From assembly GCA_000404785.1 (NCBI GenBank), contig ASNI01000007.1, forward strand, positions 181 to 64,180: DNA of 64,000 nt. Direction: 5' to 3'. The stretch is from Cloacimonetes bacterium SCGC AAA252-N17 (GTDB lineage: Bacteria > Cloacimonadota > Cloacimonadia > JGIOTU-2). The position numbers were made by a program, and so were the translations under genes. Below, piece by piece: positions 1 to 64,000 of the stretch (position 1 is its first letter; the number at the start of each line of letters is the position of its first letter). Below the pieces are notes generated by a model, which worked only from the letters and a program-made list of their open reading frames with translations, was not told the DNA's origin and made no database searches.

Positions 1-2583
1 TGCATTATAGGTCGCAGTGAAAGCAGAGAGCTCAAACGGAAGGGTCGCTGTTCCCGTATCTGTGATGAGGTCCACTACACCATAGGAATCGTAGTAGTAA
101 ACATCTCCAAAGCTCAGAGTACCATAAGTGTTAACCAGTGCCTGGAATACGATGTCTGCAATAAGACCCTCTCCTTCAGGTGCTTGAGCAGGATCTGTTC
201 CTGTTAATGTATAAGCAAGACTTAAAACACCTGGAGTAGAAGTATCAACCATCCAGCCTACTGCTGTGCCACCATTAGATTCAAGGATGTTCCCTTCATA
301 AGTAATGGGATTTGTAGGAGTAGATGTTACATAAGTAAGCTCCGTCGGGTTATAGATAACCTCAAATTCGTAGGTATCTAAGTTTTGAACTCCGGTGCAA
401 TACACATCTAACCGTATCATGGTTCCCACAGGTTGTGAGGGTATGCTGGTCAGATTCTGATTACCTAATGTTGTAGCATCCAGATCAAAGACTATGCCGG
501 CAAATTCATTGGGACCTTTTCCAGATTTGCCCGAACTGGATTTTGGAGGTGTGCCTTCGTGCCAGTGGTCTCCGAAAACCTGTAAGTCAGCAGCATCTAT
601 AATACCATCCGGCACCAAGTCGTAGAGAGGGTCCCAACCAGGGTCCGTATCAACAAAGTGCCAGTGGTCTCCAAACATCTGCAAGTCTGTTGCATCTACA
701 TAGCCATCAAAATTGAAATCACCAATAAGTGGCAAAGCCTGTTCAAATGTTACATCATCAACGAATAGTGGAGTATAGGTGCTGATGTTACCATGTTTAA
801 AAGCTATATAGGTAATGCTGGGATTGGTTAATGCGACTGTATATTCTGTAAAGGTGCCGGTCAATGTTATTTCTTCAATTAGCGTAAATGTTGCAGAATC
901 TGCTGGATCGGACATTGTTCCTACTATTATTGGGTTACTGCCCTGAGCCCAGAATGTCAAGATACTTCCATTGTCTCCAACCTCTACCAATGGAGTAACT
1001 AAAGCTACGAATGCGGTTGGATCTAACTGACCGGTAGAACCATCTAAGCCATTATTAATATATGCAGTATTGGGAGCAGAAGGGGCTGATCCGTGTATGG
1101 TTGTTTTAACTTCTGCAGTGGTATTTGAAGGGAGAACTTCTAAAAGACATTGCCAATCACCTGGTAATGCTGGTGGCGTGACACCGTCGAAATTCTCAGT
1201 AATAGATGTAAGAGGAGCGAGTTTCGCTAAATAGGCATCATCTATGGAGGGATCAGTTCCGTAGTTAGTTAGTGTTATACCGCCAAAAGTCACTGTGCCT
1301 TCAAAACCTCCGGATACATACACATTCCCATTTGCATCTACATCTATATCACCGCCACCTTCATTATTACTTCCGCCAGCTTGTTTTGCCCACTGCCAGT
1401 TGCCATCGGTATCAAGCTCTGCTGCAAAAATATCCCTACCACCGCTACTTGTTAGGGTTGTAGTGCCAAAAGTCGCTGTGCCATTAAAATATCCTGTAAT
1501 ATATGAATTACCATTTGCATCTGCGATTATCTTATAGCTGTAATCCGAAACACTTCCGCCAGCTTGTTTTGCCCACTGCCAGTTTCCAGCAGTATCAAGT
1601 TCTGCTACATAAATATCACTACCCCCACTGCTTGTTAGGGTTGTAGCGCCAAAAGTCGCTGTGCTCTCAAATGTCCCGGTTACATATAAATTCCCATTTG
1701 TATCTATGCTTGTATCATATCCGCAATCACCACTATTTCCGCCAGCTTGTTTTGCCCACTGCCAGTTTCCATCGGGATCAAGTTCTGCTACATAAATATC
1801 ACTACCCCCGCTGCTTGTTAGGGTTGTACCGCCAAAAGTCGCTGTGCCACTAAAATATCCTGTAATATACGAATTACCATTTGCATCTACACTTATTCCA
1901 TTGCCACCATCACCAGAACTTCCACCAGCCTGTTTTGCCCACTGCCAGTTTCCGTCTGTATCAAGTTTTGCTACGAAAATTTCCTCAGTAGGAGGGCCGA
2001 AGCCTGGTAGAAATGTACTACCAAAAGTCGCTGTGCCCATAAAAAATCCGGTTATATACGAGTTACCACTTGCATCTACACTTATACTCACACCATAATC
2101 AGGAAAATAAAGATCATCGCCAGCCTTTTTTGCCCACTGCCAATTTCCGTTTGCATCTATTTTTGCAACATAAATATCCGGCGTTCCGTAGCCGGATGTT
2201 AGAGTTGTGCTGCCAAAAGTCGCTGTGTTTGTAAAGGCTCCGGTTACATACGAATTGCCATTTGCATCTGTGCTTATAGCAATCCCTAAAGCATTACCAG
2301 TTCCGCCAGCTTGGTTTACCCATTGCCAGTTTCCATTTGCATCAAGTTTTGCTACGAAAATATCATCAGGCCCACTGCTTGTTAGAGTTGTATCGCCAAA
2401 AGTCGCTGTGCCTTGAAAGCTTCCGACTACATACGAATTGCCATTTGCATCTAAGCTATTACCACCGCACCAATCATGACCACTTCCACCAGCCTGTTTT
2501 ACCCACTGCCATTCGGGAACTTGGGCTGTTAATACTGAGAACACCATAAATAAAACTGTAAATAAGATAATACTCTTTTTCAT
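1..2583 (-). CDS. Secreted SBBP beta-propeller-repeat protein with dockerin-like and possible cohesin-like C-terminal modules (3' end runs off the window)
   Basis: Absent from the ORF track because there is no stop in the window. Reverse complement from ATG at 2583-2581 reads MKKSIILFTVLFMVFSVLTAQ (signal peptide). At least 7 repeats follow of the type GG.G.D.g.sl.vDanGNsYvtG.F.GTATFG.ttLtS.G..DIfVAKlDanGnWQWa..AGG (SBBP/PF06739-like). At ~556-725 the same frame reads GDFNFDGYVDATDLQMFGDHW...DLVPDGIIDAADLQVFGDHW, two dockerin-type Ca-loop repeats. The + strand ORFs at 1272-2549 are antisense shadows. Confidence 0.8.
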   Translation of the reverse strand, partial: MKKSIILFTVLFMVFSVLTAQVPEWQWVKQAGGSGHDWCGGNSLDANGNSYVVGSFQGTATFGDTTLTSSGPDDIFVAKLDANGNWQWVNQAGGTGNALGIAISTDANGNSYVTGAFTNTATFGSTTLTSGYGTPDIYVAKIDANGNWQWAKKAGDDLYFPDYGVSISVDASGNSYITGFFMGTATFGSTFLPGFGPPTEEIFVAKLDTDGNWQWAKQAGGSSGDGGNGISVDANGNSYITGYFSGTATFGGTTLTSSGGSDIYVAELDPDGNWQWAKQAGGNSGDCGYDTSIDTNGNLYVTGTFESTATFGATTLTSSGGSDIYVAELDTAGNWQWAKQAGGSVSDYSYKIIADANGNSYITGYFNGTATFGTTTLTSSGGRDIFAAELDTDGNWQWAKQAGGSNNEGGGDIDVDANGNVYVSGGFEGTVTFGGITLTNYGTDPSIDDAYLAKLAPLTSITENFDGVTPPALPGDWQCLLEVLPSNTTAEVKTTIHGSAPSAPNTAYINNGLDGSTGQLDPTAFVALVTPLVEVGDNGSILTFWAQGSNPIIVGTMSDPADSATFTLIEEITLTGTFTEYTVALTNPSITYIAFKHGNISTYTPLFVDDVTFEQALPLIGDFNFDGYVDATDLQMFGDHWHFVDTDPGWDPLYDLVPDGIIDAADLQVFGDHWHEGTPPKSSSGKSGKGPNEFAGIVFDLDATTLGNQNLTSIPSQPVGTMIRLDVYCTGVQNLDTYEFEVIYNPTELTYVTSTPTNPITYEGNILESNGGTAVGWMVDTSTPGVLSLAYTLTGTDPAQAPEGEGLIADIVFQALVNTYGTLSFGDVYYYDSYGVVDLITDTGTATLPFELSAFTATYNA
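1270..2530. repeat. Coding tandem repeat, period ~183-195 bp, about 7 units (SBBP blades)
   Basis: GTTTTGCCCACTGCCAGTTTCC or close variants recur near 1383, 1566, 1749, 1932, 2127, 2313 and 2496. Confidence 0.85.
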
Positions 2584-2628
2584 TGTTTTCTCCTATAATT
2601 TTTTTGTTTTTGTTAATATAATTATTCT

Positions 2629-2745
2629 ATCCCGATGCATCTACATCTCGTTAGACAGGTCGGGATGTCTGCCTATCAATGACATTAACTATCTTATGCC
2701 CTACGAACCATAGTGGTCGGGGCTCCTATCTTTGACATTTTAGAT
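2629..2745. repeat. Two intergenic hairpin modules, each followed by CCTATC(AA/TT)TGACATT
   Basis: ATCCCGA (2629-2635) pairs with TCGGGAT (2660-2666). A second imperfect hairpin is GCCCTACGAACCATAGTGGTCGGGGC (2698-2723). Each is followed by CCTATCAATGACATT or CCTATCTTTGACATT, which contain TTGACA-like boxes. Confidence 0.6.
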
Positions 2746-2835
2746 AACATTTCGCCTTTTTTAATTTATATTTTCTCTCTAATTTTAAATTCTTCAAAGG
2801 GTATTGCTTTTTAATCTTTCCTCCTTTTTTGTTTT

Positions 2836-3663
2836 TTATTTTTTTTTGGTCTGAGCTTTCCATGATTTAACATCCATAGATTGCTGCCAGAAAAAATCGA
2901 ATAAGGCAATAAATGCATCAACAATAGTCTGTTGCTTGATGAGCACCATCCTGAGTTCATTGGAAATATTTAACGGGACTGCATCAGCAATCAACAATGT
3001 TTTATTATCAAATACGAACATTTTGAGTGGAAGGATACTCGAGATTCTGCATTGTTCACCGGCTTTACGATCTCTTTCCATGAGAGAAATTGTAACATAA
3101 TCTTCAATACTCTTTATTTCATAAATAGTTTTTAAGACACCTTTACGTTTTAAAAATGCATTTTGTACATCTCCCTGCATTTTTTGTTCTTCGGAAGTTG
3201 AAGCAGCCCAGGGAGGTTTTGTGAATGACAATATTTCGTTTTTGGCATTTCCTGTTAACTCGCAGAATTTTTGATGTATATTATCGTTTCCATGAAAAAC
3301 TTCTATGTATTCAAAAGGTTCTTTGATATCGTCAGAACTATTGTATATTTCTTCCATTTCATTGATTAGTTTATAACTTTCAGCCAAATTATTTTCCATG
3401 TTTTTCAAAGAGCGACTAAATGAAGATTTTGGGCTGGCAATATTAAAATATTTTCTGTTACCTATTTTTTTTTCTGAGCAATAGCCTTCGCGTAAAAGGT
3501 AATTAACAACCTCGCTTACCTTGTTATGCGGAACTCCGGAGATTTTTTGCAGGTCAGATAAAGATGCATCCTTTTTTTCTAATAACGCTGAATAAACTTT
3601 AGCCTGCCGTTCACTAAAACCTAAATTTTTCAGGTTATTTACAAACTTATTATTTCCTTTCAT
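2836..3663 (-). CDS. TrmB-family HTH transcriptional regulator
   Basis: The N-terminus LGFSERQAKVYSALLEKKDASLSDLQKISGVPHNKVSEVVNYLLREGY matches the TrmB winged-helix pattern. The 275-aa length is typical of the family. Confidence 0.75.
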   Translation of the reverse strand: MKGNNKFVNNLKNLGFSERQAKVYSALLEKKDASLSDLQKISGVPHNKVSEVVNYLLREGYCSEKKIGNRKYFNIASPKSSFSRSLKNMENNLAESYKLINEMEEIYNSSDDIKEPFEYIEVFHGNDNIHQKFCELTGNAKNEILSFTKPPWAASTSEEQKMQGDVQNAFLKRKGVLKTIYEIKSIEDYVTISLMERDRKAGEQCRISSILPLKMFVFDNKTLLIADAVPLNISNELRMVLIKQQTIVDAFIALFDFFWQQSMDVKSWKAQTKKK

Positions 3664-3909
3664 TTTATACCGCCATCACTATGGGGGGACATTTATTTGA
3701 GAATGAAAAAACTGTCAAGCTTTTTCTTTTTTTTGAAAAAAAGTTATCTATTTTTTAGGTTTCAATATAGTTAACTGGCACAATAGTGGTAAGTTAAAAA
3801 CAAAATATTGTAATGAGAATTTATAAAAAAAATTAAATTTTTTTGAATGTAAATGTTTGTCAATTTTGCAGGAGCATTTTCGGGATTTATTTTAGTGATA
3901 TTTTTTTCG

Positions 3910-5358
3910 TTATACGGTATGTTTTTGATTAAAAACAAAGGTTCCGTTTTTGAGAATTCGGACTGCATTTTCAACAACATTCGGATCATATAAAATACCT
4001 TTGTTGTCCTCTATTTCTTCAATGGCGATCTCCAATCCAAGACTTTGACGATAGGGTCTATCATTCACCATTGCTTCTACAACGTCTGCTACTGCAAGTA
4101 TTCGGGCTTCCATAAGGATATCATCATTCTTCAGTCCATTTGGATAACCGCTACCATCAAACCGCTCATGATGCTGAAGCACCATTTTGGCAACCTGCCA
4201 CGGAAAATCAAGATCCTTCAGTAGGTTATAACCTACTTTCGGGTGTAATTTAATCTGTTCCCACTCTTTATCTGTAAGCATTTCCGATTTATTCAATATC
4301 CTGATCGACACCTTGATCTTACCAATATCATGTACGATTCCGCCTATACGAATATCTTCGATCATATCGGATGGAAATTTCATTTCCTCTGCAATGGCAA
4401 TCCCAAGTTGAGCCACATTATGCTGATGACCTGCTGTGTAGGGATCCCGCAATTCAACAACATTGGCGAGCACGTTGACAGTATCCTCGATAAGTTTCTG
4501 CAATCTCTCAGAACTTGCCTTAAGCTCATCTTCAGCCCGTTTTCTGTCGGTGATATCTCGATAAATACCATACACTGCTACCTGCTGTCCTTCTATGATG
4601 ATAGGCGTGCCGAGAATCGATACATCCAGCAATTTACCACTTTTGGTTCTACGCTTTGTTTCAAGCTGTATATCTTTGCCATTAGCAACTTGCTTAGTGC
4701 ATTCAGTAGCTTCGTTCAAAAGATCATCAGCAGCAATGAGTTCATCGATACCTTTTCCAATTGCTTCTTCCAAAGTATAGCCAAACATATCAGTGAATGC
4801 ATTATTAACCTGTAGTACTTTCCCATCATTCAAGGTAACTACTACTGCTTCCGGTGAACTCTCAAAAAGGCGTTCGAAATATGCCTTCTGCTCCTGAAGC
4901 GCTTCGTCAGATTTCTTGCGATCCTCTTCCTTCCTTTCTATCTCCCGTTGAAGTAAAATGCCATTGCCCAGTTCTTGGATCATGTCCATAAGCCGATTCA
5001 CATCAACCGGTTTGAGAATAAAACCGTGCACACCAAGTTCTATTGCCCGTATAAAATAGTTAATTTCTCCATAAGCTGTCACTACGATGAATTTTGTAGC
5101 AGGTTCAATTTCCTTGATCTTCTCGATCATTTCCAGCCCGTTCATGATGGGCATTCTTATATCTGTTATAACGATTTGGGGCTTATGCTTCTTAAATATA
5201 TCGAATCCCATTTTCCCATCAGTCGCAGTGTACACATCTCTAATCTTACGTTCCAGCATTGTATTAACTGAACGGAGTATGACACCTTCATCCTCAACAT
5301 ACATAATTGATAAAGGTAAAAGAGCTTTTGGTGTTTCTTTAATTGGTTGTGATTTCAA
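3910..5358 (-). CDS. Response regulator with REC, PAS and HD-GYP (c-di-GMP phosphodiesterase-type) domains
   Basis: The REC domain shows VEDEGVIL...ITDIRMP...VVTAY. A PAS segment follows. HD-GYP motifs are HDIGKIKV and HHERFDGSGYPNGL. The start is a TTG at 5358. Confidence 0.9.
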   Translation of the reverse strand: MKSQPIKETPKALLPLSIMYVEDEGVILRSVNTMLERKIRDVYTATDGKMGFDIFKKHKPQIVITDIRMPIMNGLEMIEKIKEIEPATKFIVVTAYGEINYFIRAIELGVHGFILKPVDVNRLMDMIQELGNGILLQREIERKEEDRKKSDEALQEQKAYFERLFESSPEAVVVTLNDGKVLQVNNAFTDMFGYTLEEAIGKGIDELIAADDLLNEATECTKQVANGKDIQLETKRRTKSGKLLDVSILGTPIIIEGQQVAVYGIYRDITDRKRAEDELKASSERLQKLIEDTVNVLANVVELRDPYTAGHQHNVAQLGIAIAEEMKFPSDMIEDIRIGGIVHDIGKIKVSIRILNKSEMLTDKEWEQIKLHPKVGYNLLKDLDFPWQVAKMVLQHHERFDGSGYPNGLKNDDILMEARILAVADVVEAMVNDRPYRQSLGLEIAIEEIEDNKGILYDPNVVENAVRILKNGTFVFNQKHTV

Positions 5359-5614
5359 TGGTAAACGCTGCTCCTTTTTTGGTATTCTGCACGGTAAGTG
5401 AACCTTTCATATTCTTTTCAATGAGCATTTTTGACATATATAGACCTAATCCTGTTCCGACTAAACTTTCTTTCTTTAAAAAGTAAGGTTCGAATATTTT
5501 GTCAATCAATTTATCAACCTTCAGCAGACTGGAGTTCAGGCATTTTTGACGGGACTTCAGAATGCTAACAGTTGTCGTCTCAAGTCCAGTTTCAGCATAC
5601 TGGAGTTCAGGCAT
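5339..5614 (-). pseudogene. Remnant of a histidine kinase (only the last ~55 aa of the HATPase_c domain are kinase-like)
   Basis: The C-terminal half, KIFEPYFLKKESLVGTGLGLYMSKMLIEKNMKGSLTVQNTKKGAAFTIEI, is a G1/G2-box ATP-lid region. The N-terminal half is translated from the 71-bp tandem repeat. No H-box or N-box is present. The remnant overlaps the REC-HD-GYP start like a former HK-RR operon junction. Confidence 0.6.
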
Positions 5615-5663
5615 TTTTGACTGGACTTCAGAATGCTGACAGTTTTCGTCTCAAGTCCAGTTT
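5520..5663. repeat. 71-bp tandem direct repeat (2 units), each containing a 13-bp-stem hairpin
   Basis: ACTGGAGTTCAGGCATTTTTGAC(G/T)GGACTTCAGAATGCT(A/G)ACAGTT(G/T)TCGTCTCAAGTCCAGTTTC starts at 5528 and again at 5599. Within a unit, ACTGGACTTCAGA pairs with TCTCAAGTCCAGT with one mismatch. The palindrome CCGCCAGTTGGCGG follows. Confidence 0.85.
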
Positions 5664-5715
5664 CTCCGCCAGTTGGCGGATCTTCTGAACTCGAGTCTTG
5701 ACTTAATGACTTCTT

Positions 5716-8508
5716 TCATCTTTCAATAGTTTTCTTCAAACGAATTACAAATACTGCCCCGTTCGGTTTATTATCTTCTACAAATACTATTCCATCATAA
5801 TCTTCAACGGTATGTTTTACGATATACAAACCAATACCGGTATGCCCTGTTTCACCATATTGGAAACCTTCATCAAATATCTTATATTTTATTTCGTCAG
5901 GTATGCCAATGCCATAATCCGTAAATCTGATCTCACAATAATCTTCGTCTGAACTAATATCAATATCCAGCTTAGTAGTTTTGCTATGCTTTATTGCATT
6001 GTTAATTATGTTCTCAAATACTGAATATACAGCATTATCCGCATAAGCTCTTCCAGTGCCAGTAACATTAAACTTTATATTTGGATAATTTTTAATAACA
6101 TCATGTGCTACTTTATCAATTTGATATTCATCTAAATCTGCATGAGAATCTATGAACTCTTCCTGGTCACGTTGCTTTTTTATTGTATTTAAACTTTTTT
6201 CAACTCGTTTCTCGATCTCATCAAGCATAGTTTCATCCTGCTCATCACGGTAGATATCAAGAGCGCTTTTTATTACAATAACATCATTTGCAATGTCGTG
6301 ACGTAGAATCGAATTTGCTACTTTTAACCGTTCTCGATTGATCTTTAATTCTTCTTCCGCATGCTTGCGCTCGATGATCGAAGCTAATTCTGCTGCTACT
6401 GCTTTCCCTATGTTTTTGTCATCATCACTCCATATGCGTACTTTATCATCATGAAGGTAGAGAATTCCTTTAACATCACCAGAATAATCTATACAAGGTA
6501 TGCTGAGATAAGCAAGTGTTTTTGTTTTTTCCCAAATATCTTTATGTTTTTCATACCAATATTTTTTACGAATATCATTAACGACAGAAATCTCTTTTTT
6601 TTCATAAGCCAGGATTGTCTCTTCTCCTCTATTATTTGTAGGTAAAACTGATCCAATTCCGAGCAAATTTTCTTTACAATCTACTATTTGCCAATCATTG
6701 TTAGGGTCAACTCTAATTCTTAGCATTACTTTGGGAAGATCTAACCCTATCCTAATTGCCTTTAAAGCAGTTTTAATAGATTTTTTTAAATCTGTTTCAA
6801 GAAGGCTCAAAGCCACATCTTGGAGTATTTGTCGCTTACGAAGTTCTTGCCTTAAAGTCTCTTCTGCCTGCTTACGTTCGGTGATGTCTCTTACGATCCC
6901 GCAAAGTCCTGTAATTTTTCCCTCTGGATCTTTAAGAGGTACTTTAATTGTATGAAATGAGTGCATTACTCCATCAACCGGCTTTGTGGGAAATTCCTCA
7001 ATAACCTCTCCTTTTAAAACTTGTTTATCTAATTCCAACGCATGTTTGCCTGCTTCTTCACCAAAAAGGTCTATGTCTGTCTTGTTAATCAAATTTGATG
7101 CAGGTATTCCGAAAAGTTTTTCCATTGCCGGATTAGCATGAATATATTTAGAATTAATATCTTTAATAAAAATTGAATCGATTGCAGATTCAGAAATAGC
7201 TCGAAATTTCTCTTCGCTCTCCCGCAGCGCTTCCTCCGCCTGTTTGCGTTCAGTGATATCATAAATTATTCCCTGCCATAGGATAACTCCATTTTCTTTT
7301 GCAAACATACTGAACAAAGCTCGAACCCATTTTATATTCGAATCATCGATTTTAAGACGGTATTCACAATCTAAGTGTTTATTGGTTTCTAAAGCTTTTA
7401 GAGATGCTTCATCCAGTGCTTTAAAATCCTCTTCTGGTATTAACTTGAAATACTCATCAGGAGCTATATCTATTTTTTTTGCTAATTCTTCGCCAATTAT
7501 ATCTTTTAATCCTGGTCCCCGATAGATGTGCTCACGATGTCCATCAGGATACCATTGATAAATACTTACAACACCGGGAACATTCTCAGCAAACAATCTG
7601 AATTGTTCTTCGCTTTTTCTTAATTGGGAAGTTTTTTTCACAACATGGTGTCTCAAAATACGGTTGAAAATGAAGATAATGATTATCAAGAAAAATATGA
7701 TTGCAATAATTATTTTTATCCAGAGAGGTAAAATAGTGATTTTCCCCTTTCCACCCAGATATTTATCCAACGATCTGTAGTAAATAGAATTTTTATCTTT
7801 CTTTAATTCTTTTATTTGAAAGTCAGTTTTTTCAACAAGATACGGTGTTATCTTTGAATCTTTAAAGAATGCAAATTGCATGTGAGCTGGTTGAAGAATA
7901 ATTGGAGTTTTTTCAATATTAAAATTGATATCATTAATATTTCCAAAATCTTTATCTGTAATTCCTGCATCAATTTCATTATTTTCTAAAGCTTGGAAAA
8001 TGTTCAAATAGTTTTCCATTTCTATGATTTCACAATCGATTTCGAATTTTTTTGTAACTGCCTTTAACCCTTCAGGTCCATCCAGATCGAAACTTCCATT
8101 TAATCCGGCTATTTTCTTTCCTTCCAGGTCAAGAATAGTTTGAATATCAGATCCCCTTTTCTTATAAATTCTTGTCCAACTCAAATGTACTGTCTCATTT
8201 GAAAAAGCGAATCTTTCTTGTCTTGATGGAGTTAAACCTACATTAACCATTATATCGATTTCATTATTCTCTAATCTCTGCAGGCATTGATTCCAACTTC
8301 CATGAATCCATTCGATTTCCCAATTTTCCTGTTGTGCAATATATTTTGTAATGTCAGCCCAGAATCCACTTATTTCACCATTTTTATCAGTAAGTATTTT
8401 TGGAGGATTTTCATAAGTCCCGATCTTCAAATCTAATTTTTCATGTGCTGCTAAAGAAAAAGCACTGAAAATAATCAGAAAAATAATAAGTACAATTATT
8501 TTTTTCAT
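5716..8508 (-). CDS. Hybrid-architecture sensor histidine kinase (periplasmic SBP_bac_3 domain, TM, 2 PAS, GAF-like, HisKA, HATPase_c)
   Basis: A signal/TM segment is followed by a family-3 solute-binding-like domain and the TM helix ILPLWIKIIIAIIFFLIIIIFIF. Two PAS units each end in DITERKQAEE. The H-box is SILRHDIANDV, and the ATPase motifs are NNAIKHS, DYGIGIP and GIGLYIVK. Confidence 0.9.
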   Translation of the reverse strand: MKKIIVLIIFLIIFSAFSLAAHEKLDLKIGTYENPPKILTDKNGEISGFWADITKYIAQQENWEIEWIHGSWNQCLQRLENNEIDIMVNVGLTPSRQERFAFSNETVHLSWTRIYKKRGSDIQTILDLEGKKIAGLNGSFDLDGPEGLKAVTKKFEIDCEIIEMENYLNIFQALENNEIDAGITDKDFGNINDINFNIEKTPIILQPAHMQFAFFKDSKITPYLVEKTDFQIKELKKDKNSIYYRSLDKYLGGKGKITILPLWIKIIIAIIFFLIIIIFIFNRILRHHVVKKTSQLRKSEEQFRLFAENVPGVVSIYQWYPDGHREHIYRGPGLKDIIGEELAKKIDIAPDEYFKLIPEEDFKALDEASLKALETNKHLDCEYRLKIDDSNIKWVRALFSMFAKENGVILWQGIIYDITERKQAEEALRESEEKFRAISESAIDSIFIKDINSKYIHANPAMEKLFGIPASNLINKTDIDLFGEEAGKHALELDKQVLKGEVIEEFPTKPVDGVMHSFHTIKVPLKDPEGKITGLCGIVRDITERKQAEETLRQELRKRQILQDVALSLLETDLKKSIKTALKAIRIGLDLPKVMLRIRVDPNNDWQIVDCKENLLGIGSVLPTNNRGEETILAYEKKEISVVNDIRKKYWYEKHKDIWEKTKTLAYLSIPCIDYSGDVKGILYLHDDKVRIWSDDDKNIGKAVAAELASIIERKHAEEELKINRERLKVANSILRHDIANDVIVIKSALDIYRDEQDETMLDEIEKRVEKSLNTIKKQRDQEEFIDSHADLDEYQIDKVAHDVIKNYPNIKFNVTGTGRAYADNAVYSVFENIINNAIKHSKTTKLDIDISSDEDYCEIRFTDYGIGIPDEIKYKIFDEGFQYGETGHTGIGLYIVKHTVEDYDGIVFVEDNKPNGAVFVIRLKKTIER

Positions 8509-8514
8509 AATATT

Positions 8515-8868
8515 TTACTCTATTGGTATATTAAGTGTAAAACTCGTCCCATTTTTCCTGTCTAATGATAATGTTCCCTGAAGCTGCTGAGTAATCATAT
8601 CGACAATTGATAAGCCAAGCGTATCCGGATCATTTATGTCTATATTTTCCAGCATTCCGATACCATCATCAGAAATTTTTATTACAACATGTTTTTCTGT
8701 TTCTTTTAATTCGATATGAATATTTCCCTTATCTCTTCCCTCAAAAGCATATTTTATTGCATTTGTTATGATCTCATTCAATACCAGTCCCAATCTGTCT
8801 AATATTTTAATACTCATTGTGAGCTCATCCAACTTGGCCGGAGAATTCTCCGAAAACACTTTATTCAT
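8515..8868 (-). pseudogene. Isolated HATPase_c fragment, a duplicate of the 3' end of the upstream kinase gene
   Basis: The 117-aa product aligns along its whole length with the C-terminus of the 704-aa kinase. The DNA of 8533-8830 is ~90% identical to 9001-9298. There is no H-box and no convincing RBS. Confidence 0.65.
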
Positions 8869-8963
8869 GCACTATCCAGAGAATCTTCATCGAATTTTTG
8901 GGGGTATCCCTGTAAGTAAACATTTTCTCGTATATCTTCAAAATCATCCACTCAGCTACTCAA

Positions 8964-11078
8964 CTACTCAACAATTTCTTTCGGTATTTCCAGTGTAAAA
9001 CTCGTGCCATTTTTTCTGTCTAATGATAATGTTCCCTGTAGCTGCTTAGTAATCATATCAACAATTGATAAGCCAAGAGTCTCCGGATCATTTATGTCTA
9101 TATTTTCCGGCATTCCGATCCCATCATCAGAAATTTTTATTACAACATGTTTCTCTGTCTCTTTTAATTCAATATGAATGTTCCCCACTTCTCTTCCTTC
9201 AAAAGCATATTTTATGGAATTTGTTATGATCTCATTCAATACCAGTCCCAGTCTATCTAATATCTCAATATTGATCGTGAGTTCATCGAGAGAATAGCTG
9301 ATCTTTACTTTATGATGTATATCATAATTGTATTTAAGCTGCTCTGCAAGTGATTCAATATATTTCCCAACACTCACTTCTGACATATACTCCGAACCTA
9401 ATAATAATTCATAAGCTTTTGCCATTGCAAGTATTCTATCCTGGCTTGCAGCAAATCCCTTTATCGCATCTTCTTTTGTTGTTATTTCGTTCTGCTGAAG
9501 CTGAAGAAGGCTTGATATTACCTGCAAATTATTCTTCACCCTGTGATGTATTTCACGCAATAATAATTCTTTTTCTTTCAGATCTCTCTTCATCTGTTCT
9601 TCCGCCTGTTTACGATTGATGGCAAGAGCAATTTCTTCTGAAATAAAGGTAAGAATTTTAATATCTTTCTCTGTATAAAGATTGGGATCATCATAGCTTT
9701 GAACTGCAATTACACCAATTACTTTGTTTTCAACTTTTAGAGGAACACCGAGCCAGATTTCGGAAGGAGTTCCAATGATGTCAATTTTGCCCTGTTTGGT
9801 TAATTTATCTTGTAATTGTTTATTTGCAAATAATGGTTTACCTGTTTTTATGACTAGAGAAGTGAGAGTTTTGCCAGCTGGGAAAGTTTCAAAATCATCT
9901 TTTTCATCAACATCAAAAGGAAGAGAGATATAATCGGTTTTCTCATCATATAAAGCAACATAGAAATTGGTAGTGTCGATCACATTTCCCAGGTATTCTC
10001 TTATTTTGCTGTAAAAGTCGCGCATTTTATCGGTTGTATTCAGAGCATTGGAAATGTTGTATAAGACTTTTTGTGTTTCCTCTGCCTGCTTGCGCTCGGT
10101 GATATCAAAAGATATACCGATAACACCAATGATTTTCCCCTCAGCATCAACAAATGGAATTTTACTTGTACTGACCCATTTTGAACCGATCTCAGTTTTC
10201 CAGGGTTCTTTAATATTTAATTGTGCTTTACCGCTTTTAATTACTTTTAGATCATCTTCAAAATATGCTTTTGCATCTTTTCCGGGATATAATTCGTAAC
10301 AGCTTTTATTTTTCATTTCTGCTTTTGTCAGCTTGTGCGCATCTGCTACGTATTTGTTCACGGTTATATAGTTATTTTTCTTGTCTTTATAAAAAATCAA
10401 TCCGGGAATATGATCTAATATTGCTTCGAACTGGTTAGACAAATTTTTATATTGTTCTTCACTTTCCATTATTACTTCTTCTGCCTGCTTGCGCTCTGTG
10501 ATATCGTTTACAAGCAAGACTGCACCTGCAAATTTATCATTTTCAAATATGGGAACGCCTTTTAGAGTTACATAAGTTTCTTTTCCATAAACAGAAATGA
10601 AAAGCCCCTCATTTGCAATTTCCTTATCCTCCAAAAGATTATTGAAGATAGATGAAAGCTCAGCATTTTTTATTGAAGAAAGTTCCCTTATATCCATTCC
10701 CGTAGCTTTTGATTTTTCGCCAGGAGGAACTCCCAAAATCCTTTTCATTTCAGGATTTTCGTAACTTATTATGAGTTTCGCATCCAGCCTTATTATTCCT
10801 GCTGGAGAATTTTCTACAATCCCTTCATTTAACTTATATAGTTGTTTATAGGATTCTTCGGATTCTGATAATTGTTTGGTTCTGTCTACCACCATTTCTT
10901 CAAGGTTTTCAGAGTATTCTTTCAGTTTCTTCTCTGATTTCTTAAGCAGAATGTCCTTCAACTTTAACCTGATAATAAAGTATATGGTTGTTAAAATAAA
11001 AAGTCCAAGAAAAATAGATGATATTATGACGAATATTTGTATCTGATTTTCCGTATACATACTATACTTCCAAGCCAA
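8964..11078 (-). CDS. Sensor histidine kinase (TM, 2 PAS, GAF, HisKA_2, HATPase_c)
   Basis: An N-terminal TM helix is followed by PAS units ending NDITERKQAEE and FDITERKQAEE. The GAF region reads WLGVPLKVENKVIGVIAVQSYDD. The H-box is EIHHRVKNNLQVISSLL, and a C-terminal ATPase domain follows. The true start may be the internal Met (MYTENQ). Confidence 0.9.
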   Translation of the reverse strand: MAWKYSMYTENQIQIFVIISSIFLGLFILTTIYFIIRLKLKDILLKKSEKKLKEYSENLEEMVVDRTKQLSESEESYKQLYKLNEGIVENSPAGIIRLDAKLIISYENPEMKRILGVPPGEKSKATGMDIRELSSIKNAELSSIFNNLLEDKEIANEGLFISVYGKETYVTLKGVPIFENDKFAGAVLLVNDITERKQAEEVIMESEEQYKNLSNQFEAILDHIPGLIFYKDKKNNYITVNKYVADAHKLTKAEMKNKSCYELYPGKDAKAYFEDDLKVIKSGKAQLNIKEPWKTEIGSKWVSTSKIPFVDAEGKIIGVIGISFDITERKQAEETQKVLYNISNALNTTDKMRDFYSKIREYLGNVIDTTNFYVALYDEKTDYISLPFDVDEKDDFETFPAGKTLTSLVIKTGKPLFANKQLQDKLTKQGKIDIIGTPSEIWLGVPLKVENKVIGVIAVQSYDDPNLYTEKDIKILTFISEEIALAINRKQAEEQMKRDLKEKELLLREIHHRVKNNLQVISSLLQLQQNEITTKEDAIKGFAASQDRILAMAKAYELLLGSEYMSEVSVGKYIESLAEQLKYNYDIHHKVKISYSLDELTINIEILDRLGLVLNEIITNSIKYAFEGREVGNIHIELKETEKHVVIKISDDGIGMPENIDINDPETLGLSIVDMITKQLQGTLSLDRKNGTSFTLEIPKEIVE

Positions 11079-11665
11079 TAAATAAGGCCAATTAAAGTTG
11101 AATTTTGGGCAAAAACCCAGTTCTTCAAAGGTCCAAATGCCACAATATTGCTGGCTAGAATATGTAAGCCAAAATACAAAACAAAGCCAGAAAAAATAAA
11201 GAATGTTTCAATGTTTTCAATGAATGGTTTTTTTAATAGCAAATACCTCAAAATTAAAGTAGAGCCAATCATAAGAATTATTGAGTTGAAAAAATCAACC
11301 GTGTTTACTGGTTGATAACTTCCATATTTTAGTGATAAGATAGCACTCAGAATAGTTGGCAGGGCAGGAATTACAATAGCAAATCGTGCATAATTCCACC
11401 CTGCCAATTTAAAGAGAATGGTTATAACAAGATATAGTTCATAGATACTGATGATAGCCCAGAAAAAAAGATAGACTGTTCCAGAACGCTCACTGACAAT
11501 CATAAGAATATTCCAGAGGGTAAAAACAGCAAGATAATAAACAAAATATTTAACAGTTTCTTTATTTAATCCCGTGAGACCGCTCTTTTTGTAAATACAG
11601 AGCCAAAGGAGTAAATTTAGAGCACGGAATATTGGCAGGTTATATGAAATAATGGGATCTATCAT
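11024..11665 (-). CDS. Seven-TM membrane protein of unknown function (possible detached sensor module of the downstream kinase)
   Basis: I count seven hydrophobic helices in 213 aa. The ATG start is at 11665. The 3' end overlaps the kinase ORF by 55 nt, or 35 nt if the internal Met is used. Confidence 0.6.
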   Translation of the reverse strand: MIDPIISYNLPIFRALNLLLWLCIYKKSGLTGLNKETVKYFVYYLAVFTLWNILMIVSERSGTVYLFFWAIISIYELYLVITILFKLAGWNYARFAIVIPALPTILSAILSLKYGSYQPVNTVDFFNSIILMIGSTLILRYLLLKKPFIENIETFFIFSGFVLYFGLHILASNIVAFGPLKNWVFAQNSTLIGLIYWLGSIVCIRKIRYKYSS

Positions 11666-11689
11666 AATCTCGGACTAATCTTTTATTTC

Positions 11690-11986
11690 TTAGCTTCCCC
11701 ATGGTTTTAAGGGTTTTGGTTTAATATCGCCTTGCATACTACACAGAGCATTCATTTCGTTTTCATCCTGGTTTGGAGTATACGGTGCTATCTCTGTTTG
11801 AACTAATGGTTTTGGCATAATGTCACCTTGTGCAATACATTCAGCATTTGCATTACTGAATTTAACTGTTAAGGCTGAGTTCATCGTATACTTTGGTATA
11901 ACACACCACATACTTATTAATGATAACAATAAAACAATTGCTATCATCACCAATGCATACTTTTTTGAGTCAATTTTCTGTTTCAT
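11690..11986 (-). CDS. Small secreted or membrane-anchored protein with a duplicated C-x2-QGDI-x-PKPL motif
   Basis: A strong SD (AGGAG) sits upstream of the ATG at 11986. An N-terminal anchor reads YALVMIAIVLLLSLISMWCVI. The two repeats are NAECIAQGDIMPKPL and NALCSMQGDIKPKPL. The gene ends 24 nt upstream of the 7-TM gene. Confidence 0.55.
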   Translation of the reverse strand: MKQKIDSKKYALVMIAIVLLLSLISMWCVIPKYTMNSALTVKFSNANAECIAQGDIMPKPLVQTEIAPYTPNQDENEMNALCSMQGDIKPKPLKPWGS

Positions 11987-12548
11987 TTTTCTCCTATGTT
12001 GTTTTTAGTTTTTTGGGTTAACATAATAATTCTTTACCTAATTTTGACATTAACATTTTTAGTCCCTCATCATTACTTGTGTTTTATCATAATTTTCGTA
12101 AGGTAATAAGACTTGACTAAGAATTTCCAATATATCATTATCATAATTAACTATTAAGATAGATTTCATAACAAAATTCCTATAGAATTATTTATTTATG
12201 AATTTTACATACATACATGAATTATATTATATATATCTTTTTATATTTTGGGGCATAGTTTGTCAAGTATTTCCAAGATTGTTCATGCATACTCCTGATT
12301 TTTTTCAAAATTATGAAAATTTCAGAGAGTGGAATACGGAGAAAAGAAAATGGAGAATGGAAAATTTTGAAACTCGAAACTTGAAAATCGAAACTGGAGT
12401 AGTGAACTTGTGAATTGTGGAATTAGCAAACTGATTAATTGGTGAATATGTTAATTGGTAAACGAATTCTTGATTTTCACCCAAGTAGAGTTTAGAAAAA
12501 TCATGTTGTCTTACTATAAAAGAATTTACACAAATGTGTAATATTAAA

Positions 12549-12797
12549 TTACTCAAGTTTCGCAGGAGTGTAGATCACTTAACAGATCATATTTTATATT
12601 TTTGAAATATTTCATAACACCTTGATTTTTATATAGTTACATATAAGTACAAGATTAGTGATTTAAGCTGCATTTTCATGGTTTATAAGATCATTTTGCA
12701 TTATATCCGTAGACACGAAAAAGCGAAATATTAAGAGTATTTATGCTACATTTTTCTCATTGATAAAGCAGATTTATCTCCTGCGAAACTTGAGTAA
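12549..12797. repeat. Perfect 20-bp inverted repeats enclosing a 209-bp AT-rich segment
   Basis: TTACTCAAGTTTCGCAGGAG (12549-12568) is the exact reverse complement of CTCCTGCGAAACTTGAGTAA (12778-12797). The element lies in a ~1-kb gene-free gap upstream of the DUF1015 gene. Confidence 0.85.
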
Positions 12798-13010
12798 ATA
12801 ATATGAACGTATGCAAAAAATACAGCACCAATTAGTAGTATTTCATTCTTTTTGACACATCGGAGATCTGTTTAAGAACCTTGCGAATGCTTGACGAATA
12901 AAACCTTCGCAATGGTTCGAATATTGGCGTCTCTGCTAAAATAATTGACAGGATAATCACGCATAAACACTTAATGCTATACAAATAATCAATAGTAATG
13001 AGGATAATTT

Positions 13011-14249
13011 ATGCCGGATATCAAACCCTTTAAAGGGCTTCGACCAGACCAACAATATGCTGAGAAAGTCGCAGCTCCACCTTATGACGTATTGAATTCC
13101 GAAGAAGCTCATGAGCTTGCAAAAGATAATCCATACAGCTTTTTGCACGTGTCCAAACCAGAAGTTGATCTTCCTGTTGATATTGATGGTTATGATGAAC
13201 GAGTGTATGAAAAAGGTGTAGAAAATCTCAAGAAACTTATCGATGAAAAAGTACTAATCCAGGATGACGAGCCCTGTTTTTACATCTATCGCCAGATCAT
13301 GGGAGATCATGTTCAGAGTGGAATCGTTGCAGCCGCATCGGTTGAAGATTATGATAACGGCATCATAAAAATACATGAATACACACGCGTAGACAAGGAG
13401 CAGGACAGAGCAAAACATGTGGATATGCTTAGTGCAAATACCGGTCCGGTTTTTCTTACCTATCATGCGCAGAACAGCATCGATTCGCTGGTGGAAAGAT
13501 GTCAGAAAAATGTTCCCCTTTATGATTTCGAGAGTAGCGACGGCATTCGACACACGGTTTGGAAAGTCGATGATGAGGCAATCATAAAAGCAATCATACA
13601 AGAATTTGATAAACTCGATAAATTCTATATTTCTGATGGACATCATCGTTCTGCAGCAGCTTCACGAGTGCAGAAAATCAGAAAAGAACTGAACCCAAAT
13701 CATACAGGAAATGAAGAATATAATTACTTTCTGACAGTCATATTTCCCGATGATCAGATGTATATCATGGATTATAACCGGGTAGTCAAAGACCTGAATG
13801 GGCTTTCAAAGGATGAGTTCCTGAAAAAAATATCTGAAAAGTTTGAAATTGAAAAACAATACTCACAATATAAGCCCGAAATGAAGCACACCTTCGGAAT
13901 GTACATTGACAGGATATGGTACAAGTTGATTGCAAAATCAGGAATTTTCGATGAGGATGATCCTGTAGAATCCCTTGATGTGAGCATTTTACATACAAAT
14001 ATTATGGAACCCCTTCTAGGAATTCTCAATCCGAGAAAGGATAAAAGAATAGATTTCGTGGGCGGTATTCGAGGTTTGGGAGAATTGGAAAAACTTGTGA
14101 ACAGCGGTACATTCAAAGTTGCGTTTGCATTTTTCCCAACTTCGATTGACGATCTGATGAAGGTCGCAGATTCCAATAATGTCATGCCTCCGAAATCAAC
14201 ATGGTTTGAACCAAAATTACGAAGCGGTCTTATTACGCATTTAATTTGA
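13011..14249 (+). CDS. DUF1015 family protein
   Basis: The N-terminus is MPDIKPFKGLRP. Characteristic internal motifs include YISDGHHR. The 412-aa length is typical of the family. Confidence 0.85.
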   Translation: MPDIKPFKGLRPDQQYAEKVAAPPYDVLNSEEAHELAKDNPYSFLHVSKPEVDLPVDIDGYDERVYEKGVENLKKLIDEKVLIQDDEPCFYIYRQIMGDHVQSGIVAAASVEDYDNGIIKIHEYTRVDKEQDRAKHVDMLSANTGPVFLTYHAQNSIDSLVERCQKNVPLYDFESSDGIRHTVWKVDDEAIIKAIIQEFDKLDKFYISDGHHRSAAASRVQKIRKELNPNHTGNEEYNYFLTVIFPDDQMYIMDYNRVVKDLNGLSKDEFLKKISEKFEIEKQYSQYKPEMKHTFGMYIDRIWYKLIAKSGIFDEDDPVESLDVSILHTNIMEPLLGILNPRKDKRIDFVGGIRGLGELEKLVNSGTFKVAFAFFPTSIDDLMKVADSNNVMPPKSTWFEPKLRSGLITHLI

Positions 14250-14347
14250 ATTCAACAGGAAAACAGCAAACCCGAAAAGTGTATTGTAAAAATCATTTTT
14301 ACAAAGAGGATGCTATTTTCCATTTTACAACAATCAATAATTACACA

Positions 14348-14402
14348 CTTCGACTGGTCTTCATTTCATTACGCCCAAGCAGGCAAGCTCAGTGTGACAA
14401 TT
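14348..14402. repeat. 55-bp intergenic repeat module (copy 1 of at least 3)
   Basis: CTTCGACTGGTCTTCATTTCATTACGCCCAAGCAGGCAAGCTCAGTGTGACAATT matches 61499-61553 at 54 of 55 positions. A diverged inverted copy lies at ~22132-22189 and a partial copy at 41950-41966. Confidence 0.9.
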
Positions 14403-14430
14403 TTTTTTATTAATCAATTAGGAGAAGTGT

Positions 14431-15384
14431 ATGAAGCATACGCTTAATCTCACAGGCAGAAATCTTTTTGATCTCGATGACTACTCGGTTGAAGAGATCG
14501 AGAAGATCTTTGAAACTGCCAAAGTGATGAAAGAGATCAATAGTCGGGAATATAAGAAGATCCCGACACTTCGCGGGAAAACTGTTGCAACGCTATTTTT
14601 CGAGGACAGCACACGTACCAGAATTTCCTTCGAATTAGCTGCAACACGCCTCAGCGCCGATGTTGTGAGCTTCACATCAACCGGATCTTCCTTAAAAAAG
14701 GGAGAGAGTATTCAGGATACGGTTTATACTCTTAATGCAATGGGCATCGACCTTTATGTTGTCCGTCATAGCTGCCCCGGTGTTCCGCAACTGGTAAATA
14801 AGTATTCCAATAAACCGGTGCTCAATGCCGGCGATGGTAGGCATGCTCATCCCACACAAGCGCTTCTGGATATGTTCAGCATCTGGGAAAAGAAGGGTTC
14901 GTTAAAGGGACTGAAAATCGCAATAGTTGGAGATATTCTCCATTCCCGTGTTGTACGTTCAAACCTGATAGGTATGAAGAAAATGGGTGCTGAGGTTGTT
15001 GTGTGCGGACCACGAACTCTGATGCCTCCGAAGATAGAAGAGGTGTATGGTGCAACATGTGAATATGATCATAAAACTGCAATAAAAGATGCAGATGTGG
15101 TCATGGCTTTGCGCATGCAGCTCGAACGGCAGACAGAAGGGCTTTTCCCGGGACTCGGAGAATATACGAGCAGATACGGACTGAGTAACAAAATGCTGGA
15201 ATTCGCAAAGGATGATGTGATTGTTATGCATCCCGGTCCAATGAACAGGGGAGTCGAGATTCTTCCAGAAGTCGCTGACAGCGAACACAGTATAATCATT
15301 GAACAGGTTACAAACGGCGTGGCAGTACGCATGGCGCTGCTGTTCCTGATTCTTGGTGGAAAACCGGGAAGGGAGGTCGCATGA
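14431..15384 (+). CDS. pyrB: Aspartate carbamoyltransferase catalytic subunit
   Basis: Motifs STRTR, HPTQALLD and HPGPMNRG are present. The gene is 317 aa and its end overlaps pyrC (ATGA). Confidence 0.95.
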   Translation: MKHTLNLTGRNLFDLDDYSVEEIEKIFETAKVMKEINSREYKKIPTLRGKTVATLFFEDSTRTRISFELAATRLSADVVSFTSTGSSLKKGESIQDTVYTLNAMGIDLYVVRHSCPGVPQLVNKYSNKPVLNAGDGRHAHPTQALLDMFSIWEKKGSLKGLKIAIVGDILHSRVVRSNLIGMKKMGAEVVVCGPRTLMPPKIEEVYGATCEYDHKTAIKDADVVMALRMQLERQTEGLFPGLGEYTSRYGLSNKMLEFAKDDVIVMHPGPMNRGVEILPEVADSEHSIIIEQVTNGVAVRMALLFLILGGKPGREVA

Positions 15385-16652
15385 TACTTCTGAAAAACGG
15401 AATGGTCTATCTTTCTGATGAGAAGAAGATAGAAAAAGTTGATGTACTGATCGACAAAAAGATCATCAAAAAAATAGCTCCTGTAATTGAAGAGAAAAAC
15501 GCAGAAGTGATCGACTGCGCAGGAATGCATATTTTTTCCGGCTTTGTAGATTTGCATTGCCACCTGCGTGACCCGGGATACACATATAAGGAAGATATCG
15601 CTTCGGGTGCAGAATCCGCAGCAAAAGGCGGATTTACCAGTGTATGCTGTATGCCGAACACAAATCCTGCAATAGATAATATTTCGACGCTTAACTATAT
15701 CATGAGAAAAGCCCGTGATGTTGGTAAAACAAAAATATTCGTTATTGGTGCGATGTCAAAGGGACTCGAAGGCAAGGAGATCGCAAATATTGCATCCCTT
15801 GTAAAAGGCGGTGTCGTGGGCTTGAGCGATGATGGCAACTGCATTCAGGTCGCCAAACTGCAGCTCAATGTCATGAGATATGCTTCCATCTATGATATTC
15901 CAATGATCTGTCATTCCGAAGATTACTCACTTTCCGGAGATGGACAGGTCAATTACGGACCTATGTCCACAAAACTCGGATTGTCGGGAATTCCTACGCT
16001 CGCAGAAGAGATCATAGTGAGCAGAGATATTATGCTGGCAGATGTAACCGGCTCACATGTACATATTGCCCATGCTTCCACAAAAAGAACTGTCGAGCTC
16101 ATCCGCCAGGCAAAAAAAGATGGAATAAAAGTTACTGCAGAGGTTACTCCTCATCATTTGGTGTTGACCGAAAAGGCATGTGACGGCTTTGACACGAACA
16201 CAAAAATGAAGCCACCTCTTCGCTCTGAACAGGATAGGGAAGCGCTATTTGAAGGATTGATGGACGGCACGATCGATGTGATCGCAACAGATCATGCGCC
16301 CCATTCCGATTATGAAAAAGAACTGGAATTCGTGAAAGCGCCCTTTGGTGTGATCGGGTTTGAAAGTGCCTTTCCTGTACTATATACTACCTTTGTTCGA
16401 GATAATAAAATGAAACTCGAAGAACTGGTAGAACGGATCACCTCGAAACCCGCAGAAATAATAAAGAAGAATGTCGGCATACTGAAAGAAGGGGCACCTG
16501 CTGATCTCAATGTATTCGATCTCGAGGAATCTTTCACTTTTAATGAGAGTGAAATCCTATCCAAATCCAAGAACAGCCCATTCCTCGGCATGAAGATGTG
16601 GGGCAGGATCCATTATACGATCTGTGATGGAAAGTTCATCTGGAAATTGTAG
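15381..16652 (+). CDS. pyrC: Dihydroorotase
   Basis: Motifs DLHCHLRDPG and ATDHAPH are present, placing it in the amidohydrolase family. It lies in the pyr operon. Confidence 0.95.
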   Translation: MILLKNGMVYLSDEKKIEKVDVLIDKKIIKKIAPVIEEKNAEVIDCAGMHIFSGFVDLHCHLRDPGYTYKEDIASGAESAAKGGFTSVCCMPNTNPAIDNISTLNYIMRKARDVGKTKIFVIGAMSKGLEGKEIANIASLVKGGVVGLSDDGNCIQVAKLQLNVMRYASIYDIPMICHSEDYSLSGDGQVNYGPMSTKLGLSGIPTLAEEIIVSRDIMLADVTGSHVHIAHASTKRTVELIRQAKKDGIKVTAEVTPHHLVLTEKACDGFDTNTKMKPPLRSEQDREALFEGLMDGTIDVIATDHAPHSDYEKELEFVKAPFGVIGFESAFPVLYTTFVRDNKMKLEELVERITSKPAEIIKKNVGILKEGAPADLNVFDLEESFTFNESEILSKSKNSPFLGMKMWGRIHYTICDGKFIWKL

Positions 16653-16654
16653 AA

Positions 16655-17410
16655 ATGTATTTTAAAAAAATACCTGTTCTGAAAATTGAATTTATTAGTG
16701 ATGAGTATTTCGTGCTTAGATTTCGTGATAAAGAACTTACCAAGAATATCAAACCGGGACAGTTTTTTCAGATTAAGGATCCTGATCCTACATTTCCACT
16801 GCTCCCCCGACCTTTTAGTGTGTATGAAGTCGAAGATGACAGACTTTCATTTCTTATAAAAATAGTTGGTGAATCGACAAATAACTTATCCCTTTTGGAG
16901 GAAGGTCATATCATCCAATTGCTCGGACCACTTGGAAATGGATTTCCACTTGTTCAGAATAAGAAAGTACTCTTAGCGAGCGGTGGGATAGGGTATGCGC
17001 CTATGCCGTATCTTGAGCAAAAATTGAAAGAAGCGCGGAATGAAGTCATCTTTTATCACGGCGGACGTAGCAGTAATGATTTATTTTGTGATAATGTGCT
17101 TAACTGTACTGAGGATGGCTCTTGCGGTCATGCCGGTTTAGTAACAGAGTACATTGAGAAATGCTTTGATTCAATGGATATTGATCTAGTGTATTCATGC
17201 GGTCCGGAACCAATGCTGAAAACTATTGTCCAAATGTGCTCAGAAAGAAATATTCCGGTCTGTGTTTCTTTAGAAAGAGTCATGGCATGTGGCGTAGGAG
17301 TATGTTGCGGTTGTGTCATAAAAATAAAAGAAAATGATAGTATTGTATATAAAAAAGTATGCAAAGACGGACCGGTTTTTAACGGCGCAAAGGTAGTCTG
17401 GGATGAATAA
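16655..17410 (+). CDS. pyrK: Dihydroorotate dehydrogenase (class 1B) electron-transfer subunit
   Basis: It has an FNR-like fold and the C-terminal 2Fe-2S cysteine cluster CGVGVCCGCV. It overlaps pyrD. Confidence 0.9.
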   Translation: MYFKKIPVLKIEFISDEYFVLRFRDKELTKNIKPGQFFQIKDPDPTFPLLPRPFSVYEVEDDRLSFLIKIVGESTNNLSLLEEGHIIQLLGPLGNGFPLVQNKKVLLASGGIGYAPMPYLEQKLKEARNEVIFYHGGRSSNDLFCDNVLNCTEDGSCGHAGLVTEYIEKCFDSMDIDLVYSCGPEPMLKTIVQMCSERNIPVCVSLERVMACGVGVCCGCVIKIKENDSIVYKKVCKDGPVFNGAKVVWDE

Positions 17411-18305
17411 ATGTGAAGTCACTTTTGGAAAAATGAAGTGGGAAAATCCAGTGACGGTTGCATCCGGCACTTTCGGACTTGAATACGCCGAACTCTTTGA
17501 TCTTTCACAGCTTGGTGCATTAACTACGAAAACCATTACTCTGGAACCAAAAGTAGGAAACGAGCCACAAAGAATAGTTGAGACCGAAGCCGGCTTGCTG
17601 AATTCAATTGGACTGCAGAATCCCGGTGTAGATGAATTTATAAAAACATACCTGCCTGAATATCGTAAATTTAATACGAATCTTATAGTGAGTGTATCTG
17701 CATCATCAGTAAATGAATTTGTAAAAGTAATAAAAAAGCTGGATACTCAGCCGGGAATCGATGCGTATGAGATCAATGTTTCATGTCCCAATGTGGAAAA
17801 TGAAGGCATCGCATTCGGCACTGATCCTGAAATTGTATTTGATCTTACAAAAAAATTGAGAGCAGTAACTGAAAAAACACTTATCATCAAATTATCACCG
17901 AATGTAACTTCAATTACAGACATTGCAAAGAATGCAGAAATAGCAGGCACAGACGGTCTTGCGTTGATCAACACTCTTTACGGTATGGCAATTGATGTGG
18001 AAATTAGAAAGCCAAAACTGCATAATATTATTGGCGGCTATTCGGGTCCTGCGATCAAACCAGTTGCATTACAGAATGTGTATAAAGTTGCGCAAGCTGT
18101 ACATATCCCAATCCTCGCAATGGGTGGAATTTCTTCAGTAAATGATGCACTGGAATTTATCATTGCCGGAGCAACTGCTGTCGCAGTGGGCACTTATAAT
18201 TTCGTGAATCCTCTCGGAACTCTTAAGATCATTGAGGGTATAAATGAATATTGCATAAGTCATAATATTTCATACAAAAATTTAATCGGTTCAATACAAA
18301 CTTAG
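17403..18305 (+). CDS. pyrD: Dihydroorotate dehydrogenase (class 1B) catalytic subunit
   Basis: Typical PyrD strings include NPVTVASGTFG, LNSIGLQNPG, NVSCPN and GGISS. Confidence 0.95.
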   Translation: MNKCEVTFGKMKWENPVTVASGTFGLEYAELFDLSQLGALTTKTITLEPKVGNEPQRIVETEAGLLNSIGLQNPGVDEFIKTYLPEYRKFNTNLIVSVSASSVNEFVKVIKKLDTQPGIDAYEINVSCPNVENEGIAFGTDPEIVFDLTKKLRAVTEKTLIIKLSPNVTSITDIAKNAEIAGTDGLALINTLYGMAIDVEIRKPKLHNIIGGYSGPAIKPVALQNVYKVAQAVHIPILAMGGISSVNDALEFIIAGATAVAVGTYNFVNPLGTLKIIEGINEYCISHNISYKNLIGSIQT

Positions 18306-18313
18306 GAAACAAA

Positions 18314-18850
18314 ATGAGCACAAAAAAAAGAATATTAGATGAAAAAGAGATAGAGAGAATTCTCAAGCGTCTTGCCAATGAGGTTATTGAGAAAAATAAA
18401 GGATGTGAGGGTCTTTACATTGTTGGTATTCATACTCGCGGAGTACCTCTTGCAAAACGTATAGCTCATTATATTGAGAAATTTGAAAATGAGAAAATAC
18501 ATGTTGGTTCACTTGATATAACCCTGTATCGGGATGATCTTGCATATATCGAGCATCAGCCGGTCATTCAGGATTCCATTCTCAATTTTGATATTGAGGG
18601 CAAGCATATTCTGCTGGTTGACGATGTGCTCAATACCGGCAGAACTGCACGAGCTGCGCTGAACGCGATCCTTGATTACGGCAGACCTGCCTTTATCCAG
18701 CTTCTTGTTATCATTGATAGGGGCAACAGAGAGCTTCCTATTCAGGCAGATTTTGTAGGCAAACACCTGCCGACCGCAAAAATCGAGTCAGTGCAGGTTC
18801 ATCTGAAGGAAGTTGACGAAGCAGATGAAGTTCTCATCATAAAAGACTAG
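18314..18850 (+). CDS. pyrR: Bifunctional pyr operon regulator / uracil phosphoribosyltransferase
   Basis: The PRTase motif is ILLVDDVLNTGRTARAAL and the length (178 aa) fits PyrR. It sits between pyrD and pyrF. Confidence 0.9.
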   Translation: MSTKKRILDEKEIERILKRLANEVIEKNKGCEGLYIVGIHTRGVPLAKRIAHYIEKFENEKIHVGSLDITLYRDDLAYIEHQPVIQDSILNFDIEGKHILLVDDVLNTGRTARAALNAILDYGRPAFIQLLVIIDRGNRELPIQADFVGKHLPTAKIESVQVHLKEVDEADEVLIIKD

Positions 18851-18860
18851 GAAAAATGGT

Positions 18861-19667
18861 ATGAATTTTAAAGAAAAATATTATCATATTGTAGAAAAGA
18901 ATAATTCGCTGGTGTGTGTGGGGCTGGATTCCGATATTGAGAAAATTCCCGCGTTCTTAAAAAATGAATTTGAGTTTCCTCAATGGGAATTCAACAGAAG
19001 GATCATCGATATGACAAAGGATTCTGTAGCAGCATACAAGCCGAATTTTGCATTTTATATCTCTCAGGGAGTTCGCGGGATCGAAAGTTTGCAGAAAACA
19101 ATCTCTTATATTCCTGATGATATTCCAATTATTCTGGATGTGAAGATCGGGGATATCGGTAACACAATGAAGCATTATGCAAAGGCATATTTTGATGCCT
19201 TCGAAGTTGATGCGGTTACAGTAAATCCGCTGATGGGTTATGATGTCATCGATCCCTTTTCAACATATCCTGAAAAATATCTGTTCCTTCTTGCGCTCAC
19301 TTCCAATCCTTCCAATACTGATTTTCTAAACTCAGAGTATAAATTATATGAAGGGATTTGCGAGAAAATTCAGGAGTGGGATCAGGATAATCTTGGGGTG
19401 GTTGTTGGTGCCACGAATGACGAAGAAATGAGAACGATCAGGGGAATGCTGCCAGATGCACTTTTTCTCGTTCCCGGAATTGGCGCTCAAGGTGGCGACC
19501 TCGAAAAAGTGATGAAATATACAACCGGCAAGAAACATCCGAATATACTTATAAATTCCTCAAGAGGGATCATCTTTTCTTATTCAAAAGATAAAGAGAA
19601 GGATTTTGATGTTGCAGCTCGAAATGCGTGCAGACAGTTGCAGGATAAAATAAATAGGTATATGTAA
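18861..19667 (+). CDS. pyrF: Orotidine 5'-phosphate decarboxylase (long, type 2 form)
   Basis: Motifs VGLDS, DVKIGDIGNT and PGIGAQGGD are present. The gene is 268 aa. Confidence 0.9.
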   Translation: MNFKEKYYHIVEKNNSLVCVGLDSDIEKIPAFLKNEFEFPQWEFNRRIIDMTKDSVAAYKPNFAFYISQGVRGIESLQKTISYIPDDIPIILDVKIGDIGNTMKHYAKAYFDAFEVDAVTVNPLMGYDVIDPFSTYPEKYLFLLALTSNPSNTDFLNSEYKLYEGICEKIQEWDQDNLGVVVGATNDEEMRTIRGMLPDALFLVPGIGAQGGDLEKVMKYTTGKKHPNILINSSRGIIFSYSKDKEKDFDVAARNACRQLQDKINRYM

Positions 19668-19669
19668 TT

Positions 19670-20539
19670 CGAAATGACAGAATAGCACGCCAGTCTTCTT
19701 CCGATCCCAGTGAAATAGAAAGCAGAGATTTCACGGGACAGATAAATCGGAATACGCCTTGGCAGGCAGACCCACGCAGATTGAGCAGATTTCCGCAGAT
19801 AACAACATTGAAAAATTATTCTTGTGATAAGTAATTTACCTGAGTAGTCAGGGATCATTCCCTGACTGTCGTGAGTGTGCCATGGAGTGGTCCACGACAC
19901 CTCGAAACTACGAGTACTTGCTTCGTGGCGAAGCATGAAGCGAGGATGTCGAGAAACCATCGTAATTAACAGTCCTCGAATCACACTTTTAACCAGTGAA
20001 ATCTGTTTTTTATTTCACAGTGTCACTTCGTTAGCTGCGATTCAAGTCCAAAATTACAGGTGGCTTTGCGAAAGTTGGATTCCTTTCGCAAAGTTAAAAT
20101 AATCAGAAGAAAATCTACGGTGGATCAAGGGTAATCAACCCCACATTTCCAGAAATGTTTAAAAAAAACCATTGTCATCCTTGAGAGAGCGAAGTGACCG
20201 AAGGATCTCCCTGAAAGATAGTTTAACGTTTTTACGAGATTCTTCGCTGCGCTCAAGAATGACAATTATTTATGCGAGATTCTTCGCGGATGCATTCGCT
20301 ACGCTCAGCACATGGTTTATACTGAGCAAAGCGAATGTATTCCAGAATGACAATTCCCTTTCTTTGTTATTCCCACTCCCTACCTTCGCGAGGACAAGCT
20401 TTTCGGGAATGACAGCCGTTTTTTTTCGGGAGTCTTCTGAAATAAAGGCAATCAGCCCTATTATGACCTACCGTTCTGATCCGCAAGATCATCCCGCACA
20501 AGCAAGCTTGGACATACTGGCGAACGCCTGTTTTATAAT
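19670..20539. repeat. ~0.87-kb intergenic island built from short repeat modules and hairpins
   Basis: It shares an 18-bp and a 27-bp identical block with 54651-54696. It also has the hairpin CTTTGCGAAAG-N8-CTTTCGCAAAG (~20053-20092), several GAATGACA-ending modules (20173-20414) and an ATTCCC...GGGAATGACA module (20369-20414). ORFs called here are low-complexity translations of the repeats. Confidence 0.75.
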
Positions 20540-21217
20540 TTATTTTATGATAAGTTCGCATTCCGAAGATGATGCGATCCAGTAAGCAAGAGGTACTTCA
20601 ATAATATAGATATCCGGCAATTCAATATAGGAAATATCGTATGATTCATCAGCATTTTTGAAGGTCACAGACTCTATCTCATCAATAACATTTCGGTTAA
20701 TTGTCAAACGATACAGAGCAGTGGCCATGAATGCAGCGCCCATCTGATCTCCACCACCACTTTCTTCATCACTTTGAGGGAATTTGATATAGATCCCTTC
20801 ATCATCCACGAGTGGGAAAAGTGCAGGGGCATTTGATCTTTTGAGTTTTTTGTAATCCTTGCTCTTGGTGTCAACACTCATATACATCTCATATCCGCAT
20901 TCAACATCGTTGTCCGCTTTCACGAAACGTGCTTCGATATTTTCAGGAAAACCGCTAATAATATTTCCTTCATTATATTTGAATATATCTTCACAGGGAT
21001 TGTCATCCGATTTATTGCCACCCATGCTGCTGGCCATTTCAAACACGCTTTTGCTCACTGTAAATTTTACGAACACATTGAGTTCATTTCCCTCTTTGGA
21101 AATGTGCTGAGTGATGTTAAAACAACCTGAAAGAAGCAAAACGATTAAGCTGAATACAATAATTCCAATCGCTTTTTTCCTTTTAATGACAGGATGAAAC
21201 TTTTCTTTTTTGTTCAT
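20540..21217 (-). CDS. Lipoprotein of unknown function
   Basis: The start is moved to the ATG at 21217, which is preceded by TAGGAGAAAAA. The signal peptide with lipobox reads IVFSLIVLLLSGC. I recognise no family. Confidence 0.6.
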   Translation of the reverse strand: MNKKEKFHPVIKRKKAIGIIVFSLIVLLLSGCFNITQHISKEGNELNVFVKFTVSKSVFEMASSMGGNKSDDNPCEDIFKYNEGNIISGFPENIEARFVKADNDVECGYEMYMSVDTKSKDYKKLKRSNAPALFPLVDDEGIYIKFPQSDEESGGGDQMGAAFMATALYRLTINRNVIDEIESVTFKNADESYDISYIELPDIYIIEVPLAYWIASSSECELIIK

Positions 21218-21276
21218 TTTTTCTCCTAAGTTTATAATTGAGTCCATTCTAAAAAGTTAAATTAAATAAATCGAGA

Positions 21277-21372
21277 AACCGTTAAAACGGTTAATGTTTT
21301 TTTGTTTCATTAACCACCAACTTAAGTTGGTGGTTAATAAGAAGATAGTAACTTTCAACCGATTCATCGGTT
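21277..21372. repeat. Cluster of three palindromic hairpins
   Basis: The three are AACCGTTAAAACGGTT (21277-21292), a perfect 28-bp palindrome TTAACCACCAACTTAAGTTGGTGGTTAA (21310-21337), and AACCGATTCATCGGTT (21357-21372). Confidence 0.8.
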
Positions 21373-21449
21373 TCCAAATATTTGAGAATTTTTCTAACAT
21401 ATTTATAATCACAACTTTTTAGAGTAACCTCATTATTTTTTTACAAACT

Positions 21450-21929
21450 TTACACTCGTGCTTCGAGTATTAGCTCATTTTTATAGGTAAATATCTTAAA
21501 TGTCATTGCATCTCTCAATGTTATAATGCCATAGGTTGCAATGCATCCCTTATCTTCCTTTGCACGCAGATGTCCCGGATTGAACCGGATGCCGAAAATA
21601 CTTTTTGAGCATTCCCAATTATGCGTATGCCCGAAAAGAAACACGTCAGCGGAACTGAGCAGGTCATCGGGAGAATGGGCAATGAGGAATTTCTTTTTTT
21701 CAATCTCTATTTCCAGCACATGTGGGAGCTTTCCATTCCTGTATTCTGGATAAAAAATTCCGGGTACGCGATACACTTTTCTTCCTCTTCTGTTATAAAC
21801 ACAGGAATCCAGATCTTCATAATTATCTCCAAGATGGATTATCACATCGACAAGAAGATTGCTGTCCAGCACATGCTGCAACATTTCATGGTTTCCGTGA
21901 ATGTCACTAACTACGAGTATTTCTTTCAT
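21450..21929 (-). CDS. YfcE/MJ0936-type metallophosphoesterase
   Basis: Motifs VVSDIHGN, LGDNYED, HSPDD and GHTH are present in a 159-aa protein. Confidence 0.85.
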   Translation of the reverse strand: MKEILVVSDIHGNHEMLQHVLDSNLLVDVIIHLGDNYEDLDSCVYNRRGRKVYRVPGIFYPEYRNGKLPHVLEIEIEKKKFLIAHSPDDLLSSADVFLFGHTHNWECSKSIFGIRFNPGHLRAKEDKGCIATYGIITLRDAMTFKIFTYKNELILEARV

Positions 21930-21959
21930 AAGATACCTTTTGTATTTATATATTAATAC

Positions 21960-22920
21960 TTAATCCGAAAAGAAAAACAGGAACAGAATACGATTTACGG
22001 CTCAAGGACATAGGTTCCGTTTCTTTCAATAAAAAATATCAATTCTAAAAATTTGCGTCAATATTTTGATAAGAATTAAGGATACATTTCATATTTCCAG
22101 ATCGATAATAGAATACAAAGAGTGTCAGTCTGAGCTTGCCTGCTCGGGTGTAACGAAGTGGAGACCAGTCGAAGACTTAACAACCTAAAACTAAAGCAAG
22201 TATTACATGCTTCGAGAACCCCAGCATGACATTGAATAATTTTATTCATGGGCTTTTTAGAGAATCTACGCCAAAATTATTAGTCACTTAATTCTAAAAT
22301 CCTTGCATTTTTTGGCAAAAGATTTTTAGCAACTAACAAACACTAACAACAACGAACTTTTTTTATTTTTTGTTAGATTTTGTTCGTTTTGTTCGTTGCT
22401 AATTCTTTGGTTTCGGTTTATCCGAGTTAGTCACTTAATTCTATAATTCTGCTATTTTTTGGCAGAAAAATTTCATCTAATTCTGTGAAGCCTTTATTGA
22501 TAAGTGTTTATATCATTTAAATTTTATCCCAACTTTTTATATATTATTTTTTATCTTTCTCTGTGTTCTCTGTGGTGAATTCTTTTTTGTTTCGGTTTAT
22601 CCGAGTTAGGGTATGTCTGTTTAATCAGCGAAAATCTGCCCATATCTGCATGCTATTATTATTTAATAAACTCGTATTGATCATTAATTACATCACACTT
22701 TCTCATTTTTAACAAAAAAACTGGATTCCCGTCCCCAATCCGCCAGCTGGCGGAGGACAAGCTTTCACGGGAATGACATGTCCTTTTGTTTTTTAAAAGA
22801 TTTCTCCAAAAGATTGGGTAGTAATTTTCAGCATTAAATATACCGCTATTCATTTATTGATGAACTTCTATAAATTAATTTTCTAATTTTTGGAGGTATG
22901 CCTGTTTGATAAGAATTAAA
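21960..22920. repeat. ~0.96-kb intergenic island of repeat modules
   Basis: It contains an inverted diverged copy of the 55-bp module (~22132-22189). A 17-bp direct repeat TTAGTCACTTAATTCTA occurs at 22280 and 22427. A 21-bp direct repeat GTTTCGGTTTATCCGAGTTAG occurs at 22410 and 22589. It also has a CTCTGTG array (22559-22577) and a nested hairpin module (22723-22778). Confidence 0.75.
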
Positions 22921-22922
22921 TT

Positions 22923-24707
22923 CTAAAATGCCTGCCCCAGACTGAAGTAAAGCTTGCCTGATGGCTCACCGTTTTTTGGGAACCAGTTAAATCCATAATC
23001 ACAACGCACTACGCCGAGGGGAGTAGCTATACGTAGTCCAATGCCAGGAGAACTTCGCATCGGCTGCTTTTTTATATCCTTCATATAATTCCAAACATTC
23101 CCGAAATCAAAAAATATCACTCCACCAAGTGCTTTGTAGATAGTCTGTCTTATCTCAATATTATTTACGAGCTTATACCTTCCGCCAATTGGAAGCTCCT
23201 TATTGTCCAGCGGTCCGACTTTTCTATAATTGAAACCACGCAGGGAGTGAGGACCGCCTGCATAAAATCTCTCGTTAAGTGGAATGTTTGTGGAATTTCC
23301 GAAAAGTGTAAGTCCGCCTGCTTCAAGTGAGAGGGCTATAATTGTGGTATGTGTGATCGGTTCATAATATTTTCCATGAAGGACCAATCTGCCGAAAACA
23401 TTAGTAGTTTTTTCATAGGAAGTTGCAATTTCACTATCGAAGGAAAGCACATGCCCGCTTGTAGTATTGAATATATTATCCCTGTCATCGTGAATTGCAG
23501 AAAGGGTCAGAGAATTTAAATTGGAATTATATTTATCTGGTAATTCCTGCACTTTCACATGACTGAAGTGTGCTCTTTCATACCTGTATGCAATGGACGC
23601 ACTGGAATATTTGGAAAGGGATTTCCCTACGATCACCTTCCCCCCGTATTCCGAAACATCGTAGCCGGGCTCTTCATTATATGTCGCAAATAGGTTCACA
23701 TCGGTATTTAGCTTGATACCAAAGGTCCATGGCTCGGTATAAGACACTTCGATCTTTCGAGTAATATAACTTAGTTTCCCGATCAAACTAACTTTTTGTG
23801 CAGTTCCCCACAGATCGCTATAGAGCAGTTCCGCAAAAATACGGGCTTTATCAAGGGAACCATACCCAACCCCTATATTGAATTCTCCAGGAACTTTCTC
23901 TTTGATCTCGATAAGGATATCCTTCTGTGAGCTTAACGAATCTATGGTCACTGGTCTTATAAAAATGCTTTCAAACAGACCTGTAAGATACAACGCTCTC
24001 TGGGATGCGAGCAGTTTGTAATAATTCACGATCTCGCCGGACTTGAAATTCAGATCACGTATAATGATCTTTTTCTTTGTGATCTTCAAACCTTGAATAA
24101 TGATATTCCCTATTGAAAACTGCTCATGCTCGGTTATTTGGAAATCAATAAGTGCTCGATGATGTTCATCATTTACACGGATATCAGGCACCACTTCTGC
24201 ATCCAGAAATCCATCATTGGCATACATTGTGAGCAAAACATAGGTTGCATCCTGAACTTTTTTCTGCTGAAGCAGGCGACCTGTATGCAGACCGATTTTT
24301 TCTATAAGAGTTGAGTCAGAAAAAACAGTATTTCCGAAAATCGCCATACCCTCAATATATGTGGGTTCACCTTCAAAAACCTGAATGACTATTGAAAGCT
24401 GTTTTTTCTCCTCGTTTCTCTCGAGTGAATAATCACTTATTTTCGCCTGCAGATAGCCATTCTGATGGTAGAAAAGTGCAAGATTCTTCAGGTCTTCACT
24501 AAAAATTTCTGGATAGTAATAGGCGAGGCTCAAAAATTTGGACGCTCTGGTCACCATTACTTTTTGCAAAGTACGGGATTGATACACATTGTTCCCTTCA
24601 AAAGTAATAGAAGTAATCTTGAAGGCATTTTTCTCAGCATGGAGTCCTGAAGTTATGACCATAAGTATGATGATAATAAGCACTGAGAGTGAGTATCTTT
24701 TTCTCAT
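22923..24707 (-). CDS. tamA: Omp85-family outer-membrane protein (TamA/BamA-like, POTRA + beta-barrel)
   Basis: A signal peptide and POTRA-like N-terminus are followed by a C-terminal barrel ending in the aromatic residue ...LYFSLGQAF. The start overlaps the TamB-like gene by 4 nt. Confidence 0.8.
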   Translation of the reverse strand: MRKRYSLSVLIIIILMVITSGLHAEKNAFKITSITFEGNNVYQSRTLQKVMVTRASKFLSLAYYYPEIFSEDLKNLALFYHQNGYLQAKISDYSLERNEEKKQLSIVIQVFEGEPTYIEGMAIFGNTVFSDSTLIEKIGLHTGRLLQQKKVQDATYVLLTMYANDGFLDAEVVPDIRVNDEHHRALIDFQITEHEQFSIGNIIIQGLKITKKKIIIRDLNFKSGEIVNYYKLLASQRALYLTGLFESIFIRPVTIDSLSSQKDILIEIKEKVPGEFNIGVGYGSLDKARIFAELLYSDLWGTAQKVSLIGKLSYITRKIEVSYTEPWTFGIKLNTDVNLFATYNEEPGYDVSEYGGKVIVGKSLSKYSSASIAYRYERAHFSHVKVQELPDKYNSNLNSLTLSAIHDDRDNIFNTTSGHVLSFDSEIATSYEKTTNVFGRLVLHGKYYEPITHTTIIALSLEAGGLTLFGNSTNIPLNERFYAGGPHSLRGFNYRKVGPLDNKELPIGGRYKLVNNIEIRQTIYKALGGVIFFDFGNVWNYMKDIKKQPMRSSPGIGLRIATPLGVVRCDYGFNWFPKNGEPSGKLYFSLGQAF

Positions 24708-27700
24708 TTGAAATTCACTCTGTATATCATATCGATGCCTGCATTGCCTTCCTGGTCTGCCTGTCCCTGTAAATAGAAGTGATCACTGAGCTTATAATCG
24801 AGCTTGATGCTCTGCTCGTTCAGATAACCGACACGTGTGGAATAGGTTACTTTCATGAGTTTTGAGAGCTGCTTGGAAGCCACGAGCTGGGGTCCCCATG
24901 AATCGCCAAAATTAAAGAGGTTCCCCTCAATAGAAACATCATCAAGATCAAAAATGTTTGATATTTTACCTGCAACAAATCCGGAGATCTTTTGGCTCGA
25001 ATACTGCTCCGCACGCTCAAGTAAAATATCTTTGAGAGAAGTGTTATACTTATCAGGTGTTTGAGAGAAAATCTGCTCGCGGGTAGTTCCGAAAGTAAGT
25101 AGAGAAAATATATTCGCTTCATCGAGGGCTGGAATGGATTGAAGCGTTATTGTAGCTTTGTCTGCCGGTCCTGTCACTGCAAATATAATATGATAGGGCT
25201 CTGCATTGGGCTGTTCGTAATTTTTTATATCAGTTTCCGCCTGAATATCCAGAATGGGATTGATGACATTTGGATCGGTAAAATCAATAATTCCGCGTGT
25301 GATCTCAAATTTTCTATCAAGATAAACGATATAACCTTCAGTCGTCTCAATGCGTCCTGTAAGATTTGGCTGAGCCAATGTGCCGATAACACCCACATCG
25401 GCTTTTAAGCGGATACGCGCAAGGTTGTTATCTATCCAGATATCCTTGCTATCTGATATACGCACATTCAGTTTGGTCTGCATCATAAGCTGGGAGGATT
25501 TGCGTAATATCTTTGGCTTACTCATGGAATCGAGCATTTTTGATATCTGGACATCCTCAAGATATTTTGTTTTTCCCATCACCACACTCCCCTCGATAAG
25601 ATAGCCGTTTTTTTGCTGACTGTAATCTAATGTGCAGCTTTTTACATTAAACTGATATTTTTTAGACTCCGTTAACGCAATATTCTCTGCTTCAAAGTGA
25701 AAAGCGATATCCTTGATTGTACCATTGCTGTACTCGACATATCCGGAACTCCTTATCGAACCTTGGTCGAACATGCATTGAAATTTTTGTAGAGTAACCT
25801 GCTCATCGGTAACGTATATATTGAGGGAGCATTTTGAGAGCGGAACATGAATATCAGTTGGAAGAATATCAATATTGTCAGCTTTTACCCATCCTCTAAA
25901 CCTGGGAGTACTCATCGTTCCTTGTATGTTCACTGATGCATTAACAGAGCCCTGTGCATTCATGATGGCAGGAGTTAACGTTTCAATAAATGCAATATCA
26001 AAGTCATCAAGCGAGATGTGAATGTCCAAATCTTCCTGCTGAAAAGTGCCTTTCAAACATACTGCCTGCATCCCGTTGATTGACAGCGCAATATCCGGCG
26101 AGAAAGAACTCCAATCCGACTCAGAAATGCTACCGGTAAGAGAAAAGGTTTTACCTTCGTAAAGACCGGTGCATTCATTAATATTCATAATGCTATCAGA
26201 GAATATCATAACTGCATCGAGATTTTCAATCGGTGATTTATGTTTATCTAATTGAAGAAAGCCGTTTTTTATTCTAAGCGAGCCATTGACAGAGGGTGCA
26301 GCAAGCGTACCGCTGACCTGTACTGTGGAAGTAAGAGTTCCTTTAACCTGTATTGCATCGAGGAACTCTCTGGCAAAATCCGACAACTGCACCTCAGAAA
26401 GCGTTATCTCACCCTGAAGCGTACTTTGCGGACTGACTGCAAGACCTCCTTTGCTTTCATCCAATTCAAGCTTTCCCCGAATGCGGATCTCATTTTTAAA
26501 AAGCTGAACAACTCCACTGCTAAGTATGATCTCTGATGGAGTGAGATTTCCCTGAAGCGAGATATTATCTATGAAAAGATCTTTATATGCCGGTTTATCT
26601 ATGGTGAGAAATATTGAACCAGTGGGCTTTTCCGTTGTACCCTCAAAGGATACATTCCCGGACACACTTCCCTGAATTCCAGCCAATGAATCTGAAAAAG
26701 CGCCCAGCATTTCAAGAGAGAGTCCTTTCAAATTTGCTTTCAAAGAAATATCTTCTGCAATTGAGAAACTGCTCTCGATTGAACCTAAGTGATCTTTTAT
26801 ATGCTTATCATTCTTTTTGAAATCTATAGAAATATTTCCTGATCGTTCTGATAATGAGAAAGAACCCTTTGCTTCACATCGTACTTTTTCAGTATCTATA
26901 TGCAGTGTATTCACTGAAATATCTGAATTTTTTGCAGTACATTCAAGCACAAAAGAAGGCACGAAAAAGTTCTGATATTTGACACTATCCGCATGCAATG
27001 AGAAGTTGCCGGAGAAATCTTCCAATGTGCCGGATATCGATCCTCTATATTGAGCTTGTCCGAGCACTTCTTCACTCATAAAAGCTGTTGTGAGTGGAGC
27101 AAGAGACTCAATCTTACCTGTGAAAGAACTGCTCTTTATAAGTAAAGAACTGTCAGCATATTGGATTTCTGCATACAAAGAATCTACAGGGAACTGCCTG
27201 TAGGACAGTCCGATTCCCTTAACTTTTGCATGAATTTCAGGATTGGACAACCTGCCTGTAAAGTCTGCATCTGCATATAATTTTCCTTTTGCTTCCAATA
27301 GATTGAAAAGTCCGGCAAGATACTCAATCTCTTGAATATCAATCGTCGCTTTCCCAGAAAGTATTGAATCTTGTATTGCAACTTGTGCGCTTATCGAAGA
27401 TGTACCTTGTGTGAGTGTGAATTCTCCCTGATCATTACAATAAGAAAAGCTTGTTTTCAGATCATTAATCTTCTTGTCTTTAAATTTAAAATTATCACTT
27501 TTTATACTTCCCTGAACTTTAGATTGTAATAGTGCTGACAATGATCCACTTGCACTTACTGCCCCATTGATACGACCTGCATATTGCGAATCTGTAAGGT
27601 AGAGAAATTCCCAAAACGAGGAGATATTTATTTGAGCAAATGATGTTTCAATATCATAGATACCGATACTATCAAGCGAAATAAAACCCTTCGCTTTGAG

Positions 27701-28717
27701 AGATCCCTTAAACAGTTCTGTTGAAAAATCATGGATCAGAAGTGTATCATTTTGCATCGAGACTTCTAACATGGTATTATTCAGTAAAATTTCTTCTGCC
27801 TGAATTGTGGGAATATGGACCTTTGCAACTATATTGGGTTGTGCTGGACTTCCGTCTAAACTTATTTCAGCAACCACACTTTGTATATGAGGTTTAAGCC
27901 TTGCGGGTAGTTGTTCTCCGAAGATGTTTAGATATTGCGAAGGATCGCCTTCAATTGTGAGATGTGCCTGAAATGTCGTGTCAGATTCAGTGAAATGAGC
28001 AGTTGCTTTTCCTGAGCAGCTTATACCTTTAGATGAAAATGAGACATTGGATACTTCAAGAAATTCTTCTTCATATGAACCTTCCACCAGGAATTTATCT
28101 ATATCATAAGTTTGCTCATCGTGAACTATCTCGCCGGTAAGGAATTGCATAAGAAAGTTATATTTGTTAATTGCTTCATCATTATGAATTGTCAACATGA
28201 ATCCCTGCAGCTTTATTTCTAATGGTATCGCCTGATCATCATAGGAAATCGAAGATTCTGTTATTTTTATGTTGCCAATAGCAATCTGCATTGGCTTTTT
28301 TGCCGGTTCTTTCTCAGAAGCAAACTCTGGTAAAAGAAAATTTCCTTCCTTATCTCGGATCAGATTGACATCAAGTCCTTGTATGAGAATATCTGAAATC
28401 GATAATTTATTTGATAAAAGACCAAAGATGTTATACTGTACTTTGATAGAAGCGATAGAAAGTGAGGACATCTCCGGCAACGAAGGATCATCAATACGTA
28501 TATTACGGATTTCCAAATGGGAAAGAACATTCGTATGTAATTCCTCAACTGATACAGTCATATTCAACGTTCCGGAGAGGTTCTTCTCAATAAGATCTCT
28601 TATAAATCCCTCTCCGATAGAGGAGCCTGCTATCAAAAAGAGGAGCACAAGCATGCATACAAGACATGCAAGTGTTATGAGGATTATCCGCACAATCTTT
28701 TTGAAAATTTTTCTCAT
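24704..28717 (-). CDS. tamB: TamB/AsmA-like translocation and assembly module protein
   Basis: The 1337-aa protein has an N-terminal anchor helix and a long repetitive beta-rich body. Its C-terminus, ...LSDHFYLQGQADQEGNAGIDMIYRVNFK, is DUF490-like. It is paired with the Omp85 gene. Confidence 0.8.
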   Translation of the reverse strand: MRKIFKKIVRIILITLACLVCMLVLLFLIAGSSIGEGFIRDLIEKNLSGTLNMTVSVEELHTNVLSHLEIRNIRIDDPSLPEMSSLSIASIKVQYNIFGLLSNKLSISDILIQGLDVNLIRDKEGNFLLPEFASEKEPAKKPMQIAIGNIKITESSISYDDQAIPLEIKLQGFMLTIHNDEAINKYNFLMQFLTGEIVHDEQTYDIDKFLVEGSYEEEFLEVSNVSFSSKGISCSGKATAHFTESDTTFQAHLTIEGDPSQYLNIFGEQLPARLKPHIQSVVAEISLDGSPAQPNIVAKVHIPTIQAEEILLNNTMLEVSMQNDTLLIHDFSTELFKGSLKAKGFISLDSIGIYDIETSFAQINISSFWEFLYLTDSQYAGRINGAVSASGSLSALLQSKVQGSIKSDNFKFKDKKINDLKTSFSYCNDQGEFTLTQGTSSISAQVAIQDSILSGKATIDIQEIEYLAGLFNLLEAKGKLYADADFTGRLSNPEIHAKVKGIGLSYRQFPVDSLYAEIQYADSSLLIKSSSFTGKIESLAPLTTAFMSEEVLGQAQYRGSISGTLEDFSGNFSLHADSVKYQNFFVPSFVLECTAKNSDISVNTLHIDTEKVRCEAKGSFSLSERSGNISIDFKKNDKHIKDHLGSIESSFSIAEDISLKANLKGLSLEMLGAFSDSLAGIQGSVSGNVSFEGTTEKPTGSIFLTIDKPAYKDLFIDNISLQGNLTPSEIILSSGVVQLFKNEIRIRGKLELDESKGGLAVSPQSTLQGEITLSEVQLSDFAREFLDAIQVKGTLTSTVQVSGTLAAPSVNGSLRIKNGFLQLDKHKSPIENLDAVMIFSDSIMNINECTGLYEGKTFSLTGSISESDWSSFSPDIALSINGMQAVCLKGTFQQEDLDIHISLDDFDIAFIETLTPAIMNAQGSVNASVNIQGTMSTPRFRGWVKADNIDILPTDIHVPLSKCSLNIYVTDEQVTLQKFQCMFDQGSIRSSGYVEYSNGTIKDIAFHFEAENIALTESKKYQFNVKSCTLDYSQQKNGYLIEGSVVMGKTKYLEDVQISKMLDSMSKPKILRKSSQLMMQTKLNVRISDSKDIWIDNNLARIRLKADVGVIGTLAQPNLTGRIETTEGYIVYLDRKFEITRGIIDFTDPNVINPILDIQAETDIKNYEQPNAEPYHIIFAVTGPADKATITLQSIPALDEANIFSLLTFGTTREQIFSQTPDKYNTSLKDILLERAEQYSSQKISGFVAGKISNIFDLDDVSIEGNLFNFGDSWGPQLVASKQLSKLMKVTYSTRVGYLNEQSIKLDYKLSDHFYLQGQADQEGNAGIDMIYRVNFK

Positions 28718-28733
28718 GAAACAGAAAAAAGTG

Positions 28734-29573
28734 TTAATCTTCCTTTTCAGGTTTGATTATGGGGAGCGAATCATTATCCTGCCGCTGATCTCCAAACCAG
28801 ACAACCCGCTGCGGAAAGGCAATTTCAATACCTTGCAGCTCGAGTGTCTTCTTTATTCTCCAAAGCATGCTGGTCTTAAGCGACCACCATTCACTGATTG
28901 GCGCCCAGATCTTCACATTCACATTCACTGCATTATCTCCAAGTTTATTCACCCACACCAGCGGTTCGGGATTTTTCAGCGCAAATGGCTCATTATATAT
29001 TAATTCCTTTATGATCGTAATAGCTTTATCCGCATCATCATTGTAGCGAATTCCCACATCATACTCAAACCTGCGGACGACGTTCGTGACATAGTTTGAG
29101 ATGTTTGCAGTAAAAACTTTTTCATTGGGAATTCTGACCTGGTAGCCGTCAAATGTGCGAATGGTTGTTGAAATGATCTTTATATCTTCGACAATTCCAA
29201 CAGTATCATTTAAGTTCACCGTATTTCCAATGCGGATCGGGCGTTCGATCATCAGAAAGACACCAGAAACTAAATTCCCAACAATGCTCTGGCTGGCAAA
29301 ACCGATTATGATACCCACAATACCACCAGCAACTAAGAGTCCGGACAATTTCAGACCGAGAATAGCTAAAGCCCAGATGATTCCGATGATTAAAATAACA
29401 TAGGATACAACTTTTACGAAAACTTCCATACTATCTTTAGATGCTTTGTTTTTCAAAGTACGGCGAATATATAAAGACAGTATCTTTGAAACGATAAATG
29501 ATATAATAAAAATTGAAAGAGCTATGATAAGTTGAAGAAGTGTTACTTTTCCCCAGATGATTGTATCAAGCAT
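28734..29573 (-). CDS. MscS-family mechanosensitive channel
   Basis: Three N-terminal TM helices are followed by the pore-helix region GFASQSIVGNLVSGVFLMIERPIRIGNTV. Confidence 0.9.
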   Translation of the reverse strand: MLDTIIWGKVTLLQLIIALSIFIISFIVSKILSLYIRRTLKNKASKDSMEVFVKVVSYVILIIGIIWALAILGLKLSGLLVAGGIVGIIIGFASQSIVGNLVSGVFLMIERPIRIGNTVNLNDTVGIVEDIKIISTTIRTFDGYQVRIPNEKVFTANISNYVTNVVRRFEYDVGIRYNDDADKAITIIKELIYNEPFALKNPEPLVWVNKLGDNAVNVNVKIWAPISEWWSLKTSMLWRIKKTLELQGIEIAFPQRVVWFGDQRQDNDSLPIIKPEKED

Positions 29574-30310
29574 TATATTCCTTCCATCATAACAAATTTT
29601 GTGGTAAGCATGGTTAATTTCCTGCTTTTATAGAGCTCCATGGCTTTCTTAAAACCCTTCTCTGAATGCGGCGTATAGCAGTCTGTCTCTGCAGATATTT
29701 CATTGATTACCTTCATTGTCGCAAACAACTGAACCAATCCAGCATTGTAATATAGTTTCATTCCAAAGGCATTAAGTACGAATTTTGATATAGTGTTCCA
29801 TGTCGAATCTGTATTCTTTATTGTGAGATGAATTACCCCTTTATGAAGAGGATCAACATCTGGGATTTCCGAATAAATTGGCGTTTTATGATACCGGGTA
29901 ACAACTCCGATACGAGGATCACCATACAGGCTATATTTGGCTGGAACCAGACTTATGTTATCAAACAATTCAAAATCCTGTTTCGTAAATATGAAAAACC
30001 CAATCTCAATGGGAAAAGTAGTATAAAAACTTACCTCCGCATGTGGGGCAATTGTGAGCTTTTTATCAAACTCCAACAAAAGGTAATTAGTAATATGTTT
30101 GGGGTGATTCAATGGTTCCACAGGATTAATAAGTATCCGCGATTTCTCAGACAAGATGATTTTTTCAAAAACCGGTTTATCAACAATCTTTCGTGAATAA
30201 ACAAAGCCGTAATCTGATTCAATAACATCTATTGAGAGTTCTTTTTCCTTTATGGAAAACGGAACATCATACATACCGTACATTATGTCTCCAATCGATC
30301 TCGTATTCAA
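29573..30310 (-). CDS. Conserved-looking hypothetical protein (family not recognised with confidence)
   Basis: The 245-aa soluble ORF has a stop that shares a base with the MscS ATG (29573). The start is uncertain because the track start is a TTG. Confidence 0.5.
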   Translation of the reverse strand: MNTRSIGDIMYGMYDVPFSIKEKELSIDVIESDYGFVYSRKIVDKPVFEKIILSEKSRILINPVEPLNHPKHITNYLLLEFDKKLTIAPHAEVSFYTTFPIEIGFFIFTKQDFELFDNISLVPAKYSLYGDPRIGVVTRYHKTPIYSEIPDVDPLHKGVIHLTIKNTDSTWNTISKFVLNAFGMKLYYNAGLVQLFATMKVINEISAETDCYTPHSEKGFKKAMELYKSRKLTMLTTKFVMMEGI

Positions 30311-30381
30311 CTTTAGGGATTTTTAATTTCTCTTTATGCAATGTCAATATTTCTCTAACACGTGCATCGCTATTGTATTAA

Positions 30382-31590
30382 TCAGGGACTCGGCACTTTG
30401 GTCGGAATCAGGGACTCAAGAAAAACAAGTTCTCCGTTTAGGATCTTAATCAGCGTCACACCTTTTTGCGGAATTCGTTGTCCGTTTAGATAACTCAACA
30501 TTCCGGTCACTCCTACAAAATCTCTTGTATCTGATATAGTCCTCAGAAGCTCCTCAGATTCCATGTTTGATGCTCTCAGATATATATTTGCAACAAGCAT
30601 AACCGCATCGTATCCAAGCGCTGCAAAGGAACTGCCTGGAAGTGTTCCGTATTTTTCCTTATATGCTGTGATATATCTTATAATTGGTTCTTGAGCAACC
30701 TCTTGATCATGTACCGGCGGAGCGGTGAAATAGATATTATCGGCATATTCTTCAACCATAAAATGTGTTGTATAATAGATATCCGTAACTTCTTTCCCTG
30801 TTGTTTCCATGAGTAAGGGAGTATCATAACTGTCTCCGCCAAAGATCGGCTGAGTGATACCTGCATCACGAAATTGTGCAATAATAGTACCCACATCATC
30901 AGGACCGGCAGATATGAAAAGCATTTCCGGCTGTGGATCGAGTGTTTTAGTCTCAGAGATAAATTCTGAATAATCTTTTGCTCCACCTTTGAAAAATGCT
31001 TCTTTTATGATCTTCCCGCCTAATTTTGAATATCGTTCTTTAAAATAGCTGGAAAGCAATTTTGTGAAATCCATGTCTTCATCGGTCAGCACATAGCATG
31101 AACTCAAACCAAGCCGTTCATATGCGTATTCTGCCAGAACTGTCGACTGCACGTTGTCACCAAAGCATGAGAGGAACAAGTAAACGGGAACCTGCTCCGG
31201 TAATTTGGGAGATGTCGCACCGGAAGTAATAAAGATCACATCATTTTGTGCTGCGATCGGAGCAGAAGCCAGCACCATATCAGTATCGCTAAAGCCGATA
31301 ATAACCGGAACCTTATCATCAAAAATGAGCTTATGGGTAGCTTCTTTTATCACTGAGGGATCAGATTTTCCATCATAAAGAATAAGTTTCAATTTTCTCC
31401 CGTAAATTCCGCCTTGTGCATTTATCAGTTCGACTGCAAGTTCGGCGCCTTTTGCAGAGGGTATATCAAGTGAGGATTGCGAACCTTCGAGATTGTATAT
31501 TGCGCCGATTTTATACTCCTGCTGCGCTCTATCACAGGACGCAAAAAGTAGTAATGTTAATATAAAAATACAAATGCAGAATTTCTTCAT
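30382..31590 (-). CDS. Lipoprotein, branched-chain/amino-acid type ABC substrate-binding protein (Peripla_BP_6-like)
   Basis: The start is moved to the ATG at 31590, preceded by GGAG. The lipobox is LLLFASC. The type-I periplasmic binding fold is suggested by KIGAIYNLEGSQS...AELAVELINAQGGI. No permease or ATPase genes are adjacent. Confidence 0.75.
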   Translation of the reverse strand: MKKFCICIFILTLLLFASCDRAQQEYKIGAIYNLEGSQSSLDIPSAKGAELAVELINAQGGIYGRKLKLILYDGKSDPSVIKEATHKLIFDDKVPVIIGFSDTDMVLASAPIAAQNDVIFITSGATSPKLPEQVPVYLFLSCFGDNVQSTVLAEYAYERLGLSSCYVLTDEDMDFTKLLSSYFKERYSKLGGKIIKEAFFKGGAKDYSEFISETKTLDPQPEMLFISAGPDDVGTIIAQFRDAGITQPIFGGDSYDTPLLMETTGKEVTDIYYTTHFMVEEYADNIYFTAPPVHDQEVAQEPIIRYITAYKEKYGTLPGSSFAALGYDAVMLVANIYLRASNMESEELLRTISDTRDFVGVTGMLSYLNGQRIPQKGVTLIKILNGELVFLESLIPTKVPSP

Positions 31591-31643
31591 GGTAATCTCC
31601 ATATCACTAATGAAATGAAACTGGTTAATATGGTATTATACTG

Positions 31644-33185
31644 TCAATTAATATGAAAAGAGGATTGTGTCTGGTTTTGAATAACACTCTTTTTATCCAG
31701 CAACCATCTGCTCATTCTATTTATCTCCCTTATCCTACCTGCTTTATAACTTTCATATTCATAGTCGGAATAGAAAAATCGCCTTAGGATATTCATCGCT
31801 GACTTGGGCAGTTCATTCACTATCAAGCTTAAGAGATGAAAGGGATAATGAAATTTTACGAGATTGTGTTTCAATGACCGCAGATCGTTAATTTTCCCAT
31901 ACATATTATTTTTTAGGAAATTCAAATCTTCGGAAGAAAGATAGTGGGTACGAATATTAGCATGTGAGAGATCGTAAAAGCAAAAATCGTCGGGATTGGT
32001 CAACAATCCTTCAGCAATAATTTTCTCTCTTACTCCTGTTTTAAGAAATGGGGTCAGCAGCATAAAAAGAGGCATATCGATCCTGTTTTCTTTTGCAAAA
32101 TCGAGATGATCCCACAAAATTTCCTGCGTGTCTTCAGGATTTCCAAGAATGAATCCTCCAACCACAATGAGCTTGTTTTTGCGAAGCAGATCTATTGCAG
32201 TGGAAGTCTGATCGAGCACACACCTGTCTTTAGAAAGGAACTCTACATTTGATTTTTTGATATTCTCGATTCCAAGAAACACTATTTTGAATCCTGCCCG
32301 TGCCATTAGTTCGATAAGTTTTGGATCACGTGCAACGCCTGCCACGCTTGCCTGAATGGTATAATGTATATTATGCAACCCATTTTTGAGGATCTGCTCA
32401 CACAATTCTTCAAGATGGGTAGGATTCACAAAAATATTATCATCAATAAAAAAAATCGCCTTTGCTCCAATTTGCGAAGCTCGTTTAATATCTTCAATAA
32501 CTCTCTCAACCGAATACTTGCGGAAGGTTCTTCCATACATCTGTGGCATACAGCAGAAATCACATTGCATAGTACATCCCCGTGATGCTTCAACCACATC
32601 AGCCCTTTTGCCGAAGATAGAGTAATGTTTTGTAATTCTTGATAGGCGATCAGGCAATTTTATCTCTTCAAGATCAAGAATGGGCTGACTTTCATTATGC
32701 ACAAAACGACCATTTACTTTATGTGATAGATTTGGAATTTCTACAACATCATCGTTACAGGAAAGTGCTTTTATCAGCTTGTTAAACGCTACTTCTCCCT
32801 CACCTCGAACAAGATAATCAATATATTTTTTTTCCTTAGATTCTGAGATAAGCTCATAAGCGAGTGTAGGGTGGTATCCACCAAAAATAGTGACAATATT
32901 GCTATCTAATTGCTTAATCAGTTCAGCAATTTTGGTTGCTGTTTCATATTGAAAACTCATGCAGGTCATTCCCACTATATGAGGTTGAAATCGTTTAATT
33001 AAAGTACGAATATACTTCTTAAGATTGTGCTGCACCATCAGGAGGTCTGCAATTACTACTTTTTCCACATATGCTGCGTCCAGATTCCCTGATAAAGATG
33101 AAAGCCCCAGCGAAGGAACACGCATCCCTTTATAAAATCCCACTGTGTAGTTGGGCATAGAGAGAAGCAAAATCCTCTTTTTCAT
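31644..33185 (-). CDS. B12-binding-domain radical SAM protein (class B)
   Basis: An N-terminal cobalamin-binding-like Rossmann domain is followed by the radical SAM cluster motif CTMQCDFC (CxxxCxxC). Confidence 0.9.
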   Translation of the reverse strand: MKKRILLLSMPNYTVGFYKGMRVPSLGLSSLSGNLDAAYVEKVVIADLLMVQHNLKKYIRTLIKRFQPHIVGMTCMSFQYETATKIAELIKQLDSNIVTIFGGYHPTLAYELISESKEKKYIDYLVRGEGEVAFNKLIKALSCNDDVVEIPNLSHKVNGRFVHNESQPILDLEEIKLPDRLSRITKHYSIFGKRADVVEASRGCTMQCDFCCMPQMYGRTFRKYSVERVIEDIKRASQIGAKAIFFIDDNIFVNPTHLEELCEQILKNGLHNIHYTIQASVAGVARDPKLIELMARAGFKIVFLGIENIKKSNVEFLSKDRCVLDQTSTAIDLLRKNKLIVVGGFILGNPEDTQEILWDHLDFAKENRIDMPLFMLLTPFLKTGVREKIIAEGLLTNPDDFCFYDLSHANIRTHYLSSEDLNFLKNNMYGKINDLRSLKHNLVKFHYPFHLLSLIVNELPKSAMNILRRFFYSDYEYESYKAGRIREINRMSRWLLDKKSVIQNQTQSSFHIN

Positions 33186-33253
33186 ATTGATCCAGTTCAG
33201 TTGAAAAATTATTTATATAACATTTTTTTGACAACTTTTTCATATTATTTTTT

Positions 33254-33727
33254 TTGGATTTTATCATGAAATCTAAACCAAAATTCGCAATTGATAAAAT
33301 GCTTGGAAGAGTTGCAAAGTGGCTCCGCCTTCTGGGTTATGATACTTTTTATAGAAATAAAATACGACTGGTAACTCTTCTTAGCGTTGCTCAGAGCGAG
33401 GATCGTATTATTATCACAAAGAATCACTATTTTCTTAAACATCCATTTCCTGTACCGATCATTTTCCTGCGGGCAGATACTCTGAAGCAGCAGCTTCTCG
33501 CTATCAATGAAAAGTATCCTCTTCAAATGAAAAAGGCATTCTCCCGATGCCCCCTTTGTAATAATGCAACTACTCCTATAGAAAAGGAATATGTGAAGAG
33601 ACTTGTGCCGGAGTATGTATTTTCTACACAGGAACACTTCTACCAATGCATACATTGCGGAAAAATATACTGGAATGGCACTCATCTTCAAAGAGCACTT
33701 GCATTCCTCGAAAAAATCGGGCTGTAA
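33254..33727 (+). CDS. Mut7-C (PIN-like) RNase domain protein with a C-terminal zinc ribbon
   Basis: The N-terminus FAIDKMLGRVAKWLRLLGYDT is characteristic. The cysteine pairs CPLCN and CIHCGKIYWNGTH form the zinc ribbon. Confidence 0.8.
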   Translation: MDFIMKSKPKFAIDKMLGRVAKWLRLLGYDTFYRNKIRLVTLLSVAQSEDRIIITKNHYFLKHPFPVPIIFLRADTLKQQLLAINEKYPLQMKKAFSRCPLCNNATTPIEKEYVKRLVPEYVFSTQEHFYQCIHCGKIYWNGTHLQRALAFLEKIGL

Positions 33728-33827
33728 AAATGATATACAATAAAAGGAGCTTTATAAAATTTGACACTGCAAAGTGGGGTCATAAATTGTGTAACAAATC
33801 AAAATGTAATAAACGGAGTTCATATAA

Positions 33828-34055
33828 ATGAAAAAAGATATTCATCCAAAGTATCAAAAATGTGTGGTGAAATGCGCCTGCGGAAATACCTTTGAGACCA
33901 GAGATACTATACCGGAAATCCACGTGGAAATCTGCTCGGAATGCCATCCTTTTTATACAGGTAAAAAGAAATTAGTGGATAGCGCAGGACGTATCGAAAA
34001 ATTCAGAAAAAAATACAGCAAATTCCAGACAAAAAAAGAAGAAAAAGAGCAATAG
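33828..34055 (+). CDS. rpmE: 50S ribosomal protein L31 (Zn-binding type)
   Basis: The sequence reads [10 protein letters not shown]...CACGN...[11 protein letters not shown]. Confidence 0.95.
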
Positions 34056-34139
34056 CATATTTCAAAGGGGAGTTTTACCCACCTTGAACCCATCAAAATT
34101 AAAGACTCAATAGGATACTTTTACCAAAAATTTTAGCTT

Positions 34140-35114
34140 ATGAAAAATAAACCGGAAATAGCTGTAGGCGGTCAGGCAGTTATTGAGGGCGTCATGATGC
34201 GCGGTCCTCAATACATTGCTACTGCTCTGCGTAAAAAGGACGGACATATCGTCCTGAAAAAACAAGAGTTCATATCCAAAACAAAGACAAATAAATTTTT
34301 AGGTTTACCCATTATTCGTGGGTTTGTCTCACTCATCGAAATGCTCTCTATCGGCATCAAAACGCTTAACTTTTCTGCTGAAGAAGCAATCAAAGATGAG
34401 GAAGAGGACAAGCCAAATAAGAAGAAAAAGAATGCCTTCCTTGATAAACTCTATACAGCATTCTCCTACATTTTTGCCTTCGGACTCGCCTTTCTCCTTT
34501 TCGTGTTCCTTCCCTACCGCATTGCCTACTGGATAAATATTGAGAAAACAAGCATCCTCTTCAATCTGATCGCCGGATGCATCAGAATAGTTTTCTTTGT
34601 AGTGTATATTTATCTCATCAGTTTCCTCAAGGATGTTCGTCGATTATTCCAATATCACGGTGCAGAACATAAATCTGTATTTGCTTATGAGGGGAATCCA
34701 GATTTCACTCTTGAGGATACAAAAAAGTATAGAACCTTCCATCCCCGCTGCGGAACAAGCTTTATGCTGATCGTACTGGTCATAGCAATACTTGTATTCT
34801 CGATTTTTGACACGATCCTTGCACTTATTCTTGGTCATGCAATACCTCTTGGCATCAGAATACTTCTGCATTTTTTACTCCTACCCTTTGTTTCGGGAAT
34901 TTCATATGAAATCCTGAGATATTCAGGCAAAAATATCAATCACTGGCTGGTTAGAACATTTTCTGCTCCAGGTCTGGCTTTGCAGAGAATTACTACTCAG
35001 GAACCGGACAATCAGCAGCTTGAGGTCGCGATCTGTGCATTGCACGCAGCACTTAATTTACCAATAACAGACCCAAATGTTGAAATTTTGAACGATGACG
35101 AATCTTCTGAATAA
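34140..35114 (+). CDS. DUF1385 membrane protein
   Basis: Motifs [13 protein letters not shown] and YHGAEHK are present. Its position directly upstream of prfA is typical of the family. Confidence 0.85.
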
Positions 35115-36168
35115 AGTAACCGAGCTCCAGCAGGAATATTCCAAACTGGAAAAACAACTATCCGATCCTGAAATCATTACCCATCTTGATCGATATAAGA
35201 AAATTTCTGCTCGCTACAAAGAGATTTCCGAAATATTACGGTGTGCAGAAGAGCTTCAAAAAAACATCGAAACTCTGGAAGAGAACAAAGAATCACTGAA
35301 GCATGAAGATGAAGAGGAGCTTGTTCTTCTCATAGAAGAAGAGAATGCAAATCTGGAAAGTAATGTTCAAAATTTTTCACACAGACTGAAAACTCTTCTT
35401 ATCCCAAAAGATGAAAATGATGTGAAAAATGCTATCATGGAAATCCGGGCAGGTACTGGCGGAGAGGAAGCAGCTCTTTTTGCCGCCGACCTATACAGGA
35501 TGTACACTCATTTTATCGAGAACAAAGGATGGAAGATCGACATCATGAATTCCAATCCCACAGGCATGGGTGGATTGAAAGAAATTTCCTTTGAAGTTCA
35601 AGGCAAGAATGCTTACGGCACTTTAAAATTTGAAAGCGGAGTGCATCGAGTCCAGCGTGTACCTGAAACAGAATCCTCTGGAAGAATACACACATCTGCT
35701 GCTTCTGTGGTTGTATTGCCAGAGGCGGAAGAAATCGATTTTGATATTGATGAAAATGATTTGAAGATCGATGTGTACCGCTCATCCGGTCCCGGTGGGC
35801 AAAGTGTAAATACGACAGATTCAGCAGTAAGGATCACCCATGTTCCCACCGGTACAGTTGTAACCTGCCAGGATGAGAAATCACAACTGAAAAATAAGAA
35901 CAAAGCGATGAAAGTACTCCGTTCTCGGTTGCTTGACCTCGAGATACAAAAACAGCAGCAGTCAATAGCCAGGCAGCGCAGATCAATGGTCGGAACAGGT
36001 GACAGAAGTGCTAAAATTCGCACCTATAATTACCCTCAATCACGCATTACTGATCATAGGATCAACTACACTTCACATAATTTAGAATCATTTATGGATG
36101 GAAATATTGACGAACTCATCGACGATCTGCATATTGCCATGCAGGAAGAGATGTTATGCAATGAATAA
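35095..36168 (+). CDS. prfA: Peptide chain release factor 1
   Basis: The GGQ motif occurs in [20 protein letters not shown]. The RF1-type tripeptide region is [14 protein letters not shown]. Confidence 0.95.
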
Positions 36169-36191
36169 CATCATTCTTGAATAGAACATAA

Positions 36192-37433
36192 ATGATAAGC
36201 ATTATTATTATTGCAATATTTTTTGTTGGATCTGCCTTTTTTTCCGGCAGTGAAATCGGTCTTGTATCACTAGACAAGCATCGGTTGAAACACGAATCTG
36301 CAAAGAACAAAAGCAAAAAACGGCTCTACGATTTCATAACAAACCCTGATAATGTACTGGGAACTACCCTTATTGGTAATAATATATCTTTGATCATTGT
36401 TTCATCTGTCTTCACTGCCTTCATGATCAAATTGGATGTTATATCTGAAACCCTTGCAGCATTGCTTCTTGCCGGTGTACTTCTGATATTCGCTGAGATC
36501 ATTCCCAAAATACTGATCAGAAATACCTGCAATACTACAATCCCAAGTTTTTTCTTTCTGATACGATTCTTCTCATTCTTATTTCATCCGATGATCTGGG
36601 TGCTGAGCAAGATCAATAATTCATTTTTTAGACTATTTAAGATCGATAAGAAAAGCAGTACTCACCTTTTTACAAAGGATGATCTTTCCTATCTTCTTGG
36701 GGAAGCTGAGAAGGATGGTCAGGTCAAAAAAGATGAATATGAACTTATTGAAGAAGTGCTGGACTTCCGCGATCTTACAGTGAAAAATATTATGATCCCC
36801 CGAACCAACATTGTCGGAGTCAAAGCAGATACACCTATCCGGGAAGTTATCAATTTAATGAAGGAAGTTGGATTTACCCGTTTCCCGGTTTATTCAGTGG
36901 ATATCGATCATATCGACGGCATGCTTATCATTCATGACCTGCTTGAACTTGAAGACCTTTCTTTACCTGCAAAGAATTTTATCAGGGATGCTTACTTTGT
37001 GCCTGAGATCATGAAAGCAACTACACTACTCAAAAAGATGCAACAGAATAAAACCCCTATCGCAGTTGTGGTGGATGAATACGGCGGCACTGCCGGCATT
37101 ATTTCTGTGGAAGACCTCCTCGAAGAGCTTGTTGGTGAGATCGAGGACGAATATGACGCCCAGGAAAATGACATCAACAAGGTGAATGAAACAACCTTTA
37201 TCGTTGACGGTGAGGTTGAGATCGAGCGCTTAATTGAAGATTATAATATCGATCTTTATGAAGGTGATTATGAGACCCTTGCAGGTATGCTTATTGAAAA
37301 GTTTGAGCGAATTCCACGCTACAATGAAACATTAATAATTAAGAATTATGAGTTTACGATAAAGCAAGTTACTGCAAAAAAGATTGAGAAAGTAATGATA
37401 AAAATCCTTCCTCTACAGGAAGAATCCGACTAA
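36192..37433 (+). CDS. CNNM/hemolysin-family protein (DUF21, CBS pair, CorC_HlyC)
   Basis: Four N-terminal TM helices are followed by a CBS pair around IMIPRTNIV and a C-terminal transporter-associated domain. Confidence 0.9.
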   Translation: MISIIIIAIFFVGSAFFSGSEIGLVSLDKHRLKHESAKNKSKKRLYDFITNPDNVLGTTLIGNNISLIIVSSVFTAFMIKLDVISETLAALLLAGVLLIFAEIIPKILIRNTCNTTIPSFFFLIRFFSFLFHPMIWVLSKINNSFFRLFKIDKKSSTHLFTKDDLSYLLGEAEKDGQVKKDEYELIEEVLDFRDLTVKNIMIPRTNIVGVKADTPIREVINLMKEVGFTRFPVYSVDIDHIDGMLIIHDLLELEDLSLPAKNFIRDAYFVPEIMKATTLLKKMQQNKTPIAVVVDEYGGTAGIISVEDLLEELVGEIEDEYDAQENDINKVNETTFIVDGEVEIERLIEDYNIDLYEGDYETLAGMLIEKFERIPRYNETLIIKNYEFTIKQVTAKKIEKVMIKILPLQEESD

Positions 37434-37669
37434 CTTTCTTCTCCTCCTGAACAATCTTCAGAAACTTCTTTCTTCTTTTTGAAATTCAAACCATACTTCT
37501 TTTTTAACTTATCGAAAAGTTCATTCAGTCGCTTGTTATCGATCAATCCCAACCCTGCTAAGATCAAGAGGATTCCCTGCAAAAAGGGAGTAAATAATCC
37601 TATGATACCGAGACCAAGAAGTGTATAGCCGGCAATCTTCTTAAACGGGGTTTTGGCTTTCACACTCAA
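37430..37669 (-). CDS. Small two-TM membrane protein
   Basis: The 79-aa ORF has two hydrophobic helices. Its start overlaps the NifU-like gene stop by 4 nt. Confidence 0.5.
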   Translation of the reverse strand: MSVKAKTPFKKIAGYTLLGLGIIGLFTPFLQGILLILAGLGLIDNKRLNELFDKLKKKYGLNFKKKKEVSEDCSGGEES

Positions 37670-37893
37670 ACCGCTGTAACCTTTTTCACTTCAGGAATTT
37701 TATCTTTGAGCTGCTTTTCAATGCTGTACTTTAGCGTCATCTGCGAAAAAGGACATCCCCTGCACGAACCTTGAAGTTCGACCTTGACCTCTCCATCCTC
37801 AGAAACATCTATTAATTTTACATCGCCGCCATCGCCTTTCAGCGCGGGACGAATTTTCTCTAATTCCTTTGATACCTTTTCTTTCAATTCCAT
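37666..37893 (-). CDS. NifU-like (Nfu-type) Fe-S cluster domain protein
   Basis: The sequence reads GGDVKLIDVSEDGEVKVELQGSCRGCPFSQMTLK, which contains the CxxC motif. Confidence 0.85.
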   Translation of the reverse strand: MELKEKVSKELEKIRPALKGDGGDVKLIDVSEDGEVKVELQGSCRGCPFSQMTLKYSIEKQLKDKIPEVKKVTAV

Positions 37894-37949
37894 ATTATCC
37901 TCAGCAATTTTTTTATATATAACCTACACGTTTTTTCAAAATGTCCACT

Positions 37950-39203
37950 CTAAATTTTTCTCGGATCGGTGATCACACCTTTGAGGGCAGACACAGCAAC
38001 TGTTTCAGGAGATGCAAGATAGATCTCCGCGGTCTTATTGCCCATTCTGCCTTTGAAGTTGCGGTTCGCAGTTGAGATGGTTACTTCATTATCTGCCATC
38101 ACACCTTGATGAGCGCCAAGACACGGACCGCATCCGGAAGGAAGTATCACTGCACCTGCTCTGTTAAGAATGCTCAAAGTGCCGTCATCGGTTGCTTGCT
38201 GATACACTTCTCGCGATGCCGGTAGCACTATCAAGCGGGTGGATGGATGTACTGTTCTTCCATTAAGTATCGCCGCAGCAGCATGAAGGTCTTCCAACCT
38301 GCCGTTCGTGCACGTGCCGATAAAACATTGGTCAACCTTAATCCCTTCTGCTTCAGCAATATCCTTCACATTATCGACCGTATGTGGGAAAGCAACCTGC
38401 GGAGTGATATCATTCAAATTATAGGAATACTCCTTTTCATACACTGCGTCATCATCTGCCCACACTGCATGATACTCTTCAACATTATGCTGTTTCAGCC
38501 ATTTCTCTGTGAACTCATCAACAGGGAATACGCCATTCTTTGCACCCATTTCCACAGCCATATTTGCAATGGTCATCCTATCTGAAATATCTAGATTTTT
38601 GATGCCTGAGCCATGATATTCAACTGATTTATAATTTGCTCCATCAGCGCCGAGATCGCCGATTATTTTCAGTATCAGATCCTTTGCCGAAACCCGCTGC
38701 GAAAAGCGTCCTTCGAGACTTATCTTATAGGATTGCGGGATCTTGAACCATGTTTCTCCCGTGATCCAGATACCTGCAGCTTCAGTTCTGTCAATACCTG
38801 TTGAAAAAGCACCAAATGCACCATAAGTGCAGGTATGGCTGTCACTCCCGACAATTACACTACCGGGTTTTGCAAGTCCGACTTCAGGGAGAACTTGATG
38901 GCAAATACCCCGTCCGATATCATAAAAATGCGTGATGTGCTGTTCTTTTACAAATTCCCGGATCTCTTTATGATTGTTCGCAGTTTTTGCACTTGCAGCG
39001 GGGATTACGTGGTCGAGCACGATCACTATGCGGTCGGGATATTTTACTTTAATGCCTTCTTTTACCTGACTAAGCTTTTTGATGATCGCTGCAGAATTGT
39101 CATGGGTTAATATATAATCCGGCTCTACAAAAACGATCTCGCCTTCGTGTACCGGTTTCCCTGTTTTCTGCTCAAAAATCTTCTGAATAAAGGTCTTACC
39201 CAT
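37950..39203 (-). CDS. leuC: Aconitase-family dehydratase large subunit (3-isopropylmalate / homoaconitate type)
   Basis: Motifs VGSDSHT, GTCTNGR and GCGPCLG provide the cluster cysteines. The gene is 417 aa. No small-subunit gene is adjacent. Confidence 0.85.
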   Translation of the reverse strand: MGKTFIQKIFEQKTGKPVHEGEIVFVEPDYILTHDNSAAIIKKLSQVKEGIKVKYPDRIVIVLDHVIPAASAKTANNHKEIREFVKEQHITHFYDIGRGICHQVLPEVGLAKPGSVIVGSDSHTCTYGAFGAFSTGIDRTEAAGIWITGETWFKIPQSYKISLEGRFSQRVSAKDLILKIIGDLGADGANYKSVEYHGSGIKNLDISDRMTIANMAVEMGAKNGVFPVDEFTEKWLKQHNVEEYHAVWADDDAVYEKEYSYNLNDITPQVAFPHTVDNVKDIAEAEGIKVDQCFIGTCTNGRLEDLHAAAAILNGRTVHPSTRLIVLPASREVYQQATDDGTLSILNRAGAVILPSGCGPCLGAHQGVMADNEVTISTANRNFKGRMGNKTAEIYLASPETVAVSALKGVITDPRKI

Positions 39204-39445
39204 TGATACTCCTACAAATAAATACTTTCTTTACCATCCGGCTACTCTGCGATTCGCCGTGACAAGCAAAAGGCACTAAAAGCACGAAAATGGTGTCTAA
39301 GAAAAATATTCTATAACGTTTCATTAAAATTTTTTCGCGTCTTTCGTGCCTGCCAAGGCGTATCCGCCAACTGGCGGAGAAGACTGGTATTTCGCCTGCA
39401 ACGGCGTAGCGCAGTGAAGACGTGTGGTTCATAATATTATACTTC
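39204..39445. repeat. Intergenic repeat mosaic
   Basis: It contains GCCTGCCAAGGCGTATCCGCCAACTGGCGGAGAAGACTGG and the 40-bp module TTCGCCTGCAACGGCGTAGCGCAGTGAAGACGTGTGGTTC (39391-39430). The ORF at 39196..39432 is a translation of these repeats. Confidence 0.75.
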
Positions 39446-40051
39446 TTATGTCTTTTCCATTTCAGTTAGAACCTGAATAATATTTTCTCCTGCCTGCTGG
39501 CAAGTTTTTCCAAAACTTAAAAATCCATGATCTTTCATTATAAGAATTGTGTCATCTTTCCCAAGCACTTCACATACTGATTCCATCAACTCAAGCGTTC
39601 CATAAGGATACCATTTTTTTGTAGATTTCAATCCTAATCGTGAACATTGTGCAAGCAATTGTTTATTGTGACCATGAAAGATTACCTGAACATCATGCCG
39701 CTTTTGATAAATACTGTAATGCAGCATTGTTTCAGATGACGGCTCCTCAACACCTTTCACATCGATCTGTCTTGAGGGAATATTAACATCTATTATCTCA
39801 ACAAAATTTTTATACGTGAGCGCTCCAAGATTTGAACCTGCGGCAGTAATGATGAACCAGTCTCCAATTCGAGTACTGAGATTCCCCGCAGAACTTATTT
39901 TATCAGGAATATTTGGATGCGGATACGTAGGAATACAGCCCAACTTTGAAAGCTTCTCTCCCCAGCCAATGAGCTCATCAAGGATAGGATAATTCTGAAC
40001 CCTTTCATCTAAAAATCGAACTTTGAACTTTATTCCCTGATACTGTTCCAT
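39446..40051 (-). CDS. Class II aldolase/adducin-family protein (MtnB/Ald2-like)
   Basis: Motifs GNLSTR, IITAAGSNLG and PSSETMLHYSIYQKRHDVQVIFHGH are present. The start is coupled to the mtnA stop (TAATG). Confidence 0.75.
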   Translation of the reverse strand: MEQYQGIKFKVRFLDERVQNYPILDELIGWGEKLSKLGCIPTYPHPNIPDKISSAGNLSTRIGDWFIITAAGSNLGALTYKNFVEIIDVNIPSRQIDVKGVEEPSSETMLHYSIYQKRHDVQVIFHGHNKQLLAQCSRLGLKSTKKWYPYGTLELMESVCEVLGKDDTILIMKDHGFLSFGKTCQQAGENIIQVLTEMEKT

Positions 40052-41064
40052 TATTTCAAAGTATGAATGTCTTCCGGTTTATAGATACCTTTTTCAGTTA
40101 TGATGCCTGTGATATATCTTGCAGGTGTCACATCAAAAGTGGGATTAAGCACATCACTTTCAGGATTGGCGATGAGCACATTTCTGAGTTTTTTAACTTC
40201 ATCAGAAGAGCGTTCTTCAATTGGAATGTTCACACCGCAAGTGCATGAGAAATCTATTGTTGAGCATGGGGCGACAACATAAAAAGGAGTATCATTTTCC
40301 CTTGCAAGCACTGCTTTTTCATAAGTTCCGATCTTGTTCGCCACATCGCCGTTACACGCGATCCTGTCAGCGCCGACAAACACAATATCGATTTTCCGCT
40401 GCAGCATATAAAAACCCGCAGCATTATCTACGATGATCGCATGAGGGATGCCTGCCTGGTGCAATTCCCACGCAGTTAGTCGAGCTCCCTGCAAACGAGG
40501 TCGTGTTTCATCCGCATAGACAAAAATATTCTTACCCTGTTCATGAGCCACATAGATTGGTGCAAGTGCACTTCCCAAACCCTGGATCGCAAGTTTTCCT
40601 GCATTGCAGTGTGTGAGGATTTGAGAACCATTTCGCAAAAGTGCTGCTCCGAGCTCTCCCATAATTCGAGAATTTTTCTCATCTTCATGCAGAATTTCAT
40701 CAGCAATTTCAAAAGCTTTTTTCTCTGGATTTTCCGCATAGCGCGCTTCTTCATAAACTCTATTTGTAGCATAAAAGAGATTCTTGGCTGTTGGTCGTGA
40801 TGATTCGATATATAACTTTGCTTTTCCCAATTCCTTTTCAGTTGAATATTCTGCAAATGCCTGTGCTATTGCATAACCTGCAGCAACACCGATAGTTCCT
40901 GCTCCGCGAAGAAGCATATCCCTGATCGCATCGGCTGTCTCTAAGTACGTATAAAGTTCGACAATTTCGAAGTGAAAGGGCAATTTTGTCTGGTCAATAA
41001 TAAAGACCGTGTGTCCTTCTCGCCAGATCGCAGCCCAATCCTGATTTAGCTTATTTTTTTTCAT
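40051..41064 (-). CDS. mtnA: S-methyl-5-thioribose-1-phosphate isomerase (eIF-2B alpha/beta/delta family)
   Basis: Family strings include RGAGTIGVAA, THCNAG, ADETRPRLQG and GADRIACNGDVANKIGTY. The start is set at the first ATG (41064), whereas the track start is a TTG at 41079. Confidence 0.85.
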   Translation of the reverse strand: MKKNKLNQDWAAIWREGHTVFIIDQTKLPFHFEIVELYTYLETADAIRDMLLRGAGTIGVAAGYAIAQAFAEYSTEKELGKAKLYIESSRPTAKNLFYATNRVYEEARYAENPEKKAFEIADEILHEDEKNSRIMGELGAALLRNGSQILTHCNAGKLAIQGLGSALAPIYVAHEQGKNIFVYADETRPRLQGARLTAWELHQAGIPHAIIVDNAAGFYMLQRKIDIVFVGADRIACNGDVANKIGTYEKAVLARENDTPFYVVAPCSTIDFSCTCGVNIPIEERSSDEVKKLRNVLIANPESDVLNPTFDVTPARYITGIITEKGIYKPEDIHTLK

Positions 41065-41139
41065 TGCATACCCACGCAAATAAAGCGAAAAAACTTGTCA
41101 AAGATTGTGCATGAAAAATATCTGAGATCAGGAGAAAAC

Positions 41140-41694
41140 ATGAATGTATATGAAGCAATACTGAGCAGAAAAAGCATACGAAGTTATGATACTAAAGAGA
41201 TCGAGAATGAGAAACTCGGCAAGATACTCGAAGCTGGACGGCTTGCACCTTCGTGGCAGAATAAGCAGTGCTGGCAATATGTTGTCGTCAAAGATAAAGA
41301 CACAATCGGCAAGCTCGCATTAAGATCCGGTTTGATCAGCAAATCCAATTTTTTCATCAAGGATGCGCCTGTGGTGATCGTTGCCTGCGCCAATCCCAAT
41401 AACAGCGGACATCTTAACGGGCAGGATTACTATCTTGTCGATGTTGCGATCTCATTTCAACAGATGATGCTCGAAGCGTGGGAAATGGGCATTGGTTCCT
41501 GCTGGCTCGGGGCTTTTAATGAGAAGAAAGTGCAAGAGATACTATGTATTCCATCCAAAATAAAAGTGATTGCGCTCAGTCCGTTTGGCTACCCGAAAGA
41601 TAAACAAAGTTTGTATGCCAAGGCCATAAAAACCTTTGCAGGAAGCAAAAAGAGGAAGGATTTGGAGAAGATCGTGCATTGGGAAAAATGGTAA
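41140..41694 (+). CDS. Nitroreductase-family protein
   Basis: The start is moved to the ATG at 41140, preceded by AGGAG. Family strings include ILSRKSIRSY, APSWQNKQCW and CWLGAF. Confidence 0.85.
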   Translation: MNVYEAILSRKSIRSYDTKEIENEKLGKILEAGRLAPSWQNKQCWQYVVVKDKDTIGKLALRSGLISKSNFFIKDAPVVIVACANPNNSGHLNGQDYYLVDVAISFQQMMLEAWEMGIGSCWLGAFNEKKVQEILCIPSKIKVIALSPFGYPKDKQSLYAKAIKTFAGSKKRKDLEKIVHWEKW

Positions 41695-41699
41695 TATCG

Positions 41700-42040
41700 T
41701 GGAGCGAAGAGCGAAGAGAGAGCAGAGAAGAGAGAATCCGGTTTGGTTGCAATTCAGTCTTCGCTACGCTACGCCGCGACAGGTATGAGCCACGAAAACA
41801 CACAAAAGCACACGAAAAAAATATTACCTATTAATATTAAAAGTAATAAAAATAACTTTTGTGTAATTTTGTGTGATTTTGTGGCTCATCAGGCTTAACT
41901 CCGTTTCAGGTTTCACTTCGCTACGCCCCGACAGGGCGTCGCGACAGGTAAGCTCAGGGTGACAATGTTTTTTGTTGTTCTCAAACATCAGTCGGCCATG
42001 AGGGGAACGACTCGGTATGCTAATTGCTTTTTTATTACTC
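41700..42040. repeat. Intergenic repeat mosaic
   Basis: It contains GAGCGAAGAG arrays, CGCTACGCTACGCCGCGACAGG, and ACGAAAACACACAAAAGCACACGAAAA with its inverted partner TTTTGTGTAATTTTGTGTGATTTTGTGG. A partial copy of the 55-bp module lies at 41950-41966. Confidence 0.7.
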
Positions 42041-42110
42041 TAACCCGAGTTGGGGTTCGGTATAAAAAACTTTGATGACATACCACATCGAATATCATCT
42101 TTTATGGATT

Positions 42111-42476
42111 TTATCCCGAATTTTTCTCCGATTTGCGTCTCATACATGCACAGAAACCGTGATAAATCACACAGATGCCCCCGAAGATGGAGATCAATCC
42201 CCAAAACAGAGGTCGAACAAAAACATACAGAATCGCCGCACCGGTATAGGGTAGCAGATAGACACCCCACGTCACAAGCACACATCCTATCACAATAAGC
42301 ATATGCCCCAGAATAATAGTCACTTTCCTTCCCTGATAAAATCCGGTGAATATGAGCGAGATTCCAACGATCAGTGGAAAAAGCCCAGCCCATTTTCCGA
42401 TTAAGATCAACATAGCTAATGCCATAAGAAGAAGGAGAACACCAACGGCGAAACCTATTGGTTGTTTAATTTTCAT
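42111..42476 (-). CDS. Small four-TM membrane protein
   Basis: An AAGGAG SD precedes the ATG at 42476 and there are four hydrophobic helices. I prefer it to the overlapping alternative-frame ORF 42040..42393. Confidence 0.55.
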   Translation of the reverse strand: MKIKQPIGFAVGVLLLLMALAMLILIGKWAGLFPLIVGISLIFTGFYQGRKVTIILGHMLIVIGCVLVTWGVYLLPYTGAAILYVFVRPLFWGLISIFGGICVIYHGFCACMRRKSEKNSG

Positions 42477-42489
42477 CGTAACTCCTTAT

Positions 42490-43242
42490 TTATTGTATTC
42501 CAAGTAACTTGAAAATTCCAAATAATTTCAGGCAGGCAACTATCACCGCAATTGTTATCACTACCTTAACAAAACCTGCACCTTTTTTTACTGCGGTTCG
42601 GACACCGATAAATGCTCCGAGTATATTTCCGGCAGCAAGCAGCAAACCATAATGCCACATGATCTTATCCGAGACAGCAAATACGATCACTACAAAAAAT
42701 GTATAACACATCACAATGAAAACTTTCACTGCGTTTGCACGTATGAGATTAAAATCCTCAACAAGATTAAGTGTGGCAAGAAATATAAATCCTATTCCTG
42801 TCTGGATGAATCCACCATACAGCCCAACACAGAAAAATATGAGCACTTCAAGCCACTTCGGGATACTTTTTCTCTCCGCCGATGCCTTTCTCTTTGGCTT
42901 GAAGATAAGCACCAAAATAAGTATAAGTGCTACTCCGAGCACTTTATCAAAGACCTGTGAACTGATATCTACAGCGAATAAAGAGCCAACTATTGCTCCA
43001 ATAATCGCTGCGATAGTTATATGAATGACCGGCTTGACTTCGAGCTCTTTATACTTCTTGAACCTCGCTGTTGCGACGATATTCTGAAGAAGAATTGCGA
43101 CACGATTCGTCGCATTTGCAATTGGTGAAGGCAATCCCAATAATATGAGAACAGGGAGCGTCAATGTTGAGCCACCACCTGCAAGCGTGTTCATAAAACC
43201 GGCTGCCACACCGGCAAGAAAAAGTATTATATAAAGTAGCAT
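42490..43242 (-). CDS. TauE/SafE (TSUP) family anion exporter
   Basis: The 250-aa polytopic protein shows the duplicated 4-TM pattern and GGG-rich helix 1 (LAGGGSTLTLPVL). Confidence 0.85.
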   Translation of the reverse strand: MLLYIILFLAGVAAGFMNTLAGGGSTLTLPVLILLGLPSPIANATNRVAILLQNIVATARFKKYKELEVKPVIHITIAAIIGAIVGSLFAVDISSQVFDKVLGVALILILVLIFKPKRKASAERKSIPKWLEVLIFFCVGLYGGFIQTGIGFIFLATLNLVEDFNLIRANAVKVFIVMCYTFFVVIVFAVSDKIMWHYGLLLAAGNILGAFIGVRTAVKKGAGFVKVVITIAVIVACLKLFGIFKLLGIQ

Positions 43243-43263
43243 AATTTTTTTACTCTACTATTT

Positions 43264-43329
43264 ACCACAGAGATCACAGAGGACACACGGCTACTCCGCC
43301 AGCTGGCGGATACGCCGTGGCAGGCAGAG
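43264..43329. repeat. Composite repeat: 9-bp-period CACAGAG array, CCGCCAGCTGGCGG palindrome and GCCGTGGCAGGCAGAG block
   Basis: The sequence reads ACCACAGAGATCACAGAGGACACACGG CTACTCCGCCAGCTGGCGGATACGCCGTGGCAGGCAGAG. Every block recurs elsewhere in the window. Confidence 0.8.
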
Positions 43330-43408
43330 ATTTAACAATAACTATTTTTAGATGTTTTTCTAACACAATAGTATTTTTTCATAGTCTTCTTACTATGGTC
43401 AAGAATTT

Positions 43409-43487
43409 CTTACTGTTTACAATTCCGCAGGTGCATAGAGATATCTAATGGACGCCTTTTATAAAATATTTGACAAACAAATTGTCT
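43409..43487 (+). promoter_or_regulatory. ~75-bp upstream element with TTGACA box (copy 1, upstream of the racemase gene)
   Basis: CTTACTG..TTCCGCAGGTGCATAGAGATAT.TAATGGACGCCTTTTATAAAATATTTGACAA is ~80% identical to 44558-44634. Confidence 0.6.
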
Positions 43488-43567
43488 ATTGTTCTATCGC
43501 ATAAAATTATTCTTTATGATTTTGGATATCATAATTGATGCTTCAGCTTTAACCGTATACATTCTCG

Positions 43568-44554
43568 ATGAACCTGAACCCAACGGGATTATTGAAATTA
43601 CTACAGGAAATACTCTCATTTGACCTGGCTGCTGCTCTGCTATGTTCAAACCGAATTGGTTTGATTTACAAAAAATTCGTAAGAAAGGATGTTACCATAA
43701 AATTAAAAATAACCTCTATTACACTGATCCTTACGTTTATAATAGCTTCAATGAGCGGATGTGCTTCCACACAGAGTACGATCCTACAAAAGGAAAACCT
43801 TCGTGATGAAGCCCTGCGAGACGAGGAAACCCCAAAAGACAAGCAAATCAAGACGATTGGCATCATAGGGGGAGTAAGTTGGGTATCTTCCATTGAATAT
43901 TATCGTCTTATGAACGAAATGGTGCGTGACGAGTTGGGGGGATTGCACTCCGCTGAAATATTGATGTTTTCCATTGAATTCGGTGAATTCTCCAAACAGG
44001 AGCGTATGGCAGATCAAGGTGACTGGAAACCTCTGATCGAGACATTGCTCGATGCAGCTCAACGGCTGAAACAAGGAGGTGCGGATTTCATCGTTATCGC
44101 ATCCAATACCTTAAATTCTCAAGCAGAGATTATCGAAGAAACCGTCGGCATTCCCGTTATTCATATTGCCGATGCCACAGGTGAAAAAGTAAAAGAAAAG
44201 GGAGTGCACACTGTTGCATTGCTAGGCACAAAATACACAATGGAGCAGCCCTTTTATCGGGAGCATTTGGAAAATTACGGACTCAAGGTCGTTACCCCAA
44301 ACGAAAGCGAACGGGAGTATATTAACACGGTGATCTTCGACGAGTTGTGTGCCGGTATGATAAAAGATGAGTCCAGGATAGAATTCATGCGAATTATAGA
44401 ACGCCTTGCAGAGGAAGAAGGCGCTGAAGGTGCGATCCTCGGCTGTACGGAGATTCCGCTGCTCGTCAAACAAACGGATGTGGACATACCAATCTTCGAT
44501 ACGACTGCCATTCATTCAGAAGCTGCAGTTAGATTTTCCATTGGCGGAAAGTGA
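43568..44554 (+). CDS. YgeA/RacX-type (PLP-independent) amino-acid racemase with a lipoprotein-like signal peptide
   Basis: The core reads KTIGIIGGVSWVSSIEYYRLMNE...IVIASNTLNS...ILGCTEIPLL. It is preceded by KLKITSITLILTFIIASMSGC, a lipobox-like sequence. The real start may be the in-frame TTG at 43661. Confidence 0.8.
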   Translation: MNLNPTGLLKLLQEILSFDLAAALLCSNRIGLIYKKFVRKDVTIKLKITSITLILTFIIASMSGCASTQSTILQKENLRDEALRDEETPKDKQIKTIGIIGGVSWVSSIEYYRLMNEMVRDELGGLHSAEILMFSIEFGEFSKQERMADQGDWKPLIETLLDAAQRLKQGGADFIVIASNTLNSQAEIIEETVGIPVIHIADATGEKVKEKGVHTVALLGTKYTMEQPFYREHLENYGLKVVTPNESEREYINTVIFDELCAGMIKDESRIEFMRIIERLAEEEGAEGAILGCTEIPLLVKQTDVDIPIFDTTAIHSEAAVRFSIGGK

Positions 44555-44557
44555 TAC

Positions 44558-44634
44558 CTTGCTTACTGCTTGCGTTTTCGCAGGTGCATAAAGATATGTG
44601 ATGTACGCTTTTTATAAATTAATTGACAATATTT
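44558..44634 (+). promoter_or_regulatory. ~75-bp upstream element with TTGACA box (copy 2, upstream of the PHP-ATPase gene)
   Basis: The sequence reads CTTACTG..TTTCGCAGGTGCATAAAGATATGTGATGTACGCTTTTTATAAATTAATTGACAA. Confidence 0.6.
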
Positions 44635-44819
44635 TTATGAAATAATAACTACCAACTTAGTGAGTTTAAGTAAATTAAAAACTACGTCGGGGTGTATGTT
44701 ATGAAGAATGGATATAAGGATGTTATCACGCCAGTTGGCGTGTTAATCCCTAGTTAGGCGACTATAAAAAATATAAATGAAACAGTCTATATTCAACTGC
44801 TCATAAGAAGGAGAAAAAA

Positions 44820-47720
44820 ATGTCATATGATAATTATCTCAGAGGCTTAGTATGGCGAAAATGGGATTTGCATGTACATACTCCTGCTTCTTTTCACTGG
44901 AATGGAGGTAAGAAGTTTTCTTCAATGTCTAAAGTTGAAAAGGATGATTCATTAAAAGTAATGTATGATACAATAGAACAAAGTGATATAGCTGTTTTTT
45001 GTATTATGGATTATTGGACTTTTGATGGGTATTTTGAATTGATGAAATATGTTCATAGTAATTCTCTAAAACTTTCAAAGACTGTTTTACCTGGCATGGA
45101 ATTAATAATTGAAGCTCCTGTGGACTATCGCTTAAATATACATGTGATTCTATCAAACGAATTATCGAATCAACAATTAGTCGATTTTAAATCAAAAATA
45201 ACTATAAGGAGCATTGAACGACAAATTTCAGATGAAGCTTTAATGGATTTTGCAAAAAGTTTGGATGATAGTAAATCTAAAATCCATGGTTTTAATAAAA
45301 TTAAAGATTTAACCAATGATCAACTATTAGAACTGGGTTCTTGTACTGCAGAAATAACAAAATCGTCTTTGCACGATGCAATTAATTCTGTACCAAAAGG
45401 ATCTTGTTATATAATTATGCCTTACGATACTTCAGATGGTTTAAAAAAACTAGATTGGGAAACTCAACCTCATGCTGACAATTATTTCATGCAAAGTTCA
45501 CATATTTTTGAATCACGTGATGAAGAAACTATAGATTTGTTCCTAGGTAAAACAACAGATAAAAATAGAAATTTTATTCAAAATTTTTTGAAGACAATAG
45601 GATCTACAAAAAAACCAGTAATTTGTGGCAGTGATACACATAAATTTTCTGATTATGGTAATTTCCCGAGCAATAAAATTACATGGATTAAAGCAAATCC
45701 AACATTTGAAGGATTAAAACAAATTATATATGAACCAGAAGAAAGAGTCCAAATTCAAAGTCATTCACCTAAAAATATAACACATTATCTTATAATTGAT
45801 AAAGTTAGATTTCTAGATAAAACTTCAAAAAATCTTTTCCCAAATTTTTGGATTCATTTAAATCCTAATTTAAATGTTATCATTGGTGGTAAATCATCGG
45901 GTAAATCAATTTTACTTCGTCATATAGCCAAAGCAATTGCCCCAGAATCAGTAGAAGGTCGCTTAAAGGAGATTGAGCTTGATGACTATGATTTTGGAGA
46001 ACCAGATATATTTGATTTTGAAGTATGTTGGCATGATGGTTTTTCAAATAAAATTTCTGAAAATATAGATAGAAAAACAAGAGAAATCACATACCTACCA
46101 CAAATGTATATAAATTTCCTAGCCGAAAGAAAAGGTGAAAAAAATCTAAAAAACCTTATCAATTCTATTCTAAAACAAAATGATAATTTTAAATCATTTA
46201 TTGATGTTGTTGATGAAGAAATAAATGAGCTTGAAGAACAAATAAATATTTCTATTACTGAGCTACTTTCTTTACGCCAAAGAGTATCCGATTTATACCA
46301 ATCCAGAAAAGAAATTGGTGACGAACGAGCTATTAAAATAGAACTAAAACGATTGGAAGAGCATATTGATAAACTTAGAAAAGAATCTGGATTCAGTGAA
46401 AAAGAAAATATTGAATATGAAAAACTAATATTTCAATTCAACTATCACGAAAAGAAAAAAACAGATTATTCTCATTTATATCAAACATTTGATGATTTTA
46501 AACAAGAATTAGATGTAACCAATTCTTCATGTATTCAACAAATTGATTCAAAATTAGATGGATTTTCATACAACAATTTAGCACATAGACATCTTAGCTA
46601 TATAATTAGTTTTTTACATGAAGAAATAAGTCGTGTTTTTGATAATGCAAATCAAAAATGGCAAGAAAAAAGGAATAAAATTGAAGACAAAATTAAAAGA
46701 CATCAAGAAACAATATCTTCGCTCGACAAAGAACTTGAACCGTTTAAACAAAAAATAAAAAATAGAGGACTACTAAAACGACTAGATGAACAACTCATAT
46801 TGCAAAAAAGCAAGCTCCATAAAATTAAATTGTTAAATGAAGACATTAAAAATGTTACATCTAAAGGGAAGAAAACACGAGATAATTTATTTGATAGTTA
46901 TACAAAATTATTGAATTGTTATAAAAGAATAGATTCTGAACTTAAAAAAACTGAATATAGTAAGATCGACGATGAAATATTGTTAAAATCTCAAGTGTCT
47001 TTTAATATATCTCAATTTTCAAATTCATTTAGTAATCTTTTTGATCGACGAGGTAATTTTTCAACTATCTTTGGTGACTTTTTTGATTCAAAGAACGATT
47101 ATATTTTCGATTCCCAAAATCATATTCAAAATATACTAACAATTTTTGATAAATTATCCAACTTAGAAAAATCGGGATTGAAGTTTAAAACAAATGTAAC
47201 GCCAAATGAAGCTTTCTTGAAATTATTTGACAATTGTTTTGACTTGAAATATACAATTGAGTTCAAAGGTGATGATATATTGAAAATGTCTCCTGGTAAA
47301 AAGGGTTTAGTATTGTTACAATTGATTTTACATATTAGTAATGCAAGTCATCCAATCCTTATTGATCAGCCTGAAGATAACTTAGATAATCGGACAATAT
47401 TTAACGAGTTAAAAAGATTTATTAAAAAAAGAAAAACACTGCGACAAGTAATATTAGTAACCCATAATGCAAACTTAGTTGTTGCAACAGACACTGAAAA
47501 TGTTATTGTATGTAATCAATCAGGTGAGCAAATCGGTAATGATAATAAGCAATTTAAATTTGAATATGTTAATGGGGCATTAGAATATACTTTTACTGAC
47601 GATTCACAAGAAGGAATATTATATAAATTTGGAATTCGAGAACATGTTTGTGAGATATTAGAAGGTGGAAAAGAGGCATTTCTCCAAAGAGAACTTAAAT
47701 ATGGATTTACTAATAGATGA
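44820..47720 (+). CDS. PHP-domain phosphoesterase fused to a coiled-coil-interrupted ABC/SMC-type ATPase (Ppl-like candidate defence protein)
   Basis: An AAGGAG SD precedes the ATG. The PHP motifs are DLHVH, GMELIIEA, LNIHVI and ICGSDTH. Walker A is GGKSSGKS. A long K/E/L-rich middle region follows, then MSPGKKG, Walker B PILIDQPEDNLD and VTHNANL. Confidence 0.85.
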   Translation: MSYDNYLRGLVWRKWDLHVHTPASFHWNGGKKFSSMSKVEKDDSLKVMYDTIEQSDIAVFCIMDYWTFDGYFELMKYVHSNSLKLSKTVLPGMELIIEAPVDYRLNIHVILSNELSNQQLVDFKSKITIRSIERQISDEALMDFAKSLDDSKSKIHGFNKIKDLTNDQLLELGSCTAEITKSSLHDAINSVPKGSCYIIMPYDTSDGLKKLDWETQPHADNYFMQSSHIFESRDEETIDLFLGKTTDKNRNFIQNFLKTIGSTKKPVICGSDTHKFSDYGNFPSNKITWIKANPTFEGLKQIIYEPEERVQIQSHSPKNITHYLIIDKVRFLDKTSKNLFPNFWIHLNPNLNVIIGGKSSGKSILLRHIAKAIAPESVEGRLKEIELDDYDFGEPDIFDFEVCWHDGFSNKISENIDRKTREITYLPQMYINFLAERKGEKNLKNLINSILKQNDNFKSFIDVVDEEINELEEQINISITELLSLRQRVSDLYQSRKEIGDERAIKIELKRLEEHIDKLRKESGFSEKENIEYEKLIFQFNYHEKKKTDYSHLYQTFDDFKQELDVTNSSCIQQIDSKLDGFSYNNLAHRHLSYIISFLHEEISRVFDNANQKWQEKRNKIEDKIKRHQETISSLDKELEPFKQKIKNRGLLKRLDEQLILQKSKLHKIKLLNEDIKNVTSKGKKTRDNLFDSYTKLLNCYKRIDSELKKTEYSKIDDEILLKSQVSFNISQFSNSFSNLFDRRGNFSTIFGDFFDSKNDYIFDSQNHIQNILTIFDKLSNLEKSGLKFKTNVTPNEAFLKLFDNCFDLKYTIEFKGDDILKMSPGKKGLVLLQLILHISNASHPILIDQPEDNLDNRTIFNELKRFIKKRKTLRQVILVTHNANLVVATDTENVIVCNQSGEQIGNDNKQFKFEYVNGALEYTFTDDSQEGILYKFGIREHVCEILEGGKEAFLQRELKYGFTNR

Positions 47721-47897
47721 ACGTCGCCTAACAAAGCATGAATCCGACGATAGATAATTCGTGCATGAAGGCAAAAGAACAAATTAAAGCAACGTCCATA
47801 ATGGCGCGGGTTATGCAATTCCGTTATACATCCTATGACACACAATTATCTGTAAACTCATTTATATATAACTTCCATTTCAAATCTTCTCATATTT

Positions 47898-47925
47898 CTC
47901 TGTGTTCTCTGTGCTCTCTGTGGTG
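47898..47925. repeat. 9-bp-period CTCTGTG array (3 units)
   Basis: The sequence CTCTGTGTT CTCTGTGCT CTCTGTGGTG is inverted relative to the array at 43264-43290. Confidence 0.85.
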
Positions 47926-47971
47926 ATATTTTTTCTGAATTCACTGTTTTCATATCCTTGTAATATAGAAG

Positions 47972-49306
47972 TTAGTTCATCGCGCGCACATACAGATTGG
48001 GCATGATCCTGCACCCGGTAACACTGGCGATCACATTTGACGTACCTGCGCGAGTATAAAGCCCGTGAAAATGCCCGTTATAGACGAACAGTCCAGTAAT
48101 ATATTTATAATCTTTCAGGACTGGTTTTTCATTTTTGAAAGTAATACAGGGAAGTGTCGGAGGTTCGATAAACTGCTGAACGAGATAGGAATCCTTTTCT
48201 TGTATCGAGTCGATCGTCCGTTCCCATTCTTCCTGATTATGATCCACACCGACAAATACACCTTTTGCCGCATACCTGTCCATGGGTTTGAGAATATATT
48301 CTTCCTTTGAAGTACGTGCTCTATTCTCGGCATCGGGATCGGATAACTCTTTTGTGAAAGGAATATGCCTTTCGACGAACTTCTGCTCTTCAGAATTGAG
48401 AAAAGTTGTCTTCGTTGTATCACGCAGAATTGAAAAAATCCTTTTATTATGGATTATATGAGACCGGAATGGACCAACCATGCAGACATTTCCATCTTTA
48501 TATGCTGCAAGTAAATCTTTCACTTCATCAGCACGCTCGCAAATCTCAAAAGTCAGTGAGCGCCGATAAATGAGATCGATAGGAATATCTATGTAATACA
48601 ACTTATTCTGCTTATACTTCAGGTCACGGGGATCGCAAATAACAGTTCTATACCCTCTTTGCATAAGCATCTGCTGGAAAACCTTGAACTCCTCGATCGT
48701 TGCGACACCATCCCAATCCATGATCGCAATGTTCGGGTTTGTATGGGGAGTGTTTTTAAATTCGGCATAACAGGAGAGCAGTTCTTCGATCCATGGGAGG
48801 AAAAGCTCAAAATAGCTGATACGGTATTTTTTCTGGAGCACTTTCAGTATCTGTGAGGACAACACTGCTTTCTCAACAGGATTGGATTCGTTCATACCGG
48901 AGGTGCCGTCTGTGTTCAGCTCACAAAATTTAAAATCGTCATCATAGGAATAGAAAATATCAAAACGTGCCATGGGAAAGGGCATTGCGTAGCCGGGATC
49001 AATAAGAATAAGCTCCTCTATTAAAGAGGGAAAATCAAAGTACGAACGGAATACTGGATTTCTTACATATTCATCTATCACTTTTTTGAGAATGTAGGAA
49101 AAGGTTGTGACGAGATGCTCGAACCTGTTTATATCAGCCTGATCAAAAAACATCGGCTGGTAATGAAAATCAATCGGCTTGCCTTTATACAGCGCGGTGG
49201 AATTGGCAACTGCATTCTCCACAAGCGTGAAATCCTCATAATATTTTTTTGGATGTTCTAAAATTTCTTTGGAACATTCTTTGTAAATCGGTAAGATTGA
49301 ATTCAT
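47972..49306 (-). CDS. ATP-grasp ligase of the glutathionylspermidine-synthase-like / GshB-like type
   Basis: The 444-aa product contains strings I associate with the pre-ATP-grasp GSP-synthetase family (FCELNTDGTSGMNE, LKPMDRYAAKGV). It lies directly downstream of gshA. Confidence 0.65.
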   Translation of the reverse strand: MNSILPIYKECSKEILEHPKKYYEDFTLVENAVANSTALYKGKPIDFHYQPMFFDQADINRFEHLVTTFSYILKKVIDEYVRNPVFRSYFDFPSLIEELILIDPGYAMPFPMARFDIFYSYDDDFKFCELNTDGTSGMNESNPVEKAVLSSQILKVLQKKYRISYFELFLPWIEELLSCYAEFKNTPHTNPNIAIMDWDGVATIEEFKVFQQMLMQRGYRTVICDPRDLKYKQNKLYYIDIPIDLIYRRSLTFEICERADEVKDLLAAYKDGNVCMVGPFRSHIIHNKRIFSILRDTTKTTFLNSEEQKFVERHIPFTKELSDPDAENRARTSKEEYILKPMDRYAAKGVFVGVDHNQEEWERTIDSIQEKDSYLVQQFIEPPTLPCITFKNEKPVLKDYKYITGLFVYNGHFHGLYTRAGTSNVIASVTGCRIMPNLYVRAMN

Positions 49307-49333
49307 TGTTATACTACATTATTCTTAAATTTT

Positions 49334-49360
49334 CTCAGTGCTCTCTGTGTTCTCTGTGGT
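49334..49360. repeat. 9-bp-period CTCTGTG array
   Basis: CTCAGTGCT CTCTGTGTT CTCTGTGGT lies between gshA and the ATP-grasp gene. Confidence 0.85.
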
Positions 49361-49381
49361 ATATGATTTTTATTGTAGTGA

Positions 49382-50692
49382 TCATAAAAATTGATTATTA
49401 ATGATACAATCTCTCAGCGCTTCTTTGAGCGGTATGTCTGCTTTTAGTTTTTCATCTATCAGAGTCACGGGATTTTTCCTGATCTCAACCAATTTATATA
49501 GAGGTTCAAGATATTTTTGCTCTTCTTTTACCAATCCTTCTTTTGCAAGATTCACAAATTTCAGAATTACCTGCATGATGTGTTTATCACACGCTTTTGC
49601 TTTCAATCCTTTTTTTATAATGTCTTGTTGCAGTGCAAGTATTTTTTTAAATTCAAAACATCCGGTGACTGTTTCGTGGATCGTTTTGATATTTTTACAA
49701 TCATACAGCAAACCTTTGAGTAATGCAAGGTAGGCAAAGTTGAGCGGATATGGTATCGAGTCGGCAGTACGGATCTCTATAAATTGTTTTGTGCGCACAT
49801 CCGGAAAAAACATCGTCAGCACCTGTTCCAGTTCTTTATCCGTGCACTCTTCAGGATCAAAGATCGCTTTGAACGGCTGGTCTTCGGTAGAGCATAACTG
49901 CCCCTCCCGCGTAATTATGATCGGCGGTCTATCAAGAATATACCTGGCATATGTCGCATAACAGAAATCATCATCAAATGCATGGGGAATTATTCCGCAC
50001 CTGTCATCATCACAGTGCAGCCAGATATTTGTACGCAGTGCATACTTTTTATACCGTTCCCCCTCAAAGATCGGGCTATTGTCCGTCAGGATTGCCAGTA
50101 ATGGCGAGAGGTAGCATGCAACCTGGAATTTTTTTGCATAATCTTCTTCGTTCAGATAATCCAGTGCAAGCTGGGTTGATGCGGTACCCTTCATCATATT
50201 GAGCGCATACTTTCCCTTTTGGCTGAGATAATCCGACATAAATACATAACGCTGCTTGGGAATGAAAGGAATATCCTCTATCTTTGAATGAGGTTGATAA
50301 CCAAGCGCAATCAGAAGCTGCTGATTATCCTCAAGCCAGGGCATGAGGTCAAATACAAAATTTCTGTAAATTCTCTCAATTTCAGAAAGGTTGGATGTAT
50401 ACTGTGTGCTGAGTTCTATTTGCGCACCCGGTTCAAGGGTGACAGTCGAACCTTCTTTTTCTAACCCGATGAGATTATCGCCCTCAAAGTTACCACGCCA
50501 TCCTTTTTGGAGAAGATATTCGAGCAGGTCTTTGATGCCATCCTTGCTATTCTCATCATAACGAACTGCTGAAAGGTCGTTTTCTCGCACGACAAAATGT
50601 TCGAACTCACCCCCGATTTTCAGGTTATCATGCGTCTTTCCCTGCCTATGAAAATATTCAACTATCCGGTCGATTTGTTTATTATAATTCAT
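49382..50692 (-). CDS. gshA: Glutamate--cysteine ligase (COG3572-type)
   Basis: The N-terminal IGGEFEHFVV motif and overall length (436 aa) fit the clostridial/plant-like GCL family as I remember it. Confidence 0.7.
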   Translation of the reverse strand: MNYNKQIDRIVEYFHRQGKTHDNLKIGGEFEHFVVRENDLSAVRYDENSKDGIKDLLEYLLQKGWRGNFEGDNLIGLEKEGSTVTLEPGAQIELSTQYTSNLSEIERIYRNFVFDLMPWLEDNQQLLIALGYQPHSKIEDIPFIPKQRYVFMSDYLSQKGKYALNMMKGTASTQLALDYLNEEDYAKKFQVACYLSPLLAILTDNSPIFEGERYKKYALRTNIWLHCDDDRCGIIPHAFDDDFCYATYARYILDRPPIIITREGQLCSTEDQPFKAIFDPEECTDKELEQVLTMFFPDVRTKQFIEIRTADSIPYPLNFAYLALLKGLLYDCKNIKTIHETVTGCFEFKKILALQQDIIKKGLKAKACDKHIMQVILKFVNLAKEGLVKEEQKYLEPLYKLVEIRKNPVTLIDEKLKADIPLKEALRDCIINNQFL

Positions 50693-51354
50693 TCTATACC
50701 CAGCATACGAATAATAAAAGCATAACGCTCTGCGATGTCCTCATATTGTATGTATCTTCCGGAGCCACCATAATGTCCAGCCATATTCGTTTTTAGTATG
50801 AGCACATTATCATCTGTTTTCATATCACGCACTTATGCCATCCATCGAAGGGGTTGCCATTAGCGTACCCGGCTGTCATGATATCCTGCTGTGAGCATCA
50901 TATTGGGATATGCCTGCCCTCTGATGTTCCGATAGGTATCCCACGAAAGCAGGTAATTGAAGTATTCTCTTTTATAGGGTTTTCCCTGCTCTCTTCTGGA
51001 GTAGTAATAGTAATCTCCCCAGCGAGTCGGTGCATTGACATCCTCTTCTCCGATCCTGCTTATGATTTCATGAAAAATTGTATCTTTGAGCGTTGCCATT
51101 TCAGAAAATATCGCGTCTGCATAGGCGTTTTCTGCTTCGATATATTCTATTACAGTAGAATCGCTACGTGTGTCATCTATCATCCATGCATAATTATCTT
51201 TCAGTTCAATATTGTGTAGTGTTGCAGATGTTGGGATTTTTTTTGCAACTGGTGGTGCAATTTGGGAAGATACTGAATACTCATTCTGAATTTTTTGTGA
51301 CGCACAATACCCAAAAAGAAGAACTGCAAAAATAATAAAAATTACTCTTTTCAT
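50689..51354 (-). pseudogene. ptrB: Decayed tandem paralogue of oligopeptidase B (internal deletion plus two in-frame stops)
   Basis: The first ~128 aa align with the N-terminus of the intact upstream gene. The sequence then jumps to the extreme C-terminus (EYFNYLLSWDTYRNI vs DFDYMLSYCPYQNV). It reads on as VR*WQPLRWMA*VRDMK...GHYGGSGRY...YAFIIRMLGIE, against VNYWEPAKWIAKLRDKK...GHGGASGRF...YAFVFDILGIEF in the intact gene. Confidence 0.8.
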
Positions 51355-53484
51355 CTAAAATTCAATGCCAAGAATATCGAACACGAACGCATATTTCAAT
51401 GCTACTTCTCGATAATAACTGAATCTGCCGGAAGCACCACCATGTCCCGAAAGTTGTATTTTGAGAAGTGCAGGATTAGTATCCAATTTCTTATCACGAA
51501 GTTTTGCGATCCATTTTGCCGGCTCCCAGTAATTGACCCTGGGATCATAAAATCCACCTAACGCAAGGATATGGGGATAATGCTGTGCCTTCACATTTTG
51601 ATAGGGACAATATGATAACATATAATCAAAATCTCCCTTATCCAGCGGATTTCCAAATTCGTCATAATGCCATTCAACTGCGGACAAAGTCGTATCAAGC
51701 GAAGAGAAGATCAAGTCCACAAAAGGAACATCAGCAATAGCGATCTCGCATAGTTCAGGACGCATATTCAAAACCGCTCCTATAAGCAATCCACCGGCGC
51801 TTGCTCCTTCGATCACGAGTTTCTCAGCGCTTGTATAATGTTCTCGAATAAGATATTCCTCGCAGGCAATGAAATCGGTAAATGTATTCTTCTTATTGAG
51901 CAATTTCCCCAGTTCATACCACTGCTTTCCATTCTCACCTCCGCCACGGACATGAGCAATCGCATATACAAAACCTCTATTTAGTAGAGACAATCGAGTA
52001 GTAGAAAAATACGGATCCATGCAGTCTCCATAAGAACCATACGCATATAAAAGCAATGGATTTTCCCCATCTTTTGAGAATAATTCTTTTTTATACACTA
52101 ATGAGATCGGAACTGATGTTCCATCCGGAGCTTGTGCAAAGATCCTTTCATATTTATATTTGGATGCATCATATCCACCTGGAATTTCCTGATGTTTTTT
52201 CACTTCCCTTTCTCTGGTCTCCATATTATAGTCATAGACAGAATAAGGTGTAACCATAGACTCGTATGTAAATCTAAAAATCCGGGTATCAAAATTAGGA
52301 TTTCTCCTTGAATAGACTGAATAGATTGGTTCAGGGAAATCTATATAATGCTCCTCTTTTGTATTTAGATCCAATATTCTGATTTTTCGTAACGCATTCT
52401 CCTGCTCATACATAACCATATAATCTTTAAATATATCAATATCAATTGCAACAGAGTCCCTGTGAGAAATAAATTCCGTCCAATTTTCTTTCCCTGGGTT
52501 TTGTATTGGTGTTACCATGACCTTATAATTTTTTGCATCATCATTTGATACAATATAAAATTCATCCATGTGAGGACAGATATAATATCTATGACCTTGC
52601 TCACGTGGTTGAACGATCTTAAATTCTCCAAAGGGGTCATCAGCTTTTAAATATCGAATTTCATAAGTAGTTTCACTACCGGTTGTTAATATTAAATATT
52701 CTCTACTTCTAGATTTATATATCCACACATAAAAAGCTCCGTCATTTTCTTGATAGATCAACTTATCGTTTTTTTTATCAGTTCCCAGAACATGACGATA
52801 TAATTTATCACTTCTTCCAGAATCATTTTCTGTTATATAAAATAAAGTCTGATTGTCATTTGCCCATACAACATCATCGACTGGATAGGCAGTATCAGAC
52901 AAAAAAGTATTTTCTTGAATATTCTTCACTGCAAGTGTATAACGTTCTGCCCCTGTTGTATCAAAGGTAAAAGCAATGTACTGATGATCGGGACTTACTT
53001 GCAAATTCGACACATCGTAGAACTCATATCCAGAAGCAAGTTCATTGATATCCAGCACGATTTCCTCGTCTGAGTTCACACTGCATTTTTTTCTACAATA
53101 GAGCGAGTATTCTTCCCCTTCAATATCTTTCCAGTAATAGTAAAAGCTATCAATCCGAACCGGCACGGTCATATCGGTTTTCTGAATTCTGCCAACGATT
53201 TCCTGGAATAGCTGTTCCTGAAGTTCTGTGGTATGGAATAAAACACTATCTGTATAGGCATTTTCCTTTTCAATGTGTGCGATCACTTCAGGATCAGTGC
53301 GGGATTTGTCTTTCATCCAATGATAGTTATCGACCAAAATTGTATCATGGATCGAAGTTTTATAAGGTACTTTCTTAGCGTATGGTGGTTCCGGCTCTTT
53401 TATCTCTCCTCGTTTCTGAATACTCTGAGTGGAAACGCAAGCGATAATTGAGAGAGCTATCCCAGCAAGGAATAATTTTTTCAT
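51355..53484 (-). CDS. ptrB: Oligopeptidase B / prolyl oligopeptidase family S9A lipoprotein
   Basis: The lipobox is LSIIAC. A beta-propeller region is followed by the catalytic Ser motif GASAGGLL and the C-terminal GHGG. Confidence 0.9.
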   Translation of the reverse strand: MKKLFLAGIALSIIACVSTQSIQKRGEIKEPEPPYAKKVPYKTSIHDTILVDNYHWMKDKSRTDPEVIAHIEKENAYTDSVLFHTTELQEQLFQEIVGRIQKTDMTVPVRIDSFYYYWKDIEGEEYSLYCRKKCSVNSDEEIVLDINELASGYEFYDVSNLQVSPDHQYIAFTFDTTGAERYTLAVKNIQENTFLSDTAYPVDDVVWANDNQTLFYITENDSGRSDKLYRHVLGTDKKNDKLIYQENDGAFYVWIYKSRSREYLILTTGSETTYEIRYLKADDPFGEFKIVQPREQGHRYYICPHMDEFYIVSNDDAKNYKVMVTPIQNPGKENWTEFISHRDSVAIDIDIFKDYMVMYEQENALRKIRILDLNTKEEHYIDFPEPIYSVYSRRNPNFDTRIFRFTYESMVTPYSVYDYNMETREREVKKHQEIPGGYDASKYKYERIFAQAPDGTSVPISLVYKKELFSKDGENPLLLYAYGSYGDCMDPYFSTTRLSLLNRGFVYAIAHVRGGGENGKQWYELGKLLNKKNTFTDFIACEEYLIREHYTSAEKLVIEGASAGGLLIGAVLNMRPELCEIAIADVPFVDLIFSSLDTTLSAVEWHYDEFGNPLDKGDFDYMLSYCPYQNVKAQHYPHILALGGFYDPRVNYWEPAKWIAKLRDKKLDTNPALLKIQLSGHGGASGRFSYYREVALKYAFVFDILGIEF

Positions 53485-53524
53485 GTACGTAGTTCCAAGT
53501 ATTTTTTAACTAAAAGTAGTATAT

Positions 53525-54601
53525 TTATGGGTGCCATTCATAGGCGCCGAGATCGACCTCGGTATCGTTATTATGAGTGCGAGGTTCTCCATCAAGGTCT
53601 TTTTCCCAGGACACAACATCAGGATTCCCAATAGCCAGACAGTGACTTCCAGATTTGAGATGATAATCATTACTACCGATGAATTGAGGATCATCATAGA
53701 TATTATGAAGACTGTCCGGATTTACATCAGGATATTCAATCGGAGAACAGGTGTATGATGCGACGAGACTACTATCGCTCAGCACTTCAAGATCAATAAT
53801 ATCGTTATTCCAGACTATGCAGTTTATCATCTGTGAGAGGAGATCGCTTTTCACACGCACGCCCCAATTTGTATTAGATACAATAGTATTATTGACCATA
53901 AGAGATTTTGCATTATGGATATACACACCTCGTTTATTATCTGCGATCAGATTATTGAAAAGTGATGGATTCGAATCATCAATTGCATAGACACCATCCA
54001 ATTCACTATTCTCAATAAAATTCAGCAAAAGTACCGGATCGGATTCCCCATCAATAATAAAGCCGGCATAGTTATTATAGAACCATGAATTCTCTATTCG
54101 TGGGTCTGCATGGGAACAGTACACCCCGCACCAATGGCAATCATAAACATAGCAGTATTGAATTGTGGGTTCTGCGTTCTCACAATAAAACGCAGCATTG
54201 TAGTATTCAGCATCAGAACCCATATTTCTGATCGTAATGCCGTAAATAAGGTCTGCATTGCTTTGGAAGGAATTACAGAAATAGAATCCAGCGCCTTTTC
54301 CGTTTCCTTCAATGATCGCATAATCCGGCTGATGTCCACGCAGATCTGTCATTATGGTAAGATGTTTTTCTTCGCCCTCCCACATCAAATTTGTGTTATT
54401 AGTTCCCGCATAGATGCCTTGCGTAAGACGAAGCGTATCTCCATCTACTGCTGCATCGATAGCATCCTGGATCGTGTCATAGACATTGGCACCAATAAGC
54501 ACTCCTGAGTTGTTTGAGTGGATGTTCGTTGTTGTTTTTTCACATGAGATCATGCCCACAGATAGAGCACAGATCCCAATGAATAATAAAATCTTTTTCA
54601 T
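53525..54601 (-). CDS. Right-handed parallel beta-helix lipoprotein
   Basis: The lipobox is VGMISC. Repeated N-x-I/F-x-x-N rungs include NSWFYNNYAGFIIDG, NNLIADNKRGVYI and NNTIVSNTNWGVRV. The C-terminus reads DLGAYEW. Confidence 0.7.
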   Translation of the reverse strand: MKKILLFIGICALSVGMISCEKTTTNIHSNNSGVLIGANVYDTIQDAIDAAVDGDTLRLTQGIYAGTNNTNLMWEGEEKHLTIMTDLRGHQPDYAIIEGNGKGAGFYFCNSFQSNADLIYGITIRNMGSDAEYYNAAFYCENAEPTIQYCYVYDCHWCGVYCSHADPRIENSWFYNNYAGFIIDGESDPVLLLNFIENSELDGVYAIDDSNPSLFNNLIADNKRGVYIHNAKSLMVNNTIVSNTNWGVRVKSDLLSQMINCIVWNNDIIDLEVLSDSSLVASYTCSPIEYPDVNPDSLHNIYDDPQFIGSNDYHLKSGSHCLAIGNPDVVSWEKDLDGEPRTHNNDTEVDLGAYEWHP

Positions 54602-54640
54602 GATACCTCATGTTATATCATATTATTATGTACTTTTTTT

Positions 54641-54708
54641 ACCACAGAGAACGCCAGTCTTCTTCCGACAAATCGGAATACGCCTTGGCAGGCAGAGAGC
54701 ACAGAGAA
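54641..54708. repeat. Composite repeat (CACAGAG array + blocks shared with 19687-19770)
   Basis: The sequence is ACCACAGAGAACGCCAGTCTTCTTCCGACAAATCGGAATACGCCTTGGCAGGCAGAGAGCACAGAGAAT. The 18-bp and 27-bp blocks are identical to 19687-19704 and 19744-19770. Confidence 0.9.
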
Positions 54709-54890
54709 TAATAATTTAAATCTATAAATTTCATCTTTCAATTTCCCTACTTCAAGAAATATTTATCCATTAATCCAATGATTCATTTTTTCTAGATTAG
54801 AATACTCATTAATATATCAACAAACCTCTATTAATATTTTAAAAATCTCATAGAAGTGTGAATCTGAGTCCAGAGAATTCTTCTCTTTTG

Positions 54891-54917
54891 CTCTGTGTGC
54901 TCTGTGAACTCTGTGGT
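54891..54917. repeat. 9-bp-period CTCTGTG array
   Basis: The sequence is CTCTGTGTG CTCTGTGAA CTCTGTGGT. Confidence 0.85.
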
Positions 54918-54994
54918 TTTATACATATTAAATTACTCTTTTATACTCATATTTTTTTATTTTTACCTTTTCATATTTAAGTAAAATGAGTGAT

Positions 54995-55594
54995 CTATAT
55001 CACTGATTCGATAACGATTGAGTAACTTTCAAAATATTGGATCACACCTATATTGATATTCCAGCCAACATCGGTTGTATCAATAAAAATAAATCCTTTC
55101 ACTTCATGAGCTTTGGGGAAATGTGATTCGATCGTGTTCTGAAGGACGTTTGTTCTACTTTTTGAAATCTTTAGCAGATCATCGGAAAACTGTGTTCTCA
55201 TTTCACTATGGAGAACTCCATCCCCCATTGGTTTTTTTATTTTTTTCCCCGACTTCAGCACAGAGATAAGCACGCCTGTCTTGTCCAATCTGATAGTTTT
55301 ATCCAGCTTTACATCAGCAAGTTTGGCGTCCCGGATACTGAGCTTCATTTCCTTTTGCCCATTCATGTTCGTATAGACAAATTGCATACCTGCAAGCTGT
55401 TCTGCGATGTTTTTTCGTGCAGTTGCTTCAGCCATTTTCATTGCCATAACTTCATTCATTGATTTTGAAAAACCGTATCCGAGCACCTGTTTATGTATTT
55501 CTATATAGGACACATTTTTATAATCGAAATGACCAACAGAAACGCATCCTGTAAGCAATATAACTGCAATAAAACCTGTAATGAAAGCTTTCAT
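54995..55594 (-). CDS. Lipoprotein of unknown function (possibly LPP20-like)
   Basis: The lipobox is ILLTGC. An Ala-rich helix, MAMKMAEATARKNIAEQLAG, resembles LPP20-family proteins, but the call is weak. Confidence 0.5.
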   Translation of the reverse strand: MKAFITGFIAVILLTGCVSVGHFDYKNVSYIEIHKQVLGYGFSKSMNEVMAMKMAEATARKNIAEQLAGMQFVYTNMNGQKEMKLSIRDAKLADVKLDKTIRLDKTGVLISVLKSGKKIKKPMGDGVLHSEMRTQFSDDLLKISKSRTNVLQNTIESHFPKAHEVKGFIFIDTTDVGWNINIGVIQYFESYSIVIESVI

Positions 55595-55605
55595 CGTTTC
55601 TCCTA

Positions 55606-57648
55606 TTAAAATTCTTTCTCTACCAATTCATCAATAAGTTTCTCATCAGGGATGAATGGCAGTGTTATATGTCCATTATTTTTATTTCTTTCATTCCATT
55701 CTATCGAGGTTTCTATAGCATGAGGATTTCGCGCCCAAGCCCTGCGAGCCACTCCACCCATTACATCCCAGTCCAGAGCAGATTTTATGATATTATCCAC
55801 TTTTTCGCTTCCATCGAGCACTAGTCCGAATCCGCCATTAAATGCCTTGCCGATGCCGACTCCGCCGCCATTGCTTTCTACCACAAGTGTCATGCCGCGT
55901 GCAACATTTCCGGCAAAACAGTGTATCGACATATCTGCGCACACATTGCTTCCGTCTTTGATATTCGCAGTTTCTCTGTAAGGCGAGTCTGTTCCGCCTG
56001 TGTCATGATGGTCTCTTCCTATCATGATGGGACCGACTTCTCTATTGCGAACCATTTCATTAAATTTGAGAGCGATTTTGACCCGCCCCTGTGCATCAGC
56101 ATAGAGAATCCGCGCCTGCGAGCCGACAACCAGTTTGTTTTCTTCGGCATTCTTTATCCAATAATAATTATCACTATCCTGCGCTCTTCTCGTGGGATCG
56201 ATACACTCCATTGCAGCGAGATCTGTTTTGTGCAAATCGACCGGTTTTCCGCTCAGACATACCCACCGGTATGGTCCGTAGCCGTAGTCAAAACAGATGG
56301 GACCCATAATATTTTCCACATAGGATGGGAAGATAAATCCTTCTTTTGTGTTCACGCCATTTTTGGCAATATCATGTGCTCCTGCATCAAAGACCGCTTT
56401 CATGAAGCTGTTGCCATAATCCCAGAAAAAGGTGCCGCACTCTGCCATTTTTTTGATCAGTTTATAATGAGTAATGAGTGATTCATCGACCTTCTTTTTA
56501 AAGGCATTCAAATCATTTTTGATGAGCGCACGCCCTTCTTCGAAACTCAAACCCTGAGGAGTATAGCCGCCTTCATATACTGCATGACATGAAGTTTGGT
56601 CGGACAGGAGTTCGATCTCAATATTATTATCAACAAGGTATTGAAGCAGATCGACAACATTACCATAATATCCGATTGAGACCGCTTCGCCTTTTGCTTT
56701 GCTTTCCTGCATCCAATTTATAACTTCTTCCAGACTATCGGAATATTTGGAAAGCCAGCCCTGCTCATGACGCGTTTTGATGCGTGAAAGATCCACTTCT
56801 GCGATAACACCAACTCCACCGGTAATCTCAACTGCTTTTGCCTGTGCTCCGCTCATGCCACCGAGTCCGGAAGTTACGAACACTTTTCCTTTCAAGTTTT
56901 CATCTTCAGGTATATCGAGATACATTCTTCCTGCATTCAGCAGTGTTATATAAGTGCCATGTACAATTCCTTGAGGACCGATATACATCCATCCGCCTGC
57001 GGTCATTTGTCCATAATTCGTCACGCCCATTGCTGCTGCTGCTTTGAAGTCATCTGAATTATCGAACATACCGACCATTAATCCATTAGTGCTTATAACT
57101 CGTGGACTTTCATGACGTGATGGGAACAATCCGAGCGGGTGACCCGACGCAACAACCAGCGTCTGATGATCGGTCATAACCTCGAGATATTTTTTGATAA
57201 GCCGGTATTGCATCCAATTCTGGCAAACCTGCCCGCTCTCGCCGTAGGTAACCAGTTCATAAGGATAAAGTGCCACGTCAAGATCAAGATTATTATCGAT
57301 CATAACCTGCAGCGCTTTTCCTTCAAGTGTGTTGCCTTTATATTCGTAAATGGGCTTTGCTTTTATTTCTTCTTGAGGACGATACCGATACCCATAAATG
57401 CGTCCGCGAGTTTTTAATTCTTCCAGAAATTCCGGTGCAAGCTTTTCATGCAATTCTGCTGGGATATATCTCAATGCATTTTTCAGGGCAGTTTTTATCT
57501 CATTTTTAGAGAGATTTAATCCCCTATCCGGTGCCCTTCGAATCCCTTCCTTGAAAACTGGGTCAGGAGGTAATTCCGTAGAAAGAGCAATTTGCATTGC
57601 CTTTAAAACATCAAAATTATAATCCATAAAAACTCCTAAATCGATCAA
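55606..57648 (-). CDS. hutU: Urocanate hydratase (long form)
   Basis: Diagnostic urocanase strings include GLGGMSGAQ, YGNSF and GRDHHD. The start overlaps the stop of the upstream gene (ATGA). Confidence 0.95.
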   Translation of the reverse strand: MIDLGVFMDYNFDVLKAMQIALSTELPPDPVFKEGIRRAPDRGLNLSKNEIKTALKNALRYIPAELHEKLAPEFLEELKTRGRIYGYRYRPQEEIKAKPIYEYKGNTLEGKALQVMIDNNLDLDVALYPYELVTYGESGQVCQNWMQYRLIKKYLEVMTDHQTLVVASGHPLGLFPSRHESPRVISTNGLMVGMFDNSDDFKAAAAMGVTNYGQMTAGGWMYIGPQGIVHGTYITLLNAGRMYLDIPEDENLKGKVFVTSGLGGMSGAQAKAVEITGGVGVIAEVDLSRIKTRHEQGWLSKYSDSLEEVINWMQESKAKGEAVSIGYYGNVVDLLQYLVDNNIEIELLSDQTSCHAVYEGGYTPQGLSFEEGRALIKNDLNAFKKKVDESLITHYKLIKKMAECGTFFWDYGNSFMKAVFDAGAHDIAKNGVNTKEGFIFPSYVENIMGPICFDYGYGPYRWVCLSGKPVDLHKTDLAAMECIDPTRRAQDSDNYYWIKNAEENKLVVGSQARILYADAQGRVKIALKFNEMVRNREVGPIMIGRDHHDTGGTDSPYRETANIKDGSNVCADMSIHCFAGNVARGMTLVVESNGGGVGIGKAFNGGFGLVLDGSEKVDNIIKSALDWDVMGGVARRAWARNPHAIETSIEWNERNKNNGHITLPFIPDEKLIDELVEKEF

Positions 57649-58361
57649 CTGATAATTTCAATAATGAGGGAAGTATCTATTCTTTCAAAATATTGTTCAA
57701 GTTTTTCTACTAAATAATGCTGTTTTTCTATTCTTTTTAAGACAGATACGACCACATAGACAGGTTTGTTCATGTGTCTGGCAGTTACCATAAGTTGAAG
57801 AGTACCGACCTTGTTTACAAAAAATTCTTTAGTAACTGCATCAGCTCCAATGAGGACGAAATCACATCTGGACAGGTAGCAAGCTGCTTCCGAATCTTCT
57901 ATCAATGTTGTGAAAATGCCTTCTTCCACAAGTTTATCATTTAAAAATTCTCCTTCACCAAGTGGCAGAGAGCGGCAGCAAATTACCTCTGACAAAGCGT
58001 CTTTATAATGTATCAAGGTATTGCGAACAGACGAACTATTACTGAAAGTGAGCACTTTCTTTTTTGAATCAAAGAGAACCGATGCCTTTTTTAAATAAGA
58101 TTCATCAGAGAGTAATTTCTGGAATGCATTTATTGAATTCTCACTCACTCCATTTTTCTGAAAATGCTCATTGAGTTTGATGATCGGGACCATTTGACAG
58201 AACTGTTCTGCACCCTTTTCTAAAAAATTGATTATTTCTAAAGATGCTGTTCGTGAATTAAAAAGCTCTTTTACTATGTCAAATGCTTGCTGTGTGAGTT
58301 CCTGAGCTCCGGAAGAGCGGTTTTGAAGAAATTCCTTTATGCGTTCATGAACATTTTTCAT
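57645..58361 (-). CDS. Short eIF-2B alpha/beta/delta-like family protein
   Basis: The N-terminus has NRSSGAQEL. The C-terminal Rossmann-like part, VLIGADAVTKEFFVNKVGTLQLMVTARHMNKPVYVV, is typical of the IF-2B family. At 238 aa it is shorter than MtnA. Confidence 0.6.
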   Translation of the reverse strand: MKNVHERIKEFLQNRSSGAQELTQQAFDIVKELFNSRTASLEIINFLEKGAEQFCQMVPIIKLNEHFQKNGVSENSINAFQKLLSDESYLKKASVLFDSKKKVLTFSNSSSVRNTLIHYKDALSEVICCRSLPLGEGEFLNDKLVEEGIFTTLIEDSEAACYLSRCDFVLIGADAVTKEFFVNKVGTLQLMVTARHMNKPVYVVVSVLKRIEKQHYLVEKLEQYFERIDTSLIIEIIS

Positions 58362-58369
58362 AAGTGGGT

Positions 58370-59188
58370 TTAAACGTTAAAATTATCCATAACCCAAGCA
58401 TCGGTGAAGAAGACCTTTTTTACCCGCGTAAGAACTTCTCCCAAAATCTGCCTTCCAAGTATTTTGAATTTTTCGGGATTGTCACTTACGAAAAAAGTGT
58501 AATTACCAGCTGTTTTTTGAACCGGCTTTGAGGAATACATTTTTTTAAGTTCAATAGCAATTGATTCTGCGGAATCTACAAGAGTGATGTCATCTCCAAC
58601 AACTTCTTGAATAACTTCCTTCAATACGGGATAATGCGTACATCCCATAATTATTGTATCGATATCTTGCTCCAGAAATTCTTGCAGATATTCTTCTATG
58701 ATCTCTTTTGTTACCTTGTGTGAAATCCAATTCTCTTCTACCAGCGGAACAAGTAATGGAGTGGGTTTGGTAAAAATTTTGCATTGGGCATCCAGTGATT
58801 TCAGTGCCTTTTCGTAAGAACCGCTTTTGATCGTGCCTTCTGTGCCGATTATGCCGATGCGTTTATTTTTAGAAACATTCAGAGCTTTCTTTGCACCAGG
58901 CATGATCACTCCGATTATTGGGATGTTACTATGCTTTTTCAGCTCCTCGATCGTGTATGCTGAAGAGGTATTGCATGCAACAACGAGCAATTCGATATGC
59001 TGCTGGAGAAGGAATATCATATTTTGAAGTGAATACTGAATGATCGTTCGCTGTGATTTCGAGCCGTAAGGAACACGTGCTGTATCACCGAAATAGACTA
59101 TATCCTTGTGAGGTAGTGCCATCTTTATTTCGTGGAAAACTGTAAGTCCTCCGACTCCTGAATCGAATATACCAATAGGATTTTTCAT
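58370..59188 (-). CDS. murI: Glutamate racemase
   Basis: Motifs IGIFDSGVGGLTV, VVACNTSS and GCTHYP are present. Confidence 0.95.
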   Translation of the reverse strand: MKNPIGIFDSGVGGLTVFHEIKMALPHKDIVYFGDTARVPYGSKSQRTIIQYSLQNMIFLLQQHIELLVVACNTSSAYTIEELKKHSNIPIIGVIMPGAKKALNVSKNKRIGIIGTEGTIKSGSYEKALKSLDAQCKIFTKPTPLLVPLVEENWISHKVTKEIIEEYLQEFLEQDIDTIIMGCTHYPVLKEVIQEVVGDDITLVDSAESIAIELKKMYSSKPVQKTAGNYTFFVSDNPEKFKILGRQILGEVLTRVKKVFFTDAWVMDNFNV

Positions 59189-59298
59189 ATATTTGAAACA
59201 CTTTCACGGGGATTGTATGTCAAGTTTTTGGAAATATGTCACTTAGAATAAAACCTTCAAATGAAAGAATGATTATTGTGATTTTTCTAACGTAATCC

Positions 59299-59318
59299 AA
59301 AATTGTTTAAACAATTTT
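59299..59318. promoter_or_regulatory. Perfect 20-bp AT-rich palindrome upstream of murI (possible operator)
   Basis: AAAATTGTTTAAACAATTTT lies ~110 bp upstream of the murI ATG. Its low sequence complexity weakens the call. Confidence 0.3.
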
Positions 59319-59432
59319 TGTTTATAACCGAATATTATCAAGTTTTGTTGGAACAAAACACCTTACTCTCACAAAAAAAGCCCGAAAAATAATTCCCGAG
59401 CTGTATATTTGAATTAAAATATCTGATGAAAA

Positions 59433-60905
59433 TTATTCTACAATACTCGCAATCGCTACATGCCATCCTGTTTTCGGGGCTGTGACCCACACTGCATGCC
59501 AATCCTTTCCTTCAGAAGTAAAATTACATTCACCTGAATTATTGTCCAAGATTGGTTTTAGATTACTGCTCATACTGGTTATCTGCTGACCGATCCACGC
59601 ATCATCGGAATGTAATGCGATTGTGCCGTCATCAGCGACTGCAAAGAACATCTGATCCGGCTGCAAAGGGAAAGCATTTTGAACTTCATCATTGATATTC
59701 TGCATATAGATCGATGTGCCAAGTGCACCTTTTACCGTATCTTTCTTAATAATTGGAGCACCGGCAACAGCAACCGTTTTACCTGTTGATTTACTTACTA
59801 CAATAGTTCCAAGTGTTAGATTCCCAGCAATCAAACCAGAAAAATAGGAGCGGGTTTTCAGATTCTTGCTTGTGAGATCATCCACAGTGGTATAATAGGA
59901 GCCATCAGGCAACAGATACCAGATTCGACCTGAAAGTGCTGCATTTTCCTGCTCTACAAGAAGAGGTTTAAGTTTCTTCCATTTTCCAGAACGTGCTTCG
60001 TCAGTAAAGGACAGCGCTTGCAACACCGATAGAAACTCACCAAGACGAACATCAATAAATCCGGCAAGAAGTTTTGTGGCTGCAATTGTGTTTATCCCGG
60101 CAGTTGCATCTAATTTCGAATAACCTAGTGCATATGCTCCACCCCAGCGTTCATTGATCATATCGAAAGTTCCGTCACTCTTCATTTCATCGAGTGTATC
60201 CTGCCATTGCTTCACAATATCTTTTGAGGTATATTGATTGAAGGCAATATACAAAGGTGTTTTTCTTAAAGTATAGACTGGTTTTAATTTGGAAGGATCA
60301 ACACCTGCTTGGCGAGTCATCTGAGCCATAGTTATACTTGTTCCCACAACGAGATCGATATCTCCGTTTTCCAAAGCTCTATAACATTCTGCATCGTTTG
60401 GATAGAGTTTCAAATTCGTTACATTGTTCTTCTCCAAAAATTGATGACGGGCATCATCCCGGACAACACCAATCGCAGAGATTTTTTTTGCATCCTCAAG
60501 ACTGTTGATAGACAAGTCAGAATTTTTCAGGGCATAAAAAACATACTCATCTGCTCCAATCGGGCCTACCCATTGAAAAAGTTCTTCACGTTCAGTAGTT
60601 CGAAATGTAGAATAAAGCACAACATCCGGTTCAGATAGAGCAAGTTCATAGCCATCATTCCAGGGCATAAGGTGAATATCGATTTTCAGATTAAGTCGAG
60701 ATAAAATCTCCTGCACAATTTCTGTGGATTGACCTGTAATCTCTCCATCTTCAGATCTGAAATTGAAGGGTGCGAAATCTTCTGTGATGATCTGTAGTTT
60801 TACTTGTTCGCTTTCGTAAGCATAGCATGGTGCTAATTCCAATGTGGTAAATAATAATAACAGAGTAAAAAATACGATGGCAAAAACAGTCTTTCTTTTT
60901 TTCAT
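59433..60905 (-). CDS. Secreted SBP_bac_3 + Cache-like two-domain protein without output domain
   Basis: A signal peptide is followed by a family-3 solute-binding domain (FAPFNFRSEDGEITGQSTEIVQEIL...). A C-terminal ~200 aa has a Cache-like alpha/beta pattern. There is no TM helix or transmitter after it. Confidence 0.65.
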   Translation of the reverse strand: MKKRKTVFAIVFFTLLLLFTTLELAPCYAYESEQVKLQIITEDFAPFNFRSEDGEITGQSTEIVQEILSRLNLKIDIHLMPWNDGYELALSEPDVVLYSTFRTTEREELFQWVGPIGADEYVFYALKNSDLSINSLEDAKKISAIGVVRDDARHQFLEKNNVTNLKLYPNDAECYRALENGDIDLVVGTSITMAQMTRQAGVDPSKLKPVYTLRKTPLYIAFNQYTSKDIVKQWQDTLDEMKSDGTFDMINERWGGAYALGYSKLDATAGINTIAATKLLAGFIDVRLGEFLSVLQALSFTDEARSGKWKKLKPLLVEQENAALSGRIWYLLPDGSYYTTVDDLTSKNLKTRSYFSGLIAGNLTLGTIVVSKSTGKTVAVAGAPIIKKDTVKGALGTSIYMQNINDEVQNAFPLQPDQMFFAVADDGTIALHSDDAWIGQQITSMSSNLKPILDNNSGECNFTSEGKDWHAVWVTAPKTGWHVAIASIVE

Positions 60906-61039
60906 TTCAAATCTCCATTTTCATTAATAAAAAAAAATTGTTAAAATATAATTATATCAAATACATCGATGTTAACAGCATCATAATTTGTTTGTGGATT
61001 CGAGATAGTCAATTGACGTTGTCAAGAATTTGTGTGAAT

Positions 61040-61688
61040 TGCTATTCAAAAGAAAGAATGGCACGCAGATTATCGCTGATGACACTGATTCGCCAGCAGG
61101 CGAACAAGTTTCCACCGATTAAGAAAATAAAATAAATATTTTTTCTGAACAGAATGAAATTTAATAAAGCACGAGTATTAAAATCTCCTCTAAAAAGAGG
61201 AGTCCGGCTTTAGCCGGGAGGTGTGTAAATTCAGTCATTTAAGGAAATAAATGCTGGATTCCCGATACCCAATCAAGTTGGGCACGCTCGGGAATGACAT
61301 ACCTCATTCATTTGGAATTACTATGTCAAAAGTCAACATTTTCTCTGCCTGCCACGGCGCAATGTAATGAAGACGGGTGGTCTCTGATTGCTCAGGTAAA
61401 AAAAGGGAGTTGTCATTGTGATCCGACCAGTTAGGCGGAGTTTTAACTGATCGAAGAAGAATTTCCCTATAGTGTTAGATTATCTTAACTTGAAGACCCT
61501 TCGACTGGTCTTCATTTCATTACGCCCAAGCAGGCAAGCTCAGGGTGACAATTATTTTTTGTTATTGATTATATTTTTGTGAACATTCGCGAAAATCTGT
61601 CCAATCTGCGTAGGGCTGCTTGCCAAGGCGTAGTTTAACGATGACTGGCGAGCTATTCAGTCATTTCGGGGAAATGACCCTACAACTA
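61040..61688. repeat. ~0.65-kb intergenic repeat mosaic
   Basis: It contains CGCCAGCAGGCG, the hairpins CCTCTAAAAAGAGG and TCCGGCTTTAGCCGGGA, a nested hairpin module (61256-61299), the 40-bp module (61345-61384), and the 55-bp module (61499-61553). Confidence 0.75.
61499..61553. repeat. 55-bp intergenic repeat module (copy 2)
   Basis: It matches 14348-14402 at 54 of 55 positions, in the same orientation. Confidence 0.9.
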
Positions 61689-64000
61689 TCAGCGGATTAA
61701 CAACAGCTTATTAAATTCTTTATCAACCCCATCTGCGCACATTTTATAGAAGTAAATACCGGGACTCACCTTTTTCCCACTGTGATCTTTTCCGTCCCAC
61801 ACCGTACTAAATCCTAAATCAGATCCTTCCGTGGGCGGGTTAAATCTTAATTGTTTTACCAATTGTCCTTTCACATTATAAATTTTTATTCGCGACAATT
61901 CGTGTGAATTCGCCTGCCACGGCGAAGCGGAGTGAAGTCGGGTGGTTCCGAAATAAGAAATGGTGGTCGAGCCATTGAAAGGATTAGGTGAATTCATCAG
62001 CAACATATCAGAACTCCCGCAGACACTGTGATCATCAACGGAGGTAGGAACATAAGAATACAATCTTGCAACACCATCCACATATTGGAGATTATTAAGA
62101 TGCAACAGATTGGAATAGTTACAATACCAATCAGATCCAACCGGAACGTCAAAATCAAAATTTCCCTGATCCGCATTAAGAAGTATATTAAAGCATTCAA
62201 ATTGTATATTCATCAAAAACCAGATAAAATTAAGCTCATCCGTCATCACATAATCGATGCCACCCGTTTCCTCTTTCTTGTACAGGGTTGAGCTGTTCAA
62301 GTCATCCATCAATGAAAGACCGCTAACGATTTGTGAAGGAACTGTAAAATCTACTTCGAGACGATAATCATCCACATCATCTTCAGGAACATCAATACTT
62401 GTCCAACCTAATGATGGCATAGTTCCGGATACCGATAATGAATAGGTATAATCCTGTCCGTTTACAGTATTGCTAACTACTGAATAAACCTGATTAGGAT
62501 TTGGGGGAGAGCTTCCTATATCGGTATCTATTCTTGCATAATAATGTCTTCCTTCTCCTACAGTAAAGCAAAATTTTCCCTCGTTATCTGTAAGCCCATA
62601 ATTATCAATATAGATATAAGGGTCACATAGCACAGCCAATAGAACTTCAGCACCGTCAATTGGATTTCCCTGACTATCAAGCGCATAAATTGTAATGGTA
62701 GCACTGCCATCAGAATATGTTCCAGTTACAGATGAAAGCCAGCCATCGCTTCTTATTTCAAATACAGAACCAAAGCTCCAGCCCCAGCCGTTCTCATATA
62801 CTAAAGGATTATCAAGGGAGTTGTTTACCGGCTCCCAATGCACCCAGCTTTCATCCCAGAATTCATTCCACGTATGATCGCCGGATATTGCCAATATACT
62901 TGTACAAGGAATGAGCGCAGAACGTGATGTCGCTGCACTTATATCCGCATGTTCTCCACATCTTCCAATATGTTTTTTATAGATGCGTACCGGTTGGTGA
63001 GGTCTTTCATTGCCTGAAGTAAATTCCATTGTTTCGTTGATCCATCGAGTGATGATCGCCATCGCATGTGTCATCGTTGCATTCACATTCTGTGTGCCGT
63101 CCCACACAACCTTACATCCTGCCAGAGAATCCTTTAATACCGGATAACCTGCATCTGCCTGGTTGAAAAGATAGTTCCTCCAGAAAAAACCGACTGGAGG
63201 ATCAGCAAAATTATTATTATGTGTGGTGTTGTTTTCTATAATATTGGGATTAATGTACCCGGGGATCTCATCTGTAATTTTTGGATCCACAATATACCAG
63301 TAATAAATCTCTCTGGGAACTTCTACCTGCACAGTATCACCTGCAGCATCCACTTTCCAATATCGTGTGGTTGAATAATAATTTTCATCTGTTGTAGAAC
63401 TTCCGTAATCGACCACTTCAACATAATCCAGATACTGAGCATTACTGTAGATCATCTCTGCGTTTTCTTGCAACAGTTCTGAAGAACCGTAAAGGTCGCC
63501 TTCCGAATTTGCGGAAAGATATTCAGGGGATAGATGTGCAATAGAAAAAGCGATCTCATCTATATACGGATCCTCGGCATCATTGATTGCGGATGCCCAT
63601 TCGGGCTGATAAAGTTCGCTGATACGTGACAGAACATTATACAGATCGTTCCTCAGCCACTTTGGCGCTCTGGCTATCGCTTGCTTTGATTCGTTCAATA
63701 AGGGATATTCAGGATAGAGCGGATACTGTTCAAGAGAATAGGTATCATTGTTGAAATAGATGCTGTAAATCCCACCTGCATCAACATAATGCGACAGTTC
63801 CAATGAATCAGCTAACACCCAATTGTCTCTCATACCTTTTTGCATAACCTGGCTTTCGGGTTTTTCAGGCGGTTCGTATATCTTTGCTTCACCCACACAG
63901 ACAAAACCTCCCTCGGGCTGCAGTTCCTTATGTGTGCATCCTCTCTCTTCTCCGTAGGCAAGGGAACACATTCCTATAATTAATAAACTTAATACTAACA
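61689..64000 (-). CDS. Transglutaminase-like cysteine protease-fold protein with T9SS C-terminal sorting domain (5' end runs off the window)
   Basis: The transglutaminase core reads RCGEHADISAATSRSALIPC...GDHTWNEFWDESWVHWEP. The CTD reads NSPNPFNGSTTISY...IKIYNVKGQLVKQL...VWDGKDHSGKKVSPGIYFYK...KLLLIR. The frame stays open upstream of the track Met and reads LVLSLLIIGMCSLAYG, a signal peptide, so the true start is beyond 64000. Confidence 0.85.
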   Translation of the reverse strand, partial: LVLSLLIIGMCSLAYGEERGCTHKELQPEGGFVCVGEAKIYEPPEKPESQVMQKGMRDNWVLADSLELSHYVDAGGIYSIYFNNDTYSLEQYPLYPEYPLLNESKQAIARAPKWLRNDLYNVLSRISELYQPEWASAINDAEDPYIDEIAFSIAHLSPEYLSANSEGDLYGSSELLQENAEMIYSNAQYLDYVEVVDYGSSTTDENYYSTTRYWKVDAAGDTVQVEVPREIYYWYIVDPKITDEIPGYINPNIIENNTTHNNNFADPPVGFFWRNYLFNQADAGYPVLKDSLAGCKVVWDGTQNVNATMTHAMAIITRWINETMEFTSGNERPHQPVRIYKKHIGRCGEHADISAATSRSALIPCTSILAISGDHTWNEFWDESWVHWEPVNNSLDNPLVYENGWGWSFGSVFEIRSDGWLSSVTGTYSDGSATITIYALDSQGNPIDGAEVLLAVLCDPYIYIDNYGLTDNEGKFCFTVGEGRHYYARIDTDIGSSPPNPNQVYSVVSNTVNGQDYTYSLSVSGTMPSLGWTSIDVPEDDVDDYRLEVDFTVPSQIVSGLSLMDDLNSSTLYKKEETGGIDYVMTDELNFIWFLMNIQFECFNILLNADQGNFDFDVPVGSDWYCNYSNLLHLNNLQYVDGVARLYSYVPTSVDDHSVCGSSDMLLMNSPNPFNGSTTISYFGTTRLHSASPWQANSHELSRIKIYNVKGQLVKQLRFNPPTEGSDLGFSTVWDGKDHSGKKVSPGIYFYKMCADGVDKEFNKLLLIR

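Follow-up and report, generated by a model that had tools for sequence, protein, structure and literature searches.

What does a solitary, AT-rich gene for a 966-residue fusion protein do in the chromosome of Cloacimonetes bacterium SCGC AAA252-N17, and does it represent a new kind of immune system? The gene lies in a 64,000-nucleotide stretch of contig ASNI01000007.1, hereafter the window. The initial annotation, made from the letters of this stretch, saw in it a PHP phosphoesterase fused to a coiled-coil ABC-type ATPase, proposed a single-gene anti-phage system related to Ppl, and ranked it first among possible novel systems in the window. We consider it probable (about 0.7) that this is a gene for a TrlF-family immune nuclease that was acquired horizontally and stands alone; Ppl belongs to the same family. 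As a defence gene it is credible but unsurprising, because the TrlF family is already catalogued and includes a characterised anti-phage protein, Ppl itself.

The reading frame, its ATG start and the strong Shine-Dalgarno sequence AAGGAG were all found as annotated (Table 1). The gene is also as AT-rich as had been judged by eye, with 27.7% GC (GC3, 16%) against 43.8% for the adjacent racemase gene and 40.9% for the adjacent ATP-grasp gene. The whole window has 38.3% GC, and the TrlF ORF is its lowest-GC 2.9-kb stretch. Another low-GC patch, at about 9–13 kb of the window, encodes PAS/GAF histidine kinases and is unrelated to the TrlF gene. No tRNA gene is present in the 64-kb window, and Rfam gave no match within positions 43200–48100. 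The statement that the gene has no same-strand partner needs a correction, since the racemase gene lies upstream on the same strand; the racemase is not conserved as a partner. A 62-aa ORF (47738–47926, plus strand) just 3' of the gene was weighed as a possible small partner and dismissed, because it overlaps a REP-like repeat and the locus of a homologue (P0002) has no called gene there.

Table 1. Features of the TrlF locus, in window coordinates
Feature	Position	Strand	Description or basis
TrlF-family gene	44820..47720	+	966 aa, ATG start; PHP nuclease fused to coiled-coil ABC ATPase
Shine-Dalgarno sequence AAGGAG	44808..44813	+	6 nt 5' of the ATG; read off the sequence
PHP phosphoesterase domain, TrpH/RNase AM-like subtype	44841..45764	+	aa 8–315; motifs, invariant columns, Foldseek, profile
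ABC head, N-terminal lobe	45795..46175	+	aa 326–452; Walker A, Q-loop Q428
Antiparallel coiled coil	46182..46943	+	aa 455–708, apex near aa 581–585; DSSP on AlphaFold2 model
ABC head, C-terminal lobe	46950..47708	+	aa 711–963; signature, Walker B/D-loop, H-loop, C-terminal tail
Variable segment, racemase and TrlF genes	43243..47971		between conserved TauE and ATP-grasp genes; absent from sister species
REP-like repeat, TauE-side arm	43264..43287		CTCTGTGYTCTCTGTG type; inverted pair with 47901–47924
REP-like repeat, ATP-grasp-side arm	47901..47924		inverted partner of 43264–43287
71-nt direct repeat, copy 1	43406..43476	+	upstream of racemase gene; ends TTGACAA
71-nt direct repeat, copy 2	44559..44629	+	82% identity; lies about 190 nt 5' of the TrlF ATG
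10-bp inverted repeat, upstream arm	44753..44762		GTTAGGCGAC; judged chance
10-bp inverted repeat, downstream arm	47723..47732		GTCGCCTAAC; judged chance

The proposed architecture, a PHP domain fused to an ABC head that is split by a coiled coil, is borne out by the motifs and by an AlphaFold2 model (mean pLDDT, 85.4). The motifs all lie where the initial annotation had placed them. In the PHP domain these are DLHVH (aa 16–20), PGMEL (aa 91–95) and GSDTH (aa 270–274), and D16, H18, H20, E94, H108, D272 and H274 were assigned as metal ligands from invariant columns. The ATPase has the Walker A motif GGKSSGKS (aa 356–363, nt 45885–45908), the signature SPGKKG (aa 824–829, nt 47289–47306), the Walker B/D-loop ILIDQPEDNLD (aa 846–856, nt 47355–47387) and the H-loop VTHN (aa 880–883); its C-terminal lobe is closed by the family-specific LEGGKEAF. 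Across 51 homologues, the most distant at 37% identity, the residues D16, H18, H20, E94, D272 and H274 are invariant, as are G356–S363, Q428, S824, G826, K827, D849–D853 and H882. The two arms of the coiled coil are about 125 residues each, and a motif scan of the protein revealed no CxxC zinc hook; a hinge domain is likewise absent. The Pfam PHP model does not match the protein as a single sequence; Pfam PHP or PHP_C matches occur in 5–6 of 14 TrlF-family members. A Foldseek search of the PDB with the model gave 66 matches at E ≤ 0.001. Among the best 50 of these 66, the PHP phosphoesterases 3o0f and 9etk were matched at E values of about 1e-5, and the ATPase resembles SMC, MukB, JetC, Rad50 and LmuB (E values of 1e-8 to 1e-5). 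In a profile search, the PHP region matches 7rty (8.8e-6) and 9etk. We retain the PHP assignment because the motifs, the Foldseek and profile matches, and the Pfam PHP matches in 6 of 14 family members agree. Neither the protein nor Ppl retrieved a solved family member in sequence searches of the PDB, and there is no Ppl structure among the best 50 of the 66 Foldseek matches. PHROGs and a viral fold library returned just generic ATPase or Rad50-like matches.

We investigated the relation to Ppl, which reportedly came to light as an anti-phage protein in the defence screen of Gao et al. 2020. The protein matches the NCBIfam model NF045780, "TrlF family AAA-like ATPase", from end to end (residues 8–962 against model positions 1–944 of 944) with 525.3 bits and an E value of 5e-157; the curated cutoff is 350 bits, and E. 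coli Ppl also exceeds it, with 477 bits. By contrast, the Ppl equivalog model NF042955 has a cutoff of 1000 bits and gives genuine Ppl 1330, whereas the window protein scores 79.9 in its C-terminal region only. It is therefore not a Ppl equivalog. The sole family-specific match in a PADLOC-DB v2 scan is a weak one to Ppl (PDLC02208, 72 bits), covering two partial stretches. Nevertheless, when the family profile is compared with E. coli Ppl by hhalign, 815 columns align (10–963 against 2–887) with a probability of 99.8% and an E value of 2.4e-28. BLASTP against Ppl finds two segments (E values of 2e-10 and 2e-15), with 25% identity across the PHP domain and 32% across the C-terminal head (the 2e-15 segment), and the whole catalytic motif set is common to the window protein, Ppl, a plasmid TrlF protein and a phage-borne copy. 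These sequence relationships identify the protein as a divergent full-length relative of Ppl and a member of the TrlF family, so that the proposed link to Ppl holds at the level of the family and not of the equivalog. The claim to novelty does not survive, as the family already has a curated model and a name. The closest relatives, 64–67% identical, come from uncultured Ignavibacteriaceae-like and unassigned contigs. A full-text literature search found no published function for a TrlF protein; a genome paper places Spaf_1101 at the margin of a Tn5252-like element.

The insertion site was compared by tblastn of the window proteins against sister Cloacimonadota loci (L020–L024). In two of them the site is empty, with 200 bp (L020) or 329 bp (L024) between the ATP-grasp and TauE genes. 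L022 and L023 carry other cargo in the corresponding slot, in L022 a TIR effector (PADLOC, 1.5e-45), a XhoI restriction endonuclease and a methyltransferase. Because related species have empty sites, the TrlF gene is foreign, AT-rich cargo in a chromosomal hotspot, and its earlier description as an AT-rich insert was apt. All sampled conspecific strains carry the gene, and two single-cell assemblies as well as contigs of many independent samples show the same locus; empty sites were seen in other species and none was found among the conspecific strains. Fixation within the species is compatible with a defence role and gives no within-species presence/absence signal.

Several repeats surround the gene. 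The REP-like inverted pair at the edges of the segment is 24 nt long and 92% complementary; this repeat occurs nine times in the window, where 0.03 copies would be expected, and is also present in the empty site of L020. The 71-nt direct repeat has only two copies in the window and none in the sister species; copy 2 may represent a common promoter region or the scar of a recombination event. The 10-bp inverted repeat reported to bracket the ORF has both of its arms, but its bracketing is no better than chance: inverted repeats of at least 10 bp arose in 208 of 2000 shuffles of both intergenic flanks and are present in 9 of 118 arbitrary 2.9-kb spans of the window. We rejected it as a cassette boundary for this reason.

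A gene of so strongly foreign a composition might be a decaying or silent passenger, horizontally acquired and without a present function in its host. No convincing sigma-70-like promoter or intrinsic terminator was detected around it, in a scan confined to the sigma-70 promoter type. We regard a silent passenger as very unlikely, since the frame is intact with all catalytic residues present, the Shine-Dalgarno sequence is strong, and the locus recurs in the independent samples and single-cell assemblies mentioned above.

A survey of 85 TrlF-family loci indicates how the family is deployed. Each neighbour cluster is confined to at most seven of them, the commonest being recombinases; as had been proposed, the gene is a single-gene unit without a conserved partner. 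The families most often found as immediate neighbours are ResIII, N6_N4_Mtase, Methylase_S, Eco57I/MmeI, RhuM, AAA_15/21/23, Schlafen-AlbA_2 and DrmMI. Family neighbours are mostly restriction-modification, defence ATPase and recombinase genes by a qualitative, uncontrolled tally. Single loci show a DISARM-like cluster, integrase or recombinase islands, or an Abi protein on a plasmid. In 47 of 55 loci (p = 1e-8) the family gene has a lower GC content than the flanking DNA, and the taxonomic distribution is patchy, from Thorarchaeota to Paenibacillus. Both the defence-like context, in this qualitative sense, and the patchiness are in line with the defence role first suggested.

A full-length family copy is found in 168 plasmid records, and 1137 plasmid records have a family match, of which 816 are conjugative. 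This carriage raises an alternative in which the same architecture serves in conflict with other mobile elements (for instance conjugative or plasmid DNA entering the cell), or in plasmid persistence, as an inter-element weapon like Wadjet or Lamassu and not as an anti-phage system. Family genes adjoin partition and recombinase genes, a 22-kb "phage" record with a ParA-like gene also carries a copy, and JetC and LmuB belong to the nearest structural relatives that the ATPase has among the best 50 of 66 Foldseek matches. However, Ppl, the only family member tested, restricts phages T7 and Bas63 (PMC11482910). In addition, chromosomal copies adjoin restriction-modification, TIR and DISARM-type anti-phage genes, and plasmid carriage is typical for anti-phage systems too. 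We consider such a weapon an unlikely primary role.

PHP exonucleases have a proofreading role in PolX and Pol III. It may be asked whether the protein is a housekeeping repair enzyme, a fused analogue of SbcCD/Mre11-Rad50 in which PHP stands in place of the Mre11 nuclease, given its Rad50/SMC-like head and coiled-coil geometry. E. coli Ppl weakly matches Rad50 N-terminal lobes (about 1e-6), and a PDB sequence search with the window protein itself gave no Rad50 match. Housekeeping repair is highly improbable in view of the absence of the gene from sister species with the site intact, its 27.7% GC and 16% GC3 against a background of about 38%, the lack of conserved synteny across the 85 loci, the frequent copies on plasmids and in recombinase-bounded islands, and the missing zinc hook.

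ABC ATPases normally have a catalytic Glu at Walker B. Throughout the TrlF family this motif reads DQPED, with Gln at the usual position of that residue, which suggests from sequence that the TrlF ATPase is mainly a slow-hydrolysing nucleotide sensor or clamp and not a motor. Two papers that cite Xu et al. (Mol Cell 2026;86:180, PMID 41344330) summarise Ppl as a 3'-5' exonuclease of ssDNA that is inhibited by NTPs and detects 3'-OH overhangs (PMC12904381, PMC13434339). With the mechanism of Ppl published in 2026, as these summaries have it, the premise that the architecture is mechanistically uncharacterised is out of date. The initial suggestion of an ATPase or nucleotide sensor that gates a PHP nuclease agrees with the logic they report for Ppl. 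By homology to Ppl, NTPs in an uninfected cell would fill the ATPase and PHP sites alike and hold the nuclease off. Phage replication would lower the NTP pools and produce DNA whose single-stranded ends carry a free 3'-OH. The protein would bind these ends, probably as a head-to-head dimer of the kind formed by other ABC/SMC ATPases, and its PHP domain would degrade the DNA exonucleolytically and so halt the phage.

The closest structural matches of the PHP domain, among the best 50 of 66, are RNase AM-type 5'-3' exoribonucleases. Since the domain also exceeds its Ppl counterpart by about 56 residues, substrate and polarity could differ between the two proteins. One alternative is that the PHP domain acts on RNA or short 5'-phosphorylated oligonucleotides, like the exoribonuclease RNase AM/TrpH, and stops infection through the breakdown of transcripts or structured RNAs rather than ssDNA. 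The best structural and profile matches (the RNase AM-type 9etk and 7ug9, plus 3o0f) point this way, and gp130, the anti-Ppl protein of Bas63, resembles the RNA-binding protein Ro60 (PMC11482910). Against this, PMC12904381 summarises Ppl as an ssDNA 3'-5' exonuclease, and the ATPase half resembles DNA-binding SMC/Rad50 heads; we think an RNA target improbable. The non-Ppl part of the TrlF family comprises at least 1,376 clusters at 50% identity (E ≤ 1e-30). It is conceivable, though rather doubtful, that this bulk amounts to a large and unrecognised collection of immune nucleases, each encoded by a single gene, with subclades that depart from Ppl in their trigger or their substrate. The window subclade, with its enlarged RNase-AM-like PHP domain, might then sense or degrade another nucleic-acid end (RNA, 5' ends) or answer another nucleotide signal.

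If the immune nuclease works as outlined, Ppl-type sensing of NTP depletion and DNA ends by one polypeptide would extend from enterobacterial plasmids to Cloacimonadota, an uncultured phylum of anaerobic digesters, within a very large and taxonomically scattered family. Defence annotations probably under-count this family, because Ppl-specific models miss the present clade and the label "TrlF family AAA-like ATPase" has no defence meaning. The locus also reveals a small chromosomal hotspot, with REP-like repeats at its edges, where sister species swap different defence cargo. The gene does not overturn present understanding.

Among the closest known systems is Ppl. Both it and the window protein are single-gene units (Ppl stands alone on pHeBE7, as the window gene does) and have an N-terminal PHP domain, an ABC head into which a long helical segment is inserted, and a C-terminal (L/M)EGGxxAF tail. 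They are alike in the motifs W..[WF]D.H.HT, PGxEL, GSDxH, GxxxSGKS, SPGxKG, hhhDQPEDxLD and V[ST]H. The window protein has 966 residues against 891 in Ppl, the additional PHP residues lying between the HxH and GSDxH motifs, and its gene is chromosomal in a Cloacimonadota host while Ppl is carried on enterobacterial IncF-type plasmids. The TrlF protein WP_069602499.1 of Enterobacter kobei plasmid pDSMZ13645 is 33% identical over 99% of the window protein, with identical Walker A (GGKSSGKS) and Walker B (ILIDQPEDNLD) motifs. It is likewise a single gene with variable cargo on both flanks, whereas the window subclade is environmental and chromosomal.

Rad50/SbcC, JetC of Wadjet and LmuB of Lamassu are similar in that an antiparallel coiled coil divides their ABC head. 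Their nucleases differ, being the calcineurin-like Mre11, the Toprim protein JetD and Cap4 or other LmuA, against a PHP domain in cis here. The window protein lacks both zinc hook and hinge, its arms are only about 125 residues long, and its locus has no kleisin, KITE or other operon partner, unlike the multi-gene Wadjet and Lamassu. It scores an E value of 0.0026 with the LmuB HMM, and no Lamassu or Wadjet operon surrounds it; as for Rad50/SbcC-Mre11/SbcD, there is no separate nuclease gene and no CxxC motif, and the gene is absent in sister species. RNase AM/TrpH (YciV; 9etk, 7ug9, 3o0f) resembles the PHP domain in fold, helical insertion and metal-ligand motifs, but is a stand-alone housekeeping enzyme of about 290 residues for RNA or oligonucleotide 5' ends, whereas the window PHP domain is joined to an ABC ATPase, in a family that occurs in mobile defence contexts.

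Gabija shows weak local HMM similarity to the ATPase (GajA, E value of 3e-7, aa 339–402), as do PtuA ATPase heads, through P-loop motifs only; the window nuclease is an N-terminal PHP domain and not a C-terminal Toprim domain, and no helicase gene adjoins it. GajA, PtuA of Septu, KELShedu and QatD are NTP-inhibited defence nucleases that are released on phage-induced depletion (PMC13434339; bioRxiv 10.64898/2026.05.12.722862). These NTP-gated systems use other nuclease folds (Toprim, HNH, PD-(D/E)XK and TatD), and Gabija and Septu are two-gene systems, but the NTP-gating logic proposed here for the window protein would be the same as theirs.

The TrlF gene, which encodes a predicted PHP nuclease joined to a coiled-coil ABC ATPase, lies exactly where the initial annotation had placed it, and the Shine-Dalgarno sequence claimed for it is present, with the ATG 6 bases on. 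All the motifs that had been named were found at their places in the protein (see the table). In an alignment of 51 homologues with identity down to 37%, D16, H18, H20, E94, D272, H274 and the entire Walker A are invariant, as are Q428, S824/G826/K827, D849-D853 and H882. Given this invariance, the predicted motifs are more than look-alikes. The gene is a single unit. A 62-aa ORF begins 18 nt past its stop on the same strand; it is probably spurious, running through a REP-like repeat and being without a counterpart at the locus of the homologue P0002.

A Pfam search with the single TrlF protein sequence gave no PHP match, the sole match being a sub-threshold one to SMC_N. The NCBIfam model NF045780 (TrlF family AAA-like ATPase; curated cutoff 350 bits) matches the protein over its full length, at model positions 1-944 of 944, with 525.3 bits. 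In a PADLOC scan, the model for the E. coli anti-phage protein Ppl matched in part (72 bits), and all remaining matches were at the P-loop level. We modelled the protein with AlphaFold2 from the 51-sequence alignment (mean pLDDT 85.4, confident). In Foldseek searches against the PDB, the ATPase part matched the heads of SMC, MukB, JetC, Rad50, RecN and LmuB (E 1e-8 to 1e-5), and the N-terminal domain matched the PHP phosphoesterases 3o0f and RNase AM 9etk. A CxxC hook was searched for in the coiled coil and is absent. A profile of the N-terminal domain only matches 7rty (8.8e-6) and 9etk, and an individual Pfam PHP match is found in 6 of 14 family members. Because these three lines agree, the assignment of the N-terminal domain as PHP stands, with a divergent TrpH/RNase-AM-like subtype predicted.

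Features of the TrlF gene, its product, its locus and related loci
Feature	Residues (aa)	Position (nt; window unless stated)	Remark
TrlF gene	966 aa	44820-47720 (+)	ATG start
Shine-Dalgarno AAGGAG		44808-44813	
DLHVH	16-20		
PGMEL	91-95		
LNIHVI			present
GSDTH	270-274		
Walker A GGKSSGKS	356-363	45885-45908	
SPGKKG	824-829		
ILIDQPEDNLD	846-856		
VTHN	880-883		
Alpha/beta domain	8-315		AlphaFold2 model
ABC head N-lobe	326-452		AlphaFold2 model
Antiparallel coiled coil	455-708		AlphaFold2 model; apex near aa 581-585
ABC head C-lobe	711-963		AlphaFold2 model
Variable segment		43243-47971	
REP-like repeat copies		22559, 43266(-), 47898, 47907, 49334, 49343, 54691(-), 54891, 54900	
Inverted REP-like pair		43264-43287 and 47901-47924	
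REP-like arms at empty site		L020: 11343-11395 and 11487-11511	
71-nt direct repeat		43406-43476 and 44559-44629	ahead of racemase; ahead of TrlF
Asp/Glu racemase		43568-44554 (+)	
62-aa ORF		47738-47926 (+)	probably spurious
Second low-GC patch		~9300-13000	27-32% GC
Small ORFs only		11690-13010	~1.3 kb, inside second low-GC patch
S9 peptidase remnant	164 aa	50860-51354 (-)	internally deleted
Defence cargo		L022: 2387-5053	ATP-grasp-proximal
TauE N-terminus duplicate	22 aa	L022: 5350-5415	
TrlF-family gene of phage record		L031: 3404-6109	501 bits
Element with homologue P0016		L005: 1827-7361	

The gene had been judged by eye to be AT-rich, and its composition bears this out: it has 27.7% GC (16% GC3), compared with 43.8% for the racemase gene, 40.9% for the ATP-grasp gene and 38.3% for the window. 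It is the lowest-GC 2.9-kb stretch of the 64 kb, about 3.5 sd under the mean. A second low-GC patch carries PAS/GAF sensor histidine kinase genes; a defence signature was looked for in this patch and none was seen. The gene order TauE, racemase, TrlF, ATP-grasp, GCS2 is identical in contigs of many samples and in two NCBI single-cell assemblies. The host is itself a Cloacimonadota bacterium. Other species of Cloacimonadota have flanking genes with 77-93% identity to those of the host, and the content of the slot between ATP-grasp and TauE varies. The slot is empty in L020 and L024 (ATP-grasp and TauE 200 bp and 329 bp apart, respectively), holds an RsgA-like GTPase gene in L023, and holds other cargo of about 6.3 kb in L022, a MAG of Ca. 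Celaenobacter antarcticus. The ATP-grasp-proximal cargo of L022 encodes a TIR-domain effector (Pfam PF10137; PADLOC TIR effector, 1.5e-45), an XhoI-type restriction enzyme and an N6/N4 methyltransferase. Because the same slot is empty or differently filled in these four loci, the racemase-TrlF stretch is a variable segment at a small chromosomal hotspot, in which a sister species keeps known defence genes. The TrlF gene is thus foreign cargo in a defence hotspot. In L022, the TIR block is followed by an Ala-racemase/VanY fusion and a DUF1611 protein, and a duplicate of the TauE N-terminus between both cargo blocks suggests a past insertion junction. The Asp/Glu racemase, like TrlF, is absent from the sister species, yet its GC is host-like; its N-terminus is extended by about 95 residues, which carry a lipoprotein-like signal (…IASMSGCAS…). 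Elsewhere in the window, a short ORF is what is left of a second S9 prolyl-oligopeptidase gene in tandem; L020, L021 and L023 have this gene intact, at about 709 aa.

The initial annotation had described a 10-bp inverted repeat bracketing the gene. Both arms exist; as a bracket the repeat is at chance level and uninformative, since one at least as long occurs in 208 of 2000 shuffles of the two intergenic flanks (~10%) and in 9 of 118 arbitrary 2.9-kb spans of the window (~8%). The true repeat bracket is an inverted pair of REP-like copies (24 nt, 92% complementary) that flanks the racemase and TrlF segment. This dispersed repeat, of the CTCTGTGYTCTCTGTG type, consists of tandem CTCTGTGYT units, and the window holds 9 intergenic copies versus 0.03 expected. 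Because L020, with its empty site, also has both arms there, these are resident sequences with an exchange of cargo between them, rather than the termini of a cassette. Both copies of a 71-nt direct repeat, which are 82% identical, end in TTGACAA. This repeat is private to the racemase/TrlF locus and absent from the sister species, and may represent a shared promoter region or else a scar left by recombination.

Clustered at 50% identity, the large TrlF family has 6,650 representatives at E <= 1e-3 and 1,376 at E <= 1e-30, mostly full length. Its taxonomy is patchy, with members named from Thorarchaeota, Dojkabacteria, Paenibacillus, Flavobacterium, Anaerolineae and Enterobacteriaceae. Each cluster of neighbours occurs in at most 7 of 85 loci, and recombinases form the largest clusters. 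The commonest Pfam families among 131 immediate neighbours are ResIII, N6_N4_Mtase, Methylase_S, Eco57I, DEAD, RhuM and DNA_methylase, together with MmeI, AAA_23/15/21, Schlafen-AlbA_2, resolvase and rve; PADLOC identified components of Type I, II and III R-M, DrmMI, mad3 and PDC-S05. The family is clearly associated with defence islands and mobile elements, the enrichment being qualitative. Family genes are found in a DISARM-like helicase/SNF2/MmeI-methylase cluster, in an integrase island with a DUF433/DUF5615 pair and an Eco57I-helicase giant, beside three serine recombinases in Paenibacillus, with WYL/RtcB/TatD genes in Flavobacterium, and on a plasmid with an Abi protein and an HNH nuclease. 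The homologue P0016 lies in an element that encodes three tyrosine recombinases in a row; fragments of an MFS-transporter gene at either end of its locus (L005) suggest insertion into that gene, apparently splitting it. Of 55 loci, 47 have a TrlF-family gene with a GC below that of its flanks (median difference -5.9 points; p = 1e-8 by a Wilcoxon test). The family overall is without a fixed partner. Two subsets of 4-5 loci (L038, L040, L070, L101 and L111; L041, L049, L072 and L074) each share the same upstream neighbours at ranks -1 and -2 on the same strand, and some subclades may be embedded in R-M-like operons.

We put the probability that the TrlF protein is a Ppl-type defence nuclease at about 0.7, and spread the remainder over four alternatives. 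A role between mobile elements is one: full-length family copies occur in 168 plasmid records (most plasmids with a match to the family being conjugative) and in a 22-kb record deposited as Microcystis phage Mwe-JY31 (L031; PP438423.1), near a ParA-like gene; on this small phage or plasmid-like element, the gene may be used in inter-element competition. An RNA-directed variant is another: with its enlarged, RNase-AM-like PHP domain, the protein could have a different polarity or act on RNA. For housekeeping repair, the housekeeping synteny to be expected was not found in the 85 loci. The last alternative is a silent passenger, although both halves keep a complete and conserved predicted catalytic apparatus. 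As a Ppl-type nuclease, the protein would be inhibited by NTPs at its PHP and ATPase sites, and would be released on phage-driven NTP depletion to act from 3'-OH ends. A Walker B with an invariant DQPED points to slow hydrolysis, and the ATPase would then be a nucleotide-sensing clamp rather than a motor.

The mechanism of this architecture had been taken as uncharacterised; according to citing papers, that of Ppl has been known since 2026 (Xu et al., Mol Cell 2026;86:180, cited by PMC13434339, bioRxiv 10.64898/2026.05.12.722862). According to PMC12904381, Ppl is an ssDNA 3'-5' exonuclease; NTPs that occupy its PHP domain as well as its NTPase domain inhibit it until phage infection depletes the pools, and Ppl also requires 3'-OH ends, for example from phage homing endonucleases. 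Ppl is counteracted by a Ro60-like phage protein (PMC11482910). The identification made in the initial annotation was good. The architecture and the TrlF family are already known, and so is the way in which the best-known member of this family works. The novelty lies in the member itself, which is divergent, environmental and chromosomal. In practical terms, its clade escapes Ppl-specific detection models, and its hotspot exchanges defence cargo between REP-like repeats.

The Ppl reference (WP_015059139.1, E. coli plasmid pHeBE7) scores 1330 bits on its own model, NF042955, and 477 bits on NF045780, full length and above the cutoff. By its scores on the two models, Ppl reads as a subclade within the TrlF family. 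The TrlF protein is not a Ppl equivalog (79.9 bits on NF042955, curated cutoff 1000). The label 'Ppl-like' is correct for homology and architecture, because hhalign matches the family profile to Ppl over the whole length (probability 99.8%, E 2.4e-28, 815 columns), BLASTP matches the PHP domain plus Walker A (25% identity, E 2e-10) and the C-terminal head (32% identity, E 2e-15), and every motif is common to the two proteins. Both have an unusual Walker B, DQPED, with Gln in place of the catalytic Glu usual in ABC ATPases, and a C-terminal (L/M)EGGxxAF tail, whereas the PHP domain of the TrlF protein is about 56 residues longer than that of Ppl between HxH and GSDxH.
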